Under the pieces are notes generated by a model that was not told the DNA's origin, made no database searches, and saw only the letters and a list, made by a program, of their open reading frames with translations. A stretch of 64,000 bases of DNA from Thermoplasmata archaeon (lineage in GTDB: Archaea > Thermoplasmatota > Thermoplasmata > RBG-16-68-12). The position numbers and the translations under genes were made by a program. The DNA lies in contig DATMDM010000037.1 in NCBI GenBank assembly GCA_035557795.1, forward strand, positions 1,408-65,407, written 5' to 3'. How positions within the stretch are numbered: the first letter of the stretch is position 1; every line of letters starts with the position of its first letter. Of this stretch, positions 1 to 64,000 are shown in pieces.

Positions 1-2448
1 CGAGGCATCGAGATTTCCGGTCGCGACGAGGGCGAACAGCTGCGGCCCTACCGGCACGTTCGATCCGATGACGCGGACCGTCCAATCGCCCGCGGCCGCG
101 TTCCTCAGGATCACGGCTTCTTCGACGTTGGTTGCGTCGAAGCTCCCGCCCGGCAGCGACTGTCCCTGCGCGAACGGCGCGAAGTGGTTCCCCCGGTACA
201 CGGTCCCGTTCGGGGCAGTCACCTCGAGGTCCAGATCGTTCACGAGGGCCTTCGTCGCGCCGATCGTCCCGGGGTAATCGTTCCATGTCAGGACGAACTT
301 CGCGGGGCCCGCGGAGCTCACGTGGAACGCGTACGCGACGACGTCCCCGGTGAGCAGTCCCGCGGTGCCATCGACCACCTGGGTTTTGAACGTGTCTCCC
401 GCCGCCGAGATCGGGAGGACCTTCGACAGCAGGACTCGCCCGAATCCCTGTTCGTTGTTCGGCCAGGTGTCCGCCGAGGACCGAGCGACGGTCCCGCTCC
501 CGGTGACCTGCTGTCCGGACGCAATGAGGATCGCCCGGATGAGCGCCGCGCTCGGGGTCATCGAGTTGTTCGCGATCGGGGCACCGGAGGGATACCATCC
601 GTCCACGAAGTACTGGCGGATGATCGCCGCCGCGGCGGCCGCGGCCGGCGTCGAGTAACTCGTCCCGGCCCAGTGCGCGTCCGCGAGGCCTGTGCCGCTC
701 GACGGGTCGCCGTCCGACATCGCCGAGTCCCCATCGAAGATCGTGACGATCGTCGGTTTGATCCGGCCGTCGGTGGTCGGCCCGCGGCTCGCCTGCGGCG
801 CCAGGTCGTTCTGGTCGAGGCTTCCGCCGGTGTCCGGGTTGTACGCCCCGCCGACGGCGACCACGTCTTTCGCGGTTGCCGGCGTCCCGATCGTCCCCGC
901 GTTGCTCCCGGCATTCCCCGCGGCGAAGACGATCGTCATGTCCGGATGAGCCCAGACGAATGCATCGACCATCCGCGCTTGGACGTCGTACACGTTCGTG
1001 TCCGCACCCCAGCTGTCGCTGTGGATCCGGACCGGCGCTACCGGATCGTTGTAGACGAGCCCGGCCGGGCCGAAGAGATCGTTGTAGTTCTCCGGGATGT
1101 AGATCAGTCCCTCGTTGGGACAGATCGCGAGGCCCTGGAAACCGCCGACGTCCTGAAGGTAGATTTTCGCCCCCAAGGCGTTCCCATCGTTCGGCGAAGC
1201 GCCGATTCCGTTGTCGTTCCCCGCCAAGGTCGATGCGACCCCGGTCCCGTGGCCGTTCGCACAGTCCTTGATCGAGAACGGATCCCAGGGGCCGCCTCCT
1301 CCAGGCCATGTGAGGGCTCCCGTGAGGACGCCCATGTTCACGTACCGCACCACCTTGCGTCGAGTCACGTCGGTCGTGTTGTAGATGTCCCCGATCGTGA
1401 TCGCCGCGGCACTGTGCCGGAAGGGCGCGCCGTCGTAGTCGAGGCCGGTGTCGGCCATGCCGATGACTTGTCCGGTCCCGTCGAGGCCGTAGGTCCAGTA
1501 CCGGTCGTTCCCCGTGAGGTTCGTCTGGATTACCCAATCCGTCTCTGCGTTGAAGGGATGGACGGGTTGGACTGGATCGATGAACTCGACGGCGGCCTGG
1601 TCCGCGAGCGAGGAGACGAGTCTGGCGGGGATTCGCGCGAGGACCCATCGGAAATCTCCAGTTCCGAACGCGCCCAGAATGGCCGGCCCGGTTCCTGTGC
1701 CCCTGTCCAGCGGGATGCCTGCGTGGCCCAGCCAGGCCTCGATGGTTTCGGGACTTTCTCCCGAGAGGACGACAATCCGGACATTCAGGACGCCACTGGT
1801 CGGTGTCCCCGGTCGAATTTTCCAGGCGGTTTCGTAGGGGCCCACCCAGTCCACGTACTGCAAGGCTGACAGACCTTGAAGGTCCGAGAGCTGACCACGG
1901 ACCACAAAACCATCTTGCGGGACATATCGAAGGAGCGCGAGGCCGCGTGACGCGAGTTCGTCTTGCCACTCCGACTTGACTGGTGCAACGAAGTGAATGA
2001 CACCCACGCTCATCCCGCGAGTGTCCACCGACCACGGGACCGAATGGGACCGCAGCGTCGCGACGTCCACGGCGCCCGCCGCGAATTGAAGCACCGATCC
2101 GCGCTCGAATGGCATCGCGTACCGTCCGTGGGCCCGGAGGATCGCGAGCGTTCCGTCGGAGCCGCGGGCGACGGCGAAGGATGCATACGATTCGAGGAGA
2201 TGCGCGCCTGCCGAAGTAATCTCAGCCTCGGTCGCATCCGTTCGGAACGTCACCGGGCTACCGATCGGGACGGCCTCAGGCACGGCCGGGCGCGGACCGG
2301 AAGAAGGCAGTTGGACGAGGAGGAAAATCGCAACCGCAAGCGTCACGAAAACACGAACGACGAGAAGGGCCGTGTGGGCCTTGCCTCCTTCGGACGCGCA
2401 GGCGGCGGGCCTGTGCCTCGGAATCGCGGGATGCGACGGCGCGCACAT
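1..2448 (-). CDS. Subtilisin-like serine protease (peptidase S8). Partial: the 3' end runs off the window. N-terminal signal/anchor helix and pro-domain-like region.
   Basis: Minus-strand translation shows the S8 catalytic motifs: GQVIGMADTGLDYD (Asp) near 1470, HGTGVASTLAGN (His), AAGNAG (oxyanion Asn) and GTSYSTPAAAAAAAI (Ser) near 640. The ATG at 2448 is followed by a hydrophobic stretch, ALLVVRVFVTLAVAIFLLV. The ORF is absent from the six-frame track only because it has no stop inside the window. The + ORF 184..1869 is its shadow. Confidence 0.8.
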   Translation of the reverse strand, partial: MCAPSHPAIPRHRPAACASEGGKAHTALLVVRVFVTLAVAIFLLVQLPSSGPRPAVPEAVPIGSPVTFRTDATEAEITSAGAHLLESYASFAVARGSDGTLAILRAHGRYAMPFERGSVLQFAAGAVDVATLRSHSVPWSVDTRGMSVGVIHFVAPVKSEWQDELASRGLALLRYVPQDGFVVRGQLSDLQGLSALQYVDWVGPYETAWKIRPGTPTSGVLNVRIVVLSGESPETIEAWLGHAGIPLDRGTGTGPAILGAFGTGDFRWVLARIPARLVSSLADQAAVEFIDPVQPVHPFNAETDWVIQTNLTGNDRYWTYGLDGTGQVIGMADTGLDYDGAPFRHSAAAITIGDIYNTTDVTRRKVVRYVNMGVLTGALTWPGGGGPWDPFSIKDCANGHGTGVASTLAGNDNGIGASPNDGNALGAKIYLQDVGGFQGLAICPNEGLIYIPENYNDLFGPAGLVYNDPVAPVRIHSDSWGADTNVYDVQARMVDAFVWAHPDMTIVFAAGNAGSNAGTIGTPATAKDVVAVGGAYNPDTGGSLDQNDLAPQASRGPTTDGRIKPTIVTIFDGDSAMSDGDPSSGTGLADAHWAGTSYSTPAAAAAAAIIRQYFVDGWYPSGAPIANNSMTPSAALIRAILIASGQQVTGSGTVARSSADTWPNNEQGFGRVLLSKVLPISAAGDTFKTQVVDGTAGLLTGDVVAYAFHVSSAGPAKFVLTWNDYPGTIGATKALVNDLDLEVTAPNGTVYRGNHFAPFAQGQSLPGGSFDATNVEEAVILRNAAAGDWTVRVIGSNVPVGPQLFALVATGNLDAS

Positions 2449-2495
2449 TAGGTTTTTGGCCCAAATTCGGAATCGCGACTCGGCTCTGATCAGCG

Positions 2496-3206
2496 CTACT
2501 CCGCGATGATCCGCGTCGCTTGCAAGATCCCACTCTGGAAAATGAGCGTGTAGTAGTTCGGCGAATGGTTCGTGCCGCGCAGTTTCACGCACCGAATCCG
2601 TCGCTGGATGTTCGCGTCGTCGACGCGTTCCATCTTCGTGTGGATGATTCCGTCGCTGAGATATTCCTCGCCGTTCTTGCCGAAGTCCTCGCTGCCCGGT
2701 TTCATCTCGCTGATCAGGATCGTGGTCGCCTTCAGATCGCGGATCCACTCGAACAGCTGAAAGAGGTCTTCGCGCGGGTTTTCGAACCGCGACATGACCT
2801 CGAGGACCGGGAGCGAATCGACGACGAGGATGTCGTAGTTCATGGAGCGCTTCAGGTTCAGCGCGTACATCTTGAAGATCTCGAGCCACGTGCGGTCGGC
2901 CATCCCGTCCAGGTTTCGACGGATCATGCCGAGGTCCACGATGCTGACCTTGTTCTCGACATCCCGCGGGCTCAGGCTCATCTGGTCCAGGTGGCGCGTG
3001 AGGTTCTCACGACCCTGCTCCAGGGAGATGTAGGTGCCCGGCCTCCCGTCGCGAAGCGCGTTTTGGTAGATCATGTTGAACGCGATCGTGGACTTCATCG
3101 TCCCCGGCTCTCCCGCGAGGAGGACGACGTGGCCCTCCGGGATGCCGCCGCCTAGCTTGTCATCAAAACCGTGGATGAAGGTGCGGATACGGTCTCCTTG
3201 GCTCAT
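2496..3206 (-). CDS. KaiC-like / RadA-paralog RecA-superfamily ATPase
   Basis: Walker A motif GEPGTMKST. The layout matches the ~240-aa archaeal KaiC-like signal-transduction ATPases. Start chosen at MSQGDRIRTFIHGFDDKLGGGIP, which gives a leaderless spacing from a minus-strand TATA (TTATAC) at 3233-3240. Confidence 0.75.
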   Translation of the reverse strand: MSQGDRIRTFIHGFDDKLGGGIPEGHVVLLAGEPGTMKSTIAFNMIYQNALRDGRPGTYISLEQGRENLTRHLDQMSLSPRDVENKVSIVDLGMIRRNLDGMADRTWLEIFKMYALNLKRSMNYDILVVDSLPVLEVMSRFENPREDLFQLFEWIRDLKATTILISEMKPGSEDFGKNGEEYLSDGIIHTKMERVDDANIQRRIRCVKLRGTNHSPNYYTLIFQSGILQATRIIAE

Positions 3207-3232
3207 AGCAAGGCATTCCATTGGAAGGAGCG

Positions 3233-3240
3233 CGTATAAC
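3233..3240 (-). promoter_or_regulatory. TATA-box candidate for the KaiC-like gene, about 30 nt upstream of its ATG (leaderless)
   Basis: cgtataac on the + strand reads GTTATACG on the - strand. The surrounding intergenic 3261-3368 is A/T-rich. Confidence 0.35.
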
Positions 3241-3368
3241 CGTTCCGAGGCCGTTATCACCGGGAGCTAGTCGTCGGCGTATGGAGGAAAACAAAAAAGA
3301 AAGGGGGAGTAAGCGCGAACTGAAAGACGACAGGGCGCCTAGCATAAGATGATTTTTGCACTCGGTCT

Positions 3369-4022
3369 GTGAGCAAAGTTTCGGCTGGAAACGTTTATTT
3401 GTTATCCGGTTTGTTACCAGGTCCGGGTCGGGAGTCGTTGTTTGTCCCTGAGCGCAACCTCAAGGACCTCGTGGTCTCGTACCTTCGCGAACAGGAACGC
3501 TCGATCAGCGCGCTCACGAAACAGCTCCGTCAGGACGGATATCCGTTCCATCGGCTGTTCGTGACGGGGTATCTGAAAGCCCTCGCCGACGCCGGCATCC
3601 TCCGCGAAAAAGAGATCCCGCCCGCGAAGGTCTACGGCACGTCCGCACACCGAGAGCCGAACCTGTACGAGCTCGTGGGTTCCCGGTGCCGCGAGGCCAC
3701 GCGGGATGAGACGGACCAGGTGCGGCTCGCCGTGGCGGTCCTGCAGAAACTCTTTCGTCGTCCAATCTTCCTTCGAGAACTCCGGGAATGCGGCTTCGGC
3801 GGGGCAATCGACGCGCCGCAGCCTCCTCGAGAAGAGCGAGAGGAAGCCCGCCGGGGACTCGTGAAGCTCGGCCTGCCGGTCCCGACGAACGAGCCGGCAT
3901 ACGCCGTGCCAGAGCGTCGGAACGAGGTTCGGGACGAGATCCTGTACGACCTGGTCATCAAGCGGTTCGGGATGGGCGCCCTGGTCCTCGAGACGAAGCA
4001 GATGAAACTGACCGAGCGTTGA
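3369..4022 (+). CDS. Hypothetical protein, possibly a winged-helix DNA-binding regulator. The true start is likely downstream, near 3438 (TTG) or 3471 (GTG).
   Basis: The ORF is in the track. The first ~20 codons are AT-rich with low GC3 and probably belong to the promoter/UTR. The segment LKDLVVSYLREQERSISALTKQLRQDGYPFHRLFVTGYLKALADAGIL looks like a wHTH. It is divergent from the KaiC-like gene. Confidence 0.4.
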   Translation: MSKVSAGNVYLLSGLLPGPGRESLFVPERNLKDLVVSYLREQERSISALTKQLRQDGYPFHRLFVTGYLKALADAGILREKEIPPAKVYGTSAHREPNLYELVGSRCREATRDETDQVRLAVAVLQKLFRRPIFLRELRECGFGGAIDAPQPPREEREEARRGLVKLGLPVPTNEPAYAVPERRNEVRDEILYDLVIKRFGMGALVLETKQMKLTER

Positions 4023-4457
4023 GAGGGAAGCTAGGCCATCGAGGTGGATGCTCAGCTCCGACGCCGGGTGACCCGGATGCGTCCTCGGTCCCGCACCCCC
4101 GCGAGCGTTGGTAGTCCGCGGTGAGGCTGCTCACTTCCGTGCCTGACCCGTTCCCCACGATCGGGACGGGGATCGCCGCTCTCCAGCTGCGATCCCTGTC
4201 GCCTCCAGCCCCGCGGGACAGAACCTCAACGTCGGCATCCGGACCAGCGCCAGACTGGGAGCACCGCCCCCGATTGTCACCGCCCCATGAGGACGATTTG
4301 GGTCTACAAGGGGACGCCCAACCCCCCGGTCAAGCCTAGCGCCGTTCTCAACCAAGACATCGTATTTAGCTTTCTCGGTCTCGATCTCGAGAGCGCGCGG
4401 AACGGAAAGGGTTATGTCGCGGCGGAACTGTTCCTTCACTAGGCGGGGGAGAGGCGG

Positions 4458-7400
4458 TTGCAGCCTTCTGGTGTAGTTCGCGTTCTGATTGTCCTTGCAA
4501 GCGTTGCGGTGGCACTGCCCGGTTTTGCGGCGGCCGCGTCGGGTCACGTTTCGAACGGGACCGTGAGCGGTTCGGCATCGTCTCCGATGAGCGCTCCCAC
4601 GACCACGCAGCCGTTCTTTCCGAACATCCGCGTGACGGACGGAAGTTCGGGCTTCACTGATCAAGTCGAACCGACGATGGTCGTGAACCATTCCGGAACG
4701 ATTTTTGCCGGGTGGAAGGAAACGAATGGCGATACCGCGGCGGGCCTTCGTGTCGGAGCGTCGTACTCGGTTGATCAGGGAGCCACTTGGGCGCCGAACA
4801 TTCTGATGAACCAGTCCCATCCGGGCCAGGGTTGCCACAACTCGGATCCGTGGATGGCCCTCGCGCCCGACGATCGCGTGCAATATGCCTACCTTGAGTT
4901 CGATTGCAATCCGACGGGACTGAATGTCGCGAACACGACGGATGGGCAGACGTGGAGCAGCCCTCACTTCAGGACCGGCGGGGGAGGCCTCACAGACAAG
5001 GACTCGATCACTGTGGATCCGTTCGGCCGGATCTACGCCGCATGGGACGAAGGGAACGAGATGATGGTCAGCTGGTCCGATGACGGCGGCGCGCACTGGT
5101 CCCCGTTCCAGTTTCCCGATGACAATCCTGGCGGCGTCCTCGGCGCGATCATCCAGACTTCGACCAACGGGACCGTGTACCTGACTTGGTGGGACTTCGG
5201 TTCGAACGACATCCTCTTCGATTGGTCCTGGGACCGGGGAATGACTTGGCATCCGGACGTCCGCGTGAACAGCGTTCCGGGCTCGGCGCAAGGGGCCGGA
5301 TCTTGGTCGTTGCCCATGCCGGCCATGGGCGTGGACCCGAACTCGGGGACGATTTACAACATCTGGACGGACAGCCGCGGCGGGGGCCTCGACGTCATGA
5401 TCGCGGCCTCGACGAACGGCGGACAATCGTGGGGCACCAACGTGCGCGTGAACGATGTGACGACCGGCGATCAGCGGATGCCGGATCTCGCGATCGACAG
5501 CGCGGGGACCGTCCACGCCGCCTGGCTCGACGATCGGACCGGCAACCACAACATCTTCTACGCGAACTCAACGAACGGCGGCCAGACGTGGTCCACGAAC
5601 CTCAAAGTCACGGACGAGGAGTCATCGTCTTCGCTCGTTCGTCCTGGCGACTACTTCGCGATTGAGGTCGGACCGCAGAACCAGGCGTACGTCCTCTGGA
5701 CCGACGGCCGCACCTCCGATGGTTCTGACTACGAGATCTACTTCGCGCGCAACCCCGGCTTCCCCGGGGCGACGCTCACCGCTTCCACGAACCCGGCGGG
5801 CCTCAAGGTGCAGATTGACGGAACGACGTACACGAGTCCGGCCCAGAAGGTCGTCGTGATCGGGTCGACGCATTCGGTCAGCACGCCGGATCCGCAGATC
5901 ATCAACCCAACGGCGCGGTACATCTGGACGTCATGGAGCGACGGTGGAGCCCGGACGCATACCGTGACCTTGGACTCAGATTTGACCGTGGCTGCAAGCT
6001 TCAAGAAACAGTTCCAAGCTAAGTTTGCGATTTCTCCGACCGGCCCCACAATTCTCGTCGACAACCAATCGTACGGAGTTCCGGCGACGTTGTGGTGGGA
6101 CCAAGGATCGGCCCATTGGCTCGAAGCGCCATCGCCCCAACTCATCGCTCCGGATTCTCGTTTCGTTTTCGTTTCTTGGAGCGATTCGGGGGCGCGGGCC
6201 CACGGCGTCACCGCGAACGCTGCGGTCGATGCCACCGCGACCTTCCAGCCCGAACGCACCCTCGTGATTGCGACCGACCCCGCGGGGTTGAACTTCACCC
6301 TGGACGGCGGATTGCCGCAAGCGGGGCCTCAGACGTTCTGGCTCGCGCTCGGTTCGACCCACACGATTGCGGTCAATACCCTGCAGGCCGGTGCCCCGGG
6401 CGTCCAGTACCTCTATTTGGAGTGGAGCGACCATGGGGCTCCGTCTCACGCGATCACGATTAGCACCGGCATGAGCGTGACGGCCCGCTTCAAGACACAG
6501 TTCTACCTGACCGTCGTCTCTTCCGATCCCTTGACGACTGGTGAAGGCTGGTGGCCCAGCGGCGCGACGGCCACGGCGGCAATCACGAGCCCGATTCAAG
6601 CCGTGGGGCCGGGGGAACGCCTCGCATTCCACGGTTGGGGCGGCGACGCGACGGGCCCCAATACGACCTCCGACCCAATCTTGATGGATGGTCCGAAGAC
6701 CGCCGTCGCGCTGTTCGGGACCGAGTTCTATTTGGAAGTTCAGTCCACCTACGGGGCTGTCACCGGCACGGGATGGTACGCGTCCGGGTCACCTGCGACT
6801 GCGACCGCGCCTGCGACGGTGCCGGTGTCCTCCGGATCGCGTCGTATCTTCGCGGGATGGAGCGGGGACGCTTCCGGGTCCAGCCCAACGGCGTCCATCC
6901 TTATGGATGGACCGAAGGTCGCGATCGCCAGTTGGAAGCTTCAATACAACCTCCAGATCAACACCCCGTACGGCACGGCATTGACCGCGGGTTGGTACGA
7001 CGCCGGCACGCAGACCATGGCGCGTCTCGACATGGGCACGGTGTCCCTCGGTGTCGGCGCTCGCGCGCTGTTCCAAGGCTGGTACGGAGACGCCTCGGGC
7101 ACCGACTCGTCCGGGTCCTCCTCCATCACGATGGACCGCGCGCACCTCGTCGTGGCCGCCTGGCAAGTGCAATACTATCTCACGGTCGAAACGACATTCG
7201 GCAGCTCTTCCGGGAGCGGGTGGTATGCGAACGGATCGTTCGGACTCGCGTCGGTGAATGCATCGATCATTCCCGTGAGCGGGACGGAGCGCCAAGCCTT
7301 CGCCGGTTGGAGCGGGGACGCGTCGGGAGCATCCGGCGCCTTGTCGAATCCGATCCCGATGGACGGACCCAAGTCGGCGCGCGCGACGTGGAAGGTCGAA

Positions 7401-7727
7401 TACCTCGTCCGCGTGGACAGCGACATTCAGGTTCAGATCGATGGGGGCGGGTGGTATGCCGCCGGGACGCAGGCAACGCTCCGCGCGCCAGAAGAGGTGT
7501 CCTACGGCGGACAGACCTATCGCTTCTCGGGCTGGACCGGCGGCGTGAGCTCCTCCGCGACCGAAGTCTCCGTGACGGTGAACGGCCCACTGGTCGTGCA
7601 CGCGAGCTGGGCGTCGGTGGGGATCCTCGGCGGTTCGACGGTCACATACGGTATCATCGTCGTGATCGTCGTCATCGCGATCGTCATCGCCCTCGTCGTC
7701 GCGCGTTCGCGCCGTCGTAAGGAATGA
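4458..7727 (+). CDS. Large secreted cell-surface glycoprotein: signal peptide, sialidase-like Asp-box (BNR) region, tandem InlB-B-like beta-sandwich repeats, C-terminal TM anchor
   Basis: TTG start with a GGGGGAGAGG Shine-Dalgarno-like sequence upstream. N-terminal signal VLIVLASVAVALPGFAAAAS. Six SxDxGxTW Asp-boxes (SVDQGATW, TTDGQTW, SDDGGAHW, SWDRGMTW, STNGGQSW, STNGGQTW) at about nt 4760-5640. Repeated modules with W(S/T)DGGA and F(A/Q)GW(S/Y)GDASG..MDGPK..A.W at nt 5760-7575. C-terminus IIVVIVVIAIVIALVVARSRRRKE. Many N-x-S/T sequons. The shadow ORF 4131..5549(-) is rejected. Confidence 0.75.
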   Translation: MQPSGVVRVLIVLASVAVALPGFAAAASGHVSNGTVSGSASSPMSAPTTTQPFFPNIRVTDGSSGFTDQVEPTMVVNHSGTIFAGWKETNGDTAAGLRVGASYSVDQGATWAPNILMNQSHPGQGCHNSDPWMALAPDDRVQYAYLEFDCNPTGLNVANTTDGQTWSSPHFRTGGGGLTDKDSITVDPFGRIYAAWDEGNEMMVSWSDDGGAHWSPFQFPDDNPGGVLGAIIQTSTNGTVYLTWWDFGSNDILFDWSWDRGMTWHPDVRVNSVPGSAQGAGSWSLPMPAMGVDPNSGTIYNIWTDSRGGGLDVMIAASTNGGQSWGTNVRVNDVTTGDQRMPDLAIDSAGTVHAAWLDDRTGNHNIFYANSTNGGQTWSTNLKVTDEESSSSLVRPGDYFAIEVGPQNQAYVLWTDGRTSDGSDYEIYFARNPGFPGATLTASTNPAGLKVQIDGTTYTSPAQKVVVIGSTHSVSTPDPQIINPTARYIWTSWSDGGARTHTVTLDSDLTVAASFKKQFQAKFAISPTGPTILVDNQSYGVPATLWWDQGSAHWLEAPSPQLIAPDSRFVFVSWSDSGARAHGVTANAAVDATATFQPERTLVIATDPAGLNFTLDGGLPQAGPQTFWLALGSTHTIAVNTLQAGAPGVQYLYLEWSDHGAPSHAITISTGMSVTARFKTQFYLTVVSSDPLTTGEGWWPSGATATAAITSPIQAVGPGERLAFHGWGGDATGPNTTSDPILMDGPKTAVALFGTEFYLEVQSTYGAVTGTGWYASGSPATATAPATVPVSSGSRRIFAGWSGDASGSSPTASILMDGPKVAIASWKLQYNLQINTPYGTALTAGWYDAGTQTMARLDMGTVSLGVGARALFQGWYGDASGTDSSGSSSITMDRAHLVVAAWQVQYYLTVETTFGSSSGSGWYANGSFGLASVNASIIPVSGTERQAFAGWSGDASGASGALSNPIPMDGPKSARATWKVEYLVRVDSDIQVQIDGGGWYAAGTQATLRAPEEVSYGGQTYRFSGWTGGVSSSATEVSVTVNGPLVVHASWASVGILGGSTVTYGIIVVIVVIAIVIALVVARSRRRKE
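5760..7575 (+). repeat. Intragenic tandem repeats of about 270-290 nt (about 8 divergent copies) encoding InlB-B-like repeat domains
   Basis: Recurrent DNA and protein motifs, for example ttcgcgggatggagcggggacgcttccgg and ttcgccggttggagcggggacgcgtcggg. Protein periodicity is about 90 aa: ..QY.L.V....G.G.GWY..G....A...G.R..F.GW.GDASG....I.MDGPK.A.A.W. Confidence 0.6.
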
Positions 7728-7742
7728 TCCGGGTCTCCAGCG

Positions 7743-8003
7743 TCATTTGGCCCGGTTCATTCGTTGTTCGAGGCGGGCCGCCTTCGTCTTCCGATACCGC
7801 CCAAAGGTGGAGAGGAGCAAGACTCCACCGACGAAGAAAGCACCTGCGGAACACACGAGCCGCCACGATTCCAGGTTCCCCACGAAGAGTCCATTCGTGA
7901 GATTCGCGGTGAAGTAGAAATTGATTGATGTCAAGATGATGAACAGCCCGATCGCCATTGGCGCCCAGACGCCGAGGATCGATCGGACCCGCTCGATGTT
8001 CAT
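7743..8003 (-). CDS. Small membrane protein (2 predicted TM helices), hypothetical
   Basis: ORF in the track. Start set at MNIERV so that its ATG overlaps the NAC stop as ATGA (8000-8003). Hydrophobic segments ILGVWAPMAIGLFIILT and VCSAGAFFVGGVLLLSTF. Confidence 0.4.
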   Translation of the reverse strand: MNIERVRSILGVWAPMAIGLFIILTSINFYFTANLTNGLFVGNLESWRLVCSAGAFFVGGVLLLSTFGRYRKTKAARLEQRMNRAK

Positions 8004-8374
8004 CGGCTCATCAAGCGGATGATCGCTTCCGCGGGCTCGCCGCCGCACTCTTCGAGTGCTTTGCGCGCTTCCGCTTCGGAGACGCCGGCCTTCTCGGCGA
8101 CGAGTTGGACGTCCTCTTCCGGGATCGCCGGTCCCTCGCTCGCATCAGGCTTCTTCGCATCGGCTCGATCCCGGACGATGGGCTCGCCGACGACCGTCCA
8201 GATCTTCTGACCCTGGGCGGTCATCGCCGTGACGTTCGGATCCCGGATCACGTACTCCTTGTTCGCGGTGCGGATGACGACTTCCTCGACGCCCTCGAGT
8301 TCTTCTTGTTCGATGCCCATCCGCTTCATGGCCTGGCGCATCTGCCGCGGGTTGACACGTCCGCCCGGGATCAT
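8000..8374 (-). CDS. Nascent polypeptide-associated complex alpha subunit (archaeal NAC, NAC domain + UBA)
   Basis: MIPGGRVNPRQMRQAMKRMGI...EVVIRTANKEYVIRDPNVTAM..GQKIWTVVGEP...AEKAGVSEAEARKALEECGGEPAEAIIRL. Start placed at M42 of the track ORF 8000..8497 on the basis of the conserved N-terminus. Confidence 0.75.
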   Translation of the reverse strand: MIPGGRVNPRQMRQAMKRMGIEQEELEGVEEVVIRTANKEYVIRDPNVTAMTAQGQKIWTVVGEPIVRDRADAKKPDASEGPAIPEEDVQLVAEKAGVSEAEARKALEECGGEPAEAIIRLMSR

Positions 8375-8444
8375 CGCATCACAGTGGAAAGGATGGTCGT
8401 GACTCGGATAAAGGTTCTGCGCGTCCGAGCTCTCCGTCATATGT

Positions 8445-8452
8445 TTAAATAG
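8445..8452 (+). promoter_or_regulatory. TATA box (TTTAAATA) 27 nt upstream of the ABCE1 GTG start. The ABCE1 mRNA is likely leaderless.
   Basis: atgTTTAAATAgctc seen directly. The spacing is typical of archaeal promoters. Confidence 0.4.
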
Positions 8453-8474
8453 CTCAGGGTTCATCAAATTCACA

Positions 8475-10271
8475 GTGCGCGTCGCCGTTGTGTTCAAGGA
8501 TCGATGTCAGCCCAAGCGCTGCCATCTCGAATGCATCGCCTTCTGCCCACCGCAGCGGACCGGCACCGAGGTCATCTGGATTGATCCGGAGACCACGAAG
8601 GCCGCGATCAGCGAAGAGACGTGCATCTCGTGCGGAATCTGCACGAAAAAGTGTCCGTTCGATGCGATTCGGATCATCGGCCTTCCTGAGGCTCTCAAGG
8701 AAGATTTGGTCCATCAATACGGAAAGAACGCCTTCCGTCTCTTCCGTCTACCGGTTCCGAAGCAGGGGGAGGTCATCGGCCTGCTCGGCCCGAACGGTAT
8801 CGGCAAGACCACCTGCGTCGGCCTCCTGAGCGGAGAGGTCGCGCCGAATCTCGGCCACTACCGCCGAAAAAAAGCCTATTGGGAAGAAGTGCTCGACTAC
8901 TTCGCCGGAACGGAGCTCCACGACTACCTCGCGAAGATTGCGAACAAGAAACTCACCACCGCCATCAAGCCGCAGTATGTCGACAAATTGAGCAAGATTT
9001 ACACGGGCCGTGTCCGAGATCTCTTGACGAAGATCGACAAGAGAGGTCGCCTCGCCGAGCTGACGGTGTCCCTCGACCTCGAATCGTTCCTGGATCGGGA
9101 CATCGCGCAGCTGTCGGGCGGCGAGTTGCAACGCATGGCGATCGCCGCAACGATGCTCAAAGAGGCCGACATCTACTTCTTCGACGAGCCATCGTCTTAC
9201 CTCGACATCTACCAACGGCTGCAAGTCGCGAAGGTCATCCAGTCCCTCTCGCAGGAGAAATATGTCGTCGTCGTGGAACACGACCTGGCCGTCCTCGATT
9301 TCCTCGCAGACACCGTCTTCCTCATGTACGGCGAGGAGGGCGCGTACGGAATCATTGCGCAGCCGCGGCCGGTCCGCACCGCGATCAACGTATATCTCGG
9401 CGGCTACCTGAAGGAGGAGAACATCCGCTTCCGGGATCGCGAGATCCGCTTCGACACCCGCCCGCCTCGAAGCGACTGGAAGGGCGAGACGCTCGTCACG
9501 TTCGACGGACTCACGAAACGGTTCGAGGGCTTCGAGCTCACCGTCCATCCGGGACGGCTGCGAAAAGGCGAGGTCGTCGGCGTGGTCGGACCAAATGCGA
9601 CCGGCAAGACCACGTTCGTCAAGATGCTCGCGGGCCAGGAGACGCCCACGTCGGGCGCCGTGGAGGGACGGTGGCAGGTCTCGTACAAGCCGCAATACCT
9701 CGAGGCCGTCTACGAAGGCACCGTCGGGGAGTTGCTGCGCAACGCGGTCGGAAAGAAGGCGGACACCGGCTACTTCGAGACGGAGATCCTCCAGCCGCTC
9801 AAGGTCAAAGGGATGCTGGAGCGGGATGTCTCGACGTTGTCCGGCGGCGAGTTGCAGCGCGTCGCCATCGCCCTGTGCCTCGGCCGGGATGCCGACATCT
9901 ACCTGATCGACGAGCCGTCCGCATATCTCGATTCGAACCAGCGGATGGAGGCGGCGCGGACGATCCGACGGGTCATGGAGAAGGAAGCCCGGACCGGGCT
10001 CATCGTCGACCACGACGTGTACTTCATCGACATGGTGTCGGACAGCATCATGGTCTTCTCCGGCGATCCGGGCCGCACCGGTGTGGGCGAAGGTCCATTC
10101 CCGATGCGGGACGGGATGAACAAGTTCCTGAAAATGGTTGGCATCACATTCCGGCGGGACGCGGACACGAATCGCCCGCGAATCAACAAGCTCGACTCCC
10201 GCTTGGATCGAGAGCAGAAGTCCGCCGGCGAATATTACTACGCGATCGAGGATGCGCTTCACGCGTCGTGA
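8475..10271 (+). CDS. abce1: ABCE1 (RNase L inhibitor / ribosome-recycling factor): 4Fe-4S ferredoxin domains plus two ABC ATPase domains
   Basis: N-terminal Cys clusters (CISCGICTKKCP). Two Walker A motifs, GPNGIGKTT and GPNATGKTT. Two ABC signatures, LSGGELQR. The shadow ORFs 8748..10262(-) and 8879..10672(+) are rejected. Confidence 0.9.
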   Translation: MRVAVVFKDRCQPKRCHLECIAFCPPQRTGTEVIWIDPETTKAAISEETCISCGICTKKCPFDAIRIIGLPEALKEDLVHQYGKNAFRLFRLPVPKQGEVIGLLGPNGIGKTTCVGLLSGEVAPNLGHYRRKKAYWEEVLDYFAGTELHDYLAKIANKKLTTAIKPQYVDKLSKIYTGRVRDLLTKIDKRGRLAELTVSLDLESFLDRDIAQLSGGELQRMAIAATMLKEADIYFFDEPSSYLDIYQRLQVAKVIQSLSQEKYVVVVEHDLAVLDFLADTVFLMYGEEGAYGIIAQPRPVRTAINVYLGGYLKEENIRFRDREIRFDTRPPRSDWKGETLVTFDGLTKRFEGFELTVHPGRLRKGEVVGVVGPNATGKTTFVKMLAGQETPTSGAVEGRWQVSYKPQYLEAVYEGTVGELLRNAVGKKADTGYFETEILQPLKVKGMLERDVSTLSGGELQRVAIALCLGRDADIYLIDEPSAYLDSNQRMEAARTIRRVMEKEARTGLIVDHDVYFIDMVSDSIMVFSGDPGRTGVGEGPFPMRDGMNKFLKMVGITFRRDADTNRPRINKLDSRLDREQKSAGEYYYAIEDALHAS

Positions 10272-10278
10272 TCGTCCG

Positions 10279-11529
10279 TTACGTCGAAGCGCGAATCAAT
10301 CGGCCCTGCCCCTCGGAGATGGCCTCGCCGTCTTCGACGATTGTTTCTCCTCGGAGGTACACGGCTCGAGGGAAGCAGGCTTCCATTCCCTCGAACGGTG
10401 TCCACCCGCATTTGTACCGCACCCGTTTCGCCGTGACGGCCTCGATGTTGCGCGGGTCCACAACGACGAGGTCTCCATCCCGGCCCACCTCGATCGTCCC
10501 CTTCGCGATTCCCAAGATTTCGGCGGGTCGCACTGCCATCGCCGAGACGAGTCGCGGGAGGTCCAGGTCGCCCGCCCGGATTCGACGCATCAGGAGCGGG
10601 AACGCCGTCGCGACGCCGGGGAGTCCGGCGGGCGCCTCCTCGAAGAGGCCGCTCTTCTCCTCAATCGTGTGAGGGGCGTGGTCGCTCGCGACCGCGTCGA
10701 TGCGGCCCTGGCGGAAGGCCCCCCAGAGCGCGTCGCGATCCGTGGGTGATCGGAGCGGGGGATTCACTTTGCCTCGGGCTCCGAGCGGCTTTGACCAGTC
10801 GAGGAAGAGGTGGTGGGGCGTCACCTCGCATGTCGCCCCCGCAGGCACCGAGTTGAGGGCATCCACACAAGTGACGTGAGCGACGTGCACCCTCGCTCCG
10901 CCGCGGATGCGCGCCAGGGTCGCGATGGCGGCTTCCTCGGCGACCTTCGGTCGCGCCGCGTCGTGGCCTCGGAGGTCCTTCGCTTTCTGCCTGTTGAATT
11001 TTTTCGGGTCCTCCGCATGGACGACGACGAGTTTCGGCTGCGCTTCCGCGGCTCGAAGGATTTCTTCTAGTCGCGGCACGGTCACCTCGAGATTTCCCGT
11101 CGACTCGGCCATGTAGACTTTGAATGCGACCGCTTTGGCGAGTCGCGGGACTGCCTCCGGGGATTGCGGCGCAGCATACAGTGCATAGTCCACCGCGGCC
11201 CGTCCTTGGAGCTCCGCGGCCTTCGCATCAAGCGCGGCTGTCGTGATCGCCGCCGGGACCGTGTTCGGCATGTCCGCCACCGTCGTCACGCCGCCGATCG
11301 CCGCCGACCGGGTCCCGCTCGGGAAATCTTCTTTGTACCGGAGCCCCGGGTCCCTCATATGGACGTGGAGGTCGACGCATCCTGGGAGGATCAGCGCATC
11401 GCCGTGGTCAATCTGTTCGTCGCCTCGGAGCACTTTCTTGATCGCGGCGATCTGGCCGGTTTCATCAATTCCGATGCTCAAGGGCTCGAGCTGGCCGCGA
11501 AAGAACACGCGGCCGCTAATGACCCGCAT
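10279..11529 (-). CDS. pyrC: Dihydroorotase-like cyclic amidohydrolase
   Basis: Metal-binding motifs DLHVHMRDPG and DHAPH. Conserved GLPGVATAFPLL. Start taken at MRVISGRVFFRG (M36 of the track ORF). Confidence 0.7.
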   Translation of the reverse strand: MRVISGRVFFRGQLEPLSIGIDETGQIAAIKKVLRGDEQIDHGDALILPGCVDLHVHMRDPGLRYKEDFPSGTRSAAIGGVTTVADMPNTVPAAITTAALDAKAAELQGRAAVDYALYAAPQSPEAVPRLAKAVAFKVYMAESTGNLEVTVPRLEEILRAAEAQPKLVVVHAEDPKKFNRQKAKDLRGHDAARPKVAEEAAIATLARIRGGARVHVAHVTCVDALNSVPAGATCEVTPHHLFLDWSKPLGARGKVNPPLRSPTDRDALWGAFRQGRIDAVASDHAPHTIEEKSGLFEEAPAGLPGVATAFPLLMRRIRAGDLDLPRLVSAMAVRPAEILGIAKGTIEVGRDGDLVVVDPRNIEAVTAKRVRYKCGWTPFEGMEACFPRAVYLRGETIVEDGEAISEGQGRLIRAST

Positions 11530-12133
11530 GCGCCGCCTCCAAGGTCCGGCGCACGACGGGACCGCGGGGCTGGGTTTCCGCGAAGACCTCGGCCTGGAAC
11601 TTGTAGACCCGGGTCGCGGGGTCGAGCCACGCATCCGCCAAGAGGCCCGCTTTCATGCACGCCTCGGACAAGAATTCGGCCGCGTCCCAGGCATACTCGA
11701 CGGCGACCTGCGGGAGCAAGAGTCCTCGGTATGGACCCTGGGCGACACTCAAACCATCCTCGCCGAGGGTGACGGACTTCGCGAGGTCCTTCGGCTTCTT
11801 CACTTCAATCAGTTGAGGCGGGGTCAGGATGCTCACCTCTACGGTGACGCGGTCGAGTTCTTCCGGGGTCAACCGCGGGAACCGTGGGTCCTCCGCGGCG
11901 CCTTCCGCGCCTTTCTCGATCGACTTGACGAGCGGGAAGAACGGTTGCGGGTAGCCGATGCAACCGCGCAGCAAGCCACTCGGATGTTCGTTGAGCGTCA
12001 CGAACGCTCCGGACTTCTTTTCGAATGCCTTGGGGACTTCAACGGTTCGTTTCACGCGTTTGACGACGTAGGCCTCGAGGGCCTCGCGCGCGATGCGGAC
12101 AGCGAGTTCGCCATCCCGGTCCGCGTACGACAT
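11516..12133 (-). CDS. AMMECR1 domain protein
   Basis: RGCIGYPQPF...DPRFP, the AMMECR1 signature. Start at MSYADRDGE (M40 of the track ORF). 14-nt overlap with the pyrC start. Confidence 0.75.
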   Translation of the reverse strand: MSYADRDGELAVRIAREALEAYVVKRVKRTVEVPKAFEKKSGAFVTLNEHPSGLLRGCIGYPQPFFPLVKSIEKGAEGAAEDPRFPRLTPEELDRVTVEVSILTPPQLIEVKKPKDLAKSVTLGEDGLSVAQGPYRGLLLPQVAVEYAWDAAEFLSEACMKAGLLADAWLDPATRVYKFQAEVFAETQPRGPVVRRTLEAAHAGH

Positions 12134-12286
12134 TCGCCTCGACAACAAGGCGCGTGCCTTAACATTGTCGGCACGATTCTTCGATTGCCAATCCGGAGTG
12201 GCCCTCCGTCTCCACCGATTGAAACGCGCACTGTGCGATTGTACTCGCAACCTTTATCGGCCCCGACCTCTCATTCACCGCATGTC

Positions 12287-12820
12287 ATGCGCGCCCGCGT
12301 TCCCGTCGTCGAAATCATGACGCAGTCCCCGGTGACGATTCCGGCCGACGCGACCGCGAAGGACGCCGCTGGCCTCATGCGAGACCGGGAGATCGGGAGC
12401 CTCGTCGTGGTCGAGACGGGCAAGCCGATGGGCATCGTCACGGAGCGGGATATCGTGACGAAAGTCGCCGCGCCAGACAAACAACCGAGCCGCGTCCTCG
12501 TCCGAGACATCATGACGTCCCCCGTGGTCGTGATCCATCCGCATGAGGAAGTCGCCGAGGCTGCGAAGCTGATGTCGCAACGCAAGATCCGAAGACTCCC
12601 CGTCGTCCAGGACGGAAAGCTCGTCGGGATGATCACAGAGAACGACATCATCCGGGTCTGGCCCCAACTGATCGAAGTCACGCGGGAATACGCTCGGGCC
12701 GGACTCGAGTCGGAGTTCGCGAAGGGCATCGAGGGCCACTGCGAGGCGTGCGGAGTGTATTCGACGAACCTCGTGTGGGATCGCAACTTGCTCGTCTGCC
12801 CTGAGTGCCGCGGCGGCTGA
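12287..12820 (+). CDS. CBS-domain pair protein with a C-terminal zinc ribbon
   Basis: Two CBS repeats (IMTQSPVTIPADATAKDAAGLM.., IMTSPVVVIHPHEEVAEAAKLM..). C-terminus HCEACGVYSTNLVWDRNLLVCPECRG. This is the in-frame tail of the track ORF 11243..12820, and the first ATG is at 12287. Confidence 0.7.
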   Translation: MRARVPVVEIMTQSPVTIPADATAKDAAGLMRDREIGSLVVVETGKPMGIVTERDIVTKVAAPDKQPSRVLVRDIMTSPVVVIHPHEEVAEAAKLMSQRKIRRLPVVQDGKLVGMITENDIIRVWPQLIEVTREYARAGLESEFAKGIEGHCEACGVYSTNLVWDRNLLVCPECRGG

Positions 12821-12893
12821 AGTGTGCGTCGTCGGGAAGGCGTGGATAACAGCCGCGGAACCTTTATAGGCCGTTCCCAGGTTCGGCCGGCCA

Positions 12894-13301
12894 TTGGCCC
12901 GATTCGTCAAGGTTTCTCAGCAAGAACTCGATTCGATCCGCAAGCTCTACGAGAGCGTCATGTCGTACGCCTGCCACGGCCTCTTCTTCCGAGAGGGCAT
13001 GGTCCTCGCCGAGGAAGTCACGAGGAACTTGGCGCTCGGCGAAGATCCGCTCGAGTTCGGCAAGAAAGTGATCCTCGAGCGGGGCTGGGCAGAGGAGGTT
13101 TCCTTCACCGACTCGGGCGCGAGGGTGCGCGGCTCGATCGAGGCGATGCCCGGGGGGGACGTAGAGACGTGCCACCGGCTTCGCGGGATTCTCTCGAAGC
13201 TCCTTGAGGCGAAAACGAAACACCGAGTGCGCCTGGCGGAAGTGGAGTGCGTGAGCACGGGCGGACACGAATGCGTCTTCGAACGGGAGGGCGGGGCGTG
13301 A
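12894..13301 (+). CDS. V4R-domain (4-vinyl-reductase-like small-molecule-binding) protein, putative
   Basis: GW.EEVSFTDSGARVRGSIEAMPGGDVETCHRLRGILSKLLE...LAEVECVSTGGHECVF. The conserved Cys/His pattern fits the V4R fold. Its stop overlaps the next gene as GTGA. Confidence 0.5.
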   Translation: MARFVKVSQQELDSIRKLYESVMSYACHGLFFREGMVLAEEVTRNLALGEDPLEFGKKVILERGWAEEVSFTDSGARVRGSIEAMPGGDVETCHRLRGILSKLLEAKTKHRVRLAEVECVSTGGHECVFEREGGA

Positions 13302-13654
13302 CCGCCTTGGCGGACATGGTCCGCGCGCTCCGCGATGTGACGAAGGCGGAGGCGGTCGCGGTCGTCAATCGCGATGGCGGGATCGTGGCGGCCGAGCTTC
13401 CGCGAAGTGTCTCGCAGGAGACGTTCTCGATCATGTGCGCCGCAATCCTCGGCGCCGGGATGACCGCCGCGACGGAGCTGGGCCACACGGCGCCGCACCG
13501 CGTCCTCCTCGAGTCCGACGACGCGACCGTGGTCATCCAAGAAATCGGCCGACGCGCCATGGTGGTGCTCGTGGTACCGCCGGAGCGCGTGGTCTCCGAT
13601 CTCGACGCGGCGATCTTGCGGTTCGCGCAGGCCGCGGCCAAGGATTTGGACTGA
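13298..13654 (+). CDS. Roadblock/LC7 (MglB-like) domain protein
   Basis: AVAVVNRDGGIVAAELP...ETFSIMCAAILGAGMTAATELG...VLLESDDATVVIQEIGRRAMVVLVVP. A GTG at 13298 overlaps the upstream stop (GTGA). The alternative start is the ATG at 13316. Confidence 0.7.
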   Translation: MTALADMVRALRDVTKAEAVAVVNRDGGIVAAELPRSVSQETFSIMCAAILGAGMTAATELGHTAPHRVLLESDDATVVIQEIGRRAMVVLVVPPERVVSDLDAAILRFAQAAAKDLD

Positions 13655-13697
13655 GCGCTCCGGGAAGCCTTAATGTGGCCACGACCCTTCGTTCCGC

Positions 13698-13770
13698 GGG
13701 CCCGTAGTCTAGTGGCTATGATGCGACTCTTACAAAGTCGAGGTCGTCGGTTCGATTCCGACCGGGCCCA
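13698..13770 (+). tRNA. tRNA-Val (anticodon TAC)
   Basis: Cloverleaf read by hand. Acceptor GGGCCCG/CGGGCCC. Anticodon arm CGACT-CTTACAA-AGTCG. T-arm GGTTCGATTCC. Discriminator A. No encoded CCA. Confidence 0.9.
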
Positions 13771-13866
13771 TCGGTCTCCGGGAACAGTCGAGATCGTGGA
13801 CCTAGGGACGGCTACGAAAGGGTCCGTCAGTCTTGGACTTCCGAATGCAGCCCGATCGGTTTAGGG

Positions 13867-14220
13867 CTAGTGCCTGATCCATAGCCGGTGTTTAACGGCG
13901 AAGTTGAGTGTGCGAAACACGAGGGGTGCTCCGACCGCCGACACCACGGTGGACACGGTCGCTCCAAGTCCGAGCGCTGCGGTCGGGGGCAGGAATCGGA
14001 CGAAGTACCACGCGGAGCCTATCAGGCCCCCGAGCCATCCGATTAAGACGATGAACAAGAGAGGTCGAACGAGCAGCATCGCCATCAGCGCCAGTCCGAG
14101 GATGCCGCCGGCGTAGAGGAGGATTTCTGGCGGGGCGGCCATCACGGTCGAAATCCACAGCAACAACGGAATCTCGAGCGCCGCGATGAACAGAAAGCCC
14201 AGCCGCCACTTCCAGCGCAT
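13867..14220 (-). CDS. Hypothetical integral membrane protein (3-4 TM helices)
   Basis: ORF in the track. Hydrophobic segments LGFLFIAALEIPLLLWI, LYAGGILGLALMAMLLV and LLFIVLIGWLGGLIGSAWYF. Confidence 0.45.
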   Translation of the reverse strand: MRWKWRLGFLFIAALEIPLLLWISTVMAAPPEILLYAGGILGLALMAMLLVRPLLFIVLIGWLGGLIGSAWYFVRFLPPTAALGLGATVSTVVSAVGAPLVFRTLNFAVKHRLWIRH

Positions 14221-14234
14221 CTCGCCCGCTCACC

Positions 14235-15005
14235 TCACTGCCGGTAGTCCTCGGGCCGGAAGCCCAGGTCCACTTTGATGTCTCGCAATCGTCCGAGGTT
14301 CGTCCCATCGAGGAGGTGCACGGACGCATCTTCCACCCGGACGAGGTCCTCGTCGAAGAGGGGTCCGATGAACCGGGCACGGACATCGTTCACGGGCATT
14401 CCGCCGCAGAGCTCGTTGAACGAGGGCACGACGATCGCCTCGCGCGGGAGCTTGGGGTATCGTTTGTGCTTTCGAAGGAACGGCACACGCATCCAGCACG
14501 GGAGGATCTGCCGGGATCCCAACGCGTCGCGAAACGCGGCCGCCGGATGGTTGTGTCCCATGACGAGGACCGATCCCTCCATGACCTTCTTGTAGGGCCA
14601 GGCGTGTCCGTGGCAGAATCCGACATCCTCGATTCGGAAGCCGTACGCCGGTTTGAAGCGCACGCTGCGAGGCACGATGTTCTTCAGCATGCCGTCGTGG
14701 TTGCCTTGGGCGATGTATACTTCCCGGAATCTCGGCGCGAGGTCGCGGAAGAACACGTAGACGTCCCGTCGCTCGCGAGAGGCCATCTTCGGCACGAGAT
14801 GCTTCACGTCGCCCAAGATGACGAGTCGGTTCGCGCCTCGACGGTCCGCCAGCTCGATGAGCTTTCGGCCCATCACCTCCGCCCGGCTCGGGACCCGGAT
14901 TCCTTTCTCGTGCAGCTCTTCCTCGATCCCGATGTGTAGGTCCGCCACGACCAGGATGTCGTCCGCCATGAGCGCGGGCTCATCGGGAACCGGCTCGAGA
15001 TCCAC
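14235..15005 (-). CDS. Calcineurin-like metallophosphoesterase (ICC-type)
   Basis: Motifs VVADLHIG, ILGDVKH, GNHDG and GHNH. Start may be M13, MADDIL. Confidence 0.65.
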   Translation of the reverse strand: MDLEPVPDEPALMADDILVVADLHIGIEEELHEKGIRVPSRAEVMGRKLIELADRRGANRLVILGDVKHLVPKMASRERRDVYVFFRDLAPRFREVYIAQGNHDGMLKNIVPRSVRFKPAYGFRIEDVGFCHGHAWPYKKVMEGSVLVMGHNHPAAAFRDALGSRQILPCWMRVPFLRKHKRYPKLPREAIVVPSFNELCGGMPVNDVRARFIGPLFDEDLVRVEDASVHLLDGTNLGRLRDIKVDLGFRPEDYRQ

Positions 15006-15066
15006 GCCGGCTCCAAGGGCAGGTCGGCTTAATGGTTGTGCCGGGTCCGCGGTCGATTCGCGTTGG

Positions 15067-16515
15067 TCAGAGAAACTCGGCCAGGACGCGACCCAGGTTT
15101 TCGGCGACGTCGACCGAGGTCAACCCGTAACTCTTGACCTTGAAGGCGAGGTCGCCGGCATACCCGTTCGTGAATGCGGCCAGGCGCGCGGCATCGAACG
15201 GGGACATTCCTTTCGACATGAGCCCGGCCACGACCCCGCACAAGACGTCGCCCGTCCCGCCCACCGTCATCCCGGGATTCCCCGTGTAGTTGAACTTGAC
15301 GTGCAGCCCGTCGGTCACGATGTCGACATGACCCTTCAGGAGGATGGTGGCCCCGAACGTCTTCGCTGCTTCTCGGACGATCTCGGCGCGTTCCTCGGGT
15401 GGATCCGGGAGGGCCTTGCCCGTCAGGGTCTGGAATTCTCGGGAGTGAGGCGTGATGACCGCGCGCTTCCCGACAAGACACTTCGGGTCCGCGGCCACCG
15501 CCCGGATAGCGTCCGCGTCGACGACGAGCGGCAGCGAGATGCTCCGGACGATGTCCCGCACGGCATCGAAGGTCCCCTCAGCGTCGCCGAGTCCGGGACC
15601 GATCGCGATCGCGTCGGCCCGCGAGGCCAAGTCCAGGATCTGCCGCGTGTCCTCCCGGAGCAGCCGGTGGCCGACAAGCGGATGCACGATGAACATCGGC
15701 GAATACGATGCGACCACCGAGGCCGCTAGGGCCGGAGTCGCGACATGGATGAGATCCGCGCCGACCCCGAGGGCGCCGTATCCGACGAGCGCGGGGGCGC
15801 CGGTATACGGTCCCCCGGCGATCACCAGGACACGTCCATTCTGACCCTTGTGGCTCGTCGCCCTCGGAACCGGATAGAGCGTGAATTCGCCGGGCCCGAT
15901 CATCGCGGCGATTCTCACGGGGATGCCGATGTCCGCCACGCGGATCCGTCCGGAGTTCTGGGCCGTCATCCCCTCCTTCACATCATGGAGCGTGACGGTG
16001 ACCGTCGGTCGGACGGCGAGGTCCGTTCCGAACCCGCTGGGGACGTCCACACTGAGGATCGGCTTGCCGGAGGCGTTCATCTGGCGGATGAGCGCGGCGT
16101 ACGGCTCGCGAAGTGGGCCTTCCGCGCCGATCCCGAGGAGGGCGTCGATCAACAGCTCCGCCGCCGCGATCGCTTCCTCGCTCTTGTCGAGGCCCGCCAG
16201 GATTTGCACGTCCCTCAGCCGCTCGAAGTTCGTCCCCGACTCCTGGGTGACGAATTGGTCCGGCGATCGTGCGAGGAGGACGGTGACCCGCGCCTCTTTC
16301 GCGAGGTGGCGAGCCGCCACAAGGCCGTCGCCGCCGTTGTTCCCGGTGCCGCAGAGGACGAGGACGTTCTTTCCGGCCGCGCCGAACTCGGCCCGCGCGA
16401 CGTCGGCCACGGCTTTCCCGGCGTTCTCCATCAGTTCCAAGATCGAGACGCCGAAGTATTGGGCGTTCCGATCGAGGACGCGCATCTCCGCCGGAGAAAT
16501 CATCGGGGCGCGCAT
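15067..16515 (-). CDS. nnr: Bifunctional NAD(P)H-hydrate epimerase / ADP-dependent dehydratase (YjeF-N + YjeF-C, Nnr)
   Basis: N-terminal domain with LVLCGTGNNGGDGLVAARHL. C-terminal carbohydrate-kinase-like domain with GGTGDVLCGVVAGLM. Start may be M5. Confidence 0.8.
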   Translation of the reverse strand: MRAPMISPAEMRVLDRNAQYFGVSILELMENAGKAVADVARAEFGAAGKNVLVLCGTGNNGGDGLVAARHLAKEARVTVLLARSPDQFVTQESGTNFERLRDVQILAGLDKSEEAIAAAELLIDALLGIGAEGPLREPYAALIRQMNASGKPILSVDVPSGFGTDLAVRPTVTVTLHDVKEGMTAQNSGRIRVADIGIPVRIAAMIGPGEFTLYPVPRATSHKGQNGRVLVIAGGPYTGAPALVGYGALGVGADLIHVATPALAASVVASYSPMFIVHPLVGHRLLREDTRQILDLASRADAIAIGPGLGDAEGTFDAVRDIVRSISLPLVVDADAIRAVAADPKCLVGKRAVITPHSREFQTLTGKALPDPPEERAEIVREAAKTFGATILLKGHVDIVTDGLHVKFNYTGNPGMTVGGTGDVLCGVVAGLMSKGMSPFDAARLAAFTNGYAGDLAFKVKSYGLTSVDVAENLGRVLAEFL

Positions 16516-16577
16516 TCGGCCGACGCTAGTTAAACGTTGCCCGCGGAGTTAAGAACGATCGGACATTTCGGGACGCG

Positions 16578-17657
16578 ATGGACTTCGAACCGTTGCGGGC
16601 GTACACGTGGGCCCTCCTGCTGGGCCTCTTCGTCCCGCTGAGCTGGATCCTCGACCTCCTGCTCGGGCCCGGCGTCATCGTCTTCGCGGTCGCGGGTCTC
16701 GCCATCGTCCCGCTCGCATGGTTCCTCGGGCTCGCGACCGAGGAACTCGGCAAGCACGCGGGCCCCGGGGTCGGCGGTCTCCTCAACGCGACATTCGGGA
16801 ACGCAACGGAGCTGATCATCGCCGTCTTTGCGCTGTCGCGCGGCTTAACAGAGGTCGTCAAGGCGTCGCTCACCGGCTCGATTGTCGGAAACCTTCTTCT
16901 CGTCCTCGGGTTGAGCATGCTCGCAGGCGGCGTGAAATACAAAGCGCAGCACTTCTCCCGCGAGGCTTCCGGAATTCAGATCACGATGCTCGTCGTCGCG
17001 GTCATCGGCCTCGTGATGCCCGCGCTGTATGTCCTCTCGACAGGGGTTCGGTCCGGCGTGGCCCTAGAAGAGATGAGCCTGGGCATCGCCGGGATCCTGC
17101 TCTTGGCCTACGTGTTCGGCCTCTTGTTTTCCCTGCGCACGCACCGGGACATCTTCAATCCGGTGACGGAAGTCTCCGAGAAGCCGCGCTGGGAGAAACG
17201 GTTCGCCCTGAGCGTCCTCGTCGCTTCGACGGTCCTGGTCGCGGTCGAGAGCGAGATCCTGGTCGGCTCTCTGGAGACGGCGCGGCAGAGCCTGGGCCTG
17301 ACCGAACTGTTTATCGGAGTCATCATCGTGGCCATCGTCGGGAACGCCGCGGAACACGGCAGCGCGATCCTCATGGCCTGGAGAAACAAGATGGAATTGA
17401 GCGTCGCGGTCGCGACGACTTCGACGACCCAGGTCGCGTTGTTCGTGGCGCCAATCCTCGTCTTCGTTTCTCTCCTGACCGCGAAAGTCATGACGCTCGA
17501 CTTTGAAATCTTCGAGCTCGCCTCGTTGGCCTTGGCGACGGCCGTCGTTGCGGCGGTCGTCTCAGATGGCCGAAGCAACTGGTACGAGGGCGCGTTGCTC
17601 GTGATGGTGTACGCCGTGATTGCCGTGGCGTTCTTGTTCCATCCGCCTCCGCCGTGA
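16578..17657 (+). CDS. Ca2+/H+ (cation/proton) antiporter, CaCA family
   Basis: Two alpha-repeat signatures, GNATELI and GNAAEHG, with about 10 hydrophobic segments. Confidence 0.8.
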   Translation: MDFEPLRAYTWALLLGLFVPLSWILDLLLGPGVIVFAVAGLAIVPLAWFLGLATEELGKHAGPGVGGLLNATFGNATELIIAVFALSRGLTEVVKASLTGSIVGNLLLVLGLSMLAGGVKYKAQHFSREASGIQITMLVVAVIGLVMPALYVLSTGVRSGVALEEMSLGIAGILLLAYVFGLLFSLRTHRDIFNPVTEVSEKPRWEKRFALSVLVASTVLVAVESEILVGSLETARQSLGLTELFIGVIIVAIVGNAAEHGSAILMAWRNKMELSVAVATTSTTQVALFVAPILVFVSLLTAKVMTLDFEIFELASLALATAVVAAVVSDGRSNWYEGALLVMVYAVIAVAFLFHPPPP

Positions 17658-17661
17658 GCCC

Positions 17662-18873
17662 ATGGCCGGTACCCGTCGATCCCTCGCGTACGGACTTACC
17701 GCGAACGTCGTCGTCCTCGGGGTCGTGTCCCTCTTCACGGACATCAGCAGCGAAATGATCTTGCCGATTCTGCCGTTCTTCTTGATTCAGGTCCTCGGCG
17801 CGAACGCCCTCATCGTCGGGATCCAGGAAGGGCTCTCGGACAGCGTCGTCTCGTTCATGAAGATCTTTTCGGGCCGGTTCTCCGATGCGGCCGGGAAGCG
17901 GAAGCGCTTCGTCGGGGCGGGCTACGCCCTCTCGACATTGATGAAGGTCCTCTTTCCGTTCGCGCAGAGCTGGCCGGAGTTCCTCGGGATGCGGATCGTG
18001 GAACGGACGGGGAAGGGCGTCCGGGACGCGCCCCGGGACGCGCTCTTGACTGAGTCCACGCCGGCCGAGACCCGCGGGAAAGCGTTCGGTTTCCACCGGA
18101 GCATGGACACGACCGGGGCGATCGCGGGTCCGATCATCACTCTCGTCCTCCTGGCGACCATCGCTGCCTCCCCCGGCGTCCCGAACTATCGCCTCATCCT
18201 GCTCCTCGCCGCCATTCCTGCAGTGATCTCCGTCTTCATCGTCTTCCTCGTCCGCGAGCCGGTCCGTCAGCGCACTCCGAAGCAGCCCCTTCGGGTCACC
18301 TTCCGCGGGATTCCGAAGCCGCTTTGGACGTTCATCGGGATCGCGAGCGTCTTCTCGTTCGCGGATTTTTCCTATGCGTTTCTTCTATTGCGTGCAGGGA
18401 TACACGGGACGACCGTGGCCATCCTGCTGTACGTGGTGTACAACATCGTGTACGCCGCTCACGCGTTCCCCGCGGGGATCTTGTCCGATCGAGTCGGACG
18501 GAAGCCGGTCGTGCTGACCGGGTACATCGCCTTCATCGCCATGGCGACGCTCCTTGTTTTCTCAGACCTCCTCGCCACCCTGGTCCTCGCCTTCGTCCTT
18601 TACGGTTTGAGCTACGGGATGGCGGAAGGAACGCAGCGCGCGCTCGTTGCAGACTTCGCCCCACCGAACATCAAGGCCACGGTGCTGGGCGCGTATCACA
18701 CGTGCGTTGGGGCGGTGAAGCTGGCGTCCGGCGTGATCGCCGGACTCCTGTGGATCGCCTTCGCGCCGACGCCGACCTTCCCCGTCGGGGCCGCGACGTT
18801 CGCATTCGGGGCGATGGCCGCAACGGTCGCGGCGATCGGACTCTCCCTGTGGAAAGCGCCGGCTAGGTCCTGA
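17662..18873 (+). CDS. MFS transporter
   Basis: 12-TM-like hydrophobicity pattern. MFS loop motif GRFSDAAGKRKRF. Start at MAGTRRSL, which avoids overlap with the antiporter. Confidence 0.75.
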   Translation: MAGTRRSLAYGLTANVVVLGVVSLFTDISSEMILPILPFFLIQVLGANALIVGIQEGLSDSVVSFMKIFSGRFSDAAGKRKRFVGAGYALSTLMKVLFPFAQSWPEFLGMRIVERTGKGVRDAPRDALLTESTPAETRGKAFGFHRSMDTTGAIAGPIITLVLLATIAASPGVPNYRLILLLAAIPAVISVFIVFLVREPVRQRTPKQPLRVTFRGIPKPLWTFIGIASVFSFADFSYAFLLLRAGIHGTTVAILLYVVYNIVYAAHAFPAGILSDRVGRKPVVLTGYIAFIAMATLLVFSDLLATLVLAFVLYGLSYGMAEGTQRALVADFAPPNIKATVLGAYHTCVGAVKLASGVIAGLLWIAFAPTPTFPVGAATFAFGAMAATVAAIGLSLWKAPARS

Positions 18874-19171
18874 TCTTTCGGCCGAGGCGCCGCTCCACTC
18901 CCGCGACCTTCGCCTCGAGTTGCTTCGACGCACCTTTGCGGTCGTCGATCTTGACGATCGTCGAGACGCGTTCGCAGTCCTCCATGACGGCCCTGTGGCA
19001 GCGCGCGATGAGAGCGAGAATCTCGTCGAACGAGCCCTCGATCACCGTCCCCATGGGATTGAGGCGGTACGGGAGACCGCTGCGGTCCACGATGTCCACG
19101 GAGCGCGCCACGTATTCCCCCACGCTAACGCCCTTCCCGATCGGCGTGATACTGAATTCCGCGATGGTCAT
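18863..19171 (-). CDS. MTH1187/YkoF-family (DUF77) small protein
   Basis: About 100 aa. Pattern SITPIG.GVSVGEYVA...SGLPY.LNPMGT.IEG...E....I..CH.A......RV.T.IKIDDR fits the family. Confidence 0.7.
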   Translation of the reverse strand: MTIAEFSITPIGKGVSVGEYVARSVDIVDRSGLPYRLNPMGTVIEGSFDEILALIARCHRAVMEDCERVSTIVKIDDRKGASKQLEAKVAGVERRLGRKIRT

Positions 19172-19218
19172 CGCCCGACCCCGCTAGCCTGATAAGCCCC
19201 CCGCCTCTTGCAAGTTTT

Positions 19219-19950
19219 GTGGCCGTCGACTATTCGCAACATGCCGCGGACTACGATCACGTTCGGGCCGACGGGGCGACGGACCGCGAGTTCTGGCTCC
19301 GCGGACTCGTCGAAGTCGGACGCCTGCGGGACGGGGAGCGCGTGCTCGACCTCGGAGCCGGGACCGGCCGATTTGCACAGCTCCTCTCGACGACGAATCG
19401 CGTCGTGGCCCTCGATTCCTCGGGCGCCATGCTCCGGATCGCCCGCGCGAAAGGTCTGTTCGAGTGTGTCGAGGGCGATGGCCACCGCCTGCCGTTCCGG
19501 GCAGACACCTTCGATCTCGCCATGGTCGTCATGGTGCTCCACCATCTCGGCGACTATGGCGCGGCCCTCCATGACGTCGCGCGGGTGGCGCATCGAGTCG
19601 TCGTCGCGACCTCGGACATGGCCACGCGTCGCCTCGGCATATTGGAAGAGGCCTTTCCAAGCCTCTTGGCCATCGATCAAAAACGGTTCCCGCCGATTCC
19701 GGCGATCGTCCACGCGCTTGAGGCGGCGGGCTTTCGGGCCCCCATCGTCGACGACCGCGCGTACGTTCGAAGGCTCACGACGGAAGAGCAACTCGACCGG
19801 GTACGACATCGGTACCTCTCGACGTTCGACCTCCTCCCTCCGGGTGAATATGAGCGAGGGCTCCGGTTCTTGGAGACCGAGATGCCCCGGCGCTACGGAG
19901 ACCGCTTCGAGATCTCGGCCCGCTTCACGTTCGTAGGCGCGACAAGGTAA
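19219..19950 (+). CDS. Class I SAM-dependent methyltransferase
   Basis: Motif I VLDLGAGTGRF. Post-I acidic residue ALDSS. GTG start. Confidence 0.7.
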   Translation: MAVDYSQHAADYDHVRADGATDREFWLRGLVEVGRLRDGERVLDLGAGTGRFAQLLSTTNRVVALDSSGAMLRIARAKGLFECVEGDGHRLPFRADTFDLAMVVMVLHHLGDYGAALHDVARVAHRVVVATSDMATRRLGILEEAFPSLLAIDQKRFPPIPAIVHALEAAGFRAPIVDDRAYVRRLTTEEQLDRVRHRYLSTFDLLPPGEYERGLRFLETEMPRRYGDRFEISARFTFVGATR

Positions 19951-20443
19951 GATTCGCCGAATCCGCGCAAGGTTGGCAAAAGTCCCGACCCTTCCGATCC
20001 GTATCCGCGAGTTTCTCGGAGAAGAACATCACGCATTGGGGATTCGCATCGTGATGGACGAGGCCCAGGGTATGTCCGAGTTCGTGGACCACGGTCTTCA
20101 CGGCACGTTCGACGAGTTTGTCCTCGCCCTCTCCCCCAAACTGCGACAGGGAGACGACCGCCCATCGGCCCTGGATGTCCGCGTGACCGAAGACCAGCCT
20201 CAGTCCGAGCTCCGGGTCGCTGAGCTCGACGTCCGTGATCGCGATGACGCGATCGCCATCCGAGGATCGGCAGACCCGAGCGAACGTTGCCGCTCGGTAC
20301 CGTCTCGAACCGTGACCGAAGGGTCGGCTCGGCAAGGGCTTCGGACTCGCGATGCGTACCTCTCCAAACGGTGCAAGCTCCGAGCCGATTCGTTCGAGGA
20401 CGGAAGCGTCGGTGCGGCCGACGGGTTGGAGTGTGAGGATCAT
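19925..20443 (-). CDS. amzA: Archaemetzincin (peptidase M54)
   Basis: HELGHTLGLVHH plus downstream Cys (CVMFF...CQPC). Encoded in the 3' part of the track ORF 19925..21520, whose N-terminal part is shadow. The ATG overlaps the rtcB stop (ATGA). Confidence 0.8.
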   Translation of the reverse strand: MILTLQPVGRTDASVLERIGSELAPFGEVRIASPKPLPSRPFGHGSRRYRAATFARVCRSSDGDRVIAITDVELSDPELGLRLVFGHADIQGRWAVVSLSQFGGEGEDKLVERAVKTVVHELGHTLGLVHHDANPQCVMFFSEKLADTDRKGRDFCQPCADSANLTLSRLRT

Positions 20444-21936
20444 CCTTTGACGACTCCGAGCGGGACCAACCGGGCGACGATTTTCGTCAGTCCTGCTCCC
20501 TGAGCCACCCGGACGACGTCCTCGACGTTCTTGTAGGCTCCGGGGGCTTCCTCGACGATTCCGGCCCGCGAGGCCGCCCGAAGATAGATTCCGTGCTTGT
20601 CGAGGGATTTCACGACCTCGTTCGCATCGTACTTCCGAGTCGCGGCCTTTCGCGACATCTGGCGCCCGGCGCCATGGCAGCTCGAGCCGAAGGATCGCTC
20701 CATCGCGGTCGGCAGGCCAACGAGGACGAACGAGCAGGTGCCCATGTCTCCCGGGATGAGGACGGGCTGGCCGACCGCCTTGTACTCGGCCGGAGTCTCC
20801 GGGTGTCCCGCGGGGAAGGCGCGGGTCGCCCCTTTCCGATGGACGACGACCTTGCGTCGCGCGCCCTCGATGACGTGATGCTCCACTTTCCCGATGTTGT
20901 GGCACACATCGTAGACGATGTCCATGCCGAGCGCCTCCGGAGATTGGCCGAGGACCTTCGAGAACGCGTTCCGTACCCCGTACGTGATCACCTGGCGGTT
21001 GTTCCAGGCGAAGTTTGCGCCGCAACACATGGCCCGCCAATAGTCGAGCCCCTCCTTCGAGCCGATCGGCGCGCAGGCGAGCTGGAGGTCGGGCAAGTCG
21101 ATCTTCTCCCGCTTCACGACCCGTTCGCACACCTCGATGTAGTCCGTGGCGATCTGGTGGCCGAACCCGCGGGATCCGGTGTGGACCATCACGCACACCT
21201 GGCCCGGCTCCTGGATCCCCAGAGCTTTCGCGGCCCGTTCGTCGTCCACCCGGTCGACCTTCTGGATCTCCACGAAGTGGTTCCCGGCGCCGAGGCTTCC
21301 GACCTGGTCCTTTCCGCGCGCAATGGCCCGCTCGCCGACTTTCGAAAAGTCCGCGTCCTCGAGGTGGCCGCGCGCCTCGATGTGGTCGGGGTCGTCGGAC
21401 CATGCGTATCCCTTCTCGACCGACCAGCCGACCCCTTCGGTCGCGAGCTTCGCGAGGTCCTGCCGCGACACTTTCGTGATCCCTCCTTCGCCCACGCCGC
21501 TGGGGACGTTCTCGAAGCACGCGTCCGTCAACGCTCGGAGGTTCGAACGGACGTCGGCTGCAAGGAGGTTCGTCCGGATGAGCCGTACGCCGCAGTTGAT
21601 GTCGTAACCGATCCCGCCGGGCGAAATCACACCGTCGTCGTAGTCGAAGGCCGCGACGCCGCCGATGGGAAATCCGTAGCCCCAGTGGATATCGGGCATG
21701 GCCATCGCGGCCCCGAGGATCCCAGGCATCGTCGCGACGTTTGCCACTTGCTCCGGCGCCTGGTCTTGACGGAGCTGCGGCACCATCGATTCGTCGATGA
21801 ACACCAAGCCGTTCGTGCGCATGGCGGGCTTATAGGACCGCGGGATTTCGTAGCGGAACGCGTCGACTTTGTTCAGAGGGCCGTTCCATCCGTCGCCCAT
21901 GGCATCGAGAAAAGCGCCTACGTGCCGAGTGCTCAT
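20440..21936 (-). CDS. rtcB: RNA-splicing ligase RtcB
   Basis: Length 498 aa. RtcB metal/GTP motifs: GYDINCGVR, HTGSRGFGHQ, NHAGAGR-like HGAGRQM, CHNIG. Confidence 0.9.
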   Translation of the reverse strand: MSTRHVGAFLDAMGDGWNGPLNKVDAFRYEIPRSYKPAMRTNGLVFIDESMVPQLRQDQAPEQVANVATMPGILGAAMAMPDIHWGYGFPIGGVAAFDYDDGVISPGGIGYDINCGVRLIRTNLLAADVRSNLRALTDACFENVPSGVGEGGITKVSRQDLAKLATEGVGWSVEKGYAWSDDPDHIEARGHLEDADFSKVGERAIARGKDQVGSLGAGNHFVEIQKVDRVDDERAAKALGIQEPGQVCVMVHTGSRGFGHQIATDYIEVCERVVKREKIDLPDLQLACAPIGSKEGLDYWRAMCCGANFAWNNRQVITYGVRNAFSKVLGQSPEALGMDIVYDVCHNIGKVEHHVIEGARRKVVVHRKGATRAFPAGHPETPAEYKAVGQPVLIPGDMGTCSFVLVGLPTAMERSFGSSCHGAGRQMSRKAATRKYDANEVVKSLDKHGIYLRAASRAGIVEEAPGAYKNVEDVVRVAQGAGLTKIVARLVPLGVVKG

Positions 21937-22211
21937 AAACGTTCGCGCACGCCGTCAGAGTCTGTCGTAAACTTCATGCCCGGGCGTGTTATCCCGTGCC
22001 ACGGGTTGGGACGAGCTCCGGTTCCGCTCTTCCGGCGTCGCCTTCGGGTGGGCATGCGCGGCCGGGATTCGTGGGGCCCGGGTTCCCCGAGGACAAGGGG
22101 GAGGGAATCGGGGGAGGCCGCGGTCCCGCGTGCGACCAGAGCTCGTCGCGCCCTTTTCCTCCGAGGTTCTGAAGTCTTCGGCGTCCCTCGTCCGGGGATG
22201 TCAGCCGGCGC

Positions 22212-23078
22212 TCATTCGAGGTGCCCGCGCGCCTCGCCAACGGCCACGATCGCCTCCCGAATGAGGCGCGCGGCGAGCAACGACGTTTGGCCGAAGTCCC
22301 ATGCAGGACTCACCTCGTTCAGATCCATCCCGACCAGGTCCGGCGCGAGCATCCCGATGACCTTCTTGACCTGCATGGGCGCGAGCCCGAACGGCTCCGG
22401 ATTGCCGACGGCCGGAGCAAACGCCGGATCGACGCCGTCGATATCGATCGTGAGGTAGATCTTGTCGCGGTGGATCGCTTTCAGCGCCCGTTCCACCGCG
22501 GCACCGATGCCTCTCTCATGGACGTCGAAGACGCTCACATACGTCAAACCGAGTCGTTCGAGGTCCACCCGTTCCTCCCGACTGTACGACCGCACGCCGA
22601 TGTAGACGACGTGCTCGACGCCGACGTGGTCCGCGATCCGGCGCGCCGAGCAGGCGTGCGACCACTTGTCGGAGAGGTACGAGTCGCGGAAGTCGAGGTG
22701 GGCGTCGATTCCGATCACGCCGATATCCTTCGGGAATGCACGCACGACGGCCGGTGCGAGGCTGTGTTCACCGCCGATGACGATCGGAATCTTCCCGGCG
22801 CGGACGACATCCGCCGCCATGTGCGTCACGCCGTCGACCATCTCCGTCGACGCCCCAAAGGTCGGCGTATCACCCAAATCCGCCACCGCGACGTCTCGAA
22901 GGTCGCGCTGGTGGTCCATCATGTAGGTCTCGAAGTTGTACGACGCCTCGCGGATCGCACGAGGTCCGAAGCGGGAGCCGCCGCGGAACGAGCAGGTGCG
23001 GTCGTACGGCACTCCAAACAGGGCCATCCACGCCTCGTCATACTTCGCGACGGCGTCCGCGAAGCGAGGCGCAGCCAT
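22212..23078 (-). CDS. speB: Agmatinase / ureohydrolase
   Basis: Mn-binding motifs GGEHS, DAHLDF and DIDGVDP. Adjacent to aIF5A, as in many archaea. Confidence 0.8.
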   Translation of the reverse strand: MAAPRFADAVAKYDEAWMALFGVPYDRTCSFRGGSRFGPRAIREASYNFETYMMDHQRDLRDVAVADLGDTPTFGASTEMVDGVTHMAADVVRAGKIPIVIGGEHSLAPAVVRAFPKDIGVIGIDAHLDFRDSYLSDKWSHACSARRIADHVGVEHVVYIGVRSYSREERVDLERLGLTYVSVFDVHERGIGAAVERALKAIHRDKIYLTIDIDGVDPAFAPAVGNPEPFGLAPMQVKKVIGMLAPDLVGMDLNEVSPAWDFGQTSLLAARLIREAIVAVGEARGHLE

Positions 23079-23122
23079 GGGCGAAACGGAAATCGCGTGC
23101 GCTTATTTGAGGACGACCCCGC

Positions 23123-23509
23123 TCAATTGGACGAGAGCTTGCGCCGGCCGAGCGCTTCGACGTACATGATTTCCTGACCGGAAGCGAGTTTGCCCTGGAA
23201 CTCCTCGGGCACGGGGAGTTCGAACGTCTCGTACGTCGCGAGGTCCATCAGCTGGGCGAGGTTGCCGTGGGTCGAAAGGACCTGCGCCTTCCGCTTGTCG
23301 ATGATCGGGACTCGGACCTTGTGGGTCACCGGATGCACAATCGACCGCTTCTGCCCGTCGAACAGGCCGACGGCCTCGAGCCTCGCCTTCGCCTCGCCGT
23401 GTTTCCCCGGCTTCGAGGTCTGGATCGAGATGATGCGACACGGCTCATCGTCGATGACGATGTACCGGTTCACCTTCAGCTCTCGAATCTCCGCTTGCTC
23501 CCAGGACAT
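23123..23509 (-). CDS. eif5a: Translation initiation factor 5A (aIF5A, hypusine site)
   Basis: [15 protein letters not shown] hypusination loop. 128 aa. Confidence 0.9.
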
Positions 23510-23551
23510 CGCGTTCGCGCGGCGATGCGAGGGGACCCTAAAAACGTTTCC

Positions 23552-24622
23552 TCAGCGGCGCATCCGTCTCCGGTGCGCGCGTTTTTTCGGCGCGACGTCA
23601 CGCTTCGCTCGCATCGGTTTGTCGGCCTTGCGCCGACGGATTTGCTCGAGCCCGACCTCGAGATTTTTCAACAGGTCCGGGGCAATTTTGCGTTTTGTGT
23701 ACGCGTCCGCTCGGGCCGCAAGGGAAATCTTCGCGGCGAAAGCGCGGGCGATCGCGCCCCGCTGCCAAGGAGGCGCACCGTGGACCCATGGATGCTGAAA
23801 GAGCACGCCATGCTTTGGCGGCCGCGATCCGGTCCGCAGATGGCGGAAGAGCGCGCGCTCCGCACCCAGGAGTTGCACGGTGCCGGCGGGTGCGCGCGCG
23901 AGATCCTCGACGCCGCCCGCCAGGGTGACGAGCCGCGCGGCGATGATCGGGCCCGCGAGTTCTGAGACGTTCGGCGCCAGTTCGCGGATCGATCGCTCCA
24001 CGTACGCCTCGACCGCTCTCCGGCGGTCCGCAACGAGTTTCGCCAGACCGGCGAGCGCCTTCAATTCGGCTTCCTCTTGCTCCGCCAGGTCCGCGCCGAC
24101 GCTCTCCCGATGGTCCATGGGCATCCGTTCCCGCCGACCGTGAATCGATACGAGCTCGACGTAAGTCGCGGTATCCACCATCGGTGCGAGCTCCGGGAAG
24201 TGAAGCCCGTACCATTCCCGCAGTCGTTCGACGAGGACGTTCTCTTCTTCCTGAAGTTCGTCGAGGGCGCCGACCGCGTGCCGGAGATGATCCTCAGGTC
24301 CGATCGCCTTGCGCATTCGCCGCTTCGCGAGCTGGACCATCGCCCCGTGCAGGAGCTCACGGCCATAGCCGAAGTCCTCCGGCTTGAGGAACGGAGGGCG
24401 CACCGGCGTGCGATTGCCGCCGGCCCGCTCCAAGCGCGGCTCGATGACGAAGACCTCGTCCGCGCGGGCCATGAGGTCGCGCTCCTCGTCCAGGACTTTC
24501 CAGTCTTCGACCTGGGCGAGGCGGTCCGCAAGGGCATTGGCGTCCATCGGGAAGAGCCTCTTGTCGACGACCGTCCCCTCATCGAGGAGGAAGGAGCCGA
24601 ACCACGTCGTCAAGAGGAGCAT
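23552..24622 (-). CDS. nop5: Nop5 (Nop56/58) C/D-box sRNP protein, with a basic C-terminal tail
   Basis: NOP domain GAERALFRHLRTGSRPPKHGVLFQHP. N-terminus MLLLTTWFGSF. This is the 3' part of the track ORF 23552..25324. A Lys/Arg-rich tail of about 45 residues at the C-terminus. Confidence 0.8.
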   Translation of the reverse strand: MLLLTTWFGSFLLDEGTVVDKRLFPMDANALADRLAQVEDWKVLDEERDLMARADEVFVIEPRLERAGGNRTPVRPPFLKPEDFGYGRELLHGAMVQLAKRRMRKAIGPEDHLRHAVGALDELQEEENVLVERLREWYGLHFPELAPMVDTATYVELVSIHGRRERMPMDHRESVGADLAEQEEAELKALAGLAKLVADRRRAVEAYVERSIRELAPNVSELAGPIIAARLVTLAGGVEDLARAPAGTVQLLGAERALFRHLRTGSRPPKHGVLFQHPWVHGAPPWQRGAIARAFAAKISLAARADAYTKRKIAPDLLKNLEVGLEQIRRRKADKPMRAKRDVAPKKRAHRRRMRR

Positions 24623-24663
24623 GGCGCGAGGCGAACGGGCTCGGTCCGTAAAAGCGTATCCGC

Positions 24664-25701
24664 CTACCGAGACTTGGGGCGCGCTTTCTTCTTCGGCGCG
24701 GCCTTTCCGGAAGACCGGAGTTGAGAGGGCTTCAGGATCCCTTGTTCCGTGATGATTCCCGTGATGTACTTCGCCGGCGTGACGTCGAAGGCGGGATTGC
24801 GGGCCGGACTTTCCTTCGGCGCAATGGCATGCCCGTCGAGATGAAGCACCTCTTGTGGAGATCGCTCCTCGATTGGGATCTTGGTACCCGACGCCAGATC
24901 GACATCGATCGTGCTCGTCGGCGCCGCGACATAGAACGGGACGCCATTTTCCTTCGCGACGACCGCTTTCGCATAGGTGCCAATCTTGTTCGCGGTGTCG
25001 CCGTTGACGGCAATCCGATCCGCGCCGACCAAGACGAGATCGATTTCGCCGTGCCCGAGGAAGTGGCCCGCGGCGCCATCCGTGATAATCGCGTGCTCGA
25101 TCCCTGCTTCCAAGAGCTCCCACGCAGTGAGGCGGGCTCCTTGCAGGCGGGGCCGGGTCTCGTCCACGTAGACGAAGAAGCGCCGCCCCTTTTCCTGGGC
25201 CACGCGCATCGGTGCCGTCGCGGTCCCGTAGTCCACCGCCGCGAGGGCGCCGGCGTTGCAGTGCGTGAGGATTCGCGTGCCGTTTCGGATCAGTTTCGCC
25301 CCGTGTTCCCCGATTCTTCGGCACTGTTCGATGTTGTCCTGCGCGTACCGTTCGGCGACCTCGACGAGGTCCTCCCCGCCGGACGCCGCCTTCGTCATCG
25401 AGTCAATCGCGAAAAAGAGGTCGTGGCCCGTGGGTCGCGTCTTTCGCAGCCGGTCCGCGGCGGCCTTGAGGTCGAGTCCTTGATGGGCGGCCTGGGCCAT
25501 CCCGTATGCGGCCGTGGCCCCGATCGCCGGCGACCCCCGCACGACCATGTCCTCGATCGCGACGGCGACATCTTCGTAGGTCTTCGCCTCGTAGACGCGG
25601 ACCTCGAACGGCAAGTAGCGTTGGTCGATCAATTTCACGATTCCGTCGTCGAACCAGACGGTTCGCATCTCCCGCGGGACGCCGTCGATCGTGACGCGCA
25701 C
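24664..25701 (-). CDS. eIF-2B alpha/beta/delta-like protein (MtnA / ribose-1,5-bisphosphate isomerase family)
   Basis: RILTHCNAGALA and GADRIAVNGDTANKIGTY. Start may be M12. Confidence 0.75.
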   Translation of the reverse strand: MRVTIDGVPREMRTVWFDDGIVKLIDQRYLPFEVRVYEAKTYEDVAVAIEDMVVRGSPAIGATAAYGMAQAAHQGLDLKAAADRLRKTRPTGHDLFFAIDSMTKAASGGEDLVEVAERYAQDNIEQCRRIGEHGAKLIRNGTRILTHCNAGALAAVDYGTATAPMRVAQEKGRRFFVYVDETRPRLQGARLTAWELLEAGIEHAIITDGAAGHFLGHGEIDLVLVGADRIAVNGDTANKIGTYAKAVVAKENGVPFYVAAPTSTIDVDLASGTKIPIEERSPQEVLHLDGHAIAPKESPARNPAFDVTPAKYITGIITEQGILKPSQLRSSGKAAPKKKARPKSR

Positions 25702-25711
25702 GGAATTGCTC

Positions 25712-25948
25712 CTACGGACGCCGCAGCGAGGAGAGCAGGCTCGAGAGCCCGGGCCGGCCGAGCACTCGCTTCATGTCCCGCGTGAGGGAGTCGTAGTACG
25801 CGAGCTGCTGTTCGACCTTTAGAAGCTCATCGTCGAGGCGGTGTCGTTCGTCGTCGACATCCTTGAGCGCGTCGAGGAGACGCCTCTCCCGGTGCCGCCA
25901 GCGTTCGACTTCCTTGCGGGTCGCTTCCATCGCGCGGGTCATCGTCAT
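25712..25948 (-). CDS. Small coiled-coil protein (78 aa), hypothetical
   Basis: MTMTRAMEATRKEVERWRHRERRLLDALKDVDDERHRLDDELLKVEQQLAYYDSL... Its ATG overlaps the stop of the upstream small ORF (ATGA). The N-terminal 60 codons of the track ORF 25712..26128 are low-complexity and overlap the better upstream ORF. Confidence 0.4.
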   Translation of the reverse strand: MTMTRAMEATRKEVERWRHRERRLLDALKDVDDERHRLDDELLKVEQQLAYYDSLTRDMKRVLGRPGLSSLLSSLRRP

Positions 25949-26172
25949 CGCCCCGGGGCGCTGGGCGGAAGCATGGCGCGGGTCGGCATTCGGTCGCGCA
26001 TGTCGGTGAGGACCCGGTTGTACTCGAGGATCTTCTTCCGGACCCCTTCCAGCTCCTTCCGCAAGGTGGTCCTCCGCCGTTCGAGCTGCCGGAGCCTGTC
26101 GCGGATCCGCTTTCGGCGCTCCCGCCACTTCTTCTGTTCATCCAGAGCGAGGAGCACGTTCGAAGAGTCCAT
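25945..26172 (-). CDS. Small coiled-coil protein (75 aa), hypothetical
   Basis: MDSSNVLLALDEQKKWRERRKRIRDRLRQLERRRTTLRKELEGVRKKILEYNRVL... A minus-strand TATA (TTAAATA, + strand 26199-26205) lies 30 nt upstream of the ATG, so it is leaderless. Confidence 0.45.
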   Translation of the reverse strand: MDSSNVLLALDEQKKWRERRKRIRDRLRQLERRRTTLRKELEGVRKKILEYNRVLTDMRDRMPTRAMLPPSAPGR

Positions 26173-26218
26173 GGAGGCCCATCCCAGGTGGTCCAGACTA
26201 TTTAACCGTGCTGTGTGC

Positions 26219-26527
26219 TCACGCCTCTTCCTTCACTTGCGCGCCGGGCAGCACGTACTTGAACAGGTCGAACAGGTTCATTGCCTGGTTCACCAGGTCT
26301 TTTGCGATGCCCTCGCCCGCATCGATGCCGAACACGAGTTCCATGTTGTCAATTTTCCAGACACTGACGAAACTCGCGACGGTCCGCTGTGTGGACGCCT
26401 CGGTCACGCGGACCTTGCCGATCAGGTTCTCGCCGTCCCGGGTCGTCGAGAGGGAAAGCACGTAGCCGCGGCCCTCTAGCTGCTTCTTCGCGATTGTCGC
26501 CATCTCGGACTTCTCTTCCTTTGCCAT
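26219..26527 (-). CDS. Hypothetical protein (about 102 aa, mixed beta/alpha)
   Basis: Track ORF 26219..26602. Start set at MAKEEKSEM. No recognisable family. Confidence 0.4.
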   Translation of the reverse strand: MAKEEKSEMATIAKKQLEGRGYVLSLSTTRDGENLIGKVRVTEASTQRTVASFVSVWKIDNMELVFGIDAGEGIAKDLVNQAMNLFDLFKYVLPGAQVKEEA

Positions 26528-26612
26528 CGAGAGCGCCTCCCGCCGGCCCAAACCGGTCAGCGGTAATAAAAGCTCTGGGGGCAAGGGTGGACAAACGCGC
26601 ATTTCGATGGAG

Positions 26613-26620
26613 ATTTATAC
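26613..26620 (+). promoter_or_regulatory. TATA box (ATTTATAC) about 30 nt upstream of tRNA-Val(CAC)
   Basis: Seen directly at 26613-26620. The tRNA 5' end is at 26646. Confidence 0.4.
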
Positions 26621-26645
26621 CGTCCGGGCCCTTGCGCGCCCCCGC

Positions 26646-26718
26646 GGGCTCGTGGTCTAGCGGTTATGACATCGCTCTCACACAGCGAAGGTCACCGGTT
26701 CGAATCCGGTCGAGCCCA
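26646..26718 (+). tRNA. tRNA-Val (anticodon CAC)
   Basis: Acceptor GGGCTCG/CGAGCCC. Anticodon arm TCGCT-CTCACAC-AGCGA. T-arm GGTTCGAATCC. Discriminator A. Confidence 0.9.
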
Positions 26719-26764
26719 TCGTTCCCTTTGACCGGGCTCGCAGCCCGAGGGATTCGCGGCCGCG

Positions 26765-27073
26765 TTACGGGTGGGCCGACGTCGCGGTGAGCGCCGCCAC
26801 GAGAACCGCGACGAGGGCGAGTCCTCCGAGTGGAATCAGCGCGATCCACCGCGGCTCGTATCGCAGATGCATGTAGTACGCCACCACGAGACTTGCCTTG
26901 ATGGTCGCCAGGACGACCAGGATCGTGATCGTCTCGAGATGCGGAATCCCCAGGCTGTAGATGTTCAGTTCGGCGAGAGTCACGACCGCAAGGATGCCGA
27001 AGACGACCACGTAGGGGCGCTTCCTCGCCTCCTCATGGGGTCCTGCGGTCTCGGTTGCTGTGGCCGTCGCCAT
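26765..27073 (-). CDS. Small 2-TM membrane protein, likely heme-copper oxidase subunit IV-like, co-transcribed with coxIII
   Basis: 102 aa. Two TM helices (VVVFGILAVVTLAEL, IALIPLGGLALVAVLVAALTA). Directly downstream of coxIII on the same strand. Confidence 0.45.
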   Translation of the reverse strand: MATATATETAGPHEEARKRPYVVVFGILAVVTLAELNIYSLGIPHLETITILVVLATIKASLVVAYYMHLRYEPRWIALIPLGGLALVAVLVAALTATSAHP

Positions 27074-27081
27074 TCGTCACC

Positions 27082-27912
27082 TCAGATCAAATACACGATC
27101 GTGAAGAGGAAGATCCAGACCACATCGACAAAGTGCCAATACAATCCAACAAGCTCGACCGCTTCGTGATTCTCCTTCGTGAATCCGCCTTTGAATGCTT
27201 TTCGGGTGATGTACGCCATCGCGAGCACCCCTGCCGTCACGTGGGACCCGTGCACTCCGGTCTGCGCGTAGAACGTCGGGCCGTAGAGCGGATTCACCCC
27301 GAAGGGGGCGGTCTTGAACGTGAGCCCCTCGCCGAAGTACAGTTTCTGGTACTCGAACGCCTGGATGCTGAGAAACGTCATGCCGAGGAGCAACGTGGCC
27401 AGGAGAAAGATGCGCAGCTTTCTCTGATCGCCCCGCTCGGCCGCGGCGAGCCCTTCGACCATCGTGAGGCTGCTGCAAATCAGGATGAAGGTGTTCAAGC
27501 CGGTGAGGGGGACATTGAGGATCTCTCCCGGCTGAGCCCACGGTCCCTGGAACGCGTCCCCGAGCGTCGTCGTACGGAGTCGCAACGTCCAGGAGGCCCC
27601 GATGATCGCGGAGAAGAACATGATCTCGGTCGCCAGGAACAGCCACAGCCCGAGCTTTCGGGCGCTCACCCTCGGCAGCTTCGATTCGACGGCGGCGGCG
27701 AGCCCATAGAACGCGCTCGAAGGCCGCTGCATGTCTTGATGGATCCATCCGCCCGCGCCGCCGGCGAAGATCGCAAATCCCGCCAGGAGCATCGGGATGC
27801 TCGCGGTCACGATTCCGACGTAGGCCACGCCCATGCCTACCGCGATGATGACGGGCCACGGGCTGCCATGATGCTCCTCCTCTTCATGGCCCGCGGGCTC
27901 CGGGTGTGCCAT
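27082..27912 (-). CDS. Heme-copper (cytochrome c) oxidase subunit III
   Basis: 7-TM pattern with conserved HHxxxxPWP-like N-terminus (HHGSPWPV). LWLFLATEIMFF and HFVDVVWIFLFTIVY match CoxIII. Start at MAHPEPAGHEEEEHH (M31 of the track ORF). Confidence 0.8.
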   Translation of the reverse strand: MAHPEPAGHEEEEHHGSPWPVIIAVGMGVAYVGIVTASIPMLLAGFAIFAGGAGGWIHQDMQRPSSAFYGLAAAVESKLPRVSARKLGLWLFLATEIMFFSAIIGASWTLRLRTTTLGDAFQGPWAQPGEILNVPLTGLNTFILICSSLTMVEGLAAAERGDQRKLRIFLLATLLLGMTFLSIQAFEYQKLYFGEGLTFKTAPFGVNPLYGPTFYAQTGVHGSHVTAGVLAMAYITRKAFKGGFTKENHEAVELVGLYWHFVDVVWIFLFTIVYLI

Positions 27913-28421
27913 CGAGTACTCGGACCGGCGCAGTGCATCAATCGGGCTCCTATAACTCCTTCGGTTTTTTCCGGGCCGCATCAGTTCGGCCGGAAGACCC
28001 ATGGGTCATGGGCGAGAGTCAGGAAAAGGTCGCGGGACTTCGACCACTCGATGAGCCAGTTCGGTACGGGAATCCGTGGCCCCTCGGGGCGAAATCGCAT
28101 GAGGACGACGTGGAACCCTTGAGGGATAAAGGCATCGATGTACGTGCTGATTTCAATTCTCGGTACATAGAACGCAGCGGGACGGGACCTGATAATGGCG
28201 CGCGACATTCGCTTGGCCGACGCGATCCGAATTGCCGGAGACGGATCGGTCGGATTTTTGAACTCTACGTGCGGCGGACCTGTCGACGGAGTTTCCGCGA
28301 CGATCGACGTTGCGGACGACGTGTTGGGAACTGAAGGCGCCGCCTCCCCACGACGAAACTGCTTATACCCGCGCTCCGAATGAGGAGACGCCCGGGGTCT
28401 CCCATGCCGACGGTCCGACAC

Positions 28422-29210
28422 ATGAAGGCAAAGCTTGCCCTGATGGGAGAGGGCGGTGTCGGCAAGACCTCCCTGATCCGCCGGTTCGTCCTCAACGAGT
28501 ACCAGGACACATATCTCCACACGGTCGGGACCCGAGTGAGTAAGGTCGAGCTCACGGTTCCACACGGCGCTGACACCGAGGTCCAGATGGACATGTCGAT
28601 CTTCGACATCATGGGCCAGCGGGGATTCAAGGACCTCGTCCGGGAGACGTACTACCATGGCTCCCAGGCCCTGATGGGCGTCTGTGATCTCACGCGGAAG
28701 GACAGCCTGTACGCCCTGAACGAATGGATTCCCTCCGCGCTCGAGATTGCGGGCGACGTCCCGGTTTACCTGGTCGTGAACAAGAAAGACCTCGAGGAGC
28801 GCCGGGCGATCACCGAGGACGAGATCCGCCATGTCGCCGAAGCGTTTGCCGCTCCGATCGTGTACACATCGGCGCGGACCGGCACCTTCGTGGAGGACGC
28901 CTTCAACGCGCTGGCGATCGAGATCGTCGACCGCGCGTTCCGGCAGGATGCGGCCCGGGCGGTCGAGCGCGGCCTTCGAGACAAGGTCCTGGTGCTCCTC
29001 GACAAGCGCGGCTCGATTGGATTGAAGAAGAACCAGTTCTTCGAGATCCTCCGAGGCGTGAACTTCGACGACCTGCAGAGCGAGCTCGCTCGCCTCGAGG
29101 GAGAAGGCCTCCTGACGCTACTGTGGCACGGCACCTCGGACTTCACCGCGGTGATTACTCCACGCGGGACCGCGGCCACCAAACGGGCGTCGTCATGGGA
29201 AGAGGAGTGA
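28422..29210 (+). CDS. Ras-superfamily small GTPase (Rab/Arf-like) with a C-terminal winged-helix-like extension
   Basis: G1 GEGGVGKTS, G3 DIMGQ, G4 NKKD, G5 TSAR. A ~90-aa C-terminal tail (LVLLDKRGSIGLKKNQFFEILRGV..LARLEGEGLLTLLW) looks wHTH-like. Start at M15 (MKAKLALMGEGG). Confidence 0.75.
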   Translation: MKAKLALMGEGGVGKTSLIRRFVLNEYQDTYLHTVGTRVSKVELTVPHGADTEVQMDMSIFDIMGQRGFKDLVRETYYHGSQALMGVCDLTRKDSLYALNEWIPSALEIAGDVPVYLVVNKKDLEERRAITEDEIRHVAEAFAAPIVYTSARTGTFVEDAFNALAIEIVDRAFRQDAARAVERGLRDKVLVLLDKRGSIGLKKNQFFEILRGVNFDDLQSELARLEGEGLLTLLWHGTSDFTAVITPRGTAATKRASSWEEE

Positions 29211-29262
29211 GCAGACCGCTCCGCGAGGTGAGCCCACGAAGAAGGTCCAGCTCGAGCGGATC

Positions 29263-29838
29263 TTGGAGTCCCTCGATCCGCTCATGAATCCGGCGCCGTC
29301 CGCGGAGCAATATCCGACGCCCGCGGGGATCGCGGCCGAGGTCGTCTACCTCGCTCACGCGAAAGGCGACATCCAGGGTCGGTCGGTCGTGGACCTCGGA
29401 TGCGGGAACGGTGTGCTCGCGATCGCCGCGAAACTTCTCGGCGCCGGACCCGTGGCGGGCGTGGACTCAGATCCATTGGCCGTGGAGGTCGCGCGGCGGA
29501 ACGCGGAACGTGCACGGGTCGACGTCGCCTGGCGCCTCGTCGATGTCCAAGCCATCCATGAGTCCTTCGACACCGTCCTCATGAATCCACCGTTCGGTTC
29601 TCAGAGGCGGCATGCAGATCGTCCATTCCTGGACGCCGCGCTCGCATCGGGCCGCGTCGTCTACACGTTCCTGAACGCGAAGGCCGAAGCATATGTGCGG
29701 CATCGCATCGAGTCCGCGGCCGGGAAGATCACCGACCGTCTCGCGTATGCGTTTCCGATTCCCCACACCTTCGCCTTCCATCGGGACGAGCTTCGCCGGA
29801 TCGAGGTCGTCCTCTATCGTCTTGAAGTGGGGAAGTGA
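29263..29838 (+). CDS. METTL5-like SAM-dependent (RNA N6-adenine) methyltransferase. Start codon uncertain (TTG at 29263 or ATG at 29284).
   Basis: VVDLGCGNGVLAIAA (motif I) and NPPFG (motif IV). The in-frame upstream stop at 29152 leaves only TTG/ATG candidates. Confidence 0.65.
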   Translation: MESLDPLMNPAPSAEQYPTPAGIAAEVVYLAHAKGDIQGRSVVDLGCGNGVLAIAAKLLGAGPVAGVDSDPLAVEVARRNAERARVDVAWRLVDVQAIHESFDTVLMNPPFGSQRRHADRPFLDAALASGRVVYTFLNAKAEAYVRHRIESAAGKITDRLAYAFPIPHTFAFHRDELRRIEVVLYRLEVGK

Positions 29839-30650
29839 TAAATACCGACGGCTCTACTCCGTGCGACCCGCAGGAGTCGATGGACCGGATGGAGCCAAAG
29901 ATGGTCCTCCCGGGCGATGAGATCGCCGTCGCGGAGGAATTCGAGCCCGGGGAAGGGACCTACGAGCGGAATGGGCTTGTGTTCGCGGCGACGCCGGGTG
30001 TCCTCATCCTCGACCCGGAAAACCGCGTCGCGCGGGTGCGGGCGTTCAACCCGCCCGCGGAGCTCAAAGTCGGGGACATCGTGTACGGCGTCGTGGACGA
30101 CATTCGCGGCATGATGGCGACCGCGACGATCCTCGCGATCCATGGACGGACGCGCCAGATCAGCGGCGAATCGGAGGGGACGATCCACATCTCGAACGTA
30201 TCGGAAGAGTACACCGAGGACATTCGCGACATGTTCCGCCTCGGGGACATCATCCGCGCCAAGGTGATTCAGGTCAAGCCGTCGGTCCAGCTCACGACGG
30301 CGGAGCGGAATCTTGGGGTCGTGAAGGCTCTCTGTTCGATCTGCCGAGGGCCTCTCGAGCTCCGGGATCGGGAACTCTACTGCCCGCGGGACGAGCGCAC
30401 GGAACGGCGGAAGCTCGCGGCCGACTACGCAGACTTGAGGCTCTTTGTGCCCGCGACCGAACTCGGCGGTGGGAAGGTCGAGGCGAAACATCGGGAGCCT
30501 CGGAGCGAGGGTCAGGATCGCGGTGGACGAGATCGAGATCGGGGCGGGGGGCGCGATCGGTACCGAGACCGAGGCGGGGGCCGAGGTCGCGACGGACGCG
30601 GTCCTGGCGGCCGCGGCGGAAGGGATCGAGACCGCGGGCGACGTCGGTAA
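29835..30650 (+). CDS. csl4: Exosome RNA-binding subunit Csl4 (S1 + Zn-ribbon) with an RG/RGG-rich C-terminal tail
   Basis: VLPGDEI..GEGTY...VGDIVYGVV...GTIHISNVSEEY..FRLGDIIRAKVI...LTTAERNLGVV.ALCSICRG.L.....YCP, then about 50 residues of RDRGGGRDRYRDRGGGRGRDGRGPGGRGGRDRDRGRRR. GTG at 29835 overlaps the upstream stop (GTGA). Alternative ATG starts are at 29880-29900. Confidence 0.75.
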   Translation: MINTDGSTPCDPQESMDRMEPKMVLPGDEIAVAEEFEPGEGTYERNGLVFAATPGVLILDPENRVARVRAFNPPAELKVGDIVYGVVDDIRGMMATATILAIHGRTRQISGESEGTIHISNVSEEYTEDIRDMFRLGDIIRAKVIQVKPSVQLTTAERNLGVVKALCSICRGPLELRDRELYCPRDERTERRKLAADYADLRLFVPATELGGGKVEAKHREPRSEGQDRGGRDRDRGGGRDRYRDRGGGRGRDGRGPGGRGGRDRDRGRRR

Positions 30651-30755
30651 AACCGTCGCAAATGCGGTGACCGTTCCGTTCCGAGAATTAGCATCAAGAA
30701 TCGAAGGCAAAAAGATATGAACCTACCCTGTGATAGCACGGGTTAGAGGTTGTGA

Positions 30756-30920
30756 ATGCCTGCTTCCAACGAGGAAGTGATGAAGGAGTTGGCGCGCCTC
30801 CGGACGGAGATTCAACAGCTCCGCGAGGTCGTCAGCGCGCTCTTCAACGCGGTCTTCGAGGAAGGGGACGAGGACTGGGACTCGGTCCCGGAGAAGGACG
30901 AATTCAACCTCTACAACTGA
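30756..30920 (+). CDS. Small acidic protein (54 aa), hypothetical
   Basis: A GAGGT Shine-Dalgarno-like sequence sits 6 nt before the ATG. MPASNEEVMKELARLRTEIQQLREVVSALFNAVFEEGDEDWDSVPEKDEFNLYN. Below the track's size cut-off. Confidence 0.3.
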   Translation: MPASNEEVMKELARLRTEIQQLREVVSALFNAVFEEGDEDWDSVPEKDEFNLYN

Positions 30921-31427
30921 TCCTTCGCGGTCTTCGGAATCTCGAACGTTTCAAGATCGGGGCGCGTGACTCCTCCTCACGGGCTCGACAATCAGACCAT
31001 CTGGCTTAATTGACGCATCCGCTCCATCGCTCCGCGACAGAACGAACCCAGGTCGCGGAGGGCGATGAGGACCGCAATTGCGAGGACAAACCCGAGATCC
31101 AAAACCCCCGTCCGGAACCAGGAGAGGAGGCTCACGACGACGAGAAACGAGCGTGAGGATCGTCAAGATCGTGAAGTCCCTTGCAAGCCGGGCGAGTGCG
31201 TTCTCCATCGTGAGCCACGCGGACGGTACGGTAGACACCATTGAATCCATTCTGTTCCCCGTTGCTCATCATCGCCAACGCGAAAGAGCTTTCCGCAAGA
31301 CGGAGCTCGATCCGCTTTGGCGCGTTCTTCGCAATTCACCGCGTCGCTCCGATCGCACTGAGCGAACCCGAGGGCAACAACTGAGTGCGGGGCGAAAGGC
31401 CATAAGTCGGCCGCCCTTTCGTGACGT

Positions 31428-32438
31428 GTGCCTTCACCCAATCGATATCGTCGTCAGGAAGTCCTTCCCGAGATCGGTGTAAAGGGCCAGCGAGAGCTCG
31501 CCCGGGCACGGGCCGCCGTGATCGGTTTGGGCGCCCTGGGAAGCATTTCCTCCGACCTGCTCGCCCGGGCGGGGGTCGGGCATCTCCGGCTGGTCGATCG
31601 AGACGTCGTCGAGCTCACGAATCTCCAGCGGCAGTCGCTGTACTCCGAATCGGACGTGGACCGGCCGAAGGCAGACGCCGCCGCGGAGCGCCTCCGTTCC
31701 GTGAACTCGCAAATCGAGATCGAGCCGCTCTCGAAGGATGTCCACACGGCGACGGTCCGGGACCTCCTGCGCGACACCGACATCGTCGTCGACGGAACGG
31801 ACAATCTCGAGACTCGGTTCTTGGTCAACGAGGCGGCGATCGAGGCGAACGTCCCGTTCGTGTACGGCGGGGCCATCGCGACGTACGGGATGGCGTTCGC
31901 GATTCGCACTCCGGTCACCGCCTGTTTCCGTTGTTTCAACCCGAAGGCGCCTCCACCGGGAAGTCTCCCGACGTGCGAGACTGCGGGCATCTTCAACGCG
32001 GCCTCCGCCATGGTGGGGGCGATTCAGGCGGGCGAGGCGCTTCGGCTGCTGCTTGGAGAGACCCCATCCGGGGTCCTCTTTGTGGTCGACGGATGGCATC
32101 CGGACATCCAGAGGATTCGCATCGGGCGCCGCTCCGATTGTCCGACTTGCGTCCAGGGGGAACGCGAGTACCTGGGCGCGAAGCGGATGCAGGTCCTGGC
32201 TTCGCTCTGCGGGAGCGATACGATTTCCCTCGATCCGGTCCATCACGGCTCGATCGACATGGAGGCCGTCGCGGATCGCCTGGTGGCCCTCGGGTCGACG
32301 CGTCGAGCGGGCGGGGTGCTCGTCGCGGACGTGGAGGGCCGCCGCCTCACGATCTTCCCCGATGGCCGCGCTTTGATCCGCGGCGTGAAGAACGAGGCGG
32401 AGGCCCGCGGGGTCTACGCGAAGTACGTGGGGATTTGA
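31428..32438 (+). CDS. E1-like ThiF/MoeB/HesA-family adenylyltransferase with an extra ~85-aa C-terminal domain
   Basis: Gly-rich nucleotide loop VIGLGALGS. Zn motifs CFRC...CPTC. Conserved Cys in PTCETAGI. GTG start immediately after an in-frame TGA. The C-terminal domain (ISLDPVHHGSIDMEAVADRLVALG...LTIFPDGRALIRGVKNEAEARGVYAKYVG) is paralogous to ORF 33102..33386. Confidence 0.8.
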   Translation: MPSPNRYRRQEVLPEIGVKGQRELARARAAVIGLGALGSISSDLLARAGVGHLRLVDRDVVELTNLQRQSLYSESDVDRPKADAAAERLRSVNSQIEIEPLSKDVHTATVRDLLRDTDIVVDGTDNLETRFLVNEAAIEANVPFVYGGAIATYGMAFAIRTPVTACFRCFNPKAPPPGSLPTCETAGIFNAASAMVGAIQAGEALRLLLGETPSGVLFVVDGWHPDIQRIRIGRRSDCPTCVQGEREYLGAKRMQVLASLCGSDTISLDPVHHGSIDMEAVADRLVALGSTRRAGGVLVADVEGRRLTIFPDGRALIRGVKNEAEARGVYAKYVGI

Positions 32439-32439
32439 C

Positions 32440-33105
32440 GTGGCACGCCGGGGCCTGCTCTTGCTCAGCGGCGGATTCGACAGTCCCGTCGCCGGCCACC
32501 TCATGGCCCGTCAGGGCCTCGACCTCATCGCGGCCCACTTCTCTCTGGAGCCAATCACCGACGATGCCGCCGCGATGAAGGCGCGAACCTTGTGCGGGAT
32601 CCTGCGGATCCCTTCGTTGTACGTCGTTCGGGTGGGAGAGGCGTTCGCGGAGGTCGCCAAGGAAGCGAACCGCCGCTTCTACTTCGTCCTGACCAAGCGT
32701 CTGATGGTGCGACTGGCCGACGCCATTGCGGACCTTGAAGGCGCCGAGGTCCTCGTGACCGGGGAGAACTTGGGTCAGGTCTCGAGCCAGACCGTCGCGA
32801 GCCTGCGAGCGATCGACGCCGTGGCCCACCACCCGATTCTTCGGCCTCTGATCGGTTTTGACAAGCAGGAAATCGTGGACCGGGCCAAGTTGATCGGCAC
32901 CTACGAGGTGTCGAAGGGGCCTGAGATCTGCGACCTTCTCGGGCCTCCGCGTCCCTCGACCCATGCGCGCTTGGACCAGATCCTCGCCGAGGAGACGAAG
33001 CTGGACCTGCCTGAGCTCGTTTCGTCCTGTCTCTCGAAGCTAGCGTCGGAAAAGTTCAAGGCCAACGGTCCTCCTGCACCGCTCCCTCCGAGGACGGCCG
33101 GATGA
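32440..33105 (+). CDS. ThiI-like PP-loop ATP pyrophosphatase (sulfurtransferase) lacking THUMP/NFLD domains
   Basis: N-terminal SGGFDSPVAG PP-loop, of the ThiI type. 221 aa. Starts 2 nt after the ThiF-like stop. Confidence 0.7.
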   Translation: MARRGLLLLSGGFDSPVAGHLMARQGLDLIAAHFSLEPITDDAAAMKARTLCGILRIPSLYVVRVGEAFAEVAKEANRRFYFVLTKRLMVRLADAIADLEGAEVLVTGENLGQVSSQTVASLRAIDAVAHHPILRPLIGFDKQEIVDRAKLIGTYEVSKGPEICDLLGPPRPSTHARLDQILAEETKLDLPELVSSCLSKLASEKFKANGPPAPLPPRTAG

Positions 33106-33386
33106 GCTACTACCTGTTGAAGCCGTGTCGCACGGCCACCGCGTTCATCTCCACGTTGAAGAAGCCGTGGCGGGTCGATCTGACGGAGGCCGCCGAGCGC
33201 CTGCGGAGCCGCGGCTGGCGGGTCAGCGACGTGAAAGTCATGCTGATCCTCGAAGGAGAGCCGGAACTCACCCTGTACGAGAGCGGCAAGATCCTCGCGA
33301 AGACGGATGATGAGAAGCTGGCGCGAGAAGCGATCGACCGCGTGTATGGAGCGGTCGGCCTCGTCGCGCCAATTGCCGCCGCATGA
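33102..33386 (+). CDS. Small protein (94 aa) paralogous to the C-terminal domain of the ThiF-like protein
   Basis: ATGA overlap with the upstream stop. Alignment ISTLKKPWRVDLTEAAERLRSRG / ISLDPVHHGSIDMEAVADRLVALG and LTLYESGKILAKTDDEKLAREAIDRVYGAVG / LTIFPDGRALIRGVKNEAEARGVYAKYVG. Confidence 0.5.
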   Translation: MSYYLLKPCRTATAFISTLKKPWRVDLTEAAERLRSRGWRVSDVKVMLILEGEPELTLYESGKILAKTDDEKLAREAIDRVYGAVGLVAPIAAA

Positions 33387-33420
33387 CGCTCTCGTTATTG
33401 AACGCGGGAAGTTCCGAGAA

Positions 33421-33428
33421 TCTATATA
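33421..33428 (+). promoter_or_regulatory. TATA box (TCTATATA) 37-44 nt upstream of the ATG of ORF 33465. A GGAGGAGG SD-like sequence lies at 33453-33460.
   Basis: Seen directly. Confidence 0.35.
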
Positions 33429-33464
33429 CCCCTCCCCGCGAATGATAGTCGCGGAGGAGGACCG

Positions 33465-33980
33465 ATGAGGCCGCGCACCGTGTTTGCCATGGCGGTCGCC
33501 GGCCTACTTCTCATCGGCGGGATTGCGTTCTTGGGTTCCGTCACGTCGGGAACGCTCTACGTGTACGTCCGCGATGCGCCGGCCGAGTGGAAGCAGTTGA
33601 ACGTCGTGTTCTCGGACATCCAAGTCCATCGCGCGGATGCGGGGAACGAGAGCGGTTGGATCCATCTCCCACTGTCCTCCCCGACCATCGATTTCGTCGC
33701 CCTCGCGAATCTCACGAGGCTCCTCGCGTTGGACCGCGCTCCCGCGGGAAAGTACACCCAGCTCCGGCTCGTCGTGAATTCGGTGGACGGGGTTCTGAGC
33801 GACGGCACCCCCGTCACGCTCATTGTCCCGAGTGGCGAGCTCAAGACCACCACGCCGTTCGACGTACCTGGGAGCGGGGCCGTTCGCGTCACGCTGGACT
33901 TCGACCTCGCCAGTTCGATCCATTCGGCCGGTGGAAAGTGGATCTTCCGCCCGGTCCTCGGCTCGATTCAGATCAGCTGA
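33465..33980 (+). CDS. Secreted/membrane-anchored hypothetical protein (DUF4382-like)
   Basis: N-terminal signal anchor VFAMAVAGLLLIGGIAFLG followed by a beta-rich domain. Confidence 0.5.
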   Translation: MRPRTVFAMAVAGLLLIGGIAFLGSVTSGTLYVYVRDAPAEWKQLNVVFSDIQVHRADAGNESGWIHLPLSSPTIDFVALANLTRLLALDRAPAGKYTQLRLVVNSVDGVLSDGTPVTLIVPSGELKTTTPFDVPGSGAVRVTLDFDLASSIHSAGGKWIFRPVLGSIQIS

Positions 33981-34008
33981 GGCGACGGACGACGCGAGGG
34001 TTCCTCGG

Positions 34009-35106
34009 TCATCCGCGGTACGCGATGAGGACGAGATCCACGATGAACAACAGGACGACAAGGAACTCGAGGATGAGGAGCCGCCGGGCTTCGAGTTCGG
34101 CCTCCGCGACTTCGTAGATCTCGCTGAGGTCTTTCATCTTCTCCTCCACGTTCCTCCGCCATGAGTCGAGCTCGAATTTCTTCGCACATGCCCGGTAGAC
34201 TTTGCCGAGGAACCAGTCCCCCCAGAGCTTCGAGATGTTGTCGACCTGGAACGACGCCTCCGCGAGGTCCATGCGCACCTCCGCCAACTCCTTCACAGTG
34301 TCGTGTCCGCTCCGCAGCAACGAGCTGCGCGCGAAGAGGTCCTCGAGATCGTCGTACGCTTTGTCGACGACTTTGTCCAGGAACGCATCGTAGGTGCGCA
34401 ACTCGAGCAGCTGAAGGTTCGCGAGTTCGAAGACGGTGAGCGTATCCTCATACGACGCGCTCGGCTCGATGACCAGGGCCGCATCCCAGTCGAGCACGAC
34501 CAGGTCGTCCTGGTAATACGAGAACCAGTTGCGCCAGGTGTCTTCGACCTCCTCGTCGCTGATCGCGTCCGGCCGTGGGTCGTTCGCGAGGAGGGCCGTG
34601 ACCTCACGTCGCCACGCTGTGGTGAAGACGCGCACGGGGGTTTCGGTGACGGACACGCAGTACACGGTGTACGGCTCCGGGTCCACGTTGACCTCGTAGG
34701 AGTCATGGAGGAACGGCACGAGGTCCTCGATGATCCGCGCGACGAGACGTCCACAATACGCGTCCAGGGTCTCCTCCTTGTCGGCGGCCCGGATTCGGAG
34801 GCCCGCGAATGGCCGGAGGTCGCGGAGGACGCTCGTTTCGAACGGCGTGCGGACGACGACGGCGAGGGCGCCGACGCCGTAGAGCTTCACCGCGATGGAG
34901 GCGACCAACGATCCGACGTTTGTTTCGAGCGTGCGCTGGTCCACGTAGACGAGCAGGGGCGCGGCGAACCGGGCGTATTTCGGGGTCGCCCGCTCGGAAA
35001 GCATCCGTCCGGCGAGGAACGGCATGTCCACCGTCCCCTGGATTTCGTCGAGATCGACCGACGCTCCCAAATCGAAGAGCCGGTAGCAAACGACCTCCCC
35101 CTTCAT
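34009..35106 (-). CDS. Hypothetical protein with a C-terminal TM helix, possibly Rmd1/YagE (DUF155) family
   Basis: Track ORF 34009..35127. Start at MKGEVVCYRLFDLG. C-terminus LILEFLVVLLFIVDLVLIAY. Confidence 0.4.
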   Translation of the reverse strand: MKGEVVCYRLFDLGASVDLDEIQGTVDMPFLAGRMLSERATPKYARFAAPLLVYVDQRTLETNVGSLVASIAVKLYGVGALAVVVRTPFETSVLRDLRPFAGLRIRAADKEETLDAYCGRLVARIIEDLVPFLHDSYEVNVDPEPYTVYCVSVTETPVRVFTTAWRREVTALLANDPRPDAISDEEVEDTWRNWFSYYQDDLVVLDWDAALVIEPSASYEDTLTVFELANLQLLELRTYDAFLDKVVDKAYDDLEDLFARSSLLRSGHDTVKELAEVRMDLAEASFQVDNISKLWGDWFLGKVYRACAKKFELDSWRRNVEEKMKDLSEIYEVAEAELEARRLLILEFLVVLLFIVDLVLIAYRG

Positions 35107-35152
35107 CGGGCCCGCGCAAGTTGGCAAGGGGACTTAAGGGCTCCGGTAGTGC

Positions 35153-35938
35153 CTACTCCCCGTACCGTCGCTGCCGCATCTGGTACGACCGCAAGGCGCG
35201 GAGGAAATCGATCTTACGGAAACCGGGCCAATAGACGTCCACGAAATACAGTTCGGAATAGGCGAGCTGCCATAGGAGAAAGTTCGAGATCCGCTCCTCG
35301 CCGCTCGTGCGCAAGACCAAGTCCGGATCCGGCAAGTCCGCGGTGTAGAGCCGTTTCGAAAAGAACTTCTCGTCGATGTCGTGTGCGTCCACCTTCCCCG
35401 CCTGGGCGTCGCGCACGACGTCCCGAATCGCCTGGAGGATTTCTTCTCGTCCTCCATAGGCGACGGCGAGGTTGAAGCGATAACTGTCGTATTCTTTCGT
35501 TCGCCGTTCCGCGTACTCGATGGCGTCGATGACCTCCGCGGGGAGCAGCTCGCGGTCCCCGAATACATTGATGCGGATCTTGTGCCGGTGCACGCGGTCG
35601 TCGTCGCCGACCTTTCGGAAGTTTTCCGCGAAGAGGTGCATGAGGTGCTGGATTTCCTCGCTCGGCCGCCTCAGATTCTCCGTGGAGAACGCGAAGACCG
35701 TGAGGATCCGGACGCCGACCTCGAGGCACCACTCGAGGACCTCCTCGAGTTTGTCCCGGCCCTTGACGTGCCCGTCGAGGACGTTGCCGAGTCCGATTTC
35801 TCGTGCGAACCGGCGGTTCCCGTCCATGATGATGGCGACATGATGCGGGATCGCCGCCTGCCGCACTTGGTGGAGCAGCCGACGTTCGTACGCCTGGTAT
35901 GCGGCGTCGCTAATGATCTTCGAGATGTCCGTCGGCAT
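35153..35938 (-). CDS. uppS: Undecaprenyl (cis-prenyl) diphosphate synthase
   Basis: HVAIIMDGNRRFA, AFSTENL(RR) and the RTSGEERISNFLLWQ signature. A minus-strand TATA (+ strand ctatttat, 35966-35973) lies about 33 nt upstream. Confidence 0.85.
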   Translation of the reverse strand: MPTDISKIISDAAYQAYERRLLHQVRQAAIPHHVAIIMDGNRRFAREIGLGNVLDGHVKGRDKLEEVLEWCLEVGVRILTVFAFSTENLRRPSEEIQHLMHLFAENFRKVGDDDRVHRHKIRINVFGDRELLPAEVIDAIEYAERRTKEYDSYRFNLAVAYGGREEILQAIRDVVRDAQAGKVDAHDIDEKFFSKRLYTADLPDPDLVLRTSGEERISNFLLWQLAYSELYFVDVYWPGFRKIDFLRALRSYQMRQRRYGE

Positions 35939-36141
35939 CGACGGATGCTCACGAGTGGGACCGACCTATTTATCCATTCGCGGCTCGACCACCGGGAGGG
36001 ACCGCAAGGGTCCGGTCCGTCGTTCCGGACCGTCACGCGATTGGTCCGGCGGACTCACTCACCCGCAAAACCTTTAAGTATCGTCCTCAATTGGTCCAAC
36101 CAGTTCCTTTCATCCGACAGCGTGGTGTAGTGGCCTTATCG

Positions 36142-36978
36142 ATGAAATTGAGTGAGTATCAGGACCTTTACCGAAGGCTCTCGACCGCGGAGGACATCGA
36201 TTTCCTGGCCGAGAATTTTGGACACGACAAGGAGCTCCTCCTGGTCATCTACACGCAGCGCATCGTGCGTGAGACGACGAAGAAGTTCTATCGGGTGAAA
36301 GCGCAAGCTCGGCGCCTCGCGTTCATGTGGCAGAACGGCGCAAGCCTCCTTGAGATCGCCCGCAAGTTCGAGTTCCCGCCGATTTTGACGGCCCTCATGG
36401 TCCTCGAGCAACGGAAGATTTCTCGGAAACAGTTCTGGAAGATGATCAACGATCTGGACAGCGTGAAGGACCGGCGCTTGCGTCAAGAGCTCGCGGATGT
36501 GAACGGCGCGGACATCGTGTACTCCACGCAAGGCAGCGCCCGACAGTATGCCCGCGGGCGGTGGGGCGAGGCGAAGCTCCATACGTGGCTCGACGCCCGC
36601 AGCCTGCAATACGAGACGGAAAAAGACCTCCGGTCGAAGTACGACAAGACGCCCGACATCCTTCTCCACAAGCCGATCGAAATGAACGGTTCGCGGAAGT
36701 TCTGGATCGAGTCCAAGGCGACGTTCGGTGACCCGTACGAAATCCGACGTCACCTGCGGAAGCAACTTCAGCCGTACAGCGACCTGTTCGGCGATGGCGC
36801 CGTCGTGTACTGGTTCGGCCACGTCGACGACCAGAAATACGAGCTGCCTGAGGGCGTGGACATCGTCAGCCCAACGTTCTTCGAGACGCCGCCCCTCCCG
36901 TTCCCGTACGTGCCCGTGGGCGAGTCGCAACTCGAGGAACCAACGATGGAATCCGACGGCTTCAGCCATCGACAATGA
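36142..36978 (+). CDS. TPD-domain protein (CDIN1/C15orf41-like predicted PD-(D/E)xK nuclease)
   Basis: YDKTPDILLHKPIEMNGSRKFWIESKATFGD, that is a TPD motif plus E-x-K. Start at M18 of the track ORF 36091..36978. Confidence 0.55.
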   Translation: MKLSEYQDLYRRLSTAEDIDFLAENFGHDKELLLVIYTQRIVRETTKKFYRVKAQARRLAFMWQNGASLLEIARKFEFPPILTALMVLEQRKISRKQFWKMINDLDSVKDRRLRQELADVNGADIVYSTQGSARQYARGRWGEAKLHTWLDARSLQYETEKDLRSKYDKTPDILLHKPIEMNGSRKFWIESKATFGDPYEIRRHLRKQLQPYSDLFGDGAVVYWFGHVDDQKYELPEGVDIVSPTFFETPPLPFPYVPVGESQLEEPTMESDGFSHRQ

Positions 36979-37009
36979 GGAGCCGGAAACGTTTAAGTCC
37001 TTCCTCCCC

Positions 37010-37327
37010 ATGGTTACGCGAGTGGCTGAAGAAGAGGTTGTCCGAGTCCGCATGCCGCGGGGCAAAGACGGGGAGATTCTCGGGATCGCGGACCAGCTTC
37101 TCGGAGCCTCACGGATTCGCGTGATGTGCCAGGACGGGAAGAGCCGTCTCGGTCGCATCCCCGGGAAGCTGAAGAAGCGCATGTGGATCCGCGAAGGGGA
37201 CCTCCTCGTCGTGAAGGTCTGGCAGTTCCAGGACGAGAAGTGCGACATCAAACACCGATACACGAAGACCGAGTCGACCTACATGAGCCGGCGCGGCCTG
37301 ATCCCCAAATCGATCAACATCTTCTGA
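37010..37327 (+). CDS. eif1a: Translation initiation factor 1A (aIF1A)
   Basis: VVRVRMPRGKDGEILGIADQLLGASRIRVMCQDGKSRLGRIPGKLKKRMWIREGDLLVVKVWQFQDEKCDIKHRY. This is the in-frame 3' part of the track ORF 36728..37327, and the first ATG is at 37010. Confidence 0.85.
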   Translation: MVTRVAEEEVVRVRMPRGKDGEILGIADQLLGASRIRVMCQDGKSRLGRIPGKLKKRMWIREGDLLVVKVWQFQDEKCDIKHRYTKTESTYMSRRGLIPKSINIF

Positions 37328-37371
37328 CGAGCCACAAAGCTCTTAGTCGAGCGGAAGGTTCGTTTGTCCGC

Positions 37372-38136
37372 ATGATCAATGAGCGCCGCCTCCGCATCCT
37401 GGAGACCCAGGTCGACGCCCTCCGGACCAAGGAGAAGGATTCGGAGACCCGCAAGACGTACGACGAGGTCTTCGACCACGCGGCCCTTCTGACGATCGCC
37501 GACCTGATTACGGACGGGGTCATCTCGACCTTGGATTATCCCGTGAGCACGGGGAAGGAGGCGAATGTGTTCCACGCGACGGGCCCCGACGGCCGCGGGA
37601 AGGCCGTGAAAATCTACCGGATCGCGAACGCGACATTCCGGAACATCGCTGTGTACATCGACGGAGACCCGCGCTTCAAGAAGGTGAAGCGGGCGACCCG
37701 GCCGACCCTCTTGGCGTGGGCGCAGAAAGAATACAAGAACCTCGTCCGGATGGAAGACGCCGGCGTGCGCGTGCCTGCCCCGGAGCGGGTCCACAACAAC
37801 GTCTTGGTGATGGAGTACATCGGCGACGAGACCCGGCCCGCGCCCGCCCTTCGGGAGGTCGCGCTCGAAGATCCGGCTGCGGTGTACGCGGACGTCCTGG
37901 CGAACCTCCGGGCGATCCGGAAAGCTGAACTGGTCCACGCGGACATGAGCGAGTACAACTTGCTCTGGTGGGCCGGGCGCGTGGTCGTGATCGATGTCGG
38001 GCAGGCTGTCCCCCTGGACCATCCCCGGGCCGCGGAGTGGTTCAAACGCGACGTTGGGAACATTGCGCGGTTTTTCCGGCGCCTCCGGATCGATGTCACC
38101 CCGGCCGGCTTGGAGCAAGCGATCTTGGGAGGATGA
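37372..38136 (+). CDS. rio1: RIO-type serine protein kinase (Rio1)
   Basis: STGKEANVF (P-loop), VKIYR, HADMSEYN (catalytic) and IDVGQAV (metal-binding). Start at MINERRLRIL (M83 of the track ORF). Confidence 0.85.
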   Translation: MINERRLRILETQVDALRTKEKDSETRKTYDEVFDHAALLTIADLITDGVISTLDYPVSTGKEANVFHATGPDGRGKAVKIYRIANATFRNIAVYIDGDPRFKKVKRATRPTLLAWAQKEYKNLVRMEDAGVRVPAPERVHNNVLVMEYIGDETRPAPALREVALEDPAAVYADVLANLRAIRKAELVHADMSEYNLLWWAGRVVVIDVGQAVPLDHPRAAEWFKRDVGNIARFFRRLRIDVTPAGLEQAILGG

Positions 38137-38137
38137 G

Positions 38138-38674
38138 ATGCTCTACGCTCGGATTTCTGAGGAGCGAATCGGCGTCCTGATCGGGCCGGAGGGGGCCACG
38201 AAAGAACGCTTGCAGAAAGCGACGGGGACCCGGATTTCGGTGGACTCGGCCTCGGGCGAAGTCGCCATCGACCACGCGGAAGCTCAGGATCCCGTCTTGG
38301 CCCTCAAAGCGAGGGACATCGTCCAAGCGATGGCCCGCGGCTTCTCGGAGGATCGGGCGTTCCGTCTCCTGGACGAGGACGCGTACTTCGAGGTCTTTGA
38401 TATCAAGGATTTCGCCCACTCGAAGAACCGAGTTGCACAAATCCGCGCGCGGCTTATCGGCACCCGGGGGAAGACCCGCCGGCTGATCGAAGAACTAACT
38501 GGCGTCGAGGTCAGCGTGTGGGGCCACACGGTGGCCCTGATCGGCGGGACGTTCGAGATGGCCATCGCCCGCGAGGCCGTGTTCATGCTCCTCCGCGGGA
38601 GCGAACACAAGACCGTCTATCGGTTTCTCGAGCGAAAGCGGGCGGACCTCAAAGTGTACCAGATGGGATTCTGA
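38138..38674 (+). CDS. KH-domain RNA-binding protein (Dim2/Pno1-like)
   Basis: Two KH-like GxxG segments (IGVLIGPEGATKERL and LIGTRGKTRRLIEELTG). GGAGGA Shine-Dalgarno-like sequence at 38129-38134. The aIF1A-RIO-KH arrangement is a conserved archaeal neighbourhood. Confidence 0.75.
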   Translation: MLYARISEERIGVLIGPEGATKERLQKATGTRISVDSASGEVAIDHAEAQDPVLALKARDIVQAMARGFSEDRAFRLLDEDAYFEVFDIKDFAHSKNRVAQIRARLIGTRGKTRRLIEELTGVEVSVWGHTVALIGGTFEMAIAREAVFMLLRGSEHKTVYRFLERKRADLKVYQMGF

Positions 38675-38805
38675 GGCGTCCTTCGACTCGCTTCATCGTT
38701 TGCAATGGAGGTGGCTCCGAAGATTGTTATATCAGCTCCGGACTACCACGATGGGGATCCGTCCTGGCGAAGCATGTCTACGCGTTCGAAGAGGGGAACG
38801 CCTCC

Positions 38806-41661
38806 ATGCGGGACCTCCTCGGCGGCAAGGGCGCTGGCCTCGCGGAAATGACGCGCCTCGGCCTCCCTGTCCCGCCCGGCTTCACGATCACGACGAAAGC
38901 CTGCAACGCGTACACCCGAACGGGCCGTTTCCCTCCCGGGATGTGGAAACAGGTCGAGGAGGGACTGTCCGTCGTCGAGGCGAAGGGCGGCCGCAAGTTC
39001 GGGGATCCCGCGAACCCTTTGCTAGTCTCGGTCCGTTCAGGCGCGCAGCTCTCGATGCCCGGGATGATGGACACCGTCCTGAACTTGGGTCTCAATGACA
39101 CGACAGTCGAGGCCCTCGCGCGCACGGCGAACGAGCGGTTCGCGTGGGACGCCTACCGACGGCTCATTGCGATGTTCGGGCGGATCGTGAAGGACATCGA
39201 TGGTCATCGATTCGAAACGGTCTTAGACCGCCACAAGGAAAAGGCGGCTGCGAAAAGAGACACGGAGCTCGGCGCCCCCGAGCTGAAAGCCATCGTCGCG
39301 GAATTCAAGGACCTGTATCGTCGAGAAGTCGGCGAAGACTTTCCTCAAGATACAATGCATCAGCTGCGAGAATCGGTCGCGGCGGTCTTCCGATCGTGGA
39401 ACGGGAAGCGGGCCGTCGACTATCGGACGTTCCACAAGATTCCGCACCACCTGGGCACGGCGGCGAACGTGCAGATGATGGTGTTCGGGAACATGGGACC
39501 CGACTCCGGCACCGGCGTTGCGTTCACGAGGAACCAGGTGACGGGAGCGAAAGAATTGTACGGGGAATATCTGCCGAACGCCCAGGGCGAAGACGTCGTG
39601 GCCGGCATCCGCACCCCATTGAAAATCGCGGAGCTTCGCGACGGCCAGCCCGAGCTGTACGCGAACCTGTTGCGCGTCGCAGAGCTCCTCGAGAATCACT
39701 TCCGAGAGGCTCAGGACATCGAGTTCACAGTCGAGCGAGGGACCCTGTGGATGCTCCAGACGAGGGCCGCCAAGCCTCCGGCTCGGGCGACGGTGCGGAT
39801 CGCCCTCGACATGGTCCGCGAGGGGCTCATCGCGAAGGAGGAGGCCCTTCTGCGCGTCGAGCCGGACCACGTGATTCACCTGCTCCTGCCTCAGTTCGAC
39901 GACAAGGCGAAGTCGGAGGCGAAGAGAACCGGTCGCTTCCTCGCGAAAGGTCTCAATGCATCCCCCGGCGCCGCGATGGGAATCGTCACCTTCGATCCCG
40001 ACGAGGCGGAGAAGTTGGGTCGGGACGAGCGGAAGCCGGTGATCTTGGTTCGGGTCGAGACCTCGCCGGACGACGTGCACGGCGTCCTGCATTCCAAAGG
40101 CGTTCTCACGGCTCGCGGAGGGGCGACGAGCCATGCGGCGGTCGTCACCCGAGGTCTCGGGATCCCGTGCGTTGCGGGTTGCGAGGAGATCCACGTCGAC
40201 TACGACGCGGCGGAATTCCGGGTCGGCGACAAAGTGGTCCGACGGGGCGAGAGCGTCTCGATCGATGGGAGCACGGGAGAGGTCTTCGCGGGAGCGATTC
40301 GGACGATCGAGCCGGATTTCGACCGCGAGATCGAGCTTCAGAATCTCTTGGCGTGGGCGGACGAGGTCCGGAGTCTCCAGGTCTGGGCAAACGCTGACTA
40401 TCCGCGGGACGCGGCCCGCGCACGCAAGTTCGGGGCTCAGGGGATCGGGCTGGATCGGACGGAACACATGTTCATGGAGACGGACCGGCTCCCGATCGTC
40501 CATGAGATGATCCTCGCCGCGCCGGAGTACCGAAAGGTCAGGCGGGAGCGTGAGGCCCTGGCCAAACAGCTCGAGACGGCAACGAACGACCGGCGCCGAG
40601 ACTTGGAGGCTCGTCTCGCCAAGGTCGATTCCCGTCTGGAAGATCTCTCGCGGCGATACGTGGGATCCCTGGACCACCTCGGTCGGATGCAGCGCGAGGA
40701 TTTCGTCGGAATCCTCAGAGAGATGGCCGGGCTCCCGGTCATCATCCGCCTCATCGACCCCCCGCTTCACGAATTCTTGCCGCGGTACGAGACGCTGCTC
40801 GTCCAGGTGACCAAGCTGAGGATCGCGCGGGAAGATCCCGAGGCCTTCGTCCGAGCCGCCACGTCGGAAGAGGATCGGATGCTGATCGCGGAAGTCCGCA
40901 AGGCCGGCTCCGACCTCGCCAAAGGAATCGAATCGCTCCTGCCACGGAAGGAACGCCTCCTGGAGGCGGTCAAAGGTTCCCGCGAGACGAACCCGATGCT
41001 CGGTCTCCGCGGCTGTCGTCTCGGAATCATGTTCCCGGAGATCACGGAGATGCAGGTCCGGGCGATCTTCGAGGCGGCGTGTCGGCTCAAGAAAGAAGGC
41101 GTCGATGTGCGGCCCGAGATCATGATCCCGCTGGTGGGTCTGCCCGAGGAGTTGCGGATCGAACGACACGCCCTCGAGGACGAGGCGAAGAAGGTCATGG
41201 AGCGCGAGGGGATCTCGGTGGCCTACAAGTTCGGCACGATGATCGAAATCCCGAGAGCCGCTCTCGTCGCCGACGAAATCGCCCACCACGCCGAATTCTT
41301 CTCATTCGGGACGAACGACCTGACCCAAACGACGATGGGGTACAGCCGCGACGACGCGGAGCCGAAGTTCCTCCTGGACTACGTCGAGCAGGGCATCCTG
41401 CCGCACAACCCGTTCCAGACGATCGACCGCGACGGGGTCGGGCAGCTCATGCGGATGTGCGTCCAGAAGGGCCGCAAGGTCCGGCGGGACCTCGAGGTCG
41501 GGATCTGCGGCGAACATGGCGGCGATCCCTCAAGCATCGCGTTCTGTCACGAGATCGGACTCAACTACGTGTCCTGCTCGCCGTTCCGGGTCCCGGTCGC
41601 CCGGCTCGCGGCTGCCCACGCGAAGCTGCGTCAGGAAGCCTCTCGGGCCAAGGACCGCTAA
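38806..41661 (+). CDS. ppdK: Pyruvate, phosphate dikinase. The annotated start is the first ATG, but the conserved N-terminus begins at least 15 codons upstream (about 38761) with no canonical start codon.
   Basis: Near-perfect collinearity with bacterial PPDK: KHVYAFEEGNASMRDLLGGKGAGLAEM ... GGATSHAAVVTRGLGIPCVAGC ... TNDLTQ ... GICGEHGGDPSS. Confidence 0.9.
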   Translation: MRDLLGGKGAGLAEMTRLGLPVPPGFTITTKACNAYTRTGRFPPGMWKQVEEGLSVVEAKGGRKFGDPANPLLVSVRSGAQLSMPGMMDTVLNLGLNDTTVEALARTANERFAWDAYRRLIAMFGRIVKDIDGHRFETVLDRHKEKAAAKRDTELGAPELKAIVAEFKDLYRREVGEDFPQDTMHQLRESVAAVFRSWNGKRAVDYRTFHKIPHHLGTAANVQMMVFGNMGPDSGTGVAFTRNQVTGAKELYGEYLPNAQGEDVVAGIRTPLKIAELRDGQPELYANLLRVAELLENHFREAQDIEFTVERGTLWMLQTRAAKPPARATVRIALDMVREGLIAKEEALLRVEPDHVIHLLLPQFDDKAKSEAKRTGRFLAKGLNASPGAAMGIVTFDPDEAEKLGRDERKPVILVRVETSPDDVHGVLHSKGVLTARGGATSHAAVVTRGLGIPCVAGCEEIHVDYDAAEFRVGDKVVRRGESVSIDGSTGEVFAGAIRTIEPDFDREIELQNLLAWADEVRSLQVWANADYPRDAARARKFGAQGIGLDRTEHMFMETDRLPIVHEMILAAPEYRKVRREREALAKQLETATNDRRRDLEARLAKVDSRLEDLSRRYVGSLDHLGRMQREDFVGILREMAGLPVIIRLIDPPLHEFLPRYETLLVQVTKLRIAREDPEAFVRAATSEEDRMLIAEVRKAGSDLAKGIESLLPRKERLLEAVKGSRETNPMLGLRGCRLGIMFPEITEMQVRAIFEAACRLKKEGVDVRPEIMIPLVGLPEELRIERHALEDEAKKVMEREGISVAYKFGTMIEIPRAALVADEIAHHAEFFSFGTNDLTQTTMGYSRDDAEPKFLLDYVEQGILPHNPFQTIDRDGVGQLMRMCVQKGRKVRRDLEVGICGEHGGDPSSIAFCHEIGLNYVSCSPFRVPVARLAAAHAKLRQEASRAKDR

Positions 41662-41673
41662 ACGAGGACCCGC

Positions 41674-42447
41674 ATGGCGGACCTCGCGAGTTCTCCGTAT
41701 TTCCTCCTGATCCTATTCGTTGCGGCCTTCGCATTGCCGCTCGTCTACCTTGTCTGGATCCGCAACTCTCCCCGGTACGGCCGGGAGCCCTGGCCGACGG
41801 TCTTGAAGACCTTTGCATGGGGCGCCGTGTTCAGTGTGATCATTGCCATCATCCTGAGCGTCGTGTTCATCTTGCTCCTGGGCCAGATTCAATCCCTGAA
41901 CGATTTCTTTGCGCGACGGTTCCAGGATCCGACCACGGCACTTGGGGCGCTCGTCGTGGCGCCGATTGTGGAGGAGGCCGCGAAAGGAGTCGGAGCGACC
42001 GCGGGCCGTCCGCAGACTCAGTCGAAGACGGATGGCCTCGTCTACGGAGCCGCGGCGGGCCTAGGCTTCTCCGCAACGGAGAACCTGGTCTACGCGCTCG
42101 CGGCCCTCCTCGTACCTGGGGTGGGGCCCTCCGGTTCGCTCGTCGTGGTCGCGGTCCGATCCTTCTCGTCCACTTTCCTCCACGCGAGTTCGACCGCGGT
42201 CATGGGTTACGGCCTCGCCAAATCCTGGCTGTCGGGCCGCCCGTGGGCCGTCTTCCCATTCTACATCGTCGCCGTGGCGATGCATGCGACGTTCAACCTC
42301 TTCTCGACCCTGGCCGACGGCGCGGCCCAGCAGAACGATACGGCCGGCGCTGCGGTCGCCTTTCTCGCCGCCGTGAGCCTCGCGATTATCGCGATCTCGG
42401 TCGTGCGGCTGAAACTCGTCACGCGTCGGTCGTCCGCCTCGCGGTAG
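41674..42447 (+). CDS. prsW: PrsW-family intramembrane metalloprotease
   Basis: EEAAKG, FSATENLVY and HATFN motifs in a 7-TM protein. Confidence 0.75.
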   Translation: MADLASSPYFLLILFVAAFALPLVYLVWIRNSPRYGREPWPTVLKTFAWGAVFSVIIAIILSVVFILLLGQIQSLNDFFARRFQDPTTALGALVVAPIVEEAAKGVGATAGRPQTQSKTDGLVYGAAAGLGFSATENLVYALAALLVPGVGPSGSLVVVAVRSFSSTFLHASSTAVMGYGLAKSWLSGRPWAVFPFYIVAVAMHATFNLFSTLADGAAQQNDTAGAAVAFLAAVSLAIIAISVVRLKLVTRRSSASR

Positions 42448-42504
42448 GACAGGATTCTCCGCGCGCGAAATTTTATTTACGCGGGACCGCGTGCACCACG
42501 GCAC

Positions 42505-42975
42505 ATGCGTTTTCGCTTCGAGATGCCCGGGGAAACCTACTCGAAGAACAAGGAGTCTTTCAAGCGGATCCTCGCAAAGCATGGCCTCCGTTGGCGGGGC
42601 AGTCTCGATCGTCCATTCTGGGCAAGTGGGAGCGAACGGGTGACGGCCCTCTTCGATCGGGACCAGGAGAAAGATCTCCTTCGAAACGCGACCCTCATCT
42701 GGGAGAGCGCGAAGAAATCGACCCTCCTGGAGCACCTCAAAGCGTGGGCGTGGGAGGTCGGTGCGAAGACCGCGGAAGATCGATCTCCTTCCGCGGAGGA
42801 AGTGACAGACGAGGTCGAACAAGCCCTCCGGTACTGGGACATCGTGTGGAAGCCGAACGTGGACTTGCTCCGAGCACAAGGCCGGCCGAACACATGGATC
42901 GAAGCGGACGTGAAGCGGTGGAAGCGACAGCGCCAGGAGCGACGTCGCGAGCTGATGGGACAGGCGACCGACTAG
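42505..42975 (+). CDS. Hypothetical protein (156 aa)
   Basis: ORF in the track, with protein-like composition and high GC3. No recognisable family. Confidence 0.4.
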   Translation: MRFRFEMPGETYSKNKESFKRILAKHGLRWRGSLDRPFWASGSERVTALFDRDQEKDLLRNATLIWESAKKSTLLEHLKAWAWEVGAKTAEDRSPSAEEVTDEVEQALRYWDIVWKPNVDLLRAQGRPNTWIEADVKRWKRQRQERRRELMGQATD

Positions 42976-43178
42976 ACCGGGATCTTCGAATGAATCTCGA
43001 GGGAATCGTAGCAGTCGAAGCAATATCCTTGGCGGCGGTCATCTGGGAGAAGCACGATCCGGATGTGACACTTCCGACACCGCGCCTCGCGGTCCCCGCC
43101 TTCGGAAAGTCTACGCAGATCCGGATGGATCTTCCATGAAATCGTACCCGCCCCCCGAGGCGATGGCCGCCGGGCCAC
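42972..43178 (-). CDS. Possible small zinc-ribbon protein (start uncertain; the track ORF extends to 43268)
   Basis: C-terminal CRKCH-x17-CFDCY. Only one in-frame ATG (43268, overlapping the tmk start region). The GTG at 43178 is an alternative start. Confidence 0.3.
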   Translation of the reverse strand: MARRPSPRGAGTISWKIHPDLRRLSEGGDREARCRKCHIRIVLLPDDRRQGYCFDCYDSLEIHSKIPV

Positions 43179-43258
43179 GGAGCCGCCGGACTCTATAAAA
43201 ACGTTGTGCGGCGGCGCAGCAAAGACCGGAGAACGCGGTTTAATGTGTCGTCCGTTCT

Positions 43259-43885
43259 TTGTCGTCACACGTGCTCACCGGTTTCGTGACGTTCGAAGGT
43301 ATCGATGGCTCGGGGAAGACGACGGTGAGTCGCCTCGTGGCCGAATCTCTCCGGGCGAAGGGTCACCGCGTTCACCTTACCATCGAACCCACGAAGAGCT
43401 GGCTCGGCGACGCGGTGCGACGCGCCTACGACGATGATGTCGGCGCCATCGCGGAGTCCTTTCTGTTCCTCGCCGATCGAGCGGCGCACCTGACCGACAT
43501 CCGGGCCCGTCTGCAGAACCGAGAACTCGTCCTGTGCGATCGATACGCGGATTCGACGTACGCATACCAGGGAGCGCGGCTCGAAGGTCTCGTGAAGGAT
43601 CCGATCCGCTTCCTGCAGCGGGCGAGCGAACCGTGGGCGCTCCGCCCGGACGTGACAATTCTCCTCCGAATCCCAGCCGAGTTGGCCCGGAAGCGCATCG
43701 AGGGTCGGCCCAGGCTCATCCGGTTCGAGGACCTTGCATTCCTCAAGAAGGTCGCCGCGAACTACGATCGACTCGCACGCTCTCGCCGGTTCGTCGTCCT
43801 CGATGGCGCCCGAAGCGCAGAGGCGCTCACCCTTGACGCGATCTCGGCAATCGAGAGACGTCTCAAGCCGCCGCGGAAACGCTGA
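43259..43885 (+). CDS. tmk: Thymidylate kinase
   Basis: FEGIDGSGKTT P-loop. DRY motif (CDRYADST). Lid region. The true start is probably the GTG at 43271 (MLTGFVTFEG). Confidence 0.85.
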   Translation: MSSHVLTGFVTFEGIDGSGKTTVSRLVAESLRAKGHRVHLTIEPTKSWLGDAVRRAYDDDVGAIAESFLFLADRAAHLTDIRARLQNRELVLCDRYADSTYAYQGARLEGLVKDPIRFLQRASEPWALRPDVTILLRIPAELARKRIEGRPRLIRFEDLAFLKKVAANYDRLARSRRFVVLDGARSAEALTLDAISAIERRLKPPRKR

Positions 43886-44132
43886 CCGTGCGCTTGGAGT
43901 CCAGTTCACTCCTCATCAGGAACGCACGGGCGAAAACCTTGGCGGTTTCCAGATCTCCACGTTGAAGTTGCAAGAGAAACGCTCTGCCAAACACGACCTG
44001 AAGTGAAGGTTCTACGACAGGGCCAACCATCGTCGGAACCGATTGGCCCGAGACCGGCTTGAACACCCCGCTCAAGAATATCATTGGCGATTTTCATCTT
44101 CACACATCGCAGGTCTATGCTCCGTGGACAAA

Positions 44133-44142
44133 GATATTTAAC
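44133..44142 (+). promoter_or_regulatory. TATA box (GATATTTAAC) about 44 nt upstream of the HerA-like gene
   Basis: Seen directly. It lies in a GC-poorer intergenic region, 43886-44180. Confidence 0.3.
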
Positions 44143-44180
44143 CGCACGCCGGATTATCGCGCAACACATGGGATGCACGG

Positions 44181-45671
44181 ATGGATTCCGCCGCTCATTC
44201 TAAGTCCTCCTCACACCACGGCGACGGATTTGTAGGCGTGATCTACGGCGATGTAGGCACGACGTCTTTCCGTTGCTCCGTCGTCGAGGCGGTCGAGCGC
44301 CACGAGTTCGTCCAGGTGGCCCACGAGACTTGCGGCGAGGTCCTCGGCCGCGTCGACGAAATCGAGCGGAAGACCGATCTGTCGCTCGACCGCGCCCAAT
44401 TGCTCGGGGACGGTGATCCGGTCGACGTCGAGGAGCGAGTCTCGGCCCAGGTCAGCGTGATCGGGTATCGTGACGATCGCGGTCTCCTGCAGGTCCCGCG
44501 CACCCCGTTTCGTGCGGGCGAGCCCGTCTACAAGGCCGAGACATCCACGATTCAGGAGGTAATCGGGCTGGAAGAGGACAAGAAACACGGTGCCTACGTC
44601 GGCCTCCTCGCCGGCCATAATGTGCCTGTCTACCTGGACATCAACGCGATGGTCCAGAAGCACGTGTCGATCCTGGCGAAAACCGGCGGCGGAAAGTCGT
44701 ACGTCGCCGGCGTCCTGATCGAGGAACTGATGAAGCACCACGTGACGTGCGTGATTCTCGATCCGCACGGGGAATACGCGTCGTTGCGGGAGAAAGGCAA
44801 GCACGCGGACGGGTCCTCTCGCTTTCACGTCGAACCCCGCGCGTACGCCGACATCATCCAAGTTTTCTCTCCGGACACGAAGATCAATCCCGGAAGTCGG
44901 CCGCTGAAGTTCACGCTGAGCAACCTCGATGCGAGGGACATCTTGTCGCTCACCGGCTCAGCGAAGGTTCGGACGCACCTGACTGCGCTTCGGAAAGCGC
45001 TCGACCTCCTCCGCCAAGCCACGAAGGACTACACGATCCGAGACATCATCCGCGTCCTCGAGCGCGAGGAGGACCCGCAGAACGCATCACTGATCGACGA
45101 GCTCGAATACCTGAGCGAGGTCGAGATCTTCGCGAAGGAAGGCACTCGCATCGACGAGCTCGTGATCAAGAGCAAGACGACGATCATCAACCTGAAGGGC
45201 GTTCCGCCGGACATCCAGGAACTCGTGGTCAATCGTCTCGCGACGGCAATGTTCGAGCTGCGAAAAGTCGGGCGGATCCCGCCGATGATGCTCGTCGTGG
45301 AGGAGTCCCACAACTTCTGTCCTCAGGTCGGCCAGGCGGCTTCTTCGAAGGTGTTCCGAACGCTCGCCTCCGAGGGTCGCAAGTTCGGTCTCGGACTCGT
45401 TGTGATCACACAGCGGGCCGCGAAGGTGGACAAGAACGTCCTCAGCCAGTGCAACACGCAGATCATCCTGAAGGTCACGAACCCGAACGATCTGAAAGCG
45501 ATCATCTCGAGCGTCGAAGGTCTCACGACCGCGATGGCCGAGGAAATCTCCCGCCTCCCGATTGGCGTGGCGATCATGACCGGCGGCGGCCTCCAGATGC
45601 CGCTTATGGTCGAGGTCCGGCCACGGGAAACGCGTCACGGCGGAGAGAGCGTCAAGGTCATCGAAGATTGA
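44181..45671 (+). CDS. HerA-like (DUF87, FtsK/HerA superfamily) P-loop ATPase
   Basis: Walker A AKTGGGKSY. Walker B LVVEESHNF. Arginine-finger region QRAAKVDKNVLSQCNTQIILK. 496 aa. Confidence 0.75.
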   Translation: MDSAAHSKSSSHHGDGFVGVIYGDVGTTSFRCSVVEAVERHEFVQVAHETCGEVLGRVDEIERKTDLSLDRAQLLGDGDPVDVEERVSAQVSVIGYRDDRGLLQVPRTPFRAGEPVYKAETSTIQEVIGLEEDKKHGAYVGLLAGHNVPVYLDINAMVQKHVSILAKTGGGKSYVAGVLIEELMKHHVTCVILDPHGEYASLREKGKHADGSSRFHVEPRAYADIIQVFSPDTKINPGSRPLKFTLSNLDARDILSLTGSAKVRTHLTALRKALDLLRQATKDYTIRDIIRVLEREEDPQNASLIDELEYLSEVEIFAKEGTRIDELVIKSKTTIINLKGVPPDIQELVVNRLATAMFELRKVGRIPPMMLVVEESHNFCPQVGQAASSKVFRTLASEGRKFGLGLVVITQRAAKVDKNVLSQCNTQIILKVTNPNDLKAIISSVEGLTTAMAEEISRLPIGVAIMTGGGLQMPLMVEVRPRETRHGGESVKVIED

Positions 45672-45730
45672 CCGGCGCAGGCGGAGACACGGCTCGGGAA
45701 AGGTTTTAGCGCTGCACTCGATGGACGAGC

Positions 45731-46015
45731 GTGGATCTTCGCGCGCTGGTCGACAGAGATGTTGCCCTGACGGAAACGGCCCTCGCACGGGTCAAGCTGG
45801 CGCCGCCTCCTCGCTCCCACTTAAGGAAGGTTGCGGAAGACTTCCTTGGAATGGCCCGCGCCTACTTCGAGGACGCGAGGCATTTCCGCGAGCGAGGCGA
45901 ACTCGAGAAAGCCCTCGCCAACGTAAATTACGCGCACGGGTGGCTCGACGCGGGCGCACGAATCGGACTCTTCGATGTCGGCGGGGATGACCAGCTCTTC
46001 ACCCTGAGCGAGTAA
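45731..46015 (+). CDS. Small conserved archaeal helical protein (DUF357-like), hypothetical
   Basis: 94 aa. LRKVAEDFLGMARAYFEDARHF.ERGELEKALANVNYAHGWLDAGARIGLFDV. Immediately downstream of the HerA-like ATPase. Confidence 0.45.
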   Translation: MDLRALVDRDVALTETALARVKLAPPPRSHLRKVAEDFLGMARAYFEDARHFRERGELEKALANVNYAHGWLDAGARIGLFDVGGDDQLFTLSE

Positions 46016-46888
46016 TCAGAGCACACGGGCGCCTTCGTTGTCGACCCCACACCGCTGCAGGGTCCCAAACTTCAGATACAGCGTGGCGAGTTGCTCGCGG
46101 TTCCCGGTCGCGACCACGGAATTCCCGAGCATGGCCATCATCGCCCTCCCGAACATTCGGCTGGCCCGAATCACTTCGAGGACCCGTTTGTCCGCGAGGC
46201 CCGTTCCTTCGGCGAAGCGAGCCCCGAGTTCAAAGAGTCGCTCCAGCGTGGGATCCCGAGAAAACTCGTCCACGAGCGCGCCGCCGATCCGGTTGATCGC
46301 CGCAACCTTCTTCGGATCCCGAAGGACGGCTTTCGTCGGCATTTCCGCGCCGATTACAGCGAGCATGAGGTCCGCTTCGACCGGGAACTTTCGCACCTCC
46401 GCATGGCCCGGCGCGCCCGGTTTGAGTCGCAGGTCCATTCCGCCCATCGACGCCGGGACAACGTCGCCGAGACCCGTGCCGCACTCGACCTCCGTCTCGT
46501 GGGCGATGGCGACCAGTTCGTCTCGAGGGATCTTCGCTCCGAGTGCATCGTCAAGGGCGAGCGCCGTGCTCAGGGCCGCGGCCGCACTCACGCCGAACCC
46601 CTGAGAGACCGGCAAGCTCGTCTCGCTCAGGATTTTCACCTCGCAGGGTCGGGCGCCGATGACCTTCTGCGCGACGCGCTGGGTGACTTCCGCCTTCTGA
46701 TGTCGTCCGTTCACAATGATGTCGATCGCCGGGCGCGCGTCGTCTCGAACCCTCGCGACCGTCCGGACGCCGAGGCTCAGGCACAGTCCGGCGCCGCGCG
46801 AGCCTTTCTTTCGGGGATCCGGATCCTCATGGACCTCGAAGAACGCGGTCACGTGCCCGGGGCAAAAGGCCTCACCCTCGGACACCAT
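46016..46888 (-). CDS. GHMP-family kinase, probably pantoate kinase (archaeal CoA pathway)
   Basis: GHMP motif GFGVSAAAALSTALAL. 290 aa. Overlaps and is co-directional with coaBC. Confidence 0.6.
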   Translation of the reverse strand: MVSEGEAFCPGHVTAFFEVHEDPDPRKKGSRGAGLCLSLGVRTVARVRDDARPAIDIIVNGRHQKAEVTQRVAQKVIGARPCEVKILSETSLPVSQGFGVSAAAALSTALALDDALGAKIPRDELVAIAHETEVECGTGLGDVVPASMGGMDLRLKPGAPGHAEVRKFPVEADLMLAVIGAEMPTKAVLRDPKKVAAINRIGGALVDEFSRDPTLERLFELGARFAEGTGLADKRVLEVIRASRMFGRAMMAMLGNSVVATGNREQLATLYLKFGTLQRCGVDNEGARVL

Positions 46889-48095
46889 GGAGGATTGCCC
46901 GCCACACCCGCTCCGCCGCGAGCGCCTTCGACCCCTCGAACGTCTCGGAGCGACCCTTGCGGTCGAAGATCGTGATGGACGTCGTATCCCCCTTGACCTT
47001 TGAGATGTCGTTCGCCACGACGAAGTCGACGTCCGCCTCTTTCACAAGGGCCATCGCGCGCGCCTTCAGCTCCGTCTCGCTGACACCGGCTTCCGCCTTG
47101 AAGCCTACGAGGGCCTTCTTCGCGCCCTTGCGAAACCGATTGAGGACCTTGGGCGTCGGTTGCAGGTCCAGGCTCACGACACCATCGCGGCTAGGGATTT
47201 TGCCGGACTGTTTCTTCGCGGGCGTGAAATCTGAGACCGCCGCGGGGACGACGCAGACGTCCGCATCCGCCTTCTCGGCCATCGACAAGAGATCTGCCGT
47301 CGTCTCGAAGGCCTTGAACGGGAGCCAGGGCGGGACCGGCGTCTCGTGCCGCCCGAGCCAGAGCTCCACGTTGGCCCCGTGCTCGAAGGCGACCTTGGCG
47401 AGTTCGATCCCCGTCCCGCCCGTTGAGCGATTCGTCACGACACGCACGTCGTCGATCGGCTCGACCGTCGAGCCGGCCACGACCAACACGCGCATGTCGA
47501 CGAGGTCCTTCGGTCCAAGTCGGCGGATGACATGGGCCACAATCGTCTCGACGTCCGCCATCTTGGCCTTCTCTTCCTCGCGTTTCGGTTCGACGAGTTC
47601 GACGCGGAGTTCCTGGAGGCGCCGGACGTTCGCCGCCACGGCCGGGTTGTCCATCATCGATTCGTGGGCCGCGGGGGCGACGAGGATCGGGATGCCGGAA
47701 CCGAGTGCGTTCGCCGCATACGTCGTGACGGTGGAATCGTCGATCCCCTGCGCGATCTTGCTGATCGTGTTCGAGGTGCACGGCGCGATCAGGAGGAGGT
47801 CCGCCTTCCCGTCGCGGCCGCACATCTGGAGATACTCCATCGTGCCCGTGATCTGCGTGACCACGGGGTTGCCGGTCGCATATTCGAGCGCGTTCGGATG
47901 GAGAATTTCCGTCGCGGACCGCGTGAACACTGCGTGGACCTCGGCTCCGTGCCGAATGAGCTCGTGGGCCAATTTCACGCACTCGACCGCGGCGATGCTC
48001 CCCGTGACCCCGAGCACGATGGTCTTGCCTTGGAGCTTGATGCTCCTGAGCCCTCGGAGCCGGTCGGCCGGATGCATTCCGCTGACGATTGCCAT
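46872..48095 (-). CDS. coaBC: Bifunctional phosphopantothenoylcysteine decarboxylase / phosphopantothenate-cysteine ligase. Start is M20 (48095) or M26 (48077).
   Basis: Flavoprotein domain IVLGVTGSIAAVECVKL. C-terminal ligase domain VTNRSTGGTG..., ANDIS. A TATA at 48099-48109 would make an M26 start leaderless. Confidence 0.85.
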   Translation of the reverse strand: MAIVSGMHPADRLRGLRSIKLQGKTIVLGVTGSIAAVECVKLAHELIRHGAEVHAVFTRSATEILHPNALEYATGNPVVTQITGTMEYLQMCGRDGKADLLLIAPCTSNTISKIAQGIDDSTVTTYAANALGSGIPILVAPAAHESMMDNPAVAANVRRLQELRVELVEPKREEEKAKMADVETIVAHVIRRLGPKDLVDMRVLVVAGSTVEPIDDVRVVTNRSTGGTGIELAKVAFEHGANVELWLGRHETPVPPWLPFKAFETTADLLSMAEKADADVCVVPAAVSDFTPAKKQSGKIPSRDGVVSLDLQPTPKVLNRFRKGAKKALVGFKAEAGVSETELKARAMALVKEADVDFVVANDISKVKGDTTSITIFDRKGRSETFEGSKALAAERVWRAILHGVRG

Positions 48096-48098
48096 ACG

Positions 48099-48109
48099 CG
48101 ATATATAGC
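48099..48109 (-). promoter_or_regulatory. TATA element (GCTATATATCG on the minus strand) in the divergent coaBC/folC intergenic region
   Basis: cgatatatagc seen at 48099-48109. A second TATA-like sequence, cctttaatcc (48160-48169, + strand), lies about 30 nt upstream of the folC ATG. Confidence 0.35.
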
Positions 48110-48197
48110 TGTGGCCCCCCGGCGTCGCGGGAATGCGATCAACAGCGCTCACCGAACAACCTTTAATCCGCGACGCCCGTTAGCTCGGGCCGCTTCG

Positions 48198-49484
48198 ATG
48201 GACTATCAGACGACGCTGGAGCATCTCTACCGTTTGGAGCGGTTCGGGATCAAGCTCGGCCTGGAGAACATCCGGCGGCTCCTATCGCTTCTCGGCGACC
48301 CGCAGCGCGGCCTGAAGGTGCTCCACGTCACCGGCACGAACGGGAAGGGGTCCGTGTGCGCCTATGCCGCGTCTGTCCTGCGGGCCGCGGGATACCGCGT
48401 CGGGTTGTACACCTCCCCGCATCTCGTCCGGTTCAACGAGCGGATTCGCGTCGACGGCGAACCGATCGCCGATGACGATGTACTGCGCCTGTGGTCCGGC
48501 ATGCAGCCTGCGATTCAGAGGATGACGTCCACGCGGGCGATCGACCATCCGACGTTTTTCGAGGTCACGACCGCGATGGCCTTCGAGTATTTCCGGGAGA
48601 AGAAGGTCGACCTCGCGGTCGTCGAGGTCGGGATGGGCGGTCGGATGGACGCGACGAACGTGGTGGACGGCCTCGTGTCCGTCATCACACGGGTGGACCT
48701 GGAGCACACGGAGCACCTCGGCAAGACGGTGGAGCGGATCGCCCGCGAGAAAGCGGGGATCATCAAGCCCACGTCGCGGGTCGTGACGGTCGACCAAGAG
48801 GCTCTCCCGGTCATCGAGGCGAGATGTCGCCAGCTCCACGTGCCCCTGTCGGTCCTCGGACGGGATGTCCACGCGGAGCGCATTGCCGGCGACCTCCGCG
48901 GTCAGGCCGTCGTTGTCCGCGGGTCCTTCGGATCTGTCGAGGTTCAGACGCCGTTACTCGGCTCGTTCCAGGTGGAGAATCTCGGGATCGCCGTGGCCGC
49001 CCTTGAGGAGATTCGCTCGGACGGGCTCACGATTCCGGACGAGGCGATCCGGTCTGGGATTGCCTCCGTTCGATGGCCGGCGCGAATGGAGATTGTCCGT
49101 ACGTCCCCTCTCATCGTCGTCGATGGAGCCCACAACCGCCCCGCAGCCGAAGCCCTCGGAGCGTCGATGGCCGAGACGTTCCCCGGTCGCAAGGCTCTCC
49201 TCGTCACGGGCATCTTGAACGACAAGGACCTGCCGGGCATGGCCGCCGCGTTAGGGCCGATGGCCCGCCGCGTCTTCGCCTGTCGACCCAAGACCCCCCG
49301 CGCATACGACGCGGAGGATGTCGCGGCAGCCTTCCGCCCGTATGCCGATTCCAGCGTCGTCGGCCCAGTCCGCGAGGCGATCGATGCCGCGATCGGAGCG
49401 GCAAGGCCGGACGACCTCATCCTGATCACGGGCTCGATCTACACCGCGGGGGAGGCCCTTGACCATCTCGGCGTCCGCCCGTGA
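48198..49484 (+). CDS. folC: Folylpolyglutamate synthase / dihydrofolate synthase (Mur-ligase family)
   Basis: P-loop HVTGTNGKGS. Mur ligase middle and C domains (DGAHN). First ATG of the real frame, inside the track ORF 47532..49484. Confidence 0.8.
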   Translation: MDYQTTLEHLYRLERFGIKLGLENIRRLLSLLGDPQRGLKVLHVTGTNGKGSVCAYAASVLRAAGYRVGLYTSPHLVRFNERIRVDGEPIADDDVLRLWSGMQPAIQRMTSTRAIDHPTFFEVTTAMAFEYFREKKVDLAVVEVGMGGRMDATNVVDGLVSVITRVDLEHTEHLGKTVERIAREKAGIIKPTSRVVTVDQEALPVIEARCRQLHVPLSVLGRDVHAERIAGDLRGQAVVVRGSFGSVEVQTPLLGSFQVENLGIAVAALEEIRSDGLTIPDEAIRSGIASVRWPARMEIVRTSPLIVVDGAHNRPAAEALGASMAETFPGRKALLVTGILNDKDLPGMAAALGPMARRVFACRPKTPRAYDAEDVAAAFRPYADSSVVGPVREAIDAAIGAARPDDLILITGSIYTAGEALDHLGVRP

Positions 49485-49500
49485 CCGAATCGCGTTCATC

Positions 49501-50184
49501 GTGCGCGATCTCTCCCGCCGGTACCTGCCGGAGGGGGATCTGCGCGCGGGAGAGACGGCCCTGGCGAAGATCGTCGCGGAGACGGAAGATCCGTTCAAAG
49601 TCCTGATCTCGACGATTCTGTCCCAGCGGACCCGCGACGAAATGACCGAGGTCGCCTCGAGGCAGCTCTTCTCCAAGTACGACACCCCGGCGGAACTTGC
49701 CGCGGCGGACGCCGGCGACGTGGAGCGGCTCATCAAGCCTGTCGGGTTCTACCACCAGAAGGCCGTCCAGATCGTGAAGGTGAGCCAGACCCTCCTCGAC
49801 CGCCACGCCGGCTCGGTGCCGCGGACCTATGAGGAGCTGATCGAACTCCCCCAAGTCGGCCCGAAGACGGCCAACTGCGTCCTCGTCTACGGATTCGGCG
49901 TACCGCGCATCCCGACGGACACCCACGTCCATCGGGTCAGCAATCGTCTCGGCCTCGTCCGGGCGAAGACTCCCGAGGCGACCGAACGGCGACTCATGCG
50001 GACGGTGCCGAAGGAGTACTGGCTCCACATCAACGAGTTGTTCATCCGATTCGGGAAAGATCTCTGCCGACCGATTGGTCCTCGGTGCCCGCAGTGCTCG
50101 TTCACCTCGTTCTGCCGTTTCTATCCGAGGACGAAGTGGTCACAAGAAGCCCGGCGCCGGAGTCGAAAGGCCGCGAGACGCTGA
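49501..50184 (+). CDS. nth: Endonuclease III (HhH-GPD glycosylase with 4Fe-4S cluster)
   Basis: HhH LPQVGPKTANCVL. Catalytic K..D. Cluster C-x6-C-x2-C-x5-C (CRPIGPRCPQCSFTSFC). GTG 49501 is chosen. The TTG at 49459 would overlap folC by 26 nt. Confidence 0.85.
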   Translation: MRDLSRRYLPEGDLRAGETALAKIVAETEDPFKVLISTILSQRTRDEMTEVASRQLFSKYDTPAELAAADAGDVERLIKPVGFYHQKAVQIVKVSQTLLDRHAGSVPRTYEELIELPQVGPKTANCVLVYGFGVPRIPTDTHVHRVSNRLGLVRAKTPEATERRLMRTVPKEYWLHINELFIRFGKDLCRPIGPRCPQCSFTSFCRFYPRTKWSQEARRRSRKAARR

Positions 50185-50228
50185 GCCTGACTCTACTTTG
50201 ATATCGTTGCGCGTGAGTGTCGGTTCCA

Positions 50229-51281
50229 ATGCGAATCGACTTCCTCGAGTACGCGGCGATGGACCTCCCTCGAAAGGAGCCCTTCACGATCGCGAGAGGG
50301 TCTTCGACCGTGGCCCAGAACGTGATGGTCGTCGTGCATTCCGGTTCACTTTCGGGCAACGGGAGCGGGGCTCCGACGGATGTGACCGGAGAGACGGTCC
50401 GGTCTGCGATGGACGCGATCAAGACGATGGCGCGGGCCTTGGAAGGGTTCACGTTCGAGCGGCCACGCGAGGTGGCCGACAAGATGGACAAGGTCCTCCT
50501 TGGCAACCCGTCGGTCAAGGCCGCGATTGACATCGCGGTGCACGACCTCGCCGCGCAACACGCGGGCGTCCCACTGCATCGCTACCTTGGCGCGACCCGG
50601 GATCGAATGCTCACGGACATGACGATCGGAATCATGGACACTCGAAGCGCGGTCGAGCGAGCCCAGCGGTGGGCCCAGGCCGGATTCCGTGCGCTAAAGG
50701 TGAAAATCGGCCGAGACCCGAAAGCAGATTTGGATCGGCTGCGCTCGATCCGAGGGGCTGTCGGTCCCCGGATCGAGCTGCGGATCGACGGGAACCAAGG
50801 GTACACCTGGAGTCAGGCACTCAGCTTTTCCCGGGCGGCGAAAGACCTGAATATCTCGATATTCGAGCAACCGGTGGCCACCACGGACGTTGAGGGAATG
50901 CGCGTCCTGACGGAATCCTCGCCAATTCCGATCATGGCAGACGAGATGGTCCTCACACCGGACGACGCGAAGAAGGTCCGGTGGGCGAACGCCGCGAAGG
51001 CCGTGAACCTGAAGCTCATGAAACATGGCGGGGTATGCCGCGCGATCGACGTGAATACGATTTGTGAATCCGCCGGCTACCCGACGATGGTCGGTTGCAT
51101 GGGGGAACCCCAAATCTCGATCGCCGCCGCGCTCGCCTTCGCCCTCAGCCAGAAGAACGTCCGGTGGCTCGACTTGGATTCGCACTTCAACCTCGCCGAG
51201 GATCCGTCATCGGGCCTGGGGTTCGAGAACGGGGAGCTCGTCGCCCCCGACCGACCCGGACTCGGTATTGCGTTGTCTTGA
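50229..51281 (+). CDS. Enolase-superfamily enzyme (MR/MLE family, dipeptide-epimerase-like)
   Basis: KVKIG (Lys), DGNQGY (Asp), E and D metal ligands (IFEQP.., MADE). 350 aa. Confidence 0.7.
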   Translation: MRIDFLEYAAMDLPRKEPFTIARGSSTVAQNVMVVVHSGSLSGNGSGAPTDVTGETVRSAMDAIKTMARALEGFTFERPREVADKMDKVLLGNPSVKAAIDIAVHDLAAQHAGVPLHRYLGATRDRMLTDMTIGIMDTRSAVERAQRWAQAGFRALKVKIGRDPKADLDRLRSIRGAVGPRIELRIDGNQGYTWSQALSFSRAAKDLNISIFEQPVATTDVEGMRVLTESSPIPIMADEMVLTPDDAKKVRWANAAKAVNLKLMKHGGVCRAIDVNTICESAGYPTMVGCMGEPQISIAAALAFALSQKNVRWLDLDSHFNLAEDPSSGLGFENGELVAPDRPGLGIALS

Positions 51282-51287
51282 CGCATC

Positions 51288-53783
51288 CTATGGCTCGACC
51301 GGCGGTTCCACGTTCAGGGCGCGGTCCTGTTCCTCTTCCTCAATCACGCGAGCGACCGCGACCACCTCGTCGCCGTCGCCTAGACGCTGGAGCCTCACGC
51401 CGCGAGCCGCGCGGCCCTTCACGCTGATGTCCGCAACGGCGCAACGAATCACGACCCCTGCTTTCGTCGTCACGAGGAGATGCTCTTCCGGTTGGACGAC
51501 CTTCACCGCGACGACGCGGCCTTTCGCGTACTTTGCGCTCGTCGTGCGTACTCCTTTCGATCCCCGACGGGTCTTCCGGTACTCGGAGGTCGTCGTGCGC
51601 TTTCCGTATCCGCTCGAGAGGACCGTCAATAATTCGGCTTCCGAATTGGTCGACAGGGCCATCGACACGACCTCGTCTCCCGTCCGGACACGCATCCCCG
51701 CGACACCCGCCGCGGGTCGCCCCATCGGACGGACTTCGTCAATCGGGAAGCGATTTGCGTACCCGCCGGCGGAGGCGAGGATGACCTCCTCGTTGCCCCT
51801 GGCGATCTGGACGTCGATCAACTCGTCTCCCTCATTGAGCTTGATTGCGCGGATCCCGCTTTCCCGGATGTTCTGGAATTCCACGAAGCCGGTTCGTTTG
51901 ATTCGACCCCGTTTCGTCACGAAGAGGAGGAATCGGTCCTGGGGGAAATCTCGAGTCGGAATCATCGCCTCGACTTTCTCATCCGAATCGAGGCGCTCCA
52001 AGAGGTTGACAACGGGCTTCCCTCGTGCATATCTCCCGGCGGCGGGCAGCTTGAAGGCCTTTCGCTTGAACACCTTCCCTTTCGACGAGAAGAAGAGGAT
52101 GAAATCGTGAGTTGAAGCGACGAAGAGGTCCACGACGTAGTCTTCCTCCTTGGTGTCCATCCCCGTGACCCCCTTTCCGCCTCGACGTTGTTTCCGGTAC
52201 ACGCTGACGGGCAGCCGTTTGATGTATCCCGTGTTCGTGATGGTCACGACGTTGTCTTCTTCGGGGATGAGGTCCTCGATCTGCATGTCGTAGGCTTGGA
52301 GCTCGACGGTCGTCCGGCGGCCATCGCCGAACTTCTCCTTGATTTCGCGGAACTCGGCTTTCAAGATGTCGAGGACCCGCTCTCGGGACGCCAGGATCGA
52401 TTCCAGATTCTCGATCTTGTGGTTCAAGTCGGTCTTCTCCTGGCGGAGCTTTTCGATCTCGAGTCCGGTGAGCTGGCGCAACGTCATGGCGAGGATAGCT
52501 TTTGCCTGATTCTCACTCAGGAGATATCGATTCATCAGGCCCGCTTGCGCCTCATCCGCGTCCCGCGCGCGCCGGATGAGCCGAATCACGTCGTCGAGGT
52601 GGTCGACGGCGGTGATGAGGCCCTCCACGATGTGAAGGCGCTCCCGCGCCTTTTTCAGGTCAAACTCCGTGCGGCGCCGCACGATGCTGACCCGGTGGTC
52701 GATGAACGCCTGCATCGAATCCTTGAGCGGCAGAACCCGCGGTTGTCCATCGAGCAGGGCGAGGTTGATCACGCCGAACGTTGTCTCCATTTGCGTGTGG
52801 TGGTAGAGCTGGTTGAGGACCACGTCCTCGACGGCGTCGCGCTTCAACTCCAAGACGATGCGCATGCCATCTCGGTCGCTCTCGTCCCGAAGGTCCGTGA
52901 CGCCCTCGATCTTTTTCGACTTGACGAGCAAGGCAATCGATTCGACAAGGGACGCCTTGCTGACCATGTACGGGATTTCCGTAATGACGATCCGCGCGCG
53001 GTCGTGGCCCGCCTCCTCGAACTTCGCCTTCGCACGAATCCGGATCAGCCCACGCCCAGTCCGGTACGCATCCGCGACCCCATCCGCGCCGTATAGGATA
53101 CCGCCCGTGGGAAAGTCCGGGCCACGAACGGGACCCGTCTCTGGGTTGTACAGGTCGATCAACTCGGCCTGAGGGTTGTCGATTAAGACGATCAGGGCGT
53201 CGACGATCTCGCCGAGGTTGTGAGGCGGGATGTTCGTCGCCATTCCGACTGCGATGCCGCTGGAACCATTGACGAGGAGATTCGGGAACTTTGAAGGAAG
53301 GACGAGAGGCTCCTTCAGCGTCCCGTCGAAGTTGTCCATCCAGTCGACCGTGTCCTTCTCGAGGTCCTCGAGCATCGCCTCGGCGGTCTTCGCGAGACGG
53401 CACTCCGTATAACGCATCGCGGCGGGCTCGTCCTCGGTACTCCCCCAGTTTCCCTGCCCGTCGATGAGCGGATAGCGCAACGAAAAGTCTTGGACCATCC
53501 GAGCGAGGGCGTCGTAGACCGAGAGGTCTCCATGCGGATGCCATTTTCCGAGAGTTTCCCCGACCACCCGGGCCGCTTTCTTGTGTGCAGATCCCGAGCT
53601 CATCCCGAGCTCGTTCATCGCGTGTAGAATGCGCCGCTGGACGGGCTTCAGCCCATCGCGGACATCGGGCAGCGCCCGCCCGACAATCACGCTCATCGCG
53701 TAATCGATGTAGGAGCGGTGCAGCTCGTCCTCGATTGGCTGCGGCGAAACGCGTGGACGGGACTCCTGGGCTTCTTCCGGCAT
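51288..53783 (-). CDS. gyrA: DNA gyrase subunit A
   Basis: [38 protein letters not shown]. Active-site Tyr region (AAMRYTE). C-terminal beta-pinwheel repeats. Confidence 0.95.
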
Positions 53784-53790
53784 GATCCTC

Positions 53791-55689
<1,899 letters not shown>

Positions 55690-55769
55690 CTATTTCGTAA
55701 CCTCTCAGAGCGCGTTCCGGTGCCCTCTCGCAGCCCATCCCGAAGGACGGTTCAAGTATGCGGAGGGCA

Positions 55770-55777
55770 TTTATAAA
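55770..55777 (-). promoter_or_regulatory. Palindromic TATA element (TTTATAAA) upstream of gyrB
   Basis: Seen at 55770-55777. A second TTTAAATA lies at 55844-55851. Assignment to gyrB is inferred, giving a 5' UTR of about 55 nt. Confidence 0.3.
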
Positions 55778-55797
55778 CGTTCGGAGGCGGGTTTCTA

Positions 55798-55827
55798 TGG
55801 AGAAAACAGACCTCCGCGGGCGAGGTC
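55798..55827 (-). terminator. Hairpin plus T-tract downstream of cysS (intrinsic-terminator-like)
   Basis: Minus strand reads GACCTCGCCCGCGGAGGTC then TGTTTTCT. 6-bp GC-rich stem and 7-nt loop. Confidence 0.35.
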
Positions 55828-55934
55828 TCTTCGGGGTCGGTTCTTTAAATACTGTAGCACGGTCAATTTGACCCCTTATTCTCGATTCGCAGAACATCGG
55901 ATGGATGGGTCGAAATCTGACAAAGGGGGGAGGC

Positions 55935-57344
55935 CTATTTTCGCTTCCACCGGACACCGTCGCGGGTATCCTCGAGGACCACGCCGAGCGCCGCGAGGGC
56001 GTCGCGAATTCGGTCTGCGGTCGCGAAGTCTTTCCGCTTGCGGGCGTCCTCACGGAGCGCAACGATCAGGTCGAGGAGGCCGTCCACGAGGTCCGCGCCC
56101 TCCGCGGCCGGCTCGAGGATGCCCAGTACCTCTCCGAACGTCCGATACGCTCGTGCGGCATCGTCGAGGGCACCGCGGCCGACACCCGTTTCGAGGGCCT
56201 TGTTCACGACGCGTCCGTACTCGAAGATCACTGCGATGGCTTGCCGCGTGTTGAAATCGTCCGACATCGCCGCATCGAAATCCGCGAGGGCCTTCGCCGT
56301 CGCGACCCTCAAGGAGTGATCGGCTTTCCCGGCGTCGGGCGCCCGGCGGCGTTCCGCATCGACGGTGCGCGCCGTTTCCCGAAGGCGCTCGTATGATCGC
56401 TTCGCCTCGTCGAGGAGCTCCGGAGCGAAGTCGATCGGCCCGCGGTACTGGACGTTAATCAGGAAGAAGCGGATCACCTCGGGCTCGTAGAGCTTCAGGG
56501 CCGCCTTCACCGGCCAATAGTTGCCGAGGGACTTGTGCATCTCCTCCCCTTTCACCGTGACCATTCCGCCGTGCATCCAGTACTTCACGAAGGGCGTGAT
56601 CCCCGTGTACGCTTCTGCCTGGGCGATCTCCGCCTCATGGTGCGGGAACATCAGTTCCGTCGCCCCGCCATGGAGGTCGTATTGCGGTCCGAAGTGTCGG
56701 ATCGTGATCGCGGTGTCCTCGATGTGCCATCCCGGGCGGCCTTTGCCCCACGGGCTGTCCCACGCGGGCTCGCCTGGCTTTTGCGCGCGCCAGAGGACGA
56801 AGTCGGCGGGGCGCCTCTTCCGCTCCTCGATGGCGATGCGAGCCCCGGGACGGAGCGCCTCCACCTTCTGTCCGCTCAGCTTGCCCCAGCCGGAGAACGT
56901 GGTCGTGTCGTAGTAGACGCTCCCATCTTCGGCGACGTACGCGTGTCCCTTTTCGATGAGTCCTTGGATCTGCGCGATGATGTCGTCGATGTAGTCGGTC
57001 GCGAACGCATACACGTCCACCGAATTGCAACGGAGGGCGTCCATCACCTCGAGGTACTCACCGAAGTACTGCTTGACGATGTCCTTCCACTCGCGTCCGG
57101 TCTTCTGCATCTTCTCGATGATCCGGTCTTCGATGTCCGTGACGTTCTGCAAGTAGAACACGTGGAATCCTTTGTGACGGAGGAAGCGGGCGACGACGTC
57201 GAACGCGACGTACGTCTTCGCATGGCCCATGTGGGTCTCGTCCTGTGGGGTGAGCCCGCAGACGAACATCGACACGCGGTTGGCATGGAGAGGAACGAAC
57301 TCCTCCTTCTTCCGGGACAGTGTGTTGTAGACTCGGATGGGCAT
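55935..57344 (-). CDS. cysS: Cysteinyl-tRNA synthetase
   Basis: HMGHAKTYVAFD (HIGH). KMSKS variant EMHKSLGN. Zn-binding Cys. Start at MPIRVYNTLSRKKEEF (M20 of the track ORF). Confidence 0.9.
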   Translation of the reverse strand: MPIRVYNTLSRKKEEFVPLHANRVSMFVCGLTPQDETHMGHAKTYVAFDVVARFLRHKGFHVFYLQNVTDIEDRIIEKMQKTGREWKDIVKQYFGEYLEVMDALRCNSVDVYAFATDYIDDIIAQIQGLIEKGHAYVAEDGSVYYDTTTFSGWGKLSGQKVEALRPGARIAIEERKRRPADFVLWRAQKPGEPAWDSPWGKGRPGWHIEDTAITIRHFGPQYDLHGGATELMFPHHEAEIAQAEAYTGITPFVKYWMHGGMVTVKGEEMHKSLGNYWPVKAALKLYEPEVIRFFLINVQYRGPIDFAPELLDEAKRSYERLRETARTVDAERRRAPDAGKADHSLRVATAKALADFDAAMSDDFNTRQAIAVIFEYGRVVNKALETGVGRGALDDAARAYRTFGEVLGILEPAAEGADLVDGLLDLIVALREDARKRKDFATADRIRDALAALGVVLEDTRDGVRWKRK

Positions 57345-57485
57345 CGCGCGGTCCGCATCAAGGCGGCGCGTATTAAGGTTCTCGAGTGACATGGAGTGCA
57401 CGTCCCATTTTTTCTGAGTTTGTCAAACGCGATACAGTTGATACGTAAGACTTATGGACCCCGGACCCGCAATGATGGGCCGGCC

Positions 57486-58247
57486 ATGGCGGGTCTCCTC
57501 TCCTCCCGGCGTGCGGCGACCGGTCGCGTCTTCTGGCCCCGGGGACTCCGGCGGGCAGCCTTTCTTCTCGCCGCGAGCGTGGCACTCTTCTGGTCCTCGG
57601 TGGCATCCGGCCGCTGGATCGTTCCGATTCCGGATTCCGGGCCGATCTATGGAGACCTGCTGATCGCCTGGGTCGCCGTCCTCGTCCACCTCTCCGCATG
57701 GCCGAACCTCTGGGCCGGACTGCGCGACCTCCGGGTGCGGGAACCCGACGAGCCCAGCGTCCTCGTCGCATGGAGAGCGTTCCTGCTCACCGTCGCCGTG
57801 GTCGTCGCCGCCGTCGCCGTCCTCCTATTCGAGTACCGGGCGATCGTGTCGCCAGATGCTTGGATTTTCATCCTGTACGTGACCCTGTTCCGGTACATCG
57901 GCTGGTCGTTTGTTCCGATTCTCGCCCTCCAGGGCGTCCTCTTCGGTCGTGTCGCAGGCTACCTCGAACCGCGGTTCCGGTATCTCGCGGACGTCGGCGC
58001 GTTCGTCCTGTTCGCCGTCGCAGCCGCGACGACCGGCGTCGTCCTCCAGAGTCCCGGGGCAACCGCCTTCGCACAAGCTTGGAGCCTGGGCTCCGGAATC
58101 CTTCCCGGAGCGGCACTGGTTGGCTACGTCCTGATCGCTATCGGGATGACCGCGCACTTGGCCCCAGCGACCTCGCGACTCCCCCTGTGGCCACGACAAC
58201 GCCCGCGCGGGTCGTCAACCGAGCGCTCGCTCCAGGTCTTCCGTTAG
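57486..58247 (+). CDS. Hypothetical integral membrane protein (about 6 TM helices)
   Basis: Track ORF 57396..58247. The first 30 codons are AT-rich and probably non-coding, so the start is set at MAGLLSS. Six clear hydrophobic helices. Confidence 0.5.
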   Translation: MAGLLSSRRAATGRVFWPRGLRRAAFLLAASVALFWSSVASGRWIVPIPDSGPIYGDLLIAWVAVLVHLSAWPNLWAGLRDLRVREPDEPSVLVAWRAFLLTVAVVVAAVAVLLFEYRAIVSPDAWIFILYVTLFRYIGWSFVPILALQGVLFGRVAGYLEPRFRYLADVGAFVLFAVAAATTGVVLQSPGATAFAQAWSLGSGILPGAALVGYVLIAIGMTAHLAPATSRLPLWPRQRPRGSSTERSLQVFR

Positions 58248-59339
58248 GTCCTGAACGTCCTCGAGTCCGATCGAGAAGCGGACTAGGCCGTCCGTGATTC
58301 CCTGCTTGCCCCGTTGTTCCTTCGGCACGCTTGCGTGGGTCATCGATGCCGGGTGCTCGATCAACGATTCGACTCCGCCGAGGCTCTCGGCCGGCACGAT
58401 CACCTCGAGGCGTTTGAGCCGCTCGACGATCCGCGACGGATCGCGAACCTCGAAGCTGAGCATCCCGCCGAATCGGCGCATCTGTTTCTTGGCAACCGCG
58501 TGACCGGGATCGTCGGGGAGGCCGGGATAATGGACCTTCGCGACGGCTCTGTGTGTCTTCAGGAATTTCGCGATGGCTTCGGCATTGTCGCAATGCTTCT
58601 CCATGCGGACCGCGAGGGTCTTGATTCCCCGTAGCGTGAGCCAACAGTCGAACGCGCTGGGAATGGCGCCTAGCGCGTTCTGGGAGAACTTGAGCTTCTC
58701 GTGCAGGTCGTCCCCGTTCATGACGAGGGCGCCCCCGAGCAGATCCGCATGCCCGCCGATGTATTTCGTCGTGCTATGCACGACCAAGTCGACCCCGAGC
58801 GTCAACGGATTCTGCAATGCCGGTGACGCGAACGTGTTGTCGCACACGCTGATCGCGTCGTGTGCCTTGGCGATGACGGCCAGCTCCCGGAGGTCGACGA
58901 CTTTCATGAGCGGGTTCGTCGGGGACTCCGTCCACAGCATCCGGGTCTCCGGTCGGAACGCGTCTTCGGCGTCGACGAGGTCTCGCAGGTCGACGAATGT
59001 CGATTCGATCCCGTAGTTGCTCATGATCCGCGTGAAGATGCGATAGACCCCACCATAACAGTCGTCCGTCACGACGACATGGTCTCCTTTCTTCAGGAGG
59101 GTGAGGGACGTCGTGATGGCGCCCATGCCACTCGAGAACGAGAGGGCGTACTTCGCGCCCTCCAGACCGGCGAGGCTGTTCTGCAGCGCGTCCCGCGTCG
59201 GGTTCGCGCCGCGCGCGTACGCGTACTGGTCCTGTGTCTTCCGGGAGTATGTCGAGGTCAAGTAGATCGGCGGGGTCACCGCGCCCGTGCGAGGATCCGG
59301 TTCCTGCCCGACATGGATGGCCTTCGTGGCAAAACGCAT
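58215..59339 (-). CDS. Cys/Met-metabolism PLP enzyme: cystathionine gamma-lyase/synthase family
   Basis: PLP-Lys motif STTKYIGGHADLLGG. Family-typical N-terminus TKAIHVGQ. Confidence 0.8.
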   Translation of the reverse strand: MRFATKAIHVGQEPDPRTGAVTPPIYLTSTYSRKTQDQYAYARGANPTRDALQNSLAGLEGAKYALSFSSGMGAITTSLTLLKKGDHVVVTDDCYGGVYRIFTRIMSNYGIESTFVDLRDLVDAEDAFRPETRMLWTESPTNPLMKVVDLRELAVIAKAHDAISVCDNTFASPALQNPLTLGVDLVVHSTTKYIGGHADLLGGALVMNGDDLHEKLKFSQNALGAIPSAFDCWLTLRGIKTLAVRMEKHCDNAEAIAKFLKTHRAVAKVHYPGLPDDPGHAVAKKQMRRFGGMLSFEVRDPSRIVERLKRLEVIVPAESLGGVESLIEHPASMTHASVPKEQRGKQGITDGLVRFSIGLEDVQDLTEDLERALG

Positions 59340-59384
59340 AGGATCGCCGGGGACGGAGTCGCGGGCCCGCCGTAAATAGGCTTG

Positions 59385-60767
59385 CTACGCGCGGCCCGCC
59401 AGGTACTCGATGACGTCGATGCGGGTGATGATCCCTTCGAGCCGGTTCTCCTTGCCGATGACGACGGCCGGGTTGCCGCGCATCAAGAGTTTGTACACCT
59501 GCTCGAGGTCCGCCCCCGGCTCCACGATGGGGAACGGTTTGTCCATCACCTTGGCGACGTAATCGTCGTACATCTTCGGATTCTCGAGCAGAGCCTTCAT
59601 GAGAATCTCCTCCCGCAGGCTGCCCACGAGGATGCCCGTGTCCATGACCGGGAGCTGGGAGACGTTGTACTGTCGCATCATGTCGGCCGCCTCCCGGACC
59701 TTCGCGGCGATGTCGATCGTGATGACGCCGGGAATCGTTCGCTCTTTCGCCCGGAGGATCGTCATGAGCGGCGCGACCGGTTCCTCCAAATAGCCCTGCT
59801 CCTTCAACCACTCCTCGTTGTGCGCCTTCGACAGGTAGCGCTCTCCCGTGTCGGGCAAGAGGACGACCATCACGTCGTCGGGGCCGAGATTCTCTCCGAT
59901 CCGTCTCGCCGCGACGACCGCGGCGCCGCTTGAGCTGCCCGCGAGGATCGCTTCCTCTCGGGCGAGGCGGCGGGTCATCAGGTACGACTCTTTGTCGCCC
60001 ACCTTCACGATTTCATCGATCGTGTCGAACCACGTGGACTCGGGCACGAAGTCCTCCCCGATTCCCTCGATCTTGTATGTGTGGGCCTTCATGGACTCCT
60101 TCTTGTAGAAGTAGTCCTTCAAGATCGATCCGAGCGGGTCGACCCCGATCACCTGGACCTTCGGGTTCTTTTCCTTGAGGAATTTGCCCACGCCACTGAT
60201 CGTGCCGCCGGTCCCCATCCCGCACACGAAGTGGGTGACCGTCCCGTCCGTGTCCCGCCAAATTTCCGGGCCGGTCGTCTCGTAGTGCGCCCGCGGATTC
60301 GCTTGGTTCGCGTATTGGTTGGGCAAGATAGAGTTCGGGGTGTCTCGGTGGATCCGCTCCGCGACGCGGTAATAGGACTCCGGGTGCTCCGGCGGGACCG
60401 CGGTGGGCGTCACGACGACCCGGGCTCCGAGGGCCTTCAGGAGATCGATCTTCTCTCGGCTCATTTTGTCCGGCATCGTGAAGACCGCGCGGTAGCCCTT
60501 GATCGCGGCGACCATCGCCAGCCCGAGGCCCGTGTTTCCGCTCGTTGGCTCGATGATCGTCCCCCCAGGTCTCAAGAGCCCTTTCGCCTCGGCGGCTTCG
60601 ATCATCTTCTCGCCGATTCGGTCTTTCACGCTTCCGCCCGGGTTCATCATCTCGAGCTTCGCGAGCGCGAGGCAGGGGACGCCCGCCATGATTTTCGGCA
60701 GCTTAACCAAGGGCGTGTTCCCGATCGTGTCGAGGATGCTCTCGAAGTATCGCATTCCTAGGCCCAC
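59385..60767 (-). CDS. Cystathionine beta-synthase (PLP fold-II domain + C-terminal tandem CBS domains)
   Basis: PLP-Lys motif NPGGSVKDRIG. SGNTG. GTGGT. Two C-terminal CBS repeats. GTG start. A minus-strand TATA (CTTATAG, + strand 60801-60807) lies about 37 nt upstream. Confidence 0.85.
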   Translation of the reverse strand: MGLGMRYFESILDTIGNTPLVKLPKIMAGVPCLALAKLEMMNPGGSVKDRIGEKMIEAAEAKGLLRPGGTIIEPTSGNTGLGLAMVAAIKGYRAVFTMPDKMSREKIDLLKALGARVVVTPTAVPPEHPESYYRVAERIHRDTPNSILPNQYANQANPRAHYETTGPEIWRDTDGTVTHFVCGMGTGGTISGVGKFLKEKNPKVQVIGVDPLGSILKDYFYKKESMKAHTYKIEGIGEDFVPESTWFDTIDEIVKVGDKESYLMTRRLAREEAILAGSSSGAAVVAARRIGENLGPDDVMVVLLPDTGERYLSKAHNEEWLKEQGYLEEPVAPLMTILRAKERTIPGVITIDIAAKVREAADMMRQYNVSQLPVMDTGILVGSLREEILMKALLENPKMYDDYVAKVMDKPFPIVEPGADLEQVYKLLMRGNPAVVIGKENRLEGIITRIDVIEYLAGRA

Positions 60768-60921
60768 CCCATCGCCGACGTTCGATGAAAAGGATGGTCG
60801 CTATAAGAACGTGCGCGGGTCGGTCAACGGCCGGAGTCGTCGAACGCGGATTCGGGTTCGTACGCATCGAGGTCATTCCGATGTTGATTCGGAATTGATC
60901 GCCGGGCTCCGTATTCGCGGG

Positions 60922-60994
60922 TGCCGGGGGAGGGAGTCGAACCCTCTGGAAACCGATCTGCAGTCGGTCACATTAGCCGCTCTGTCACCCCGGC
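60922..60994 (-). tRNA. tRNA-Cys (anticodon GCA)
   Basis: Minus-strand cloverleaf. Acceptor GCCGGGG/CCCCGGC. Anticodon arm ACCGA-CTGCAGA-TCGGT. T-arm GAGGG-TTCGACT-CCCTC. Discriminator A. One G13:A22 mismatch in the D-stem. Confidence 0.85.
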
Positions 60995-61306
60995 GTCGCT
61001 CGCCCAACCGGCGCGCCGTAATTGAAACTTTGGAGACGCACTCGTGTCCTCGCGGCGAGGACTGGAGCGACGGGCGAATTGGACCGTGACCGCCCTGTAT
61101 CTCCGAGGTCTCCTTGCAAGACCACGCTTCTCTCGCAGGGGTTCGAGCTTCGTCTGATAAACTATTAGAGTCGACTCTCCCTTTCCACGAATTCCGGCCG
61201 GGAGGGGAGTTGTATAGAGCCCGAGGCGGACGCGGAGGGAGGACGCGTCGATGTTCCGCCGGGCGCCGAGGGTCCTCACCGCCGGCCCTGGGGCCGCATC
61301 ACGGCG

Positions 61307-63868
61307 GTGGTGGTCGTCGCGCTCGTGACGATCACCGCACTCGCAATCGTCGTTCGACAGCCGAACCGGCCTCCTTCCATTATCGACGTATCCGTCAGCA
61401 GCGACACAACGACCGTGACTACCCCTCCCGCGCCTCTGGCCTTCACGGCTCACGCGACCGACCCCGACGGCGACGCGCTGACCTATTCCTGGAACTTTGG
61501 CGATGAGGAGACGGGATCGGACACCCAACCGACCCACGTCTACGGCGTACCGGGTTGGTACATCGCCGTCTTGACCGTGAGCGATGGAAAGGGCGGGCTC
61601 GCAACGAACGATGACCGACTTCTGTTCATTCACGTCCGGGCCGATCCGTCGGATGGAGCGGTCCCTCCGAGCCCCCCATCGCCGTCGAGTTGCCCGGTCA
61701 CCTGCGTCTCGTCGACTGGACTCGCCGTGCTCGCGGCAAACCGTTCCACAGCGGCCGCGGGTTCCGAAGTGCGTTTCAGCGGGAATGCCTCGTGGGCGTA
61801 CGTGTGGGCGTGGAGCAACGCATCGAATGCGTCCCTCGGCGGAACGTACACCGTTGTGAGTGCCGCGGAGAACGCATCGTTGTTTTCGTTCGGTTACTCC
61901 TGGGGGGACCGAACCGCGAACACGACCGGCACCGCGGTCGAAGTCGGCCAGACTGCGCACCGATTCTCGTCGCCGGGGAACTACTTCGTTCGCCTGAGCG
62001 TGTCGTCGGGCGGATTGACGACATCCGCGGGCTACACGGTGCGCGTGCTCGCCGGAGCTCCCACGGCCCAGCTGAAGTATCCGGACCTCTTCGCATCCGC
62101 GACGGCGCAGGAACCCGATTCGCTGGAGCCGGCCATCGACAACGAGTCCGCCGGGGGAGAGGTGCTGCAGAACGTGTACGAGACTCTCGTCACCTTCCCA
62201 TCCGACAGCGAGAGCGTCGATCCTCTCGTGCCCCGCCTTGCCACGGAAGTCCCGTCGATTGCAAATAACGGCACGTCCGCGGACGGGAAGAACTACACGT
62301 TCCAGTTGCGGCAGGATGTGGTCTTCCACGATCTCACGCCCATGACGGCGCGGGATGTCTCGGCCTCGTTCCGGCGCCTGCTCGCGATCCGCGCTCCGGG
62401 CGGACCGCCGCGGATCCTGGAGCGCCTCATGACGAATCTGATCAGCACGTTCGCGGACGCGGACTGCAATCCCTCGATCCCCGGCAGGCAGAACTGCACG
62501 ATCGGGGACTGGGCCAACAAGACGTTCCCGGTCCGGGCCGAGGTACCGGGGTACATGACCGCGGCCCTGCCGCCAGAATCGTCGTGGGATACGACGGCGC
62601 TGAACGTCTCGATGGCATGGGCTGTGAGCAATTCGACAACGATGCCAACGGGGAATTATTCCGTGGTGTTCCATCTCCTCCGTCCGTACCCCGCCTTCTT
62701 GCCGATTCTCGCTTCGACGTTTGGCTCCATCCTATCGGATTCTTGCGTCGGAAGGCACGGAGGCGTCCGATGGGGAGTCCCTAATCCCTTCCTTGCTCGA
62801 GGTGGTGAATGCGGGAGTGGGCCGTTCACCTTGGGGACGTGGTCCTCAAACCAAGCGATTGAGTTGGCCCGGTTCGACCAATACTGGCGCGGCGCGGCGA
62901 AAGCCCCATCGGTCCACATCCTTCCCGTGCGCGATGTCCTGAGCCGCGAATTCATGCTCCTCGCCGGCGACGTGGACTCGGCCGCGATCGGCCGCGACCA
63001 TCAGTGGGACGTGGTGAACCCGGACGGGACGCCGAGGTCACCGACGTTGCGAATCGCTAAGGACCGGCCCGAGTTCGACATGTCATTTTTCGGGTACAAT
63101 CAGAACATCAGCGTCACGGCGGCGCCGGTTGCCCTCACGGTGCCCACCACCTTCTTCGCGGACGTGCACGTGCGGAGGGCGTTGACGTACGCGTTCGACT
63201 ACGGCGGCTTCCTTGCGAACGTGACCCACGATGCGGGCCTGCAGCCCCGCGGGCCGGTCCCGCTCGGCCTCCCCGGGTACAACGCGAGCATCCCCCTCTT
63301 CCCGTTCGACTTGGCCCAGGCCGCGGTCGAGCTGAACGCCACGCCGTACTGGGTGTCGGGATTCAATCTCACCTTGTACTACCGCGCGGCTAATGGATAC
63401 GAAGAGCGGGGCTGTCGACTGATCGCCCAGGGCCTCGAGGCGTTGCATTCGCAGAAGGGTTCCCCCGGGGCGATTCGGGTGGACGTTCGGTCGTTGGGCG
63501 CCGCGGTTTACGATGGAGCGTTGCGCTCCGGGGGTCTCCCCCTCGCCCTCTTTTCTTGGGCTGCGCGCTTCGCCGATCCCCTCGATTCGGTCGTGCCATT
63601 CCTTCGGACCGGGAGTCCGTTTCCTACGTGGATCGGGTACGGCAACGCGACCTTGGACTCTCTCATCGACGCCGCGAGCAGCGAGTTGAACGAGACCACG
63701 CGGGTCCGAGACTTTCTCGATCTGTCCGCCCGCGCCGTCCTTGACGACGTGCCGTACCTATGGGTCTTTCAGGCGACGAGTTTTCACGTCGAACGCGCAT
63801 GGGTCACCGGCTACTACTTCAACCCGATGCTGGGGGGTCTCGACTACTATCGTTTGTCGAAGGCCTAG
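61307..63868 (+). CDS. Extracellular solute-binding protein, family 5 (peptide/nickel ABC transporter SBP) with an N-terminal PKD domain and signal anchor
   Basis: TM/signal VVVALVTITALAIVV. PKD motif TDPDGDALTYSWNFGDEETG...YIAVLTVSDGKGG. SBP5 core (EPDSLEPAIDNESAGGEVLQNVYETLVTF ... RFDQYWRG). Many N-glycosylation sequons. GTG start, see the frame anomaly in the findings. The shadow ORF 60968..62674(-) is rejected. Confidence 0.8.
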   Translation: MVVVALVTITALAIVVRQPNRPPSIIDVSVSSDTTTVTTPPAPLAFTAHATDPDGDALTYSWNFGDEETGSDTQPTHVYGVPGWYIAVLTVSDGKGGLATNDDRLLFIHVRADPSDGAVPPSPPSPSSCPVTCVSSTGLAVLAANRSTAAAGSEVRFSGNASWAYVWAWSNASNASLGGTYTVVSAAENASLFSFGYSWGDRTANTTGTAVEVGQTAHRFSSPGNYFVRLSVSSGGLTTSAGYTVRVLAGAPTAQLKYPDLFASATAQEPDSLEPAIDNESAGGEVLQNVYETLVTFPSDSESVDPLVPRLATEVPSIANNGTSADGKNYTFQLRQDVVFHDLTPMTARDVSASFRRLLAIRAPGGPPRILERLMTNLISTFADADCNPSIPGRQNCTIGDWANKTFPVRAEVPGYMTAALPPESSWDTTALNVSMAWAVSNSTTMPTGNYSVVFHLLRPYPAFLPILASTFGSILSDSCVGRHGGVRWGVPNPFLARGGECGSGPFTLGTWSSNQAIELARFDQYWRGAAKAPSVHILPVRDVLSREFMLLAGDVDSAAIGRDHQWDVVNPDGTPRSPTLRIAKDRPEFDMSFFGYNQNISVTAAPVALTVPTTFFADVHVRRALTYAFDYGGFLANVTHDAGLQPRGPVPLGLPGYNASIPLFPFDLAQAAVELNATPYWVSGFNLTLYYRAANGYEERGCRLIAQGLEALHSQKGSPGAIRVDVRSLGAAVYDGALRSGGLPLALFSWAARFADPLDSVVPFLRTGSPFPTWIGYGNATLDSLIDAASSELNETTRVRDFLDLSARAVLDDVPYLWVFQATSFHVERAWVTGYYFNPMLGGLDYYRLSKA

Positions 63869-64000
63869 GCTCGTCCGTGTGACCGCCATGATCGCGAATA
63901 TTCATCCTCGAAGCCATTCGGAAGAGAGTCCAGCGAACGGTCTCGCCGAATCTATATATGCGGAGATGGGCTGGCGCGTCGGATGGCGGACCTGAAGACG

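What the first reader, a model, noticed from the sequence alone, without database searches (positions are those of the whole stretch)
12287..13654. CBS/Zn-ribbon + V4R + Roadblock/LC7 module without a local GTPase; a Ras-like GTPase with wHTH tail sits 15 kb away
The V4R-like gene and the Roadblock/LC7 (MglB-like) gene are translationally coupled (GTGA overlap at 13298-13301). They follow a CBS-pair protein that ends in a C4 zinc ribbon. Roadblock/MglB proteins are GAP/GEF-like partners of small GTPases, and in archaea they usually sit in operons with MglA/Arf-like GTPases. No GTPase is adjacent here. The only small GTPase in the window (28422-29210) is Rab/Arf-like and carries an unusual C-terminal winged-helix-like extension. 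This points to a split, or re-wired, GTPase signalling module.
Basis: partly seen in the sequence, partly recalled or inferred. Interest (0 to 1): 0.55.

Follow-up and report, generated by a model that had tools for sequence, protein, structure and literature searches.

The report
Conserved CBS, V4R, Roadblock sensor cassette
An uncultured soil archaeon carries a strongly conserved three-gene set (a CBS/zinc-ribbon protein, then a co-translated V4R ligand-binding protein and Roadblock adaptor) that probably senses a small molecule and regulates a nucleotide-hydrolysing switch protein encoded elsewhere; no evidence ties it specifically to the GTPase 15 kb away.

Summary
Genes at 12287-12820, 12894-13301 and 13298-13654 encode a CBS pair with a C4 zinc ribbon, a V4R domain and a Roadblock/LC7 protein. 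All three domains score above Pfam's cut-offs. V4R and Roadblock overlap in GTGA, 7 nt after a GGAGG.

The cassette is conserved. Of 144 related loci, 136 have Roadblock directly after V4R and 126 have the CBS gene directly before it. The V4R-Roadblock pair recurs in four more distant lineages. In three others, a sister V4R is coupled to a KaiC-like ATPase instead.

Only one of the 144 loci has a small GTPase in the held flank of up to 10 kb.

The window's GTPase (better start 28404) is Rab-like, and its conserved tail has a predicted winged-helix topology. It sits in its own conserved cluster with a methyltransferase and Csl4, 15-31 kb from the pair.

Best reading: V4R and Roadblock form a sensor-adaptor complex that regulates an unlinked P-loop NTPase. 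The "split GTPase module" idea is possible but unsupported, and a KaiC-like ATPase is a rival target.

This is a new variant of known parts and of moderate interest.

The parts
12249..12257 (+). BRE/TATA-like promoter element AACCTTTAT, about 30 nt before the CBS start codon. This implies a leaderless or near-leaderless mRNA.
   Evidence: There are three exact copies in the window against 0.01 expected, and nine with one mismatch or fewer against 1.6 expected. The equivalent AAACCTTTTATCG element is conserved upstream of the CBS gene in other loci. It is a generic promoter consensus, not a specific operator.
12287..12820 (+). 177-aa CBS-pair protein with a C-terminal C4 zinc ribbon. The architecture is the same as TA0289.
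   Evidence: Pfam CBS 119.8 bits. PDB sequence matches include Ta0289 (1pvm and 2qh1, E about 2e-11), and 3ghd, which its depositors named 'CBS domain protein fused to a Zn-ribbon-like domain'. The C4 motif is kept in 51 of 52 homologues. The gene lies directly upstream of V4R in 126 of 144 loci and in the distant locus L142.
12859..12869 (+). BRE/TATA-like promoter element AACCTTTATAG, about 25 nt before the V4R start. It marks a separate promoter for the V4R-Roadblock transcript.
   Evidence: A (A)ACnTTTATAG element is conserved in the 42-76 nt gap between CBS and V4R across loci.
12894..13301 (+). 135-aa stand-alone V4R-domain protein with a TTG start. It belongs to a narrow V4R subfamily and is the presumed ligand- or redox-sensing subunit.
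13286..13290 (+). GGAGG ribosome-binding site for the Roadblock gene, lying inside the end of the V4R gene.
   Evidence: GGAGG or a similar element sits before the junction in most of the 52 species-level loci.
13298..13654 (+). 118-aa Roadblock/LC7 protein with a GTG start that overlaps the V4R stop. It is the presumed dimeric platform that contacts an NTPase.
28404..29210 (+). 268-aa Rab-like small GTPase with a conserved C-terminal domain that looks like a winged helix. It is a candidate partner only and has not been shown to belong to the module.
   Evidence: Pfam Ras 107.9 bits. The G motifs are canonical: GEGGVGKT, DIMGQ, NKKD, SAR. The best structural matches are Thorarchaeota Rab 7ezb and Rab1/5/8. 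The tail is predicted as H191-205, H209-215, H221-233, E237-242, E246-251 at pLDDT 85-91. A methyltransferase and Csl4 follow it here and in L056 and L057.
2496..3260 (-). KaiC-like ATPase with a non-canonical Walker A (GEPGTMKS). It is a second, weaker candidate NTPase partner and has not been shown to belong to the module.
   Evidence: Pfam KaiC 138.2 bits; sequence. Its orthologue lies 7-10 kb upstream of V4R in the main clade and 3.5 kb upstream in L140. It is only 27-30% identical to the KaiC-like paralogues that are translationally coupled to sister V4R genes.

Best explanation
This is a conserved regulatory cassette of an uncultured, high-G+C soil Thermoplasmata lineage.

Proposed mechanism:
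- V4R and Roadblock are made from one leaderless bicistronic mRNA. The Roadblock start overlaps the V4R stop, so the two proteins are made together (equimolar amounts are inferred). They most likely assemble into a small heteromeric complex.
- The V4R subunit has a cysteine cluster (C93, C119, C127) of the kind that binds zinc in solved V4R and TRAPPC3 structures. It is the input: it binds a small, probably hydrophobic, ligand or senses redox state.
- The Roadblock subunit is the output: a dimeric platform of the MglB/LAMTOR/CvnB type that docks on a P-loop NTPase and changes its nucleotide state, acting as a GAP or a GEF.
- The neighbouring CBS/zinc-ribbon protein has its own promoter. It probably adds an adenosine-nucleotide (energy) or metal/redox input.
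- The NTPase target is encoded elsewhere and is not identified. The candidates are the Rab-like GTPase with a winged-helix-like tail at 28404-29210 and a KaiC-like ATPase.

Shown: the domain identities, the coupling, the conservation of gene order, the lack of an adjacent GTPase, and the alternative V4R-KaiC pairing in relatives.

Inferred: complex formation, ligand sensing, NTPase regulation, and the role of the CBS protein.
For: - Domain identities are above curated cut-offs.
- The Roadblock fold matches MglB, Asgard Roadblock, CvnB and Rag/LAMTOR.
- The V4R cysteine triad is invariant across divergent members. V4R relatives with solved structures are ligand sensors or zinc-stapled cavity proteins: MJ1460, MopR/DmpR, Thorarchaeota TRAPPC3 (PMC10933270).
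- The start/stop overlap with an upstream GGAGG is conserved in nearly all of 52 species-level loci.
- V4R is followed by Roadblock in 136 of 144 loci, and CBS precedes V4R in 126 of 144.
- The pair persists at 29-43% V4R identity in different surroundings: L053, L141, L142 (with CBS) and L143.
- Sister V4R genes overlap a KaiC-like ATPase gene in L138, L139 and L144/L145. This V4R subfamily is therefore repeatedly wired to P-loop NTPase machinery, either directly or through Roadblock.
- V4R (mean p-distance 0.34) and CBS (0.345) evolve more slowly than the flanking enzymes AMMECR1 (0.38) and dihydroorotase (0.43). Roadblock (0.42) evolves at about the same rate as those enzymes.
- Each of the two transcription units has its own conserved BRE/TATA element.
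Against: - There is no experimental or structural evidence that V4R and Roadblock bind each other. AlphaFold2 on a database sequence that fuses them (P0045) gave good domains but pTM 0.55, so no confident interface.
- No NTPase is operonic with the pair in this clade.
- No V4R-Roadblock or V4R-GTPase fusion protein was found among the 91 subfamily representatives.
- Residual co-evolution of V4R and Roadblock is no stronger than that of V4R with an unrelated neighbour.
- The CBS gene has its own promoter and is absent next to the pair in L053, L141 and L143, so it may be only a frequent neighbour.
- Two papers that may bear on this could not be read: Proudfoot 2008 on TA0289 and Makarova 2017 on KaiC-like hubs.
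Confidence: 0.55

Rival explanations
1. One reading: a split GTPase module. V4R-Roadblock is the GAP/GEF-type regulator of the Rab-like GTPase with a winged-helix-like tail at 28404-29210. The genes were separated during evolution but still work together.
For: - It is the only small GTPase in the window.
- The tailed GTPase family and the pair lie on the same contigs in at least two further genomes (L001/L056 and L025/L057). Matching contig lengths suggest several more.
- The Roadblock model's closest structural matches are regulators or partners of small GTPases.
- In L047, three paralogous GTPases lie 3.5-5.4 kb downstream, the first being the third gene after Roadblock.
- In remote lineages the pair sits beside genes that flank the GTPase in this window: TPD in L140 and L141, and Csl4 plus the methyltransferase in L053.
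Against: - 143 of 144 loci have no small GTPase in the held flank of up to 10 kb.
- The spacing varies between 15 and 31 kb.
- The GTPase is in its own conserved cluster with a methyltransferase and Csl4, which suggests a role connected with RNA or the ribosome.
- The L047 GTPases lack the tail.
- The remote loci with the pair have no GTPase.
- The GTPase has a canonical DxxGQ motif and is Rab-like, not MglA-like, so the MglB precedent does not transfer directly.
- Co-occurrence within one clade is expected from shared ancestry alone.
Confidence: 0.2
2. The target is a KaiC-like (RecA-superfamily) ATPase rather than a small GTPase. The V4R subfamily is an input module for KaiC-type signalling, and in this clade Roadblock acts as an adaptor between them.
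For: - Sister V4R genes overlap the start of a KaiC-like ATPase gene in three lineages. DUF835 follows in L139, and Cdc6/Orc1 follows in L144/L145.
- A KaiC-like ATPase (2496-3260) lies in the same syntenic block 7-10 kb upstream of V4R in the main clade, and 3.5 kb upstream in L140.
Against: - The window's KaiC-like protein is only 27-30% identical to the V4R-coupled paralogues, so it is not their orthologue.
- It is on the opposite strand, several genes away.
- No Roadblock-KaiC interaction is known to me.
- The V4R genes that pair with KaiC and those that pair with Roadblock are different members of the subfamily, so their functions may have diverged.
Confidence: 0.12
3. The pair has nothing to do with NTPases. 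It is a small-molecule or redox binding/carrier complex, or an accessory of a transcription regulator (as with the V4R domain of MsvR). Roadblock serves only as a dimerisation scaffold.
For: - V4R domains with known roles are ligand or redox sensors. NCBIfam's only hit is the V4R part of MsvR, and MopR/DmpR also match.
- Tran et al. conclude that Asgard TRAPPC3/V4R proteins most likely bind ligands (PMC10933270).
- 44% of MglB homologues are orphans, and none of those has been characterised (PMC4316618).
- The Roadblock fold also resembles GAF and profilin ligand- or protein-binding modules.
Against: - Every characterised Roadblock or longin platform acts on an NTPase.
- The same V4R subfamily is repeatedly coupled to a P-loop ATPase.
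- There is no DNA-binding domain in the cassette.
Confidence: 0.13
4. The CBS/zinc-ribbon gene is only a long-standing syntenic neighbour. The functional unit is the V4R-Roadblock pair alone.
For: - The CBS gene has its own BRE/TATA element, and V4R has a second one.
- The whole block ABCE1 / dihydroorotase-AMMECR1 / CBS-V4R-Roadblock is syntenic in the clade, so adjacency there is partly inherited.
- The CBS gene is absent beside the pair in L053, L141 and L143.
Against: - CBS-V4R-Roadblock recurs in L142 in a completely different neighbourhood (RuBisCO upstream, S3Ae downstream). There V4R is about 39% identical and the CBS protein keeps its C4 ribbon.
- The gap between CBS and V4R is always short, 42-76 nt in all but one locus.
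Confidence: 0.3

Closest known systems
MglA-MglB GTPase/GAP systems of bacteria and archaea (Wuichet and Søgaard-Andersen 2014, PMC4316618)
   Different: There is no MglA-family GTPase within four genes. The only nearby GTPase is Rab-like with a canonical DxxGQ motif. Roadblock is translationally coupled to a V4R protein, a pairing that paper does not mention (no occurrence of 'V4R' in it).
Eukaryotic TRAPP core (Bet3/TRAPPC3-family plus longin-family subunits, a Rab GEF) and the stand-alone Asgard TRAPPC3 and Roadblock proteins (Tran et al. 2024, PMC10933270)
   Same: It combines a V4R/Bet3-superfamily protein with a Roadblock/longin-superfamily protein, and the same genome region has a Rab-like GTPase. 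The cysteine cluster resembles the zinc site of Thorarchaeota TRAPPC3 and PoxR.
   Different: - The partner is a Roadblock, not a longin.
- The organism is a Thermoplasmata archaeon, not an Asgard archaeon.
- In the Asgard archaeon MK-D1 these genes are generally not in operons, whereas here V4R and Roadblock are coupled.
- GEF activity is untested.
TA0289-type CBS proteins fused to a zinc ribbon (Thermoplasma acidophilum, PDB 1pvm and 2qh1; P. furiosus 3ghd)
   Same: The same architecture and size: a CBS pair followed by a C-terminal C4 ribbon, 177 aa. It is found in the same class of archaea, and there is a sequence match over the CBS pair (E about 2e-11).
   Different: Other CBS proteins score higher, so orthology is not established. 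The ribbon itself gives no significant match. Iron binding is reported for TA0289 (cited in PMC7521041) but is untested here. I could not check whether TA0289 has V4R and Roadblock neighbours.
Actinobacterial conservons (CvnA-D, Mfp): sensor kinase, Roadblock, DUF742 and GTPase in one operon
   Different: There is no kinase, DUF742 or GTPase in the operon. The sensor here would be a soluble V4R protein.
Archaeal KaiC-like ATPase signalling modules
   Same: Sister members of this V4R subfamily are translationally coupled to KaiC-like ATPases.
   Different: In this window the V4R gene is coupled to Roadblock instead. The window's KaiC-like gene is a different paralogue about 10 kb away.

Membership tests
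Roadblock/LC7 (Pfam PF03259, MglB-like fold) | Profile match above the curated cut-off | tested here: met
   35.2 bits against a cut-off of 23, covering residues 7-91.
Roadblock/LC7 (Pfam PF03259, MglB-like fold) | Alpha-beta-alpha sandwich superposable on solved Roadblock or MglB structures | tested here: met
   [not shown]
Coupled MglA-MglB system | Roadblock gene within four genes of an MglA-family GTPase gene (criterion of PMC4316618) | tested here: not met
   There is no GTPase within 14.7 kb in the window. 143 of 144 related loci have none in the held flank. Only L047 has GTPases from the third gene downstream.
Coupled MglA-MglB system | The partner GTPase is of the MglA type | tested here: not met
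   The window GTPase has canonical G1, G3, G4 and G5 motifs, including DIMGQ. Its best structural matches are Rab proteins.
Coupled MglA-MglB system | GAP (or GEF) activity of the Roadblock dimer on the GTPase | not testable with these tools
   This needs biochemistry or multimer modelling.
V4R domain (Pfam PF02830) | Profile match above the curated cut-off | tested here: met
   35.1 bits against a cut-off of 31, covering residues 84-130. A subfamily profile matches the V4R protein MJ1460 (2osd) at E 2.7e-7.
V4R domain (Pfam PF02830) | Conserved cysteine cluster near the C-terminus (the zinc site in PoxR/MopR and Thorarchaeota TRAPPC3) | tested here: met
   C93, C119 and C127 are invariant in 33 divergent members, and H94 is common. 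Metal binding itself was not tested.
TRAPP core complex (Rab GEF) | A subunit of the Bet3/TRAPPC3 family | tested here: inconclusive
   [not shown]
TRAPP core complex (Rab GEF) | Longin-fold subunits that form the GTPase-binding platform | tested here: not met
   [not shown]
TRAPP core complex (Rab GEF) | Stable hetero-oligomer of the two subunit types | tested here: inconclusive
   The fused-chain AF2 model has pTM 0.55, so no confident interface. Translational coupling is only indirect support.
TA0289-type CBS/zinc-ribbon proteins | CBS pair followed by a C-terminal C4 zinc ribbon in a protein of about 180 aa | tested here: met
   CBS 119.8 bits with two stretches. CxxC-x16-CxxC is conserved in 51 of 52 homologues. 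Ta0289 matches at E about 2e-11.
TA0289-type CBS/zinc-ribbon proteins | Iron or zinc bound by the ribbon; adenosine-nucleotide binding by the CBS pair | not testable with these tools
   This needs metal analysis and ligand-binding assays.
Actinobacterial conservon (CvnA-D) | Operon of sensor kinase, Roadblock, DUF742 and GTPase | tested here: not met
   Only the Roadblock component is present. The neighbours are CBS, V4R, a tRNA and a metallophosphoesterase.
Rag/Gtr-type GTPases | G domain fused to a C-terminal roadblock domain | tested here: not met
   The tail of the window GTPase is predicted as three helices plus a beta hairpin, which is a winged-helix topology and not an alpha-beta-alpha sandwich.
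Winged helix-turn-helix domain (tail of the GTPase) | H1-H2-H3 followed by a beta-hairpin wing; match to a known wHTH family | tested here: inconclusive
   The topology is met at pLDDT 85-91. However, there is no Pfam hit (E<=10) on the tail, and a tail profile has no significant PDB sequence match (best E 0.17). A fold search of the tail alone was not possible.

The most novel reading that the evidence does not exclude
V4R and Roadblock form a heteromeric, ligand-gated exchange factor or GAP for the Rab-like GTPase. That would be a TRAPP-like arrangement (a Bet3-superfamily subunit on a roadblock/longin-type platform acting on a Rab-type switch) operating in a non-Asgard archaeon. It would mean this pairing of folds predates the Asgard-eukaryote lineage.
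Probability: 0.1. Interest if true: 0.8.

Novelty: new variant of a known kind. Interest (0 to 1): 0.45.

Why it matters
Orphan Roadblock/MglB proteins make up nearly half of the prokaryotic family, and none had been characterised as of PMC4316618.

This cassette gives a concrete hypothesis for one such orphan. It has a fixed, co-translated partner that looks like a small-molecule sensor. The same sensor subfamily is alternatively wired straight onto KaiC-like ATPases.

That points to a modular archaeal signalling logic: V4R as input, and a P-loop NTPase as the switch, reached either directly or through Roadblock. This can be tested with three or four small soluble proteins.

The pairing of a Bet3-superfamily fold with a roadblock/longin-superfamily fold is also the composition of the eukaryotic TRAPP core. 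A working V4R-Roadblock complex outside Asgard archaea would therefore bear on how GTPase-regulating platforms arose.

In the open-access literature I could search, I found no description of a V4R-Roadblock operon.

Tried and rejected
1. **Fused-chain structure prediction.** I ran AlphaFold2 on P0045, a database sequence that fuses V4R (lacking its first 22 residues) to Roadblock. Its source is 'src', it has no contig, and it is probably chimeric. The aim was a pseudo-complex. The domains folded (pLDDT 80) but pTM was 0.55, so there is no usable interface. Larger block alignments were misaligned by MAFFT.

2. **Fusion-protein search.** None of the longer proteins checked among the 91 V4R subfamily representatives carries a Roadblock or GTPase domain. 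P0420 has a helical extension with no Pfam match. The others are V4R tandems or fusions to ACT or to an FAD-binding fragment.

3. **Mirror-tree test on 38 species.** The partial correlation of V4R with Roadblock (0.39) is no higher than that of V4R with AMMECR1 (0.39), so the test does not discriminate.

4. **Metagenome scan with a divergent V4R alignment.** The second returned only the 80 closest relatives at 81-99% identity. Distant contexts had to come from look-ups of individual cluster representatives.

5. **Identity of the GTPase tail.** Pfam at E<=10 on three tails and a tail profile against PDB sequences gave nothing significant. The afdb50 fold library was unavailable.

6. **Zinc ribbon against PDB.** There is only a weak resemblance to the AccD N-terminal ribbon (E 0.27).

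7. **A specific shared operator for the CBS and V4R genes.** Rejected. AACCTTTAT is the genome's general BRE/TATA consensus.

8. **A Roco (Roc-COR) reading of the GTPase.** Roc scores 76.8 bits, below Ras at 107.9, and there is no COR match.

9. **Bacterial-type promoters and terminators.** The scan found nothing relevant, as expected for an archaeon.

10. **Papers that could not be read.** Proudfoot 2008 (TA0289) and Makarova 2017 (KaiC-like hubs). The latter may already describe V4R-KaiC links.
Full report
**What is there**

The window is archaeal. It has 64% G+C, an archaeal SRP RNA at 4029-4341 and three tRNAs. Its closest database relatives are metagenome-assembled genomes labelled Thermoplasmata, mostly from soil.

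The + strand between 12287 and 13654 carries three genes:
- 12287-12820 encodes a 177-aa protein. Pfam CBS scores 119.8 bits (cut-off 24). The protein ends in CEAC-x16-CPEC.
- 12894-13301 encodes a 135-aa protein. Pfam V4R scores 35.1 bits (cut-off 31).
- 13298-13654 encodes a 118-aa protein. Pfam Robl_LC7 scores 35.2 bits (cut-off 23).

The Roadblock GTG start at 13298 overlaps the V4R TGA stop (GTGA, 13298-13301). It lies 7 nt after GGAGG at 13286-13290. tRNA-Val(TAC) follows 44 nt after the Roadblock stop.

The window holds one V4R, one Roadblock and one small GTPase.

**It is not chance**

A scan of one genome per GTDB species with a V4R alignment gave 52 loci. All are from uncultured archaea, nearly all labelled Thermoplasmata, Methanomassiliicoccales, Methanobacteriota or Euryarchaeota. 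V4R identity ranges from 43 to 99%. A metagenome scan gave 80 more loci, and look-ups of cluster representatives gave a dozen more.

Of 144 loci that contain the V4R gene:
- 136 have the Roadblock gene directly after it;
- 126 have the CBS gene directly before it;
- one has a small GTPase anywhere in the held flank of up to 10 kb.

The V4R/Roadblock junction is RTGA, TGATG or a gap of a few bases, after a GGAGG-like element, in nearly all of the 52 species-level loci. The C4 ribbon of the CBS protein is kept in 51 of 52 homologues.

V4R and CBS evolve more slowly than the neighbouring enzymes. Mean p-distances are 0.34 and 0.345, against 0.38 for AMMECR1 and 0.43 for dihydroorotase. Roadblock is at 0.42.

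**Transcription units**

The 9-mer AACCTTTAT occurs three times in the window, against 0.01 expected. One copy is about 30 nt before the CBS start and one about 25 nt before the V4R start. With one mismatch allowed there are nine copies against 1.6 expected, so this is the genome's general BRE/TATA consensus.

The element is conserved in the 42-76 nt CBS-V4R spacer and upstream of the CBS gene in other species. I therefore read the region as two units:
- a leaderless CBS transcript;
- a leaderless bicistronic V4R-Roadblock transcript with an internal ribosome-binding site.

**The proteins**

*V4R.* The protein belongs to a narrow subfamily. Only 91 cluster representatives out of 1.84 billion reach E<=1e-3. 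Across 33 divergent members, C93, C119, C127, G35, G98 and E116 are invariant. The subfamily profile matches the V4R protein MJ1460 (2osd, E 2.7e-7). It matches MopR and Thorarchaeota TRAPPC3 only weakly (E 0.1-0.4).

Solved V4R and TRAPPC3 proteins use such a cysteine cluster to bind zinc and form a ligand cavity (PMC10933270). V4R has been proposed as the ancestor of the TRAPP subunit Bet3 (PMC2253512).

*Roadblock.* In an AlphaFold2 model, the Roadblock half superposes on several solved structures:

*CBS protein.* It has the architecture of Ta0289 (1pvm and 2qh1, E about 2e-11). PDB entry 3ghd is named 'CBS domain protein fused to a Zn-ribbon-like domain'. TA0289 is cited as iron-binding (PMC7521041).

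**The GTPase**

Homologues are mostly 268 aa and start MPTxRRMK, so 28404 is the likelier start. The G motifs are canonical: GEGGVGKT, DIMGQ, NKKD, SAR. The best structural matches are Thorarchaeota Rab and eukaryotic Rab1, Rab5 and Rab8.

The tail is conserved across the clade. It is predicted as three helices plus a beta hairpin at pLDDT 85-91, a winged-helix topology. It has no significant Pfam or PDB sequence match. 'Winged-helix-like' is therefore reasonable but unconfirmed.

In this window, and in two other genomes, the GTPase is followed closely by a small methyltransferase and then the exosome subunit Csl4. On the three contigs where both loci can be placed, the GTPase lies 15, 21.6 and 31 kb from the V4R gene.

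**Is the GTPase the partner?**

The comparative evidence does not say so.
- No relative has the pair next to this GTPase.
- L047 is the only exception of any kind. It has three tandem, tail-less paralogues, the first being the third gene after Roadblock.
- In the most divergent locus (L053), V4R-Roadblock lies 3.4 kb from Csl4 and the methyltransferase, with no GTPase beside them.
- In L140 and L141 the gene directly upstream of V4R is TPD. Its orthologue in this window lies 7 kb beyond the GTPase.

The last two points hint that the pair once lay in the region where this clade now has the GTPase. That is mildly compatible with a 'split' history. It is weak evidence, and those loci have no GTPase.

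Orphan Roadblock genes are also common: 328 of 749 in PMC4316618, none of them characterised.

**A second NTPase link**

Contexts of remote members of the V4R subfamily fall into three classes:
- V4R followed by Roadblock: L053, L141, L142 (also with the CBS/zinc-ribbon gene upstream) and L143.
- V4R overlapping the start of a KaiC-like ATPase gene: L138, L139 (then DUF835) and L144/L145 (then Cdc6/Orc1).
- V4R alone: L140 and L146.

The subfamily is thus repeatedly wired to P-loop NTPase machinery, either directly or through Roadblock.

The window has one KaiC-like ATPase (2496-3260, KaiC 138 bits, Walker A GEPGTMKS). It lies in the same syntenic block 7-10 kb upstream of V4R. It is a different paralogue from the V4R-coupled ones, at 27-30% identity.

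**Most likely mechanism**

V4R and Roadblock form a hetero-oligomer. V4R senses a small ligand or redox state, and the Roadblock dimer transmits this to an NTPase as a GAP- or GEF-like platform. The CBS/zinc-ribbon protein adds an energy or metal input.

I put this generic model at about 0.55. Specific versions rank as follows:
- the Rab-like GTPase as the target: about 0.2;
- a KaiC-like ATPase as the target: about 0.12;
- a role independent of NTPases: about 0.13.

Complex formation, sensing and NTPase regulation are all inferred. Only the anatomy and the conservation are shown.

**Comparison with known systems**

The cassette works most like an orphan MglB-type module with an added sensor subunit. 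In composition it echoes the TRAPP core (a Bet3-superfamily subunit plus a roadblock/longin-superfamily subunit).

It fails the membership tests for a coupled MglA-MglB system, a conservon and a Rag-type GTPase. For TRAPP, membership is unproven at best.

I found no description of a V4R-Roadblock operon in the searchable literature. Makarova et al. 2017 on KaiC-like hubs could not be read and may cover the V4R-KaiC link.

**Verdict**

This is a new variant of known kinds, of moderate interest.

Noticed in passing
L138:129-1024; L139:6001-7629; L144:6001-8239; L145:4237-6475: Sister members of the same V4R subfamily (29-41% identical to the window protein) overlap the start of a KaiC-like ATPase gene instead of a Roadblock gene. 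DUF835 follows in L139, and Cdc6/Orc1 follows in L144/L145.
   Followed up: partly
window 2496-3260 (-): A KaiC-like ATPase (Pfam KaiC, 138 bits) with a non-canonical Walker A (GEPGTMKS in place of GxxxxGK[ST]). Its orthologue stays 7-10 kb upstream of V4R across the clade.
   Followed up: partly
window 28404-30650 (+); L056:6001-8247; L057:6001-9292: The tailed Rab-like GTPase is always followed closely by a small methyltransferase (MTS/PrmA-type) and then the exosome subunit Csl4. This suggests a link to RNA or the ribosome rather than to membranes. Some database sequences (P0270, P0356; source 'src') even fuse the GTPase and the methyltransferase, and are probably chimeric.
   Followed up: partly
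window 35917-36975 (+); L140:5201-5968; L141:4950-5708; L053:13355-14540: The TPD-motif gene (PF14811) lies 7 kb past the GTPase in the window but directly upstream of V4R in two remote lineages. Csl4 and the methyltransferase lie 3.4 kb from V4R-Roadblock in L053. This may be a remnant of an older shared neighbourhood.
   Followed up: partly
L047:7749-10121: Three tandem small GTPase paralogues (180-205 aa) that lack the winged-helix-like tail. They lie 3.5-5.4 kb downstream of the cassette. This is the only locus of 144 with any GTPase nearby.
   Followed up: partly
window 13698-13770 (+): tRNA-Val(TAC) starts 44 nt after the Roadblock stop on the same strand. No terminator-like site was found between them, although that scan is built for bacterial terminators. 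Co-transcription was not examined.
   Followed up: no
window 8408-8416 (-), 12249-12257 (+), 12859-12867 (+): Exact AACCTTTAT copies: three against 0.01 expected, or nine with one mismatch or fewer against 1.6 expected. This is the likely BRE/TATA consensus of the organism and is useful for calling leaderless transcripts in this genome.
   Followed up: yes
window 4029-4341 (-): Archaeal SRP RNA (Rfam RF01857, 183.5 bits).
   Followed up: no
window 8475-12250; loci L004-L052: The block ABCE1 (+), dihydroorotase and AMMECR1 (-), then CBS, V4R and Roadblock (+) is syntenic in almost all species of the clade. The downstream side (metallophosphoesterase, YjeF-type NAD(P)HX repair enzyme) is variable.
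   Followed up: yes
window 27082-28002 (-): Cytochrome c oxidase subunit III with an N-terminal DUF7541. In relatives a COX4_pro gene follows it. This indicates an aerobic respiratory chain in this Thermoplasmata lineage.
   Followed up: no
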